Assembly: GCF_000002075.1 (NCBI RefSeq) | Contig: NW_004797365.1 | Span: forward strand, 1,145,358 to 1,209,357 | DNA from: Aplysia californica | Taxonomy: Eukaryota | DNA: 64,000 nucleotides | Direction: 5' to 3' | Part shown: positions 1 to 64,000 of the stretch, one piece after another | Layout: every line of letters begins with the position of its first letter | Position numbering within the stretch: position 1 is the first letter of the stretch | Made by a program: the position numbers and the translations under genes | The notes under the pieces: generated by a model | Told to the model about the DNA's origin: nothing | The model's database searches: none | What the model saw: only the letters and a program-made list of their open reading frames with translations

Positions 1-14000: not shown

Positions 14001-17000
14001 TTACACGTATAACTAAAAATACTGGCATTGTATAACAAGTAAAATCTTATAACAGCATAATACTTTACCCTATCTTTCCCTCACATACTCGGAACTTTTT
14101 TCACTGTCTATACTATATGCAGTAGAATATTTTAAACATAATACGGGCAAACAGCTTCACAGGTAGCAGTACCTAGAGATAACTAAAACAATAAAAACAA
14201 TTTCAACATATGATATGCAGTCAGACAGTCTCACTAACTGAGTGGATACTTGGTACTTGGAATAAAAAAAAAAAAACTTGTGAGTACATTTGAAGTTGCA
14301 TAGAAAAATGAAACTGGGGCGGGTATGGACTGAAACAAATTGTCTAGTCTAGAACACCTGAGACAAATGTTACAACGCATCCACTTTGGACTAAAGGGAA
14401 ATGACTGGGTACATATTATGTAAACTTTACATAACTCTTTGTTACATTGAAAAAAAAAACCCAAACAACATAAGGGAACAGAAATTCTGGAAATTACAAG
14501 GTTACCAAAGAAATTGAACAATTTTTTGGGTCTTTCATCAGAATGGAGTAATTTCATTGCTAACTTACTATTCCGAATAAAAAAATGGGAAAGGACTTTA
14601 AAACTGAATGTTCCTAGTTATTTTTAAAGTGAAATGCAGAACTCAAAAACTGCTCTGAGGCGTCTACAAAAGCAGTAAGCTGCAGAAGCTCAAAATTTTA
14701 TCCCTGATTTCAGCTTCAATAAAATGATGTAAAATACAACATGCACCTTAATATGGGACATCAGCCTAAATATTATCTCAGGAGCAATCTCTGTGCCCTA
14801 TGTCTGTGCTTTTCAGTTTTTCAGATTATAAGCTTTCTGCCTCGAGTCTTAGTATACATACTAAACAGAACAAAAGGTGTCCATCTCCTCTACGAGTTAA
14901 AAAACCCCCCCCCACCAAAAAAACATCTTTGCTGTAGTGCTTTGGTGTGATATTTACTTTGGTGCACCATCAAGGCCTTCTTTCCTTCCTTTTAACAACA
15001 CCCATGAGTCCGAGAGCCTCACTTTTCAAATGAATAATTCGCGTCTTGTAAGATGATAAACTAATATAAAATACTCTAAAACAGCATCCTATACATCATG
15101 CACTTACCTTGTATGTTCAACCTCAATTACAATTTTCATCATTTCTTTAGCTCCATAACATTCACAAAAACATGTTAACAATAATCACTTTAAAAGAGTA
15201 TGACCCTGCTGAACCAGAAGGTCATGGATTTCACGTTCAAAACACATTATCAGCAAAACCAACAGCGTTTCTGATCGTCATAAACAGACAAAATTTGTAG
15301 AAAATACACCTAGGAAATGGCACATCAATCATTCTGGGGAAAAAATTAGCCACTTTTCTGACCACTCATTCCCTTTCTTCATAGTTGTCTTAACTTTATG
15401 ACAGAAAACAAAAGTTAAGACCACACTACTTTAGAACTATCTATAGGGAATGCTGTCTCTTGATTTTTTTTGAGTACCTGTACAGTGACCTTGGCAAAGG
15501 ATTTAAAACAATAAAAAAACTGAACAGATTCTTCCAGTTAAACGGTTAGAGCATCATACCATCATTATTTGCTCTTGTTCCAATTTATTGCAGTCTGCTA
15601 GCTAAAAATACTTTGCAAGTACAAGAGGTGTTTTTCAAGCAAAAAAAAAAAAAGGGGGGGCCTAGCAAGCAGATAAATTGTGCAAACTATTATTTATGCC
15701 CAGCACAATTTTATTCCTGAATCACTGCTCATAGTTCTAATAGTCTGCACCTTCAGTAACAGACTTTGAGCTTGACATGCAGCCACTTTCTGAACTGGAT
15801 TTGATGTTATTAAAAGCATACTCAAAAGGAGCTACACGACTGCAGTTTTCAGATGGGTTATTTATTTTTGAGACAGATGAAGTCATCAGGGATTTATTGG
15901 GCCATAATGTCTGACACATTGTCATTTGACTATAATTGAAATCTTTCTATTTTCTTAATCTGTATAGTCAAAACAAAAATAAACATGATGTAAAAATCTG
16001 CCGCAAATTGATTATAAATAAAATCTTTAAAAAATGAAAGTACATGAAATTTAATAATTGGTGAAAAACTTTATTTCGAGAAAATATAGAAAGAATGGAC
16101 AATGCCACCATTGCACATTGCCATCTTTGAAAACTTTAAAAAGATAAACTGGATTTGGAATTAATTTACATGAAGAAGTAACAAAAGGAAAAACTACAAA
16201 ATGGTTCAAGATTGGACATAGTCATCAATTCCAGGCAAGGTGCTGTGACATGTCAGACATTATGTAAATATATATATATGTCCCATGTGATATATTCCTT
16301 TACATCTGTACTGATTCCAATTTTCTTGCTTCCAATCATGAACATTCAACTAGTTACAAAACCTCTTCAGTTCATTCACACTTTTCTGTCTAAAAGGAAT
16401 CAGTTCTATCAAATTTTGGCAAACATATAAATTAACACATTTCTACAAGCAGGGTGACAAGGTTCTTGGGAAAAGGCTGGGGAAATGGAGAAACGAAATA
16501 TTCTTCACCCACCCATTCAAGCAGCAACAGAGCAGTGTGTTGAACAGGGCACAAGCTCAATCCCATTTGCTTCCAGGGGTGTCAGTCATGACTAGGCTTG
16601 TATAAAACCGGCATGTTTTTCCATTGATTTTTCATACACACAATGTGAAAAATATTTTGAAAGCCCTTAAATCTAGTATTTCCACGTAAAATTATGAAGA
16701 GGGTCATAAATTCTAACGATTTATGATTTGGGTAAATGTATGAGATACAAAAGAATGTAACTGTATACCTAAAAAAAAGGTACAAAGAGGCTAGAAATAC
16801 ATAAAAGTCATGCCTACTAAAAAGCAAGAGCTGACTCTCTCATCTCGTGATTTTTATCGCAATTACAATGAAAAACAAAATGTACAAGTGGTATTTACAG
16901 ATAGACTAGGTCTAAATCCATCATACTCATGCCATGATTCCACAAAGATTAAAAAAAAACAAAACACAGACCATTTCACTCTGACAGTAATGTGGATACA

Positions 17001-20000
17001 AATAAGTCAACAAAATCTTCAGCTTCTTTTTCTGTTTGTTGTTGCTGTCATGCCGCAGAGAAAATCTCAATTCTTCTCAGCCACTCGCATAAAAAGACAA
17101 GAGAAAAATCCGGGAGTCGAGTCGACGACGAGAATGCAGTGGAGCCATAGCAACAAGGTGATAGACAGCAAGCTTCAAAAGTATCTCCATGCCAGCTGTG
17201 TGTCTTCCCATTCTCTCACATGTAAGGAGGAAAAACTGCCACTACCTCTTTCCTCCTCCCTCATCCAAACAGACAGACAGGCTACCACTTCCACGGTGGG
17301 AAACAAAGGCAAGCAACATAGCGTGTGTGTGTGTGTCTCTCTCTCTCTCTCTTTCTCTATCCCACTTCTCCTTCAACGATCTCTTCTTCCAGCCACTTTT
17401 TACCATTTAAGGCCTGGGAAAATAAATGTGTGCCACAATTAGATCGTGTGCCAGTGCTACACTAAAGTGGTGCTTTCATGGAGAAAAATGACTGTCACTA
17501 TCCTAGCACTTTTCATTATAGCCATTTATATCCTGTTAGTATCTTTGAAAGTAAAAAGATTCTACGATACTACAAAACACACAACGCAGTATTAATTTGA
17601 TTAAGGTAGTATCAAAAATAAAAAATAAACCGTAACTGAGAACTGCAACCAAAATTTGAACTTTCACCTGTGTTTGAACCACCAACCAAAATAAACAAAA
17701 ACATTTTCATTGAATTAGTGCTATATATTATGGTATCTGTATACCAGAAGTGTTAAACAAACGCTTCTTTTCTTCCATAAAAGTAAGAAAAATGCTCATG
17801 ATTAAGGCTGTATTTCAGTGGCGCCTGAACCAGCTTGTTGCGACAACTGTTTTTTGACAATAAATTAAGTTTTTTCCAAATGAACCAACAGTCAGGAAGG
17901 CCAGCAGAAACTGGGAATCCTACTCTAAAATAATTTTTCCCCCACCAATAAAACTTTGCAGTATAATCATCAAATAAAAAATAAATAATCTAGAAAATGC
18001 TAAATATTTGGGAAAAGCACAGGGGAACAATTGTAAAAAATATGTGAATGTTTCGTAAGTGTGAATGAGAAATTTTAATTCTCTCTTTTTAGTCATTGTG
18101 CAAAGATCAAAACATTGCCTTCAGACTACAGGTTAGGAGTGGGTTTGCTGGCTTTAACAAGCATTATCAAGAATTAATTTATCAAAGCTTTGAACATAAA
18201 TCATTGATGGTTCAGAAGTCCTAAAAGGCAGGTATGCTTCAACATACTAATAGTAAAATAAAGCACCTGAAGCAAAAACATTAATGCTTTGGAGCCTTTG
18301 TTTGTTTCTGCAAGCATGTCCCCATAACTTTTATTTAGATAGCTTTCTGGTGCCTCTATTCAATGAGATGACTGTAAAAGCCCATTTTTTTTCTCTTCCG
18401 ATATTCTAGACATTTGTAAATAAAAGCTGTAACTATTTTTGCAGGATAATGTATTATCCGAGAAAAACCCCCCCAAAACAACTATTAAACCATTTTGTGA
18501 GAAAAGAGGGGAACACTGCAGGTGAAAACAATGTATAGCAGACAAAGATGAGCTGATTAAAGGGAAAAAACATGGCACACTCACTATGCATGGCTCACAT
18601 TTATTACTCCTGACCAAAGATTTGTATGAAACAACAAAGATAAACTTTCAAGTAAAAATAATATACACAGATATCAGGAGAATCAAAGCAGCATATCCGC
18701 CACATTTATCTTCTAACAAGGACCCATCAAGCACAAACCCTATTAATAAGCCTGGAAATATCTAAGAATAAGAATACACTAAATTTTCATGCAAAATCAA
18801 GAATAACTAATCACATTCACAGCTTTTTTAAACACCAAAAACATACTACATTATATTTCTATTTTTTAAAAACCCACACACACATTAAACAGCAATTATA
18901 ATGCAAAATGTTTACCATCAGGGCAGAAAAAATAAAAGAAAGAGAAGAGTTTCATGACTGTGTACAAGACAAGGGTAGGACTGTATGAAAAGTATGCAAA
19001 CAATACGAGCTTTCTTATTCTAACAGGCAAAAAAAGGATAACTCAATAGTACCGGACTATAGGACTGAGAAAGAAAATACAAGCAAAAAGGGTAAACAGG
19101 TTGACATTCAGAATCTGGTAAGATAATGATACAACCGCCCGCCCCCCTCCCCCCTTCCCTCCTGCACCCCATATGTAGCATTGTTTGGTTCAGTTGTCAT
19201 AATAAAGGTGACTTACAGTTGGATAGAAGCAAGAAAGACAGGCAGAAATAACACAAGGAAAGAATAGACGTTACATCTACCAGTGGCACCCTCAAACCAC
19301 CAACTGTATAGTATTGTAATCATTTCCTTACTAAGCAGCAAAGAAGCCAGACAAATCCCCCTCATGAAGCCCGACATATACACAGACAGGCAAGACAAAT
19401 GCACAGACAGACAGAAATGATAGAAAGACAAAGACATTCAGACATCAGACCAATACAGGGCTAGAAAAATGGACAGATACACACATATACTTGAAATACG
19501 CAATCACGTCAAAACCTAGAAGGAAGTGGTGTCATGCCAGGAGGCTGGATATAAATGGTGGTGCTGAACTACCAGGAATACTTTTGTGACATAAAAATGT
19601 AACGCAGCTTCACTGACTTGCATTGTATCAAGATGCGATTCATTATATAAGAGCTCATTTACTGCTGAGGCTTCAGAGAGTTTGGAACCCAATTTTCCGA
19701 GCATAGTCTGTAAAGATTTCACTGATATTTGGCATCTGTATAGACATGAACCCCACTCACCTTCAATAACAAATTTACTGAAATTCAAACACTCCTAATA
19801 ATGATTTTACATTTTTTCAAATCCATCCTACAATTCAAGATCTTTTAAAAATACAACAAATCTTTCTCAGTGAAATCCATACACTGTGTTGTAAGTTCAC
19901 AGATTTCATTGACTTATTCCCACACACTATGCACAAACTAGAATAGTAGATTAATTAAAAATTAAGAGACATGCTGGCTGTCACAAAGTAAAAGAGGAGT

Positions 20001-20733
20001 CCACACGTGTAAAGCCTTGCAACATTTTACAGATTCAGCACTATTTTCTCTGTCAACAAAGTTTCTCATATCGGATGTGTCAAACTGCCACTGACACGAT
20101 GTTCCAACTAAACACAATACCAGTCACAAGCAGGGGGAAGGAAGGAAACGAAAGCAAACTATTGTGCTGGAATAAAGCTAAAAGCAGTGCTAGCAGGGAA
20201 GAGGAAAAAATCACAGTCACAAACTATAAAATCATTACTATCACTTCACAAAATGTATATGCAAGTTCCTCAATGACTAGATCTGCAACTGCTTAATGTT
20301 GGTGCCACAAGCAATCCCTGTGACCGAAAATGTTCAAATGTTGTAGGAGACACATAATACATTTTAGCTTTAGCTTTAGAATAGTGACAGAAAAGCACTA
20401 TAAACATGTTGATAGTGCTGTGGTGGACAGATGGGCTGAAAAGGATAAAGAATAAAGACGAAAGACTCAATCAGTTGAAACCATGCGACCAGTACAGTAG
20501 CAGTCGCAGGCTTGTTCTGCCATAAGAACAGTACAGAGGTGATGTATATACATTTACTTCGCAGAAAATTCGCAGTGCACCTCACAGAAAATACCCCAAA
20601 TTATGGGACATAAACTTCAATCTTTTGGCGGGAAACTTGCTTTAGCGAAGAAGACTTCACACAAAGCATCGAAGAGTTCATGGACAGTTGAAGTGTGTTT
20701 TTTCTTTTCAGGAAAATTTGTTTTTCACATGAA

Positions 20734-20793
20734 ACAATCACGACCCAAACCCAACAATCACGACCCAAACCCAACAATCACGACCCAAACCCA
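20734..20793. repeat. Minisatellite, 19-bp unit ACAATCACGACCCAAACCC(A), about 3 copies
   Basis: Direct reading. Confidence 0.8.
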
Positions 20794-21251
20794 GTGGCTC
20801 CAGGACAAAAACGTTAGTGTACTTCAAAAAGGAATTCTGGCATATGATTAGGGTAGACAATTTTTATGTTTCTATACGTCAATACGATTACCTTGTTCTA
20901 GCATTCATCCTAAAGTGTCATTTGTGTAACACGTGTCACTGTTTGTGGCAAAAAGATCGGTTCAGGTCCAAATTTGAAATGAACCAGAAGCAAGGTGCAG
21001 TGCCCTTTAAAAAAAAAAAATGCGGATTGCAAGTAGGACCAACAATAAGCACCACTACTCATGTCCTGAACATGTCCAGAAAGCATTCATAACAACTAAA
21101 TTCCATATTTACTTCAAAAGCAGAACATACTTTCCAAAATTACAAAGGAAAGGATCGGGAGACTCATACTACTACTTGCACTTTTACAGCTGTCTTTGGC
21201 AGTTGCCATAAAAGTGCCACTACATAGGACTTGAACACATACTGGGCTTAC

Positions 21252-21341
21252 CTGTCTTCTTAAATGGAGCATTGCAGAAAGGATCAGAGGAGTCAGACCC
21301 AGACATGACCAGATCTTCACGGCTTTTCACGTTAGAAATAC
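21252..21341 (-). CDS. AAK1: AAK1-like exon 17 (SISNVKSREDLVMSGSDSSDPFCNAPFKKT)
   Basis: DPF..APF motif; CAG/GTAAGC; phase 1 to 1. Confidence 0.87.
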
Positions 21342-21449
21342 CTGTAGGAAGAATCATAAAGACAAGACTAGACTAATTTTTTTCCCTTCAAAGCATAGCA
21401 CCCTACTAAACACTACAAAGGTCATTTCAGGGAGGCAGCACTTTATCCC

Positions 21450-21592
21450 TGTTTGGAGTTTTGAGTAAAGAGAAGCACATCGACACAGTAATAGTTATAT
21501 AGTGCAGAGGAGAAGCAAGAGATATAGACAAAAATAACAGAGGAAAGAAAAGAAGTAGGATCTACTAGTGGTGCCCTCCAACCACCAGCACT
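21450..21592 (-). mobile_element. Short retroposon family B ((CTCAAA)n-like tail); other copies at 1079-1205, 11930-11999, 19250-19306, 33850-33978 (all -)
   Basis: Shared GGTGGTTGGAGGGCACCACTAGTAG..CCTACTTCTT head and GTGCTTCTCTTTA end. Confidence 0.65.
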
Positions 21593-21593
21593 T

Positions 21594-21775
21594 AGTGGGT
21601 GGTTGGCGGGTGCTCTGGTGTGGTTTTCTCTTTCTTTCCTATCAAACATCTATCGTCTTTATCTCCCCTCTTCCTTTTTTGTGTTTTTTACTCACTTGTA
21701 ACACCTCTAATCTTTGGCACTTATATGACTTTATTGTGTTGCAAGTGCCGTAAAACACTTACTAAAACTAAAACT
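21594..21775 (+). mobile_element. Short retroposon family A (about 180 bp; AGTGGGTGGTTGG head, 3' stem-loop, (CTAAAA)n tail); other copies at 3952-4141(+), 33556-33848(-), 34669-34863(-), 39839-39885(-), 47171-47323(-), 61391-61573(+)
   Basis: Direct sequence similarity among at least seven copies. Confidence 0.8.
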
Positions 21776-22846
21776 GACCAGCACTTAAACCCACTTAGGA
21801 CACCAGGCTCAAAAGAAATATTCCATAGGCCCTCACTAACCGTGAACATGAACATTGCTGGTCAAGTTCGTAACCTAGTATGCTACAGGTTGGTAAAGAC
21901 CAGTGCTTCTCACTAATATTTCTACACTAATCTCAAATTAAAATATTAAAATATCAATGAAACATATCTCCCCCCCCCCCCTCTCAACACTACCCATAAT
22001 CACCAGAAACTTATGACACTGTCTAAGGGCTCAAGGACAAGCTACAGCTAATAATCAGATTCACATGGGTTGAGAAGAATATTAGTTCAGAAAACCCCCT
22101 CCAAACATTGACACAATCATGGTGAATTAAACAGACAAAATCGAGAAAGGGATCGTGCAGGAGCTACCAGATATAGGAATGGCATTGTTACAGCATCTTC
22201 ATTGAGAATCCAAGCTTAAGGCATTTTACAATAAAAACGAATAGTTTGTATGATAAAAACTGGCAGAAGCATCTTTCTTTTTCTCTCTCTCTCATAAACA
22301 TGCGTGTGTGCACACACACAAACACATGCACGCACGCACACACACACATTCTCTCTCTCTCTCTCTAGCGAGTCTGGCATAACGAACAAAGGTGAGGAAT
22401 AGTCAGCTGGGGGTGCAACACAGAGACGTCTATTTCCTTGTTTATTTTAATTGACTTATGTGTAGTGCAATTTGTGAAAACTGGAAAAAGTGTGTAGCAG
22501 ATCTTGAGAAAAAAAATGCAGATTTGAAGCGCAAAAATAAGAGGTCATGAAACGCTTTGTGAAAAAAACTTTCAGGGGGGGGTTCTATCAGAGATGATTA
22601 AATCCTGAGGATTGGTTTAAAAGTATGGATATTTGCTTACAATGTGTTTTACGATAAGCTCTCCATATATGTAATATGTTAAGTCAACCAGCAGATCTTT
22701 AAAGAAAAATCACTATGCTACTTACCTGAAGACTATAAATTTCCAGAGCCCACATGCAATGAGGACAAAAATGGATAAAGCCGTAGCAACTGAGAACATT
22801 AAAATATATGACATGATAGACAACAACAATACAGCTGTATACATAC

Positions 22847-22986
22847 TTGTGTTAGAGCCTCGTCTGATTTTATCAAACTCTTCTCCAAACATCATATCAT
22901 CTGTTTCAGCGCCAAAATTGTCATCTCCAAATGGATTCCACTCTGCCAGATCAGCTGAGACAGGCCTTGCAAATCTTTGAGAGCCC
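22847..22986 (-). CDS. AAK1: AAK1-like exon 16 (GSQRFARPVSADLAEWNPFGDDNFGAETDDMMFGEEFDKIRRGSNT)
   Basis: WNPF.DDNF...EF.K motif of AAK1/BMP2K; CAG/GTATGT. Confidence 0.93.
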
Positions 22987-23186
22987 CTGTATGTGCACGA
23001 AATGGGAATGGAACCATTACAAACTGAAGCTGCAGTCAAGTTACAGAAGACCGTCATGTCCACTTTCTCCATAAACATATCACAACAGTTGTGAAAAGGC
23101 AAAAAACTAGAAGGAGCATACCACATCACAGAGCCCACCGAATATCTGATTGCAAAAAGAAAAAAACCCCCAGACTTTTCTATTAA

Positions 23187-25952
23187 CCCTTCGAGTGGTA
23201 GATTATTTCTGAACTCCATGGTTTCTCAGCAGCAGATTATTTTTGCCTACACTAAACTGACAGAAGGTAATGCAAGAAAAATGGTCATAAAAACACACCC
23301 TACTGAAACTAGAAACATGTACCAAACATCAAAACAACCACAAATGATTGAAGAATAAGAATATATATATGTGTTGGACATAAATTTTCTACTCACATTT
23401 ACTTCTGTGTTTGTTCATTTCATTTGTGAGCTTTTGTTAGAGTGTTCAGTTCAAAGTTTGTAAACACAGTTTGTGTGGTAAGCCGTGATACATTCAGGAA
23501 AATGATGCGTAAATGGTTTACAACTGAAACATTTGCTTCACCCTCTGTATCACCCTCATACAGACTGTCAAGAAGATTGCGTACGTTTTGATTTGACCGG
23601 TTCTCGAAACAAAGTTAGCTATACCAAAGAGTCTACATAACAAGAGGGGCCACTCCTCTCTTAAAGCCAATTAAAAAAATGTCCTCAAAATTCGGTGGCG
23701 CCCTTTTCGCAAATGCCCATCCTTTGCGAACAGAGTTACCCTACTTGTGTTAAAAAAATCAGAGTGAAACTAGCAAGTTTTATAATAAATTTCGAAAGAA
23801 CGCTTCTTTAAAATGGTTACGCTGACAAAAAACCTTTTCCGGAGGAAGGGGTGATTGTTTTCTTCGTTTAATTTGACTTTAGAATGAAAGGCGAGAGGTC
23901 ATTAAAATTTTTAAAACATTAAAACTCCGCACTGAACGAACCTGAACTGCTGATGAACAGCAGTCGATCTGTGCACGCAAGGAGGTGCTATTCCTATTCT
24001 TCTTCTGGAAAAACGAAAGAGAGTTTCAAAACAGACTGCAGCGCCATCTGAAGCAAAGAGCAGACTTCCGGTGGACACTTTTTTGGCTGAGTGGACCATA
24101 TTGTTACGTACTATCTTTGGTTATACCAAGAGCTATCCTTTGGATGGTGCGCAGCTAATGTAAACAGAGTCAGTATTACTGAGTCAATAGCAGAGATGCC
24201 AACCACAGAAAACCGAAATGAGTATTGGGAAATAAGAAAATGTGTATTTTCAGGGGAAAATGTGTATTTTCCACGACCGACCAACTAGTAATAGCAAAAA
24301 TTACTAGCTCACCAGCTCGAAAAAGGGAGCACACACGCGTACAATATACATGTATCCAGTCAACAACATGTCAGTGTTCAATGTCGTACAGGGGTCTTGT
24401 TTGACTTAAGTATTTCAATCTATTATATATTTTCCTCTCATTATTATATAAAAAATAAATCCTGCTTTGAGAGTGAAGGGCCTAGAACAAGAATTTCGAC
24501 TATCAAGAACCAGTCTGGGTGTCATGATTCATATTATGAACTGACAGACTCAAATTATTGCTCAAACTCAGAGAAGAGAAATAACTTGAAAGGCTCAAGT
24601 AGACCCGTGCACTGTGAGAGTTGTAACAACCGTGGGAGGGCAAGATGCAGTGACACTGAAAATCTTCCAGTCCTGAACAGAAAGCTACAACATACAAACA
24701 TACACCGTAGGTATAATTTACTATCACCCATCCAAGTAGATGTAGGTATAATTTACTATCACCCATCCAAGTAGGTATAATTACTTTCACCCATCCAATG
24801 AAACGCGAACACTTTATTTCAATAACACAGACTTACTTTATTTCAATAACACAGACTTGCAAAGTATGAGGGGTCCCGATTCCGCACACAGCCTGCACCA
24901 ACGCGCGCTTAGCAGAAAGCTCTAATAAAAATTCTGAAATGCGCTTCCAAGTTTTTGTCCTCTGGTGTTGCCTTAACCCCCCCCGATAGTATCTTAAACC
25001 CCAAAAAATAAATAATCTCCTCCCCTATTCCGTAGTCATATTCTTTGCAACGCCGTTCCTCCCACCAAAGATGGTCTTTACTCACACGATGCCGTATTTA
25101 TTTATGACGCGAATGCGCGCAGGTTCAGTGACCGGTCACGATGGCGAGCCAGACAATCTAAAAATCGGACGACGCTCGTATTTTCTTTTCTTTTCTTTTT
25201 TTTCACAAGCGACAGCCAAAGCGACGAGTCCGAGTGTTTATTACATTTTATTTGCACGGCGACATTGCGTTTATACTGCACAACCTGCATGCCAAAAATG
25301 TTGCGTTATCAGACAACTGCTGGCAAACTTCTTGGTGGTAGCGAAAGCGAAAGTAGATCTTGATTTTCCTGATCGAGCCTCGGTGTCACATACGCTTCCG
25401 CCTGCCGCCATAGCTGCCTTTTCGCGTGAAAGTGAAACGTACTCTCCGGACGCGGAAAAGCTGAACGAATATATAATATCACGATCGCGACCGGCAAAAA
25501 TGAACTTACTGGCCTTATCGGACTTGGTTTTCATATACAGTATTCCAGTTCTGCGATACTGATACTAAGCCTTTTGAAAGATGGGACTTGAGATAATTAG
25601 GTTTACTCGCCCAAGCTGAATCTCGTATTTTTCGCATTCCAGGAAGCGTATTTTTCATGAAAAGTCGTATTCGCGTATTTTCGGCAAAAAATCGTACTAA
25701 AATACGTAAAATCGTACTGGTTGGCATCTCTGCAATAGTTTTATTCATAAAAATGCCTACAATTCAGCTTCCCACTTGGGACAAAAAAATAAAAAGGGAA
25801 AACCACTCTTCTTTTGTTTTTTAGAAGTCCACAGTGTATGGATCCACAGAAACTTTGTGGTGAATCAGAAAATTTATCACCCTGTTATCGCGAGCACCGC
25901 TAGGGGACCAACAAGGTCTTTGCAACTATAGCTGCAAGCACCGCTCAGAGGG
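23187..25952. mobile_element. piggyBac-like non-autonomous element hosting the 24191-25732 insertion
   Basis: TTAA-CCCTTCGAGTGGT ... ACCGCTCAGAGGG-TTAA termini. Confidence 0.6.
24191..25732. mobile_element. Non-autonomous DNA transposon, TIR CAGAGATGCCAACC, 6-bp TSD CAATAG
   Basis: Perfect 14-bp TIR; CAATAG at 24185-24190 and 25733-25738; no transposase ORF. Confidence 0.85.
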
Positions 25953-26507
25953 TTAAAAGGTTTTAATTGTAGATAACCCCAGCCTATAAGATAGCATTGG
26001 ATTTTAATTTTAAAATTTCAGGAGTAATGAAGTATTAGTAAATGCTTTGATACCAGGTTTAATAAACATGTTTGAGAAAACCATAAGCTGGATATTTTTA
26101 CACTGCATTGAGGATCTAATGAGTTAAAAATAATGATTATGGAATCTCAGGTGTGATAGCTTTGCATTTGATGTTACTGATATACAAAGTCCAGGGCTCC
26201 CCCTCATTAAGATGAAAAACATTTCCAGGCTTTTCCCCAGTTTTTCTCCTGAATTTTGTAACCATTGTCAAAGAGATATTACTTTTTAAAAGATGGGCCG
26301 CACATGACATTGTGACGCAGACTACACCCCTGATTCTGATTTCCTGTCTTTCTCCTGGTCATTTTCGTTTTCATTCATTTTCATGGCGTTTTCCCGACCA
26401 GGAAATCTGAAAATAAAATTCCCGAATTTCTCCCATTTTCCTAGTTGGGTGGGAACTCTGAAAGTACTTCAGAATCTTCTAAGGGAGCCAAACAAAAGTT
26501 CACTTAC

Positions 26508-26594
26508 AAAGGTGGTGGAGAGCTTATTGGAGTTGTGGTTGCTGACTTTGATTTCACATCAGCTGGAGCTGTCAGCTGTGCCCCGTGGTAAGCC
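26508..26594 (-). CDS. AAK1: AAK1-like exon 15 (AYHGAQLTAPADVKSKSATTTPISSPPP)
   Basis: KSKSATTTP.xSP matches AAK1 KSKSATTTPSGSP; CAG/GTAAGT; 87 nt. Confidence 0.9.
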
Positions 26595-28663
26595 CTGTAG
26601 AGAGAACACGATGAAAAACATGAGGACAGTGATTATACATACTGTATGGACGTCACATCAGTATAAGACAAGATATGATAAGTCTAAATCTTACTGACAC
26701 TGAGGACAAGCATTGATATTGAGAAGAAAATTCTTTCCAAACTTTCTGAGGTTGTCGATTTTGAATTGTATTTCACAATAAGCCAGCTTGATAACAGCCT
26801 CCTTACTACTGGGACAGATCAGGTCAATAGTAACAGAAAAAGAAGCGCTAGAAACAGTCCACACTTGACCACCTATATTTTCACAGATATCATAAATTAA
26901 TTGCATTTGAGTTTGTTTTTTAAAATTAACCCTATCCGTACGTAATGATTTACTATCGCATCCATACGTTGTGGGGCACTCTGTACCTCCACTTTCCAAA
27001 GAAGAAATTTACTCGTTAATCCCATCCGTACCCTTTGTATAGCAGTCTGTCAAAATTATTTTTTTGAGAAATACTGAAAGTTTCAAAGAGATCTTCGTAC
27101 TAGAAGTATTCTAAAATGTGAAGAATACAACACCGGGGGTACAAAATTGTACGTGATAGTAGTTATTAAGCTTTTGTTTCATTCCAGTTTCAATCTGTAA
27201 TTTCCGACATTTCCAATACAAATATTATTACGTTCTCTCAGTATCTATTATGTTCTCTCATTATCGTTTATTCACGCTGTTCTGTTCTGTAACAATTTAT
27301 GACAGTGTGATGTCATCAATGTGTACNNNNNNNNNNNNNNNNNNNNNNNNNNNNNNNNNNNNNNNNNNNNNNNNNNNNNNNNNNNNNNNNNNNNNNNNNN
27401 NNNNNNNNNNNNNNNNNNNNNNNNNNNNNNNNNNNNNNNNNNNNNNNNNNNNNNNNNNNNNNNNNNNNNNNNNNNNNNNNNNNNNNNNNNNNNNNNNNNN
27501 NNNNNNNNNNNNNNNNNNNNNNNNNNNNNNNNNNNNNNNNNNNNNNNNNNNNNNNNNNNNNNNNNAGAGAGAGAGAAAAGAGGATTACTGTAGGAGCAGT
27601 GCGCTGTATATGTTATTTGTACTTGTATTATTGTACAGCGCATTGAGCACTTCTTTGTGGAAATGCACAATGTAAATGCAATTTATTAATATTATTTATT
27701 ATTAAGTAAGGCGGAAAACCAGTTATTTTAGTAGGGAATGTGCACAAATTGCCCTTAACTGAATTATCAGTGCTGCCCCTGGTCATATAAAAATAATATG
27801 GTTAAAAACTTAGCATCTTTCAAAGAGTTATTGAATAGTAACAACTCTCAAAGAGATGATGAGTATAAAGCAATTATTAGTAAGAATACAAAGAACCATA
27901 TTCATCAAGAAGAAACAAAGCAAGCAAATGAATATCAACAGTTTAGATCTAATTGTTAGTATTTTGTTATTTTCCTTTAGCTTTTATTACCTATTCCTAG
28001 CCCAGCGGGGAGGACATATACCATTTCCCCAAGCGCTGCACATAGAAATTAGAATTTGAAGTCATTTTTGCAGTCACCAACCCCACCAATTAATAAATGA
28101 AAGGAAGAAAACCCCACATGGGGACCCCTCCTGATCCGCAACTCAGTTCAAATGTCTAATGCTCTTTCTTAACTACAGAGCTGATGAGATTCATGTAACT
28201 TAATTGAACATTGAACACATTTATTTTTGCATTGGAGCACGAGTCAAATCAAAGAACAAATAATTAATTCTGTTTATGTGCTTGTTGGTGTGTAAGTGTC
28301 CTGTGCGGGCTCTGAAGATCTAAGTCTGATTGGCTCTACATAAGAGATTCAAGAACAAATGGTAAACTTATAAAAAGTGACTTTGGCTGTCTCTCCAAGA
28401 ACCTGAGGCTTTTCTTTCAATCTTGCATGCAAAATCCCACAAAAATCCCGGAATTCTAGACACAGGGATTACTGAAATAACATCAAACTTCATGGACCCA
28501 AAAATACAAATGTTGACTGTGCACAAAAGCATGTCATATCACTGAATGGATTGTATCCAAGGGGAGCACTTTCACTTAGTGGCCTTCACTTCATAAAACA
28601 TATTAAATTCTCTTATAAACTCAGCTGTGTTCAATCTCCATAAAGCTCAACTGGACAACGCAC

Positions 28664-28773
28664 CTGAAAGCACTGCCTTTTCCACCCATTGTCAGGAAAG
28701 AAGTGTCACTGACATTCCGTCTGTGTCGGTTCACCTTGCTATCTGCCGGAGGATTGAGTAGCACTGAGGAGGA
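28664..28773 (-). CDS. AAK1: AAK1-like exon 14 (SSSVLLNPPADSKVNRHRRNVSDTSFLTMGGKGSAFR)
   Basis: HRRxxSD motif conserved in AAK1/BMP2K; strong pyrimidine tract and CAG; GTGCGT donor. Confidence 0.9.
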
Positions 28774-30306
28774 CTGGGGAAAAAAATACAAAAGAGAAAT
28801 AAGTCAAGATAAAAGAAAGAAGAAAAACAATAACACTATTATTGATTCCAGTAGGGAATTTGGGGAAAAAAGTAACAAATAGAATTCGAGGTTCCATCAA
28901 CACCAAATGTTAAATAAAATCAGAACACACATTTTCCATAGCTGGTCACCACAGTGTAGCACTTTGTTTATGTAGAGCTAATGTGTCTTTCTCAAGGCCA
29001 CATCCAATACACAACGAACTTAAAGACTGTAACGCTTACACACTGTTCCTGGGCCTGAGCTTACTATATAAGAATGGCTTACGTTTCCCATCCAGACACG
29101 AGAATGACCATGTTCTGCCAAGAACAGATCAGGATTAAAGAAACTCTGAGAAGAAGTGGAAAGAACAGAGTTGGTACACCTGCCCTGATTAACAACTCTC
29201 ACAAAAAAAGTTTTCCTCAAGTATTGAATTGAAGTGAGGCATATCATTAGAATAGCAAAAATAATAATAACGGTAATAATAATAAAAATGCAGATCATTT
29301 CTATAGTACCCACTCCCGTAAAATACAGCAGAAGGCGATTTATTACTACCTTCATCTTAAAACAAAATACATGTATCACTTGTACATAACAGCCAATTAT
29401 ACTATCATAGTTCAATCAATGACAAAATACACATCACATATGAACATAAGTGTACTATAAATAAGAAAACTAACAGAGAGATGACATTTCATGAAGCATG
29501 CTTTTAAATTAGTTTTCAATTTTGCCTCCTACTTCTTATCTTCTTTGAATCATCAAACAGAAAGGAGAAAAGGTAAGTTGAAGAACAGAGAGAACAGTTT
29601 GAGGGGGGAACAAACAAGCTTTTGTTTGTGACAGCTACCAAAAAGCAAACGGGCGCTATAACTGCTATTTCGTGTCACAGATGTACACAAGCAACAGATG
29701 GACAGGGGCCATATAGTATATAACGGTAGTGAACAGGCTGCAAGAAAAAGAGGTAGAAATAAAACCAAATCAACTGCATTAAGATGTGAAAGAAGATAAG
29801 ATATATATCCAAAGACATAGAAGACATTGAGAGCATGGAACTCACAGTAATAACACAGAAGACAATTGAAGTACTAGACTACACTGCAATAAGCACTAAC
29901 AAGTTAAGTTTAGAAAGCAGGAGCACATCGGTACAATAATGGTAATCAAGCAAAGGAAGAAAGCAATTATGCTCTACAACCACCCATGCCACTAATGAGT
30001 AGTTGGAAAACAACGGCAAAAATCAACAAAAACAGCAACACTAGTAAAAATAATATCACATTTTACTAGTTAAGAGGTAAAACTCTTTCCCTCAAAATCA
30101 ACCCATATACTACGTCAGAGTATCTTTGGCACAACACAAATTAAGACATTTTGCACCTTCCTCATCTGCGAAATATGATGTCACTTGCAGAGAAATGAAA
30201 CAAATAGCTGAAAGATACCTCGTTTGCATACTCATAGCCAAGAGATGAGTAAAAAATTTTCTAGTGTGCAGACCATGATGAAAAGAAAAAACCCAAAACA
30301 AAACTT

Positions 30307-31165
30307 AGGAAAACAACAGAGGATACATCAAGAGGCAAAAGGTGGACCCTCTTCTCCACCCTCGAGGATCTTGACTTTGCCGACAACCTTGCACTACTCT
30401 CCCATACCAAACAGCACATGCAGGAAAAATCAAACCGAGTCCACAAATACGGACGCCAGATTGGGTTAAGAAAAAGCCAGAAGAAGGCAGAAGTGATGAC
30501 ACTGAATGTAGGCTCCCCAACGCCGATTAGGGTGAACAACACAAACCTCCCTATAACAGACACATTTACCTACCTAGGCAGCATAATCAAAATTGACGGC
30601 GGCAAAAAGGAAGACATCATGAACAGACTCAGCAAGGCAAGAACTGTACACAGAAGTATGATCAACATCTGGAAGTCAGGACACTTTTGTATACAAACCA
30701 AGTTGAAGCTGTATAACAGCTGTGTACTATCCACACTCCTAAATGGAGCTGAAAGCTGGAGCATGACTGATCATGACCGTACCAAGCTATCTTCCTTTCA
30801 TACAACCAGCTTACGCCAAATCCTCAGAATCTTCTGGCCTGACAAGATTTCCAACGCAGATCTGTTACGTAAATGTAAGCAAGAGGACATGACCACCATA
30901 ATAAAAAGGAGAAGATGGAGATGGATTGGACATGTTCTGAGAAGAGAACCAGACACTATTGTGAAGACTGCCCTCCACTGGACACCCAAAGGACGTCGCA
31001 AAAGGGGCAGACCCAAAGCAACCTGAACACGCACAGTAGAGTCTGAAATGAAGTCCTGGAATCATTCGTGGGGAACGCTGACCAAGATGGCCCAAAACAG
31101 ACAGAGCTGGAGATCCTTTGTTGCTGCCCTAAACGCCAGGTGGCGTAATGGGTAGTAAGTAAGTA
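30307..31165 (+). mobile_element. 5'-truncated RTE-clade LINE, same family as 61998-63706
   Basis: LEDLDFADNL, FTYLGS, RWRWIGHVLR; tail GTAGTAAGTAAGTA; imperfect TSD AAAACTTAGG/AAAACTAAGG; visibly near-identical to the 62-kb copy. Confidence 0.93.
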
Positions 31166-31275
31166 AAAACTAAGGGCAAAACAATCAAAATAAATCACTG
31201 CATGGAAGTGGGCATGGCTGAGCCAGTCACAGAAATAAACAATCCACATCGTACTGCACAACACAGAACACTTAC

Positions 31276-31428
31276 CGGGGTCTGTTCTGAAGAGCTTAGC
31301 TGTTTCGAATATGGTGGTTTCGGTCGCTTGAAAGAATGATCACTGTGAGAATGCGAGACACTGTCAAATTTTGCCTTGTTCCCAGCATTAATATCATCTT
31401 CAATCTGAATCAGCTGGCCCGTCTTCAC
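31276..31428 (-). CDS. AAK1: AAK1-like exon 13 (VKTGQLIQIEDDINAGNKAKF...SSEQTP)
   Basis: Open in phase 0, 153 nt; TAG/GTAAGT. Confidence 0.8.
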
Positions 31429-32381
31429 CTAAATACAAAAAGTGTGACATCATCCATAAAATAAATTCAATCTCAATACCTCCCTCTATTCCACCCTCAA
31501 TATGGAAAAACAAACAGAAAAAAAACTGTAAAATTTTACAATACTATAGGATGCACTGAAAGTTGAAAAACAAAATGAGAATTGGAATAAATCTGTAATA
31601 ACAAGAGGGCTGCAGATGAAAAAAAAATGTAGAACAGGAATGATAGTGAGGTCTTTACTAATATCTTTGAAACATAGAAAAGAAATCAACATAGAAACAT
31701 AATTTTTGGCATTCTGTTCTCTTGACACCTGCATTCTTTTTACAAAAACATAAATGAATATTACACAGACAAAAATGGCAATAAAAATAATAAATATGAT
31801 AACAATGCTACCAACAGTGACAATAATATAATAAAGAAAATTACAATCTTCAACTGTTGCAGCTCTCATTCCCTTGAACATTTATATAGGTACCGAAATT
31901 AGTCAACACAAATACACACCCAAACAACAGCATACACATAAGTCTTCATTTGCACTATTCTCTACGAAGTTTGTCCTCATAATTACATGCCTGCTCGCAT
32001 GCATGTATGTACTCATGCACGCACACGCACACACACACATACACACAAGGCTCTTGTCAAGATCATGAATTAGAAGAAAACAATATGTGAGGCATCGTGG
32101 TGAAATCAGGCGCTCTTTATAATAATAAAATCGAAGATACTGGCATTTCGGTTTGCAAATTTTGAATAAATTTTTGCTTTTTTCCTCAACACCTTTCATG
32201 CCCATTTAAAAACACATCTATAAGTGGATCTTACTGAAAAACGTTTAGCAAAGGCACGAAAAATGTAAATATTCAGTTTAGAAAGACTTTCAAGTTATAG
32301 AAATCAACAAACTTCGAAGGCCATTTTCTCTGTAATTTTACCTCTGAAACCAAGCTACCCCCACCTCTTTCAACCATAAAT

Positions 32382-32607
32382 ATATGCGAGGTATGCTGAC
32401 AAAATGAGTTATTTCTCAGATTTTAGCCTTATGGAAATTAATACATCAACTTTATTGGTGAAGTTTGTACAATTTGTAAGTTTGGAACAATATAAGACAT
32501 GGTAGAATTTAACGAAATAAATAAATCTGACTCCAGTGTCGATTATCGGCCAATATCTTCATTCTTCGATTGGGAGAAGTAACTCATTTTGTCAGTACGC
32601 CTCATAT
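32382..32607. mobile_element. Short MITE, TIR GAGG(T/C)(A/G)T(G/A)CTGACAAAATGAGTTA
   Basis: About 28-bp inverted repeat at both ends, TA-rich flanks. Confidence 0.65.
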
Positions 32608-33135
32608 ATTGACTTCAATTCAAGATGGATTGGCATTTTTTTCACAGAAAAATAAAAAAATAAATAAGCTTTAAGATGACACCAATAACTCACTGCGTCG
32701 TGACACATATTTATCTGACAATAAGGCAACTTTTAACAAAATCGTTTTCTTTTTTTGTTTTGGCAAAACACCTATAATGTCCATTTAAAAGCACATTTCT
32801 GTGGGCATTTTAATTAAAAATGATTACAAAAAAATGTTAATTTGCAGTTTCCTAGGTCACTCAAGCTTTTGAAGTTACGAAACTTTGGGGCAATACTCTC
32901 GAGATTCACCTCTGACACATGATGACCCCTACCTTCTTCATTGCAAATATCTTGACTTCTTTTCAAGATAGATTGGGTTTTTTCAATCAAAAGAAAGACA
33001 AACGTACAAGCTATAAGATAATACCAGTAACTCCAATGGCCCAAGAATAGATGAGAGGCTGAAAACATTGCGTCCTGACACCAATAATATGTTCCGTGCA
33101 ACCATGACACAGAAACTCACTACTGCCTCACTTAC

Positions 33136-33366
33136 AGCATTGTTGGCCAGCCTCTCTCCAGAGGCTCCTTTGTCTCCGTGGGGAGCAGTGAATGTATTTG
33201 ACAGCTTCTGCTGCTGCTGTAATTGCTGTTGCTGCTGTAAATGTTGTTGTTGCTGTAACTGGTGCTGTTGCTGCTGTAGTTGTTGCTGTTGCAGCTGCAG
33301 CTGTTGTTGCTGTATCTGCTGTTGTTGAACAGCATTCGGATACATCTGGTACATTCCTACAGGATG
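33136..33366 (-). CDS. AAK1: AAK1-like exon 12, polyglutamine tract (HPVGMYQMYPNAVQQQQ...ERLANNA)
   Basis: CAG/CAA codon run; CAG acceptor, GTAAGT donor (alternative in-frame donor at 33121); Q-rich region as in AAK1/BMP2K. Confidence 0.87.
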
Positions 33367-35181
33367 CTGAAACAAAAGAAGACAAACCGTGAGCTGCTAC
33401 TCCAGATTTTCCACAAAAGTGAGGTGGTGATCATAGGCTGGTCCACAAAACAGGGAACATTTGACTTTTTATTCTTCTTCTAAGAAAATGGTTTGCTTCG
33501 GGCGTTAAAAGTGATATCAATGCTATAGTAAATCTAGTTTATTGAGTAAAGAATGTTTAGTTTTAGTAAGTGTTTTACAGCACTTGCAACACAATATAAG
33601 GTCATATAAGTGCTGAAGATTAGAGGTGTTACAAGGGAGTATCAAACAAAAACAGGAGGGGAGATAGTTTTAGTTTCAGTAGAGGTTTTACGGCACTCGC
33701 AACTGCATAAGGTCATATGAGCGCCAGAAGATTAGAGATGTTACAAAAGAGTAACAAACATAAAAAAGAAGAAGGGGAGAAAAGGACAATAGATGTTTGA
33801 TAGGAAAGAAGAAGCAAACCACACCAGAGCACCCGCCAACCACCCACTGAATAAAGAGAAGCACATTGACATAAAACCAATCAATTAGTCATGGGGAAAA
33901 AACAAGAAAGACAGAAACTAGAGAAAAGAAAAGAGAAATTAAAGAAGTAGGATCTACTAGTGACTCCTCTTACCAACTAAAAATGTGAAAAATAGACACC
34001 ACATGCAAGCAGACAGGTTGTGAGTGTATTCCAGAAGCGTTAGGATACAAGAAGAACTGGAATTGAAAAGGCAGTCTTTTTTTAAGCTGATGCTAAATAA
34101 GAACGTCATTTTTATCCACCAAACAAGGATCTGAAACATCAAAAACTTCTGTCCCTCGGAAAACTCCTGAACTCCTTATCTCTAGCAAGCCGTTCCCAGT
34201 GGCTTGTGGTTGGAACCGTTGTGCCGGTGAGCCGCTGTGGCTCAGGCACATTCCTTTACAACGATTTCGACATCAAATTACTTTTCAGCAATTGCAGGAA
34301 ATAGGTCTCTTTTACTGGGAGTTCATTCATTAGATGAAAGACTATCAAAATAGGTTCACTTGTTTCGATTCAATGACCCATTTAGTGACGTTTTTGTCAT
34401 CTTTAGATTTAGTACCAAAACAGGGCCCCTGCATAGTGGGTTTACCACCCTCGGAGATAATGATTTTAAAAAATCCTACAGGAAGCCACCCAGTTCAGCC
34501 ATAGTTTGCAACCACTCAGCAGTTTTATCTGTTGCACTTCGCTTTGCCAGTAAAAGACACCAAACAGAAGTACAGGATGCAGACCACATTAGAACACCCA
34601 CAAACCAGCCACACTAGAAACAAAGCAAAACACTAACTTAAAAACACTAAACAAAGAAAATTTTTTAAAGTTTTAGTAAGTGTTTTACGGCACTTGCAAC
34701 TCAATAAGGTAATATAAGTGCCGAAGATCAGAGACGCTACAAGAGAGTAACAACCACAAAAAAGAAGGAGGGTAGATGAGGACGATAGATGTTTGATAGG
34801 AAAGAATGGAGACGTAGAAAATGCAGACCACATCAGAGCGCCTACAAATCAACCACCCCAACTAGAAACAGAACACAACACCACAAACGTAACAAACCTA
34901 ATAAAAAAAAAAAGAAAAAAAAAAAGGAAAAGACGCCGCAGACACCGACCACAGTACAGCACCCAAAACTTGAAACAGACCATAACACAACAAATGAAAC
35001 AAATGTAACGGTGCGAAACAGAAAAAAAATAAAAAGATATAGAGGATGCAGTTCCTATCAAAGAAACCCCCCAAAAACCCACCAGCACTAACAACATGCA
35101 TTAACGTAAAAATTAAAAATAAAATAATAACGAACTTAAGCAAAAATGAACAAACAAAAGATGGTCAACAAAAATACGTAC

Positions 35182-35366
35182 TTGTGGCGGCATGAACTGC
35201 TGCTGCTGATGGGCATAGAAAGACTGGGCAGACTGAGGGGCTGGGACATTAGCCTGAGGGACGCTGGCCAGTGGAGATGTTTGCTGTGGGCTCGGGTACA
35301 TCGGGGACACGGCCACGCCCACCTGCCCTGGGTACTGGGGGGACGGGATGGGCTGAGGACCGACAT
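35182..35366 (-). CDS. AAK1: AAK1-like exon 11, P/Q-rich (DVGPQPIPSPQYPG...QQQQFMPPQ)
   Basis: GC-rich open frame; CAG/GTACGT; phase 1 to 0. Confidence 0.87.
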
Positions 35367-36664
35367 CTGAAACACCAAAGAACAGATAAAATTGGGGCTA
35401 GTCAGTGATACTTCTCACATACAAGCACACTTATGGCGTCATGTTCTATAACACAGTAAGAAATAAGGAGAACATTTTCTCTCTTAAAGCACTGCTCATA
35501 TTGATTTCGGGTTCTCAAAAATTTTTATTTTAAAAGTCAGCATGCACTATAAATAGTATAGGATTACTGAAGGTAAAACTTTTGTGTTTACATTCATCGA
35601 TTAAGTTAAAATGTTCTTGTTTTTGAGGGGTTTTTTGCCTGTTGTTAGATTTCAACACCTACAGTACCATTAGCGACTTTAGTCGCAGATGCAACCAGGC
35701 ACACTAAACATAATTAAACAACGAATGGATGCACTGCACTGAAGTAAATACCAAAGGAAGTCACTCTATATGATAGCTGAATGGTTGATAAACCTCTATG
35801 AACTCTTATAGCGTGTTTCTTGGGCTGCCAAGTTTTTTTTTAATCAGAAAAGATTCTACCACGGCTCAAGCATTCTAAATTGGTGTGGTATTTGAGGTTT
35901 TTTTTACTATATGAGCCTTCGGCACTGTAAATGTTAATGAAACCAATTACACAGTCAGAACACAACACCATTACTGTACTGTCATGTTGATGGCAGTTAT
36001 ATAACTAAAACTGTTATTACAGTCTAAATAGCATTATGGTAAGCCAGTAGCCACCATTGACTCCCTATAACAGGAAAAATGTGACGTCAGCATTCGTCAT
36101 TAAATCTGACATTACCATTCCATTGAGGAATTAACATTTTGTTCTTCTATACAAGTTGAGAAGAAGCAAAACAATCCTAGGAAAAATTTTGAATTATGAC
36201 TTTGTCGTCACATGTCAGAGTAGCGAATCAGATCACTACAATTACAATGTCTTGCCAAAAGAATCGACTTATTTAAGTTAACCAAAGCACATCAATACAA
36301 TGACTGTTATTACAGATTGGAAAAAGCAAGATAGACGAACAGAAACAACAAAACAGAAGGAAAGTAAAGAAACAAACTATTACAGCAAAAGAGCTGTAGG
36401 CAAGCAAACGAACACTTCAAATTCTTTGCGAAAAGACAAACAAAAAAAAAAGATGAAAAACACATGAACTCAAAAATAATTATTGAAGCTCAAACAAAAC
36501 TTAAAACATGATAAATAGAAATGAAACAGGGTGTGCAAAGAAGTAAGACCCATAAATTATATTATACCTTCTGTCCCATACATACACAGAAAACCACTGA
36601 GTAAATCACACTTAGAATCCCCCCCAAAAAACATGTGGTGGGGGGGTGTAGAAGTTTAACTCAC

Positions 36665-36822
36665 CGACTGGTGTGTTTGGATTGCTGGCGGTGGGGCGGC
36701 GTCTAGGAGCTATGGAGGTCTGTATAGGAAGTCCCAGAGTGGCTGTGGTAGCAGCGGCTTGACCCCGCGGCCTTTGCCTGGGCGCCACTGTAGTCCCCTC
36801 CATGTTGGGTGTACCGGAACTA
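36665..36822 (-). CDS. AAK1: AAK1-like exon 10 (SSGTPNMEGTTVAPRQRPRGQ...IQTSIAPRRRPTASNPNTPV)
   Basis: T.VAPRQRP motif matches AAK1 TSIAPRQRPK; CAG/GTGAG; phase-compatible. Confidence 0.9.
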
Positions 36823-37590
36823 CTGTCAGAGGATACAGAAAAAGGTTGGGTTTGACAAGATACAAACCAAAGATTTCTGGGCAGAAAAGACAAGACCTAA
36901 AGAGGGAGACACTGCTGAGGTGACAAAAATGGTTAAATTACTGCTGAAGCACAGTGCTGAATTGAGTTCCTGGTAATAAAAGGGTTTAGTTAAGATATTC
37001 CGGAGGAGTCTTCGATTCTTCAATAGTTTCAATCCCAACTGGTTGCTACACAAGGTCTGACGGGGGCTGTAAGTTTGTGAAATCATGTATATTAAATTAC
37101 TCGCTTATTTTTCGCACAATATCATTGAGTTTAGCAACAATATATACGAACCAAAGTAAGAAATATTTTTGTGTACTTAATTCTTATGTTTTGATAGGCA
37201 CATAAGTGGAAGAAAATTTTGGTGAAAAAATAATCCTGTTCCCATTTTTTTTTTTTAATTGATCAAAACCTTACACAAAGTAAATTTCTGTTCTACACAC
37301 AAATCTCTCTGAAAATAGGAGCACCAACTATATACAACCGTGAGCAAAAGTAAGGGCAATAGGCATCAGGCATGTTCTTCCCTAAACAATGACTAAGTAT
37401 GTGCTATAAACATTTTTTAAATCTTAAGGGAGTTTAAGACGAGTAAAAGGCTTTCTTTATTTTACAAGATATTATTGCCAAATGAAAATCTAATGCAATC
37501 AGCACAAAAAGTGATTTTATTTCAAAAAGTGAAAGTCATTCTCAATTCAACCCGTTGAGTCTCAAACACCAAAGTATGCAGATTACTTAC

Positions 37591-37682
37591 ATGTCAGATT
37601 TCTGAGAGGTTGACTTGATTTGCTTTGCTTCTGTTTCTGTGATAGGACTTGGCAAACTTTTGAGATCAGGCACACGGGTGGA
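37591..37682 (-). CDS. AAK1: AAK1-like exon 9 (STRVPDLKSLPSPITETEAKQIKSTSQKSD)
   Basis: LP.P.T.TEA post-kinase motif; TAG/GTAAGT; enters in phase 0, exits in phase 2. Confidence 0.85.
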
Positions 37683-38300
37683 CTATAAAGACAATAATAA
37701 AGTGCACCTGTAATTTATACAGCCACAATATTGAAGCTCATACACACACACAAACAAACAAAAAATCTGAAGCAAACACTGCATTGTAGACGGGTTAGAC
37801 AAAGGCATGGTAAAATAGTCAAAATAAGTAATACCAGTCACAACTTCTCAAAGATGGGTGTAAAAAAAGACTGTTAGACTCCAACATACATCATACAAGC
37901 ATTCGCACACACCTCAAAGAAGATCTAGTCATATAAAAAGGAGAACTGTATCACTTGATGATGGCATGTCCAGAGAAGATTTTTTTTGTGTAATTGCAAA
38001 GAGAGCAATACTTAAAGCTCTGTCCTCACATTCAAACTCATTTCTGCTGGAAACTAATGTCCACATCCAGAAACCTTAAAAAAAAAACACATCCATAAAA
38101 ATCCAGAGTTCTGTAACAAGCTGAATCTTGAAAACTAGACTTCTTTTATGAAAAAAGATAACGCCCAAAAAGTGCACATTTATAATACACTGAAACATTG
38201 AAGTGTACCATAAACTCCTCTCACGTTCTGGGACATAACATTTATTTTTAAGAAAAGGAAAAAAAAGTCCCACAAAAATAATGCAATAACAATATCTTAC

Positions 38301-38404
38301 ATTCATATTTGGCACTGGATTCGGTCGTCCAGTAATCTGGAAGGCAACACTTGACACTTGAAATATGTCAGGTCTCTTTACAGGATCCTTTTCAAGCATA
38401 AAGG
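38301..38404 (-). CDS. AAK1: AAK1-like exon 8 (AFMLEKDPVKRPDIFQVSSVAFQITGRPNPVPNMN)
   Basis: End of kinase domain, DP..RPDI.QV; CAG/GTAAG; 104 nt. Confidence 0.95.
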
Positions 38405-39102
38405 CTGTTGAAAGGAGAAATGTTGAAGACAAAATTATACATATTTTATCATATGTAATCTGTCAATAGCATGCATTTTGTTAGACAAATCAACTGCATC
38501 TTTTTTCTTCTGTAACTACATAATATGGGGCTGGATGGGAACAAAAAGATAAATAAAATCCAAAGGAGGACATTACAAATGATAAAAAATAAATGAAAAA
38601 AACCCCTACATTTTATTGATCCCCGTTGGGAAATTCGGGTTACGATGGCAAACATACATGTATATATAAATAAACAACTAGAAATACACAATGTACATAA
38701 ATATGCAATATTATACCAATACAGAACAACTTCACAAACATGCAGTTGCTGGTCGCCACTGTGCAGCGCTCAGGGCTTTTTTTTACCTAAGGTAGTCGTA
38801 TCCTGCTCAAGGACATACCCCGGTGATGCCCATGTAAACCCTGTGTCACTGACACTTGCTCAACATTACTTTTGAGTCTGAACTCGCTACTCAACTAGCC
38901 TCTGGAGCTCCCATTTCAATCTAAACAGAAAAAAACAAACCAAAACACTAAGAAAAACAGCAAACTATAGCAAAATAATGTGGCCTTAGGAGACTCAAAT
39001 CATGTATGAAAGAATTATAAAAGAAAACAGTTCTTCATAGATATTTGAGTCACTGGGTCCGTATATCAATTACACCAAGAAGACAAGACTTACACGTATT
39101 TA

Positions 39103-39360
<258 letters not shown>

Positions 39361-39401
39361 CTATCCATCCTTTATACACACATTTCAGAACAGAATAAAT
39401 C

Positions 39402-39510
39402 CACATTTTCCAAATGACCAAATAAACTAGCCAAGACAGGAGCCCATTACATTCTTCACATTTTCCAAATGACCAAATAAACTAGCCAAGACAGGAGCCC
39501 ATTACATTCT
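39402..39510. repeat. Direct tandem duplication, 55-bp unit x2
   Basis: CACATTTTCCAAATGACCAAATAAACTAGCCAAGACAGGAGCCCATTACATTCT occurs twice. Confidence 0.9.
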
Positions 39511-40427
39511 CCACCACTGAGGACTACATGACATCAGAGCTACATTTTTTCCCTTTGAGATCTGAGAAAAGAGAAGTACATTGATATGATAAGTGTTATT
39601 TAGTGCCAGGGCAAAGTAAGACAGATAGACAAAAATTAGGGGGAAAGAAAAGCTGCCAGTGGCAAATTCCGATCTGATGTTCCTTCAAGTTCAAACACAT
39701 AAATAGCACACTATGAAACTAAATGATAATAAAATAAACTTGCACCTTACACAACATATTTAATAAAAAAGGAAAAATTCCACGCCTCAGTGGGCTTACA
39801 ACAACAATTATTAGATATTTAACTGTGTACGCATCTATTGTTTTAGTAAGGTTTTACGGCGCTCGCAACTGCATAAGAGCGTCAAGGGGTAGATGTCAGC
39901 AGGTAATCGTGCTTACTCTGCTCAATTCTCTAGCTTCAATAGCAAAAAGTCTGCTTCGACTATCAAGGCACCCCGGAAATAGCAGGTCACAAGAGTGTGA
40001 CAAACTTACAAAAGAAGTAGTGGAAAAATGACGATAGTAGGGATTATGAAAGAAAAAGCAGTAGTTCCCTTTTGCAGTTCAGGCACAGTTATGAGCATGA
40101 GATTGATGAATCAGCCCATTTACAATTTTACTGTGCATAACAACATGTTAATGTCCCCCCTGTGGGAATGGCTTAAAGACACTTCAGTCAGTAGCAACCA
40201 ATAGTTTTAAATTTACTGGCCTCAGGACCACGAATATTCCTGAACCTCAATCTCAATCTTCCTGTTAAGGCCAAACCAGACAGACTGGGTAACAAGATCC
40301 CAACTGACGGAGATATTCTATAACAAAAAAAAAAAAATGTTCCAGACTTGATGGATAGAATCACAACTTCTGCAATCAATACAATAGAGTTAAACAGATG
40401 TCGGTTAATTCTCTCTCCCTGAGCTTA

Positions 40428-40652
<225 letters not shown>

Positions 40653-40777
40653 CTACAAGCAATGCAAATAATAAAATAGATACATGTTGAGTGCAGAAAG
40701 ACACAGTGATTAACGAATTCCTGAAACCTGTGAATAAAAATTATATGATGAAAAAACTCCACAATATATTTTCTTAA

Positions 40778-41292
40778 CCATAAAGGCATAACGGCCATAT
40801 ATGGGGTGTAAGCGCGGCTACCCAGGAAGCATGACAGACGTTTTTCTAGGGGCGACCTACTTCGCGGGAATCGCACAGGCCTTATATAAAGGGCACAGAC
40901 CCTGACCTTCTTTGATGGAAAATTTCAGAATTCCTTGCATGCAAAATGACATAGTAAATTTCAGGTCAAAGTTATAAATAGTGACCAATGAGTTTGCAAG
41001 TTATTTTGGCCCAGATATCGATCGATAAGGTGACGCAGTCCACTGGAACGACTACACACTATGTGTTTATCACTCGTTACGCTGTGCTGCTTCACTAATC
41101 ATGGACTTCCTCGTGTTTTGCGCTTTGTTTGTAACACTTACTATTTTTGAATGGCTCATTCTATTAGCTTTAAGAAAAGATAAGATGATGTCTTTTTTCA
41201 TCTGTTGAGCAGTAAATGGTCATTTTTCAGTCAGGTATAAATTTCAGCTGAAACCCCCACCAAACCCCGATGTTTACAAACAATTGTAAGGG
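40778..41292. mobile_element. piggyBac-like MITE, same family as 47516-48782
   Basis: TTAA-CC ... GGG-TTAA; shared GACCTACTTC, TATATAAAGGGCA and GTTATAAATAGTGACCAATG blocks. Confidence 0.65.
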
Positions 41293-41506
41293 TTAAGATG
41301 CTGTCTAGATAAGAGTAAAACACTTTTCATTTTTTAAAAGTAAAAATCAAAGAATTTCTAGTTTTCTTACCTATTTTTTTGGGAGCCACTCACTTCAATA
41401 CCGTTACAAGCTGACACATACATTTTAATACAAGTTTTGGAACAAATACAGTAAATTGCAAGGCAAGTGTACTCATCTGTTGGAAACAAGGTTTTAAACT
41501 ACTCAC

Positions 41507-41628
41507 TTCTGGATTTCCTCCTCTATGGTTGTTATCTTCTGCTGTGATGGATCCATCACCCTGCCAGTTGCACTTCCAAAGTCACACAAAACATAATTGC
41601 CTCCTTCACCACATAAAATATTCTCAAT
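41507..41628 (-). CDS. AAK1: AAK1-like exon 5 (IENILCGEGGNYVLCDFGSATGRVMDPSQQKITTIEEEIQK)
   Basis: CDFGSAT and the NAK-specific activation-segment helix; CAG/GTGAGT; 122 nt. Confidence 0.96.
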
Positions 41629-42083
41629 CTGTGGAACAAAGCGCATTTTAGCAAAGTAAAATGAAAATGCACACTGTCAAAACCAAATGACCATGGAAAA
41701 ACCAGAACAGGAGAAAATAAAGAAGCCAGAGACAATCTTTTACAGCAAAAATGTGACAGGCAAGCAAACAAACACTTTGAATTCTTGTTCTAATTTTGGT
41801 CAGCTCATTTGAAGGATGGGTCAATAAATTTCAGGCAAGCACAAAACAGAATATGCTTCTTAGCCCTACTCTTCTGTAATTTAAAAGAAAAACAATCTCC
41901 CTCAATTAAAGGACCAAAAAGCTCAAAACAAATCATCTCATACCTTCAAAAGCTGAGCAGTGATAAGTAAAAACTTCCCCATGACTGAAACAACCAACAT
42001 TGCCAGGTAGTCAGATAAAAACCCAGTACACAAAGTCTGTTGAGCTAAAGGGCAATCCTTTCCACAGAGAAAGAAGTGCATTT

Positions 42084-42600
42084 GTGTCACGGCACAGTGA
42101 AATCAGGCTCTCGTCAATTTTTCGGCATATGGAGTTATATGTATTAGCTTAAAGCTTGTTCCTTTGTCTTGATTTTGATAAAAGAACTTTCTATATATAT
42201 CTTCAATTGAAGTAAAAATATTTTGGATTGAAGGAGGTGGGGGTCACCTGGTTTCAAAGGTAAAACTATCGAGAAAATGGCCGTCAAAGTCTGGTTACTT
42301 CCAAAGCTTGAGAGTCCATAAAAACTACAAATTTACATTTTATGTAGCTTTAAGCAACGCTTTTTAGTAAAATCCACATTGAAATGTGTTTTTAACACTT
42401 TTCCGCCTCATCTGGCCAATTGGCGATGTTTACCACTCAGTTTCCTTGGATTTTCCACAAAATATGATGGCAAAGCGTTAAAAGGAATTAAAAACAAAAT
42501 TCAATAAATATTGCCAAGCCAGCAGAAAAATGCCAGTTTCTTCAATTTCATGATTTTCAAGTAAAGTAGACGAGCACTTGATTTCACCACGCTACCTCAC
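42084..42600. mobile_element. MITE family with TGTG..GTGAAATCA(A/G)G termini; related pieces at about 32085-32370 and 63749 to the window end
   Basis: Imperfect TIRs; shared internal blocks across three loci. Confidence 0.55.
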
Positions 42601-43066
42601 ATATAATAGTAATTTACCTTGCTGATGTCCCTCTCCTCTACATTAAAATACACAAGTCTTAACTCGTACACAGACTTGTCATTAGAAATCAGCCCTCATT
42701 TTACATAATTTCGCACATACACAATAAGTGCATATAGAAAATAAATTTGTATTCTGGCAGAACTTGTTTTTTAAATCATGAGAGAACCAAAATCTCAAAG
42801 CCATTATTTACCCAGAACAGCAACAGCCTGACAACTTCACTAACAAAGCAGTAACAGTGGCACCCTCTCAAAAAGACCTATTATCAATTTCAACTATCAC
42901 AAGCAAAAATATGACATTCATTGAGAAGATCAGTTCAAATACGTTCTTCACAAAGAAGGAAATTATTGGAAAAAAAATGATAATGAAAACATTTTTAAAA
43001 ATTTCTTCTAATATTAAATAATAGAAAATAGAAAAACACATGCCAAACCATGCGTAAATTACACTA

Positions 43067-43249
<183 letters not shown>

Positions 43250-43860
43250 TTACAGTGTTCAGTAAAGAAAACAAAAGGACAGAAATCATTTGGACAAGCA
43301 CATTAATCTGAATAACAGCTAAAGGACCAATGCAGAAAAGAAACACAATGAGTTCTAACTGCAAGGAGACAGATAAGAAGGGAGGAATGTCTATTTAATT
43401 TTCAGCTTCACATATATGTACAAAACTTGCTACTTGCAGACCTTCATTTCACTCTTGACACCATTAAAACAATTTATGTATCTCACATTTTATTTAAACA
43501 CTTCGTGCTCATTACATGCTCATTCAAAAGAAACTGCAGCTCACAATATTTAAAAAGCATTTAAAACATACTTCTTTTCTGCACACTGATACGATATAAG
43601 ATGGTTTCTCTTGGGGTCATAATAATGTAATGCACGCATCAAACTCAAACAGGCAGAAAATAAAGCTATTTGTTTTCAATAGCAGCACTCGGTTGATGGC
43701 CTGTCATTGAAAACTAATATTGCTATCACTGAAACGTAGAAGGGCATTCACCACCACAAAGTAAATTATTGTAAATGTGACACTTTCATTACAGCTGTCA
43801 TTTCTATTACCAGTAGAAATGAGTGGTAGCGGCATTATAATTCAGGAAAGGCAGCTATCA

Positions 43861-44040
<180 letters not shown>

Positions 44041-44318
44041 TCAACGCAAAATAAAAGACAAATAATAGTCTCAATTTGTACACATATAAAAGAGAAGTAC
44101 TGAAGTCAACAACTAATGATCTAAAGTACAAAACACAGTTAAGTCATACACAGACATACACAGAAAATAACATTTTCTGGATCTACACATACACCTGTTT
44201 TTTTTAAACAACTGTGAACTTTGAACTTTGAATGCCTTAATCAAAACACCGTTCACACAACAACTAGATGCATATATATATATATAAAACACATCGAATC
44301 TTTCACAGGTGCAAGCTA

Positions 44319-44678
<360 letters not shown>

Positions 44679-45538
44679 TTATTAAAACAAAAAAAGCACC
44701 ATGCATGCTGAAATCTAAGTACAATGGTACAGAAGAAAAGAATTTATAACTGCCATTCATCAAAAGAATCTGGGTAAAAAAATTAAGCCCCTCCAATTTA
44801 CAGAAACAGGTAAATGCACACATGAAACTTGTAATCAGCCCTGTGAAAAGTATCAAAGAAAAAGATATAGAGCATTAGAATTTGATTTAAAGAACAAAGA
44901 ATTCTCCTGAAAAAAAAAATTCCATTTTGCTGTCTGTAGGACGAGGCATGTGTTACATTAGACATTATTTTAAAGGAGTGATGTAACTTGTGTACACAAA
45001 GAATCCGAAAAAAAAAAGAACTGTCATATATATTATAAAAGAAAAGAACTGTCATATAAAAGAAAAAAAACAACACTTTTTAAGAGACAAAATATTCTAT
45101 CTATGCCAGTGAACAGCTCCATAACATTGCGTTTGGATTGCAAAGAATGCTTTTTCAAAAGGATAACTATAAGGTAAACTATTTCGGTGGCAGGCAGTCT
45201 TTGTTTTAATGTTGTCCTGCAGAAGATTAGGCTGCAAAATATGTCGTACATTCTAATGTATGTAAAGCCACGAACATTCAGTTCCCTGGGATAGGCAATC
45301 ACATACATAAACAAATACTGTGAAGCATTCTGGCAACAGAACCACAATGGGAATGTGATCTCCCGAAGCTAAGAGCAGGACAAGAGAGTTAGCTTTCATT
45401 GTCATATAATTAGTCCATGCAGAGATTTTTTAAATGATACATGATATAAAAAGATCTTTTTATGAGTGGCAGGTCCACAGAGCAAAGTCCGCAAACTATC
45501 AAGAGCTGCACATTTCAGAATTGCCTTTAGGTTGATAC

Positions 45539-46125
45539 TAGGGCTGGGTCACGAGCGCGAGAACGGAACTGAATCACCACTCTTTCCTGCAGAACGCGAT
45601 TCACGATTCACTTCAGTGGAATGCGGAACAGTATCGCCAAATGATTCCCGATTCACTCCCCTGTCGCTGTCACCACCTTGTGGCTTGTTTTAACCTACTG
45701 CTGAGTTGAGTCACGAGCGCAAGAACGAAACACTTAGTATGGCTCCCCTTATTTTACAAAAGATGGTATAGTCCAACCCCCCTATTAAAACAAAATGAAC
45801 GGGGTCCAACCAATAGACAGAAGGAATTTTATGGAGCCATTGTTTTAGCGAATGGTGGGGTTGGGGTGGGGTTGGGGGGGTGAATTTATGGGGGTCACTA
45901 ATTGAGGTCAGTAGATAGAGCATCGCAACAAAGGGTGTGGGGCGGAGAGGATGGCGGAACAACAAGAGTGGGACTCGCGCTCGCCAAGAGGCGTAGATAT
46001 AACACTGTTCCGTTTCAGTCAGTGTTCCGCCACAGCTCCATGAGCGCTCGCGTACTCGCGATTCATTGAAGCCGACTGAATCGCGAATTGCCACTCTCAA
46101 ATTTGACGAGAAGGATCCAGCCCTA
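45539..46125. mobile_element. Non-autonomous hAT-like element, 8-bp TSD GTTGA(T/A)AC
   Basis: TIR TAGGGCTGGGTC / GATCCAGCCCTA; TSD at 45531-45538 and 46126-46133. Confidence 0.85.
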
Positions 46126-47515
46126 GTTGAAACCTCATAGAATTTCCCAGAAAAAAGGCTTCAGGGAACTTTGGAGTTGACCAGCTAAAGAAGTAAACGC
46201 TTGACTTCCAGAACAAACACGACTCCTGCATCCACAAACACTTTCTAAACTATAGTCACACTTTTCCATTCTTATAACCATTTAATAAGTGTTCAACCTG
46301 AGATTTCACAGCCTACTGCCAAAACAATGGGGGGGGGGGGGGGGGGAATTTCCTTTACTTACTTTTAGCTTTCGGGTACATGATAATGAGATTAGATTCT
46401 AGACAAGAGTGATCATGAAGACTAACTGGGTGAAAGGCTGGGGATTGAGCTCTTGATGTAATATACACACGGAAATAGAGAGCAGAGTGCAAGGAGAAGG
46501 CAGATTCAACATCCTTCATAAAAATTTCAGTCTGGTATCCTCGGTAAGCAAATTCTTACTCACCCAAGAAAACCCCTTCTTCTAATTTTAAAAGCACCAA
46601 AGACATGTGTGGTGTTTGTGCAGGGGGAGAGGGTGTGGTGAAATGCTGTTTTCAAAAGCGAACTAAGAATTCAAAAATTAATGAGTACCAGGTAGATTCC
46701 ACAGACATTAATTAGAAAAAATCATTATTTTCGGCAGGGGGATAGGAGGATCAAATCTTGTGGCAAATATTTAAGAGATGGGCTGATGATGCTCCTTGTC
46801 AAGAGCAGTTTAAGACCTAGAAGCACTTGTCTTCGAAAAATGTATTAATTAAAGACAATTTGAAGAAAAAACAATGTCATTATAATTTAAATCGAGCAGT
46901 CATCCTCTCTATTAGTATTTCCCTGTCTTTCTCTGTCTCTCTCCCCTTTTTTCCAGCCTCTGTCTCTCTGTCTCTGTCTCTTTCTCTCTGTACCGCTCGC
47001 CTTCTCTTTCTTTTTGTTTGTCTGTCTTTCTTTCTCCCCCACCTACTTTCCCACTCATCTTTCACTTTTCCCTCCTGTCAACTGGGGCATGTGATATTAT
47101 CTAGCACTTCCCCCTGTTCTGTACCACCTCCCCTCTCTCTCTCTCTCTCTCTCTCCCTCTCCCTCTCTCTCTAAGATTAGAGATTTTACAGGAGAGTAAC
47201 TGAGTAACAAATACAAAAAAGGGCCCCCCCCAAAAAGAGAGGTATCATGAAAAAAAGTCAACAGATAGGAAGAATGAAAGAGGGAGCAAACCACACAAGA
47301 GCACCTCTGCCAAACACCCACCTAAATTTACCAAATCTAACAGTGAAGACTGTTTTATACCTAACCCTAACTAATCATAAAATTTTTTTGATTAATCACC
47401 ACTGTCTCAGAAAAGTCTAAAAAGATGCATAGACAGCCAAGATATCTCACCAAGTTTTATTAATAAGGACAATTTTTTTCTCATTACAACACAGACAAAG
47501 AAGCCTCCTTTTTAA

Positions 47516-48782
47516 CCCTAGAAGCGCTCAGCGTTTCACCGGAAGTAACCTGCCACAAAAATTGCCCCGCCGCCAAGGCTGATCGGTTGTAAACATGGGT
47601 GTTTGGCGGGGGGATATGCTGAGATACCTGCTCCTGAAAAATGACCATTAACAGCTCAACAGATGAAAAAAGGAATATAAAACCTTATCTTACGGGAGGA
47701 GCTACCCTGGAGGACTATTTTCTATGTTTGTTGCCCAAGATCAAATCTAAAGTACCTACACATATAAGTTAGGCATAGTAAAATCTCATGATATGCAATT
47801 TTATTTTGGCATAGATACAGCAGTTGCTATGGAAATGGCCGCAATCTTGAAAATAAACAATGAATTTCAAATTCCTAAGGCTTTCTTATTTACAGACCAA
47901 ATTCAGACCCTATCGGAGTAACAGCAAGTTTTTTTCAATATTTGCAAAAAAGAAAAAAAAAGTATGAGAATTTTCCCAAAGTATAAAATTTAGGTTGCGT
48001 AATCGCTTGCCAATGGATAAGTGTTATTGTTTTCACAAATATCTCTCTGTTACATTTCTGGCAGCCTTTCCATTCCAGAAAGTTTCATGTCAAAAGGGCA
48101 AAAACTAAGGAAGGAAAAAAAGGAAAAAACTGCAACAAAATTACATTTTGCAAAAGACGACAATTATTGTGAAATATCACTCTATATTAACTCATCCTCA
48201 TGTTTTCAAAGGCAATTTACGAATAGACTTTCTCAATTGTATCCATGCTATATTTTGACAAAAAAAACAGGTTGATCTTCAAAAATCAGCCAATGTAAAA
48301 TTTGCATAGCCTGACCCAAAATCTGCAAAATCAAGGGTCGCTCCTCCCCTTAAAGCTGATAGAATGAGCCATTCAAAAAAGTGATCAAATAAATACGTCT
48401 CATGGAATTCAAAACAACTCGCAAAACGCTAATATTAACTCAACAATAACAATAGTACATTAGCACAGCGGAACAAGTGATAGCGCATAGCGTGTTATCG
48501 CTCAGCTGGACCGCGTCACTTTATTCATTGATATCTTGGCAATGAGACGCTCTACGAGGTCATCAAGATAACTTGCAAAGTCATTGGTCACTATTTATAA
48601 CGTTGACCTGTAATTTACAACATCATTTTCCAAGGAATACTGAAATTTTCCATTTAAAAAGGTCGGCGTCTATGCCCTTTATATAGGGCCTGCATGCTTC
48701 CCGGTCGAAGTAGGTCAGCCCTCCTGCACCATTCCAAGGTAGCCCGGCTGACACCCTTATTAAGGCCTGCCCGCTTCCAAGG
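47516..48782. mobile_element. piggyBac-like non-autonomous element with nested insertion
   Basis: TTAA-CCCTAGAAGCG ... CGCTTCCAAGG-TTTA; homologous in inverted orientation to 40778-41292. Confidence 0.65.
47693..48349. mobile_element. Nested TTAA-site element with TIR GGGAGGAGC(T/G)ACCCT (Kolobok-like)
   Basis: TIRs at both ends; the related 40.8-41.3 kb copy lacks this segment at the corresponding CTTTAAG site. Confidence 0.65.
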
Positions 48783-48983
48783 TTTACTTACTTACGTAAG
48801 CTACTGATTGACCTGGCCAGTGGAATGAACTACAAATTGATATTACTTTTTATTAGATTTAAAAAATGGCAAATAACACCTAACCAGTGTAGGGCAGAAG
48901 TTAGTTTTGTAACTTAGTTGGGACTTAGTCTACTACAGTCTACAGACTACAGTAGCGTAGCAAATAACATGCTATGACAATAT

Positions 48984-49697
48984 TGACAAGGAAGTGGCTA
49001 TTCTCACCCCGGGAAAGAATAAAAATACGATCGACCTCTCACCCTGGGTGAGACTGCCAGCATTGGTCTCACCTGGTGTTAAACAATACCTGCTTTTAAT
49101 TTCCTAATTTCTGAATACTTGTGGATGATCAAATTTACAAAAACAAAGAAAAAAATGATGTTACAGTACAAAATTTAAGTTAAACTAGAAATTGGTCATC
49201 TACAAAGATGCTATGGCTTTTTCACTTTTTTCGAAATGAGCCGAACTACGCGGGTCGCCATTTTGTTTTGCTCGGAAGTTCTTACTAGATCTACTCCTTC
49301 TCTCACTTCTCTCTTTCTGAACACTGTCTAGATTATACTAGATATCTAGATATCAGTGTGGACGATCAAATTGACAAAAACAATGAAAAAAAAATGATAT
49401 CATAGCACAAAAGTAAATTAATTTGGTCATCTACAAAGATGCTGAACAGCTATTTCACTTTTTGAACCGAGCCGAACTACACCGGCCGCCATTTTGTTTT
49501 GCCCGGAAGTTTTTGCGCTACTCCTCTCTCTCTCTCCCCCCCCCCCCATCTCTCTCTCTCTGCTCTCTCTTTCTCTCTCACTGCCCACAGACAAAATTAC
49601 ATGCTTTCAACACAAAAGTGCTGGAACCTTCGTTCTCGGTGAACGCTACACTGGTTGGCCTATCACGGTGAATGCGCACCGGATGAGAATAGCCAAA
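48984..49697. mobile_element. Helentron/HINE-like element with two internal repeats of about 235 bp
   Basis: GACAAG start; subterminal inverted repeat GGCTATTCTCA / TGAGAATAGCC; short CGGTG..CACCG hairpin; CT microsatellite; duplicated core at about 49120-49320 and 49357-49530. Confidence 0.55.
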
Positions 49698-50160
49698 AGG
49701 CTCGCCTGCACTATTCTCACCCAGGGTGAGAATAGAGAGGTGGCCTCACCTATTATTCATTGACAAGCCTGGTTAGATCTACACTTTCACAAGAAGCTCT
49801 TCTGAATCAATGACCAAGATTGCTGTGGAATAATAACCATACTGTACTACTAAGTAACTATTTCTGTTCTGATTCCTGAGTGTGGTACTGAGTCTTGGAT
49901 CTTGCACACATCTGTCGTGTGTCCTATCCTAAACTTAACAACTAGAGAATTTTACTCTAAATACAGATCTACCACCAGTTGATCGAGAATTTGTTTGACA
50001 AATACATTATTCTTAGAATGAGTATCTTTATAAAAATGTGTTGTGAAGCCAAAACATTCAAATAACCAGAAGAAAATATGTATCGAGACCAAGACATAAA
50101 CAAAGGTAACGCCCACCTTCAGTTGTCCCCTCTTCCAAAATTGCTCTCAGAGCCACTCAC

Positions 50161-50260
50161 CTTCTGCAATTACTTCATCAACAACAACAGAAAAGCGGCC
50201 GATTTGAAAAGTCTTCCCAATGTGAGGACTTTGTTGATTTGAACTAAATAACTTTTTCAT
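50161..50260 (-). CDS. AAK1: AAK1/BMP2K-like exon 1 (MKKLFSSNQQSPHIGKTFQIGRFSVVVDEVIAEG)
   Basis: ATG at 50260; MKKxF start and V.V.EV.AEG typical of AAK1; donor G|GTGAGT; 100 nt. Confidence 0.93.
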
Positions 50261-50706
50261 TTTGCAATGCGTTGACCATCCGGTCTAAAAGTCAAAATCT
50301 ATCCATTTTTGTGAAGCAGTATTACTCATTGTCGGTACAATTCTACAGTAAGAAAGTGTCCACTTCCTGTTTAGGTTATGACCACTTCCGCTATCAATCA
50401 AATGTGAATACAGAAAGTTTCGCATTCAACTTAAATACTTTAAAATTTTGTGCTTTGAATGACTTCAAAGTGAATCTTATGCTTGGTTCCCATTTTGAAC
50501 TTATTTTAATCAAAACTGGAGATTCTATAAGCAAAGCTCATTCTCTCTATCTCTGCAACAGGGAAAAAGCGGAAGAGAGACCTGGAGAGACACAATTTAC
50601 TAAAATTTTGGACGAAAATTTTGCCAACCAAACAAAACGGAACAGGAAAAGAAGAAAACGAAAGTTCCAAATTTCGTGCCGAATCCGACCGAAGGATTCT
50701 GACAAA
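50261..50706. promoter_or_regulatory. Bidirectional promoter and 5' UTR region between AAK1-like and JMJD8
   Basis: Divergent start codons 446 bp apart; ETS-type ACTTCC(T/G) cores near 50362 and 50384, and CGGAAG at about 50570. Confidence 0.75.
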
Positions 50707-50828
50707 ATGTTGAAAATGCATGTTCGAGACAAGATGTCAACGTTTTCTTGGTTTCTTATTTTGGCTGGAGTGTGTACAACGACCTCCTCCTGTTTGACTG
50801 ACGAGGGATCTTTAGATGATGGGGGATG
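50707..50828 (+). CDS. JMJD8: JMJD8 exon 1 with signal peptide (MLKMHVRDKMSTFSWFLILAGVCTTTSSCLTDEGSLDDGGW); start could be 50707, 50716 or 50734
   Basis: Hydrophobic N-terminal stretch followed by DGGW; donor TG|GTAATT, phase 2, joins exon 2. Confidence 0.8.
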
Positions 50829-50847
50829 GTAATTCCACTTTTCTTAT

Positions 50848-51661
50848 TAGTCTAGATCTAGATTCTAGATTTTTATAGATCTATATTCTATATCTAGATC
50901 ACGACTCACGGCAGTCACGGACCGTTTTAGCAATCCAGATCTAGATTCTAGATCTAGTCTAGATCTACCAGCTGTTGCCTGTCCTCTGTAGTGTAGCTGT
51001 CTGAAGTGAAGGCCTACCAGCCAGCCAGAGTCAGTTCATTGCTTCATTGCCCTTTTTTCTGCAATGGGGCTCCACGGAGTGAAGCTGTGGCAATTGACAC
51101 TGGTGTCAATTGCCATCTAGTGAAGCGGTGTCAAGTCTGAAAACAACACCTTAGATCTAGTAGTATTCTAGTCTGTCTAGTCTAGATCTAGACTCTAGAT
51201 CTATCTTTAGCTTTCTATTATAATGTGTTATGAACACATGAAAAAGCTAGAGTCTAGATCTAGAATCTAGATCTAACCCCCTCTCATAAGTTGAAAGTCA
51301 TAACGAGTAGTTCTTATCACAGCTCAATCCCAGAGTGCAGTCTGATTCTGATCTATTCTATTTAGGCTATTGCTATTGTTAGGGGACCGTACGCCCCAAT
51401 AGCGCTTGGCGCTAGGGGACTGTACGGCCCCATAATGTTTGGCGCTAGGGGACCGTACGTCCTACCTGCGCTGAGGCGTGGTGTTATGGGGCTGTACGCA
51501 GATATGCATGCATCTGGACTTTGCAAAAATACTGGAGGAAAACGGCCAGTTTAACGCCGAAGTGTATACAGACCCGGTAACCTGGAACAAAGTCACGAAG
51601 TATACAGGCCCGGTAGGGGAACTCTTTTGCGATTTCGGAAAGTTTCAGCACCCAGACCCGG

Positions 51662-51718
<57 letters not shown>

Positions 51719-52161
51719 TGAGTGAGTGAGAGAGAGAGAGAGAGAGGAGAGAGCAGAGGGAAGTGCTAGCAAAATGTATGACACAGTTGGCAGGAGGGAA
51801 CGAGAGAAAGATAGAGTGGGAAATACGAGGGGAGAAAGAAAGACAGAGACAAACAAAAAAAAGAGAATGCGAGCGATACACAGAGACAGAAGAAGGAGAG
51901 GGAGAGAGAGAGGGGGGGGGGGGGGGGGTGACTGCTCGATTTAAATTATGACATTGTTCTTTTCTTCAAATTGTGATTCCTCCAACTCCAAAACGGGGGA
52001 AAAACGATCGTTCATCGAAAAGACATCCGCAATCTTCATGATTTAGATTTAGATCTAGATTCTAGGTCTCTAGATTCTAGATCTAGATATAGGCTAGCCT
52101 CGAAACTAGATCAATGATTTATATCTGTCGGTCTAGATCTAGACCTAGGCCATAGATCTAG
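50848..52161. repeat. Clusters of overlapping TCTAGA/AGATCT palindromes (50848-50967, 51152-51274, 52046-52161)
   Basis: Direct reading, for example TAGTCTAGATCTAGATTCTAGA; a smaller cluster at 49284-49353. Confidence 0.9.
51664..51752. repeat. (GT)n-(GA)n compound microsatellite
   Basis: Direct reading. Confidence 0.95.
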
Positions 52162-52291
52162 AAGAACCTAGTTTTACCCTGAGCCAAGAGGGCGCTGGAA
52201 CTCTCCGAAATCACAAAAGAGTTCCCCTACCGGGTCTGTATACATTGTGACTTTGTTCCCGGTTACCGGGTCTGTATACACTCCCGTTTAA

Positions 52292-52385
52292 CGAAGCTCC
52301 TGACGTAAGGAGTTATTACTAGGAGAATGTTTAAAATGTCTGAATACATTCTCCCTAGTAATAACTCCTTACGTCTGGAGCTTCA
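52292..52385. mobile_element. 94-bp hairpin MITE with TTAA TSD, nested in the right arm of the foldback element
   Basis: About 38-bp inverted repeat CGAAGCTCC..ACGTAAGGAGTTATTACTAGG; TTAA on both sides; the left arm shows the empty site GTTAAACTGG. Confidence 0.85.
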
Positions 52386-52543
52386 TTAAACTGGCCGTTT
52401 TCCTCCTGTATTTTTGCAAAGTCCAGATGCATGCAGTATAATATATTCATCTACGTACAGTTCTGTAACACCACGCCTAAGCGCAGGTAGGACGTACGGT
52501 CCCCTAGCGCCAAACACTATGGGGGCGTACGGTCCCCTCCTAG

Positions 52544-53149
52544 TAGGGGCGGGCACGAGACGAGCCGAGTACCCGTTTCTCGCGGGTAACGGCCTTCCCG
52601 TCACTTCCCGGGCACTAAACTACTGCTCAGTACCGAGACATGATATTGCTCGTTGGCTTGACACAACGAGTAACAGTAACGAGAGTGAGAGAGTGAGAGG
52701 CGAGAAATGACAACGCAGACAGTGCCACCCATCACCGTGCCGTCCTGTGTGTGAAACTGAAAGGGAGAGGAGAGGTTGGCGAGACGAGGCGAGTGGGGAG
52801 TTGATCAGGGCCTAGGCCTAGGTCTCCCTACCTTCCTTCACCGCCTGCGCCTGCGCAACAGGGCAAGCCTAGTTTCTAAGTTTAGATCCCCGCCACGATC
52901 GGTCTTCTCGCTAAACGAGCTGCTCGTTCTGTGGGGCGAGAAGAGAAATCTCGGCCACGGCCGGTCTTCTCGCTGAACGGGTGGCTCGAACTGCGGGGCG
53001 AGAAGAGAAATTGGTCACGAGACGAGAAGTATTTCTCGAGACACGAGACGGGAAATATTTCCCGTTCTCGGGACCGGTCCTGGCGAGAAGAAGGTCAGCT
53101 TCTCGGTCTTCTCGCTCGGGAAGGAAAAAGCGCTTCCCGCCCGTCTCTA
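52544..53149. mobile_element. Non-autonomous hAT-like element, 8-bp TSD CCTCCTAG
   Basis: TIR TAGGGGCGGGC / GCCCGTCTCTA; TSD at 52536-52543 and 53150-53157. Confidence 0.85.
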
Positions 53150-53835
53150 CCTCCTAGCGCCAAGTGCTATTGGGGCGTACGGTCCCCTAATATCAGCCTT
53201 CTATTTATAAAGGAAGTGGATATTTATACGGCAGGCCGTCGAAAAATCGGAAGTGATAATTCCACGGCACATAAATTCAGCCAATCAGGACATCCGGACT
53301 ATTTATAATTAAGCCTATTTTCTTTTCCATAAGTAACGCATTATAGATACAATTTAATGATACATGTATTATGTATGTTTAGTTAACAATGTTTGTCCTT
53401 TGCTATCATTTTGTGCATTATGGACAATGATGAAATGTTTTGTGTCACTGTAACGAGAGTGAGAGATGCACAATTTATTTTGTGCAAGCAAAATGGAGAG
53501 AAGACTGGTTTGGGTTTTTTTGCCAACAGTAGGGTGCCCATTTGCGGATGGGATCTGGTCGGGTAGGGATGATCACCCGACTCGTCGCCTGGAAAACAAA
53601 CACAATTCTTGCATTGATACACTTCAAACAGAGCCTATACCGTCGAAATATCAATTCAGATATTTCGACTCAAGACGGCATACCATATAGGTTCACTTCC
53701 GATGTTCAGACAGCACAGCATGCCGTGGAAATATCAACTACGATCTTCAGACGGCATGCCGTGGAAATATCGCTACCCATTTATAAATCATAATGGCCAC
53801 CTGTCCAAGACAATCAGCTGTGTCATTATTCGGAC

Positions 53836-54472
53836 AGTGTCTACGTACATGGTAACCGGGCACCTAGTGTCAGTATCTACGTACACGGTAACCGGGCACC
53901 TAGTCTCACCTTGACTCAGTATCTACGTACATGGTAACCGGGCACCTAGTCTCAGTATCTACGTACACGGTAACCAGAATGAAAATTAATCATATATATA
54001 TTTGTCCTCTGTGCTGTCTCTTGCTGAAAAAAAGAAAGTTCATACAAGTGTCTTGTTGGGCTTGCGATCGTGACTAGTCAGTGAACCTGCGCGAGTGCAT
54101 CACATTGTCATTGTGAGTACCGGTTGGGGTCACAGAAATTCATTTTAAGTCTGTGCGCTGCGAAGTATAATATAGGGCTCCGGAATGGGGGGGATTATTG
54201 ATTTTTTTTTTTTAAAGTAGGCCTACAGTCGGGGGAGGGGTGGGGATGAAGGCAACACTGGATGACAAAACCTGAACTTGGAGTTCTGAACTGCCCTGTT
54301 ACCGTGTACGTGACACAGGGACTACGTGCCTGGTTGCCAGTTACCGTGTACGTAGATGAGGCTACATGCCCGGTTACCGTGTACATGACACTGAGACTAC
54401 GTGCCCGGTTGCCGGTTACTGTGTACGTAGACACTGAGGCTAGGCGCCGGGTTACCGTATACGTAGAGACAC
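53836..54472. mobile_element. MITE with inverted subterminal tandem repeats (TCTACGTACA(C/T)GGTAACCGGGCAC)
   Basis: Four copies forward at 53836-53975; about five copies reverse at 54295-54472. Confidence 0.75.
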
Positions 54473-56894
54473 TTCGTTTCGGATAGGGGGTGTGTGATTA
54501 ATCAGATTATTATTCGGACCACCCTTCTTTCCAGTCCCGTATCAGTCTGGCCCTCCTACCTCAGCACCATCATCCTTGTGATGACTGCGTGTGTGTGTGT
54601 GTCAGTCTGCTTGAGTTTGTGTGCGTTTGTGGCCTACTTGTAGAACCGCCTGCGTTGATTCGTAAACGAGGCGTGCGTCTCATGGAATTCAAAACATTCC
54701 AAGTTGGTAGCTCTAGATGTCTGTCTAATTAAATTATAGCAAATTGACCCACTTAGACATGAGGAGCTCAGAAGACTCGCATCTCGGCACAGACGCAGAA
54801 CAAGTTTTGACTTTTTTTTAGTTTGTTTTGTATGCTGAACACAAATTTGACTCCATTTCATAGCCTACAAAACGTTCACGGTGTAGTCACTGTGTTTTTA
54901 AAAACATTAAAACTAAAACCAACTCGCCAATTATGCCTCTTCACCCCGGTTGAGAATACAAATGCAGCCAGTGGCGGTGGGTAGTGAAGGGCTCACGGGC
55001 TTGAGCCCCCCTCCCTACCCCCCAACTCTATCGCAAAGCAAATGAAAATAACGAAATTATAAGCAGGTGAAATTGTAGTTATGATCACTCTGTGAACACA
55101 GGGTATTCAAGTTGGTGGCTTCCTCGTTTCTCCAATCACTATTGTCACGGCTTACAACTATTACCATAGTAACCTAACTGCTAATCAAATGTCTTAAGGG
55201 CTCAGCAAAGGACGAGCCCGTTCCCCGGCCCCCACTTAATGAAACCCCTCTTGTAAAGAGGTAGAAGACTTGAAAAAATGACACTGCACAGAGAGCTCAC
55301 GCTCTCCTAGCCCTGACAATGGAGTGAAAGTTGACGACACACTTTCCCTCAATGACACAGTTACCTGTGCACCCATTGGACCTTTGTTAGGTGCGTTCTA
55401 CTTTCTGAGGCTACACGGCCTAATCCAGCTCATGCACTGTATGTTTGGAGTGCTGTGTGTGCCGCTGAGATTTAACAGTTATTTATTACATTTCATTACT
55501 TCAAACCGCTTTTGAGGCTACTTTTTCACCAGATGAAAATCAATAAGAAAAATTTGGAGATAAAACGGTTTTGTCCCCACCATCCAGAAGAATTTAACGT
55601 TGAACAAAAAGATGGAGGACAGAAGTGATTCTTCTCCTTTGAATGATTCTCAAAATTCTGTGGCTCGCTGTGAGTAGATAGAAAAATCATCACTGTTTTG
55701 TTCTTATTGCTTGCTATTTGGTGGTAAAGAAGTGGAAGCAACCTAAGCCCCACCCAAATTTTGCAGCCCATTTTAATATGTTCCTGTTTAAGTGTTCTAC
55801 AGCATTCACATGTGTTGCGCATCATAGGCCATTACATGCCGTCATCCAAACATCAGTCAGAAACCTTCTCTCAAAAATGCATATATATCGAGGGACCAAT
55901 CAAAAAACATTTCGAAGCATCCTTTCAGTTGGAGTGACTGCATGTGCGTTTGTACATGATCTAAATTATATTTTTTTTAAAAATCAGATGACGAATGCAT
56001 GTGTTTGAGTGGAGCGTACTTTTGTATGGCAAGCGTTTAGGCGGAGACTAATGTAATACACATCTATATAGAAAGATGTTATTTATTGAATCATAATCAT
56101 TATTGTTGCCGGTGCATCTCAATTTATGTCTAGTCAACCAAGATGAGACTACTAGATGAGGAAAACAAATATCACAGGAGAAGAAAGCATGAGACTGATA
56201 CCTTGGTAATGGGTTATCTATGTACTTTAATAAAAGTGATCCCATTTATTTATTTATTACAGTGAATGTAAATATGATACCCAACTATAGCAGGGTTTGG
56301 CAATACCAGGGACATCACGTCGGTCCTGACTGTTCTGTTATAGCGGATAGCGGGGGCGAACTGTAATTCTATTATGGCACATTAATTTTTTAATTAAAAC
56401 ATCATGGGATAGGCATAAAGCAGGTGATTGCAAAAATTTTGTTGTGGGCTTGAGTGATTTCAATATGAATTAGAGATAAAATCAAATGTTATTTATTTTT
56501 TACATAAGAAGAAAATGCTTTGGGCTTGTTTGTTTTTTTTGTTTTTTTTTGGGGGGGGGGTATTTATAGATACACAGTTTAATATGTCACAATAATATGA
56601 AACTTAGGCATCATGTACACACTTGAAATTATTGCCATATATATGAAAGTGCACCCGATAAATCTTTCCATTGTTATGTACACTTATTAAAATGACCCTC
56701 ACAAGAATTTATTAGCTTTTTTTTTCTACAATCTTTCTCTTTACCTTTAGCAAATGGGACAAAACTCAGAGTTGTTAAGAGTTAAAGTCATTTTCAGTCA
56801 TTAGTTCTGGGTGGACTACCTCCTAATTGTGAATGAGGTTTCATTGTTTTGAATTATCAATACCTTATTTTTTCATGTTTAATTGTTATTGCAG

Positions 56895-56990
56895 GTCTAC
56901 ATCAAAGAAAGATATGCTTGCTGTTCCTGGTCCATGTGATATTGAAGTGAGAGATGCGAAAGGACTTTCTCAGCAAGAGTTTCTGAATAG
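56895..56990 (+). CDS. JMJD8: JMJD8 exon 2 (STSKKDMLAVPGPCDIEVRDAKGLSQQEFLNR)
   Basis: TTGCAG acceptor; C.IE.R...LS..EF motif; 96 nt, phase 2 to 2. Confidence 0.87.
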
Positions 56991-57518
56991 GTTTTTATTA
57001 CTATTACATTGTATTTGTTAATGCATTCAATGCGTATCCATATTATTTCTTAGGGAGGTGGGGGTGGGGTGGGGGGTGGGGGGTCTATCAAGCTTCTGAC
57101 ATTTTGAACAGAAACAAACCTTCTGCATATTCTGGTTTTACCTTTCTGTCTCTTTCTGTCTGATCTGCACTTCTTATTTCATTCGAGTGGGATAGCTACA
57201 TGACACATATCAACTATGTTTGGTTTTATTTATTTGGGTCTTTTTCTCATAGCACTTGGCATACGTGTAAGGCTGAGTGTTTCTGCATAGCCATGTTGTC
57301 CTTGTTACATAGTGTACAGTTATTTGGCAGTAAAAAAGATTTTGATATATTGTGTAATTGAGTCTGTTTTAGAATAGTCAACTTAGCTTTTTCATGCACT
57401 TTTTCGTACCACCGAAATTGTCAACGTCATTCCACAATCGACCAAATCAATTTCGAGGGTTTTCTCAACTAAGCCATTTTTGAACAAAGACATCAAAGGG
57501 CATCCTACTATACATGTA

Positions 57519-58102
57519 CAGTAGAAACCTGATATAACAGGGATGGTGGGACCAGAGAAAAAGTCCTGTTAAATCAGAAATGCAAGGGAAGTAAGCATTT
57601 GTGGACTAACCCAGCTGTATTTATTCATGGGTAGTTTCCCTTGCGACAAGCAACACATTACACGTGGGTGTAGCTAGGCTAAGGGCTAGATGACTGAAGT
57701 CTGCAGCACACCACATCTCTCTCTTGTTTCACCCGATGCGTGTGCTTGCAGCAGTAGCGTGGCTTTCGTGGGCTNNNNNNNNNNNNNNNNNNNNNNNNNN
57801 NNNNNNNNNNNNNNNNNNNNNNNNNNNNNNNNNNNNNNNNNNNNNNNNNNNNNNNNNNNNNNNNNNNNNNNNNNNNNNNNNNNNNNNNNNNNNNNNNNNN
57901 NNNNNNNNNNNNNNNNNNNNNNNNNNNNNNNNNNNNNNNNNNNNNNNNNNNNNNNNNNNTAACCGGTTGGGCTCCGATGATGTCCTGTTATTGCGGATAA
58001 TTTTTTATAGAGGCATAGAGTAGGAAAAAACGGAGATTCTAAAAATCCCTGTTTTTACCGGTTCCCTATTATTCCCGGGCCTGTTATATATGGTTTCCAC
58101 TG
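57519..58102. mobile_element. Tc1/mariner (pogo/Tigger-like) MITE; contains a gap
   Basis: TA-CAGTAGAAACCTGATATAACAGG ... CCTGTTATATATGGTTTCCACTG-TA. Confidence 0.75.
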
Positions 58103-58381
58103 TAGTTACGTTCTGTTACGTTATTTCCTGTCTGGTTTATAATTGACACTCTTGCAAACATACACGGATAGAGATACATAAACGATTGTGTTTTGAAATT
58201 GTTAGTTTGCATGAAAAAAGTAGGATATGTAGCTTAATTTTTAACCCTGCATAGCATTTTTATAACTGAAATTAAGGTGAATTGGTGTTTCAAATTTGTT
58301 TAAAGTGCAGGTTATGTGTAGTACTGAAAGCTGAAAGCTGAAAGCTAAAGGAATTAAAAATAATTGAAATGTCTATTTCAG

Positions 58382-58430
58382 ATATGCTTATGATCTGCCT
58401 GTCGTTATACGAGGAGCAACTGACAATACT
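58382..58430 (+). CDS. JMJD8: JMJD8 exon 3 (YAYDLPVVIRGATDNT)
   Basis: TTTCAG/GTAAGT; 49 nt; PV.I.G.TDN motif. Confidence 0.9.
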
Positions 58431-58999
58431 GTAAGTTTACCGAATGTGGTCGTCAACTAAGGAGGACTGAATGCAAGAGTCAGTCTGTTTAAAATAATAA
58501 GTACTCAAGTCATGGTTATGATTTCTCTACTCTCTTAGATGTGGTTTTTTTTGTAGCTTTTTTTTTTTTGGGGGGGGGGGAACATCATTTGATTTCATGT
58601 ATGTTGTCTGACATTTTGACAGAACTATAATATTGTGATTATGCTTATGTTGGTTCCCACTTATCTAAAGATGTATGCGTCAGTGTTTATTCTTTGTCAC
58701 CCATCATTCTCATTGGTACTTATGCTTTTAAAAAAATAATTGAAAATATAATTACCATCAATATATAGTTTTAGGTGACATCTGTCAACAGTGCAACAAT
58801 GTATGAGTAATACATTTGCATTGTCATAAGTCAGTTATATTGTTCAGAATGTGTTTTATGGTCAGTGTATGACGCATAGGCATTACTCGTGCGAATCATA
58901 ACTGTTTGTTTCCTGTTTAATTGTTTTTCTCAATGGCTTTTCAAAATTTGAATGTCTTTCTATTTTCAACCCATTATGATCTGATTGTGATGTTGAAGG

Positions 59000-59897
59000 A
59001 CACTGATGGATCAGCCTTCAAGGGAACTGTTAATGTGGGCTTTGGAGTAAGAACAGAACATCCTGACAAGACATGTGAAAAACTATTTGATCCTTGTGGT
59101 ACTTCTTGTACAAATTATGAGGCTGAGGCCATCGCCATTGAAGCAGCAATCCTCCACCTAACCAACATTTTCATTATATAACCAGACAAAATCAAGGATA
59201 CTGTAATCTTCACGGACAGAAAGTCAGTACTCCAAGCTTTGGAAAACATGAATTTTGAAAGCCCAGCTTGCCTCTCTGTGGCTAAAAAATTAACACCTTC
59301 ATGCAGACCATCAACCTGAATTTACAGTGGATACCTGGCCACAGCAACATCCCAGGAAACGACAGAGCAGACACCTTGCCAAGAAGGGAGCATCACAAAC
59401 ACAACCTCAAAACCCAGTGTCACAACAGACAGTCAAGAACATCGTCAAATGTCAATCAAATGCAATACCAGGGAACAGTGGCTGAATGGATGGGCATTGG
59501 GCAAAACTGGAAGAGCTGTATTTGCACACATGACTGCTCCCAACTCAAAAGACTGAATTTCCTCAGTAGAAGAGAACAAGTCACTATCTTTCGCCTGCGA
59601 ACACAACAACACAACACATCCTACTGAATTCGTACCTAGATAGGATCTGCAAGGATACCCCTCCTAACTGCCCCTTGTGTGACTGTCAGGATGAAACAGT
59701 ATCACACCACCTCTATACCTGCCCTGCACTTACCAACCTGCGTAGCACCTACTTACCCCCCCTGATATGGGAAATACTTTATACAGCGACAAAAGACAGC
59801 TGATAAAAAGCTGTAAATTCTTTGCCATATTGACAGGCCGAAGGTCTGGAACCAGATGGCAGCTGAATCGGAAAAGTAAAGTGAAAGTTAAAGTAAA
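59000..59897 (+). mobile_element. 5'-truncated RNase H-bearing LINE (I/Nimb/Ingi-like group), frameshifted
   Basis: TDGS...NYEAE..AI...IFTD.KS.LQAL...LQWIPGH..I.GND.AD RNase H motifs; CPLC...ETV.H.L..CP knuckle; (AAAGT)n tail; 13-bp TSD GTGATGTTGAAGG at 58987-58999 and 59898-59910. Confidence 0.9.
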
Positions 59898-59945
59898 GTG
59901 ATGTTGAAGGTAAGCTAATAAGTTCGTATTTTTGTGACATTTCAG

Positions 59946-60042
59946 GTTTTTCAAGACCAATGCAGAAAGGAAAACATGATGAAAGACTATGCTTCCAAAC
60001 GAATTAAACTGAGTTCTGCGAATACTCATTCATATGAAAAAG
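59946..60042 (+). CDS. JMJD8: JMJD8 exon 4 (VFQDQCRKENMMKDYASKRIKLSSANTHSYEK)
   Basis: TTTCAG/GTATT; 97 nt; LS.ANT.SY.K motif. Confidence 0.9.
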
Positions 60043-60102
60043 GTATTAAAAACCAACCGTGTAATATTTACTTACACCAGCAAAAAATATGTTATTAATG
60101 TA

Positions 60103-60869
60103 CTGTCAAATCAGTGTAAGATGGCCACCCATTGTCAAGGAGAAAAGTGGCCGTATAAGACAGGTGGCCGTCTTAGGCAGGACTGATCAAGGTGAAGAAA
60201 ACAAACCATTCCCATCTGAGGTCCCAATCGAAAGTAGCTGCATTGTTGTTTTTGTTGTTGTTGTTTGTATTTTGTTTATTATTTTTATTTCGTTGTTGAT
60301 TTTTTGCGCAAGAGTGATGATAAAACGAAATGTATCAGACGAGGAAGACCGAGTACCATGTTAAAACAAACACATGGGTTGCCACCACTCAGGAGAGAAC
60401 GAGCGAGGCTTCTGTCACAAGTTCATGTTGACGTCCATTGTTTCTTTGTTACAGACTGGGTAAACAGTGACCACNNNNNNNNNNNNNNNNNNNNNNNNNN
60501 NNNNNNNNNNNNNNNNNNNNNNNNNNNNNNNNNNNNNNNNNNNNNNNNNNNNNNNNNNNNNNNNNNNNNNNNNNNNNNNNNNNNNNNNNNNNNNNNNNNN
60601 NNNNNNNNNNNNNNNNNNNNNNNNNNNNNNNNNNNNNNNNNNNNNNNNNNNNNNNNNNNNNNNNNNNNNNNNNNNNNNNNNNNNNNNNNNNNNNNNNNNN
60701 NNNNNNNNNNNNNNNNNNNNNNNNNNNNNNNNNNNNNNNNNNNNNNNNNNNNNNNNNNNNNNNNNNNNNNNNGTGCCTGTTTTACACAGATAAATTATAT
60801 AGAAAAAATGCAAGGGGGGAAATGGAAAGTGGCCGTTTGTGCAGGTGGCCGTCAGGGCAGGTTCGACTG
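60103..60869. mobile_element. Tc1/mariner-like MITE; contains a gap
   Basis: TA-CTGTCAAATC...GGCCACC and GGTGGCCG...GGTTCGACTG-TA termini; repeated GTGGCCGT. Confidence 0.55.
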
Positions 60870-61205
60870 TATTTTTAACTGTATTCCTGTCAGTGATTGG
60901 TGGCTCTCCTTTTACTTTGCAACCAGTGTGATCAAATTGGAAGGTTTTGACCTAGTCAAAGATTTTAGAATTGTTTTTAGGAACATTAAATTTTTATAAA
61001 TTACTTATGTTCTTGAAAAGCAATAGTCGTTCCTGATACATACAGCTGAAATTGTCTAAGACAGCCACTTTTCATTCCCCCAACAATATCGACTCATCTT
61101 AAGTAGAATAACTACAGGTGGCCATAAGAGCACTTCATTCATGCCCTGATTTATGATTTTCTCTTTGATCTTGTACATTTTTTTAAATTTTCGTTTTCTT
61201 AACAG

Positions 61206-61274
61206 TTGAAGTGACCTTACAAGAATATGTGGATAAATATTTGAAGCCACAGACATTGAAAACTTTAGGAAATG
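61206..61274 (+). CDS. JMJD8: JMJD8 exon 5 (VEVTLQEYVDKYLKPQTLKTLGN)
   Basis: Pyrimidine tract and AACAG; GTAAGG donor; 69 nt; QEYV...L.PQ...LGN. Confidence 0.9.
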
Positions 61275-61871
61275 GTAAGGAGTAAAGATTAGTTCATGTT
61301 ACTCTTTCCAAAATTTTGGAAGATTTTGTGTACTTCTAAATGATTTATAATTATATTGTATTGGGATTTGTTTACTTGTCTGTTCTTCGCTGGGGGGGGA
61401 GGGTTGGCGGGTGCTCTGGTATGGTTTGCTTCTTCTTTCCTATCAAAGATCTATCGTCCTTATCTCCCCTTCTTCTTTTTTATGTTTGTTACTCTCTTGT
61501 AACACCTCTAATCTTCTCGCGCTCATATGACCTTATGCAGTAGCGAGTGCCGTAAAACCTCTACTAAAACTAACAAGCAGGGGGGGGTTGCAGAAGACCT
61601 GCTTATGATCCTGTCTTAAGGGAAATATGTAAAATACGCTTGCATGCTTTTTTAGGGCAATTTTTATATTTGATCATGGTCTGGGGGGTTGTGATAAGTT
61701 ACCTGCCCTGATACTGCTAACCGCTTTATGTTGTGTTTCCAGTTGTTGAAGGAATTTGGAAAATTGTCCTACTTATAGGCAGCATGACGAATGATAAATC
61801 TGAAACAAATACTGGTATTCTCACATGTCTCGATGATTGGTCATTTCCTTGTGATTCTGTGGTATCCTCAG

Positions 61872-61991
61872 AGACATTTTACTGGTTTGGTGACAACAAC
61901 TTTACAGAGTGGCAGTCCCTCATTGACTTGTATCAGCCACCCCCATATTCTGTGCCCGATATGACAGGAGCGTACAGTTTTGGCTTGGCAG
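61872..61991 (+). CDS. JMJD8: JMJD8 exon 6 (ETFYWFGDNNFTEWQSLIDLYQPPPYSVPDMTGAYSFGLA)
   Basis: CTCAG/GTATGT; 120 nt; FGDNNFTEW and AYSFG.AG motifs. Confidence 0.93.
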
Positions 61992-61997
61992 GTATGT

Positions 61998-63706
61998 ACT
62001 TACTTACTTACTACCCATTATGCCATCTGGCATTTAGGGCAGCAACAAAGGATCTCCAGCTCTGTCTGTTTTGGGCCCTCTTGGTTAGCGTTCCCCACGA
62101 ATGATTCCAGGACTTCATTTCAGATTGTACTGTGTGTCTCCAGGTCACTTTGGGTCCGCCCCTTTTGCGACGTCCTTCAGGTGTCCAGTGGAGGGCAGTC
62201 TTCACAATAGAGTCTGGTTCTCTTCTCAGAACATGTCCAATCCATCTCCACCTTCTCCTTTTTATTATGGTTGTCATGTCCTCTTGGCTACATTTACGTA
62301 ACAGATCTGCGTTGGATATCTTGTCGGGCCAGAAGATTCTGAGGATTTGGCGTAAGCTGGTTGTATGAAAGGAAGATAGCTTGGCACGGTCATGATCAGT
62401 CATCTTCCAGCTTTCAGCTCAATATAGGAGTGTGGATAGTACACAGCTGTTATACAGCTTTAACTTGGTTTGTATACTAAACTGTCCTGACTTCCAGATG
62501 TTGATCATGCTTCTGTGTACGGATCTTGCCTTGCTGAGTCTGTTCATGATGTCTTCCTTTGCGCCGCCGTCAGTTTTGATTATGCTGCCTAGGTAGGTAA
62601 ATGAGTCTGTTATAGGCAGGTCTGTGTTGTTCACTCTAATCAGCATTGGGGAGCCTACATTCAGTGTCATCACTTCTGTCTTCTTCTGGCTTATTCTTAA
62701 CCCAATCTGGCGTCCGTATTTGTGGAGTCGGTTTGTTTTTTCCTGCATGTGCTGGTTGGTATGGGAGAGTAGTGCAAGGTCGTCGTCAAAGTCAAGATCC
62801 TCGAGGATGGAGAAGAGGGTCCACCTTTTGCCTCTTGATGTGTCCTCTGTTGTTTTCCTCATGACCCAGTCAATGGCCAGGTTGAACAGAATTGCTGACA
62901 TGTTGCATCCTTGTCTAACTCCTGTCTTTACCTCAAAAGCAGTGGTACTGTTTCCAACAACGCACTTGAAGTTTTGGTAGAAGCTCTTGATGACCTCCAC
63001 TATCTTGCAAGGGATTCCATAAGATTGTAGAATGTACCAAAGACTCTCTCTATGCACACTGTTGAATGCTTTTTCAAAATCAACGAAGTTGACATAAAGT
63101 TGTCTCTGCCATTCCGTGCACTGTTCTATTATGTTGCGGAGGGCAAATATCTGATCTGTGCATCTTCTTTCTTAGCGGAATCCTGCCTGTTCTTTTCTTA
63201 AGCAGCTGTCTACGGCATCCGACATCCGATTAATAATAATCTTGGCCAGGATCTTGCTGGTGACTGATAGCAATGTGATACCTCTCCAGTTGTTGCAGTC
63301 TTTAAGAGCTCCTTTATTTGGTACTTTAACAATGACTCCAGTGCTCCAGTCCTAGGGAATCTGCTCTCCCTCCCGTATGGTTTTGAATAGTGGTTGAAGA
63401 ATGGTGGCAGTCAGTTCTGGGTCTACTTTAAACATTCAGCATTCAAGTTGTCCATTCCTGGAGATTTTCTTGTTTTCATGCTCTTCACAGCTTTTACAAT
63501 CTCATGTTTCTGTGGTGGGTCAAAGCTGATATCAAGATCCATGGTAGCTTCCTGTATGTCTGGGGTGTCCTCAGGTGGAGGTTGGTTTAGGACTTCCCTG
63601 AAGTGTTCTGTCCATCGTGCTTCCTGTTCCTTCTCGATTGTCAGCAGCTTGCCAGCCTTGTCTTTGATTGGTCCACTCATTCCATCGTGGTACTTGCCAC
63701 ATATTA
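61998..63706 (-). mobile_element. 5'-truncated RTE-clade LINE (degenerate RT), (GTAA)n tail, 12-bp TSD TGGCAGGTATGT
   Basis: ORF pieces SPGMD, GVRQGC.MSA.LF, LEDLDFDDDL, RRRWRWIGHVLR, with in-frame stops; TSD at 61986-61997 and 63707-63718. Confidence 0.95.
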
Positions 63707-64000
63707 TGGCAGGTATGTGATAGGAGAGATAGGCGTTGGAAAGAAATATGTGCCATGAGGCAGTGGAATCAGGCACTTGTCAATTTTTGGGCATGTGGAG
63801 TTATTGGTATTGTGTTACAATTTGTTCATCGGTCTTGTGTTCGATGAAAACAACACCCGTCATAGAGGTCGAACAGAATTTGTTATTGAAGGAGGGGGGG
63901 ATTGCCTTGTGTCCGAGATAAAACTTAGCGAGAAAATGGCCACTAGAGTTTGGTGACTTCCAAAGCTGTAATGTCCTTGGAAACAACAAATTTACATATT

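Follow-up and report, generated by a model that had tools for sequence, protein, structure and literature searches.

TA-bounded GATC arrays at gene 5' ends of Aplysia californica, tentatively read as stacked excision scars

The window analysed here is a stretch of 64,000 nt from Aplysia californica (contig NW_004797365.1, 1,145,358-1,209,357), and positions below follow window numbering. Two divergent genes have their first exons in this window (Table 1). RNA contigs from two runs carry the minus-strand splice from 50160 to 44613, and exon 2 of this gene matches AAK1 in the PDB (E=4.5e-12), which makes it an AAK1/BMP2K-like kinase gene. The plus-strand gene has its splice joint at 50827/56894 (GT..AG) in RNA contigs from two runs. 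This gene may be JMJD8-like, its exons fitting a known motif; the JMJD8 identity found no support from any search run. A bidirectional promoter had been claimed in the initial annotation, and the RNA contigs agree with it, placing the divergent first exons on either side of 50339-50429. From the contig ends at 50338 and 50430 this interval is likely the shared core promoter. Transcription starts are only approximate from RNA contigs, and raw reads are sparse over both first exons. The hexamers TCTAGA and AGATCT are absent from 50160-50830, i.e. from both first exons and the stretch between them, and the arrays sit within the first introns of both genes. A chain had been described about 20 bp past a JMJD8 exon-1 donor; the spacing is borne out by the splice joint, whereas the JMJD8 name is backed by no tool.

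Table 1. Genes, arrays and host repeats around the divergent first exons (window numbering).
Feature	Positions	Strand	Basis and remarks
Family 0 copy: promoter-enriched non-autonomous repeat, AAK1 intron 1	48990..49745		Family alignments
Single TAGATCTA in family 0 copy	49286..49293		Partly subfamily state: AGATCTA here in L029
22-bp insertion private to this family 0 copy, duplicated TA at its bounds	49327..49354		Family alignment
Single TAGATCTA	49774..49781		Sequence
Lone AGATCT without 5' TA, may be chance	49965..49970		Sequence
AAK1/BMP2K-like kinase gene, first exon	50160..50338	-	RNA contigs, two runs; zero TCTAGA/AGATCT
Likely shared core promoter, ~90 bp between contig ends	50339..50429		Contig ends 50338 and 50430, one run; hexamer-free
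Plus-strand gene, first exon	about 50430..50828	+	RNA contigs (two runs), GT..AG; hexamer-free
Array 1a, in single-copy intron: TA-separated GTC, GATC, GATTC, GATC and decayed units	50848..50900		Flanks single-copy by contig depth
Array 1b: GATC, GATTC, GATC, GTC, GATC	50933..50967		Sequence
Array 2a: ~50-bp insertion private to this dispersed-repeat copy	51150..51203		Paralog alignment
Array 2b: GAGTC, GATC, GAATC, GATC, grown on one AGATCT of array 2a's host repeat	51247..51275		Paralog alignment
Outer composite repeat (earlier called MITE)	51372..53197		Arms; TA-GGGG internal
Inner inverted-repeat element (family 1), host of array 3	51561..52282		Arms 51561-51653 and 52190-52282
Array 3: part of the inner repeat family	52040..52162		29/29 other copies

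TCTAGA and AGATCT together occur 33 times in the 1,314 bp of 50848-52161, where 0.6 would be expected (Poisson p=7e-45) from the density outside 49284-52161 (28 hexamers in 59,900 non-N bases). The dense chains placed at 50848-50967, 51152-51274 and 52046-52161 by the initial annotation are present where it put them. Nearly all copies of TAGATCTA in the window (15/16) fall in 49286-52153, and the array unit is better read as TA-GATC-TA than as overlapping TCTAGA/AGATCT. Two weaker sites that had been reported alongside the chains are not arrays: near 49775 there is one TAGATCTA, at 49774, and near 49965 one lone AGATCT.

The hosts of the three arrays differ. Array 1 (50848-50967) lies in single-copy intron DNA, as judged by contig depth of its flanks. 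Array 2a is missing in 29/29 aligned paralogous loci, two of which (L165 and L171) hold different insertions at its site. Eight paralogs align to the region of array 2b, most with one AGATCT and one (L162) with its own short chain. Array 3 is present in 29/29 other copies of the inner repeat, a count made with a query that included the array and favoured such copies; across this family, gain and loss of units continues copy by copy. Array 3 is inherited with its family, so that it alone is no demonstration of a position effect. For the outer repeat, a terminus at TA/GGGG was rejected, as the similarity between copies continues beyond the TA. Nine copies of family 0 come from loci not selected for arrays: eight are in gene 5' loci and the ninth is the window copy. 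Another copy of this family, L190, carries TA-GGC-TA at the same TA as the 49327-49354 insertion. Several repeat families are nearly confined to gene 5' loci; repeats are thus recipients of arrays as well as their vehicles. Independence of all three arrays from transposons, as proposed, is not supported by these alignments, in which array 3 is inherited and promoter-enriched families bring arrays along; a comparison with other genomic copies, which had been suggested, was made for the inner repeat and places array 3 within its repeat family. The wider claim, that the arrays follow position and not one transposon, stands in part: arrays track 5' ends elsewhere and two insertions are private to their host copy, while array 3 is family-inherited.

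Such arrays are found throughout the 927-Mb genome, with enrichment at gene 5' ends. One 24-base array word has 1,269 genomic matches and its reversal 7. A 20-mer of three units has 7,478 matches, with perfect runs common; reversing this word only shifts the phase of the repeat, which provides no control. Enrichment was measured in 60 gene 5' loci of 10 kb at the first domain exon, comprising 40 Ras-family loci (from 44 listed matches beginning at profile position 1-3), 18 DnaJ loci (18/32) and two E2 loci (2/51). The controls were 20 round-coordinate loci on large contigs, chosen by hand with no formal random draw, and 18 HECT 3' ends. With a hexamer cluster defined as at least four TCTAGA/AGATCT separated by gaps of at most 60 nt, clusters are present in 27/60 gene 5' loci and 4/38 controls (Fisher p=3e-4). 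By set, these are 15/40 Ras and 12/20 DnaJ and E2 loci, with 1/20 round-coordinate loci and 3/18 HECT 3' ends, and the enrichment holds at thresholds of at least three (p=3e-4) and at least five hexamers (p=5e-3). Plotted against the start of the protein domain, the density is flat and noisy; the domain often lies in an exon other than the first, so the data establish enrichment near 5' ends and not a profile. CpG o/e is higher around clusters (0.69-0.74 up to 1 kb away, 0.57-0.62 farther out). Pair-distance histograms have no peak of 200-bp periodicity (384 pairs in 5' loci, of limited power). ETS- and YY1-like words are 6.2- and 4.3-fold richer in 26 array-selected loci; these words also occur inside promoter-enriched repeats and are therefore given little weight. 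In a metagenome scan that gave nine loci, two had dense chains, apparently from another eukaryote.

Array growth was followed in repeats that have both filled and empty copies. From 184 loci, 22 repeat families were aligned, and scoring each copy against the majority sequence of its family gave 259 insertions of 4-45 nt, polarity being that of the majority consensus with no outgroup. TA is the commonest duplicated dinucleotide (60/259 insertions; 12 other dinucleotides, 10-42). Insertions found in at most three copies, free of simple tandem copying and with a spacer starting in G number 24 across the 22 families, each with the form TA, G-start spacer, TA; 19/24 spacers end in C. The spacers are GATC, GATT, GATATC, GGCC, GGC, GCC, GACC and chains of these. 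The target is CTA or TAG in 22/24 events, compared with 49% of TAs in the same families. A local template is scarce: a unit lies within 60 nt in 5/24, the flank could fold back in 3/24, and neither applies in 17/24. At one site of family 2, one copy has GGC and another GCC. An earlier strict screen of private indels, in which 5/57 insertions were array-like, is superseded by the family alignments. Together these comparisons show that the arrays are made by TA-duplicating insertion. Once formed, arrays also change in length: seven of nine TA-G unit deletions lie inside array 3, and this loss of whole units within existing arrays points to slippage there.

The same units stand out in word counts and in their internal variation. 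TAGATCTA occurs 290 times in the 60 5' loci (O/E 34) and 42 times in 37 controls (O/E 11.5), one near-duplicate HECT locus having been removed from the controls for these ratios; TAGGCCTA occurs 74 times (O/E 19) and 13 times (O/E 7.8), respectively. Besides TATATATA, these two are the only outliers among the 16 palindromic TA-NNNN-TA words. In 98 loci not selected for arrays, spacers vary at the centre: one additional A or T is found there 36 times, an additional G or C at the edges 0 times and an additional base within TA once; a central TA is found 8 times and a central AT 0 times. GAAATC/GATTTC spacers are about as frequent as GATATC (9 and 8 of 205 spacers). New insertions were not significantly associated with array-rich flanks, either by length (21 in 55.7 kb vs 12 in 51.2 kb, p=0.12) or when stratified (17 observed vs 15.0 expected in copies with array-rich flanks, z=0.95), flank density being a crude proxy for promoter distance. 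Family 2 alone does show such an association, with three new events in 18 copies with array-rich flanks and none in 107 others. Promoter bias is thus a property of the finished arrays, and we infer it for the writing process.

Among the options that had been raised for the arrays, the evidence (5' tracking and private insertions) favours a mutational process acting on open chromatin. Our best explanation, to which we give a little less than an even chance, is that a cut-and-paste transposase with TA targets left the arrays as stacked excision scars in open promoter chromatin. An element with GAT...ATC ends would insert at C/TA/G in accessible germline chromatin, and a second element with GG(C)...(G)CC ends would share this targeting. 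Excision would leave 2-3 nt, and end-joining would turn them into GATC, GATTC/GAATC, GATATC, GAT/ATC, GGCC and GGC/GCC between two TAs. Every scar would restore C/TA/G, the preferred target, so that the same spot could be hit again and the scars would stack. Scars in exons and the core promoter would be lost to selection, first introns would keep theirs, slippage would later gain or drop whole units, and promoter-seeking repeats would bring arrays to further promoters. The excess of central TA over central AT (8 vs 0) and the variation at the centre of GATC are as predicted by GAT and ATC ends; GAAATC/GATTTC spacers would need a further step.

The parent was sought by resolving ends in 90 transposase loci: 20 of PF13359 (PIF/ISL2EU), 20 of PF13358 (Tc1), 20 of PF03184 (pogo) and 30 of PF01359 (mariner). 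This sample is small against more than 1,000 candidates per large family, and many loci lack resolved ends. No element with TA/GA..TC/TA or TA/GG..CC/TA ends was found among the 90 loci, and a repeat-boundary scan of 1.3-1.7 Mb found no TA/GA or TA/GG element. The TA-flanked ends that were resolved are CGA (at least 14/19 mariner calls), AAC, CTG and CAG, with pogo mostly unresolved. The young mariner ends in TA/CGA, and TACGCGTA is not in excess (1 in 60 loci); TACATGTA is only 4.3-fold enriched in 5' loci and 2.6-fold in controls. Visible parents thus leave few scars, and for the commonest scar no parent is seen.

Three other element types were considered. ISL2EU, a member of the PHIS superfamily (PMC4482050), is represented here by a young family of about ten copies with AGA...TCT ends. 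It was rejected as the source: it duplicates AT at A/AT/T, ATAGATCTAT accounts for 5/290 TAGATCTA contexts, and no AT-AGATCT-AT event is found among the listed AT-duplicating insertions. A Harbinger element with TTA/GAG..CTC/TTA ends lies at L203 with a 3-bp duplication, the size of Harbinger target duplications (PMC9179366). The 8-bp footprints of hAT (Charlie/Buster) were also rejected, since the events duplicate 2 bp and a fold-back fits just 3/24. The hAT (Charlie/Buster) target is NTCTAGAN, with an 8-bp duplication and hairpin-derived flank bases.

The missing parent (90 transposase loci, 1.3-1.7 Mb) suits a writer that uses no element, although we hold this to be rather unlikely. A host enzyme (SPO11, a topoisomerase or a domesticated transposase) would cut TAs in promoter chromatin with a 2-nt stagger, and the break would be filled with a short piece, either copied in trans from existing arrays via TAG/CTA microhomology or added by the enzyme itself. 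The strong TAG/CTA target bias suits microhomology priming, insertions of 12-50 nt with several units occur where every paralog is empty, and SPO11 gives 2-nt overhangs and cuts nucleosome-free promoters (PMC12203943). A search for the SSXRD domain, a weak test as the domain is short, gave no match above threshold, and there is thus no sign of hotspots directed by PRDM9. The first origin of GATC and GGCC, the confinement of spacer variation to the centre and the GGC/GCC pair at one site would all be left unexplained, and no such repair product is described in the parts of the literature consulted. In a broader form, there would no longer be any mobile element: a host enzyme or domesticated transposase would write G...C spacers at TAs by active germline promoters, with one word per lineage, namely TAGATCTA here, TAGCTA-type words in fish, and TACATGTA or TAGGCCTA elsewhere. 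This broader form, too, we hold to be rather unlikely.

Whatever wrote them, the words might also be under selection, serving housekeeping promoters as binding sites or as signals for nucleosome linkers, which we regard as improbable. Their enrichment at 5' loci (27/60 vs 4/38) and the higher CpG o/e near clusters (0.69-0.74 vs 0.57-0.62) would fit such a role, as would the TCTAGA core-promoter element of Oikopleura (PMC6389100) and the medaka hypomethylated-promoter linker words, which include GCTAGC and TAGCTA in the top 20 (PMC5607494). However, TCTAGA and AGATCT themselves have negative weight in the medaka model (PMC5607494), distance from the start is not fixed, the core promoter here is hexamer-free, a 200-bp spacing is absent, turnover from copy to copy is fast, and 33/60 5' loci have no clusters (though true starts may fall outside those loci). 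Very improbable, in our estimate, is a plain self-complementary (AGATCT)n microsatellite, lengthened by slippage and dispersed by repeats that by chance land near promoters. It would account for array 3 belonging to its family consensus, for the perfect runs among the 7,478 matches to the three-unit 20-mer, for the 7/9 TA-G unit deletions in array 3 and for repeat families confined to 5' loci. It does not account for births at single TAs where no unit lies within 60 nt and the flank offers no fold-back (17/24) or for arrays in single-copy intron, and slippage does not predict variation restricted to the spacer centre. Slippage is thus contradicted for array births and survives for length change of existing arrays.

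If the arrays are stacked scars, directed insertion has altered the sequence next to thousands of A. californica promoters, and arrays would flag germline-active promoters from sequence alone. Motif finders would then be misled into calling a transcription-factor site, and the TA-centred promoter words of fish and oomycetes, as yet unexplained, would gain a testable origin. If instead a host enzyme is the writer, what are called promoter "motifs" in many animals and algae would record past mutation in open chromatin of the germline, and the words may have been co-opted as a nucleosome signal.

Within a mainly open-access literature, no description of gastropod arrays of this kind was found. 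Several known systems share part of the pattern. In Oikopleura, one TCTAGA lies 40-50 nt upstream of testis-specific starts (PMC6389100). The identical hexamer is tied to transcription starts in both cases; the Oikopleura element is single and at a fixed distance, whereas the chains here extend hundreds of bases into first introns. A core-promoter element of the Oikopleura type was rejected at the one promoter checked, as 50160-50830 holds no hexamer. Hypomethylated promoter domains of medaka and zebrafish have linker 6-mers such as GCTAAC, GCTAGC and TAGCTA, most without a known factor (PMC5607494). Like the units here they are short, TA-centred and promoter-enriched, but the word is a different one (TCTAGA/AGATCT being negative) and they have a 200-bp period, compared with none here. 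The words are interpreted there as a sequence code, and the sections of PMC5607494 consulted do not discuss a mutational origin. The Phytophthora upstream motif-1, TACATGTA, lies upstream of 12,070 genes (PMC3520976). It is likewise a TA-NNNN-TA palindrome abundant 5' of genes, and its resemblance to a Tc1 footprint was noted by authors who reject a footprint origin; it differs in its spacer and its phylum, and chains are not described in the sections of PMC3520976 consulted. The AGA...TCT ends of the ISL2EU family here could leave AGATCT, but with AT duplicated at A/AT/T and about ten copies it is not the array source.

The closest comparison is with Tc1/mariner footprints. These include taCATGta for Tc1 (as cited in PMC3520976) and TACAGTA, TACTGTA and six shorter forms for Sleeping Beauty (10.1101/659086). 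Unlike these, the spacers here start with G and not C, they are stacked in chains, number in the thousands and concentrate at promoters, and their parent was not found. In both cases a duplicated TA surrounds 2-6 nt of foreign, end-like sequence made at a TA. In A. californica, TA is duplicated relative to the empty site and the spacer is foreign to its flanks in 17/24 events. The duplicated TA around 2-6 foreign bases and the GGC/GCC pair have the form of a Tc1/mariner footprint, the pair at one family 2 site resembling the CAG/CTG pair of Sleeping Beauty (10.1101/659086).

Families 0, 1, 9 and 11 of the 22 repeat families built from fetched loci are non-autonomous repeats nearly confined to gene 5' loci, with copies in these loci versus controls of, for example, 8 versus 0, 4 versus 0, 5 versus 0 and 10 versus 1. 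Their ends are HINE-like in appearance, and ETS-like and YY1-like words are present in the family 0 repeat.

Coordinates of repeats and transposon-related features (L, locus fetched for comparison)
Feature	Position	Details
Non-autonomous repeat copy	window 48990-49745	belongs to family 0; in AAK1 intron 1
Two more inverted-repeat elements	window 53210-54470	internal repeats 35-46 bp; immediately past the composite repeat termed a MITE
Reverse-transcriptase frame, fragment	window 30265-31023	253 aa; presumed LINE-type by similarity
Three-unit chain	L008:1400-1620	within reverse-transcriptase frame of LINE fragment
Young ISL2EU transposon	L191:2060-6680 (G000:C309:312560-317179)	
Harbinger-like element	L203:1343-8474	TTA duplication; ends GAG...CTC

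The ISL2EU transposon retains intact THAP-HTH-DDE and YqaJ frames, has an AT target duplication and AGA...TCT ends, and these ends have 18 matches across the whole genome. TAGATCTA chains also occur in this element, upstream of its own transposase. An abundant young mariner family (L278-L307; about 1.37 kb per element) has TA|CGAGGG ends and open frames reaching 383 aa. Many pogo-like frames of 500-900 aa (L258-L277) are devoid of terminal repeats, and in many cases arrays lie at a distance of 1-3 kb from them; domesticated genes would be expected to look like this.

Dense TAGATCTA chains interspersed with TACATGTA were found in two metagenome loci (L233 and L237). Since these chains adjoin an intron-containing frame, which we take from its appearance to be metacaspase-like, the same chains seem to exist in another eukaryote, the likely source of both loci.
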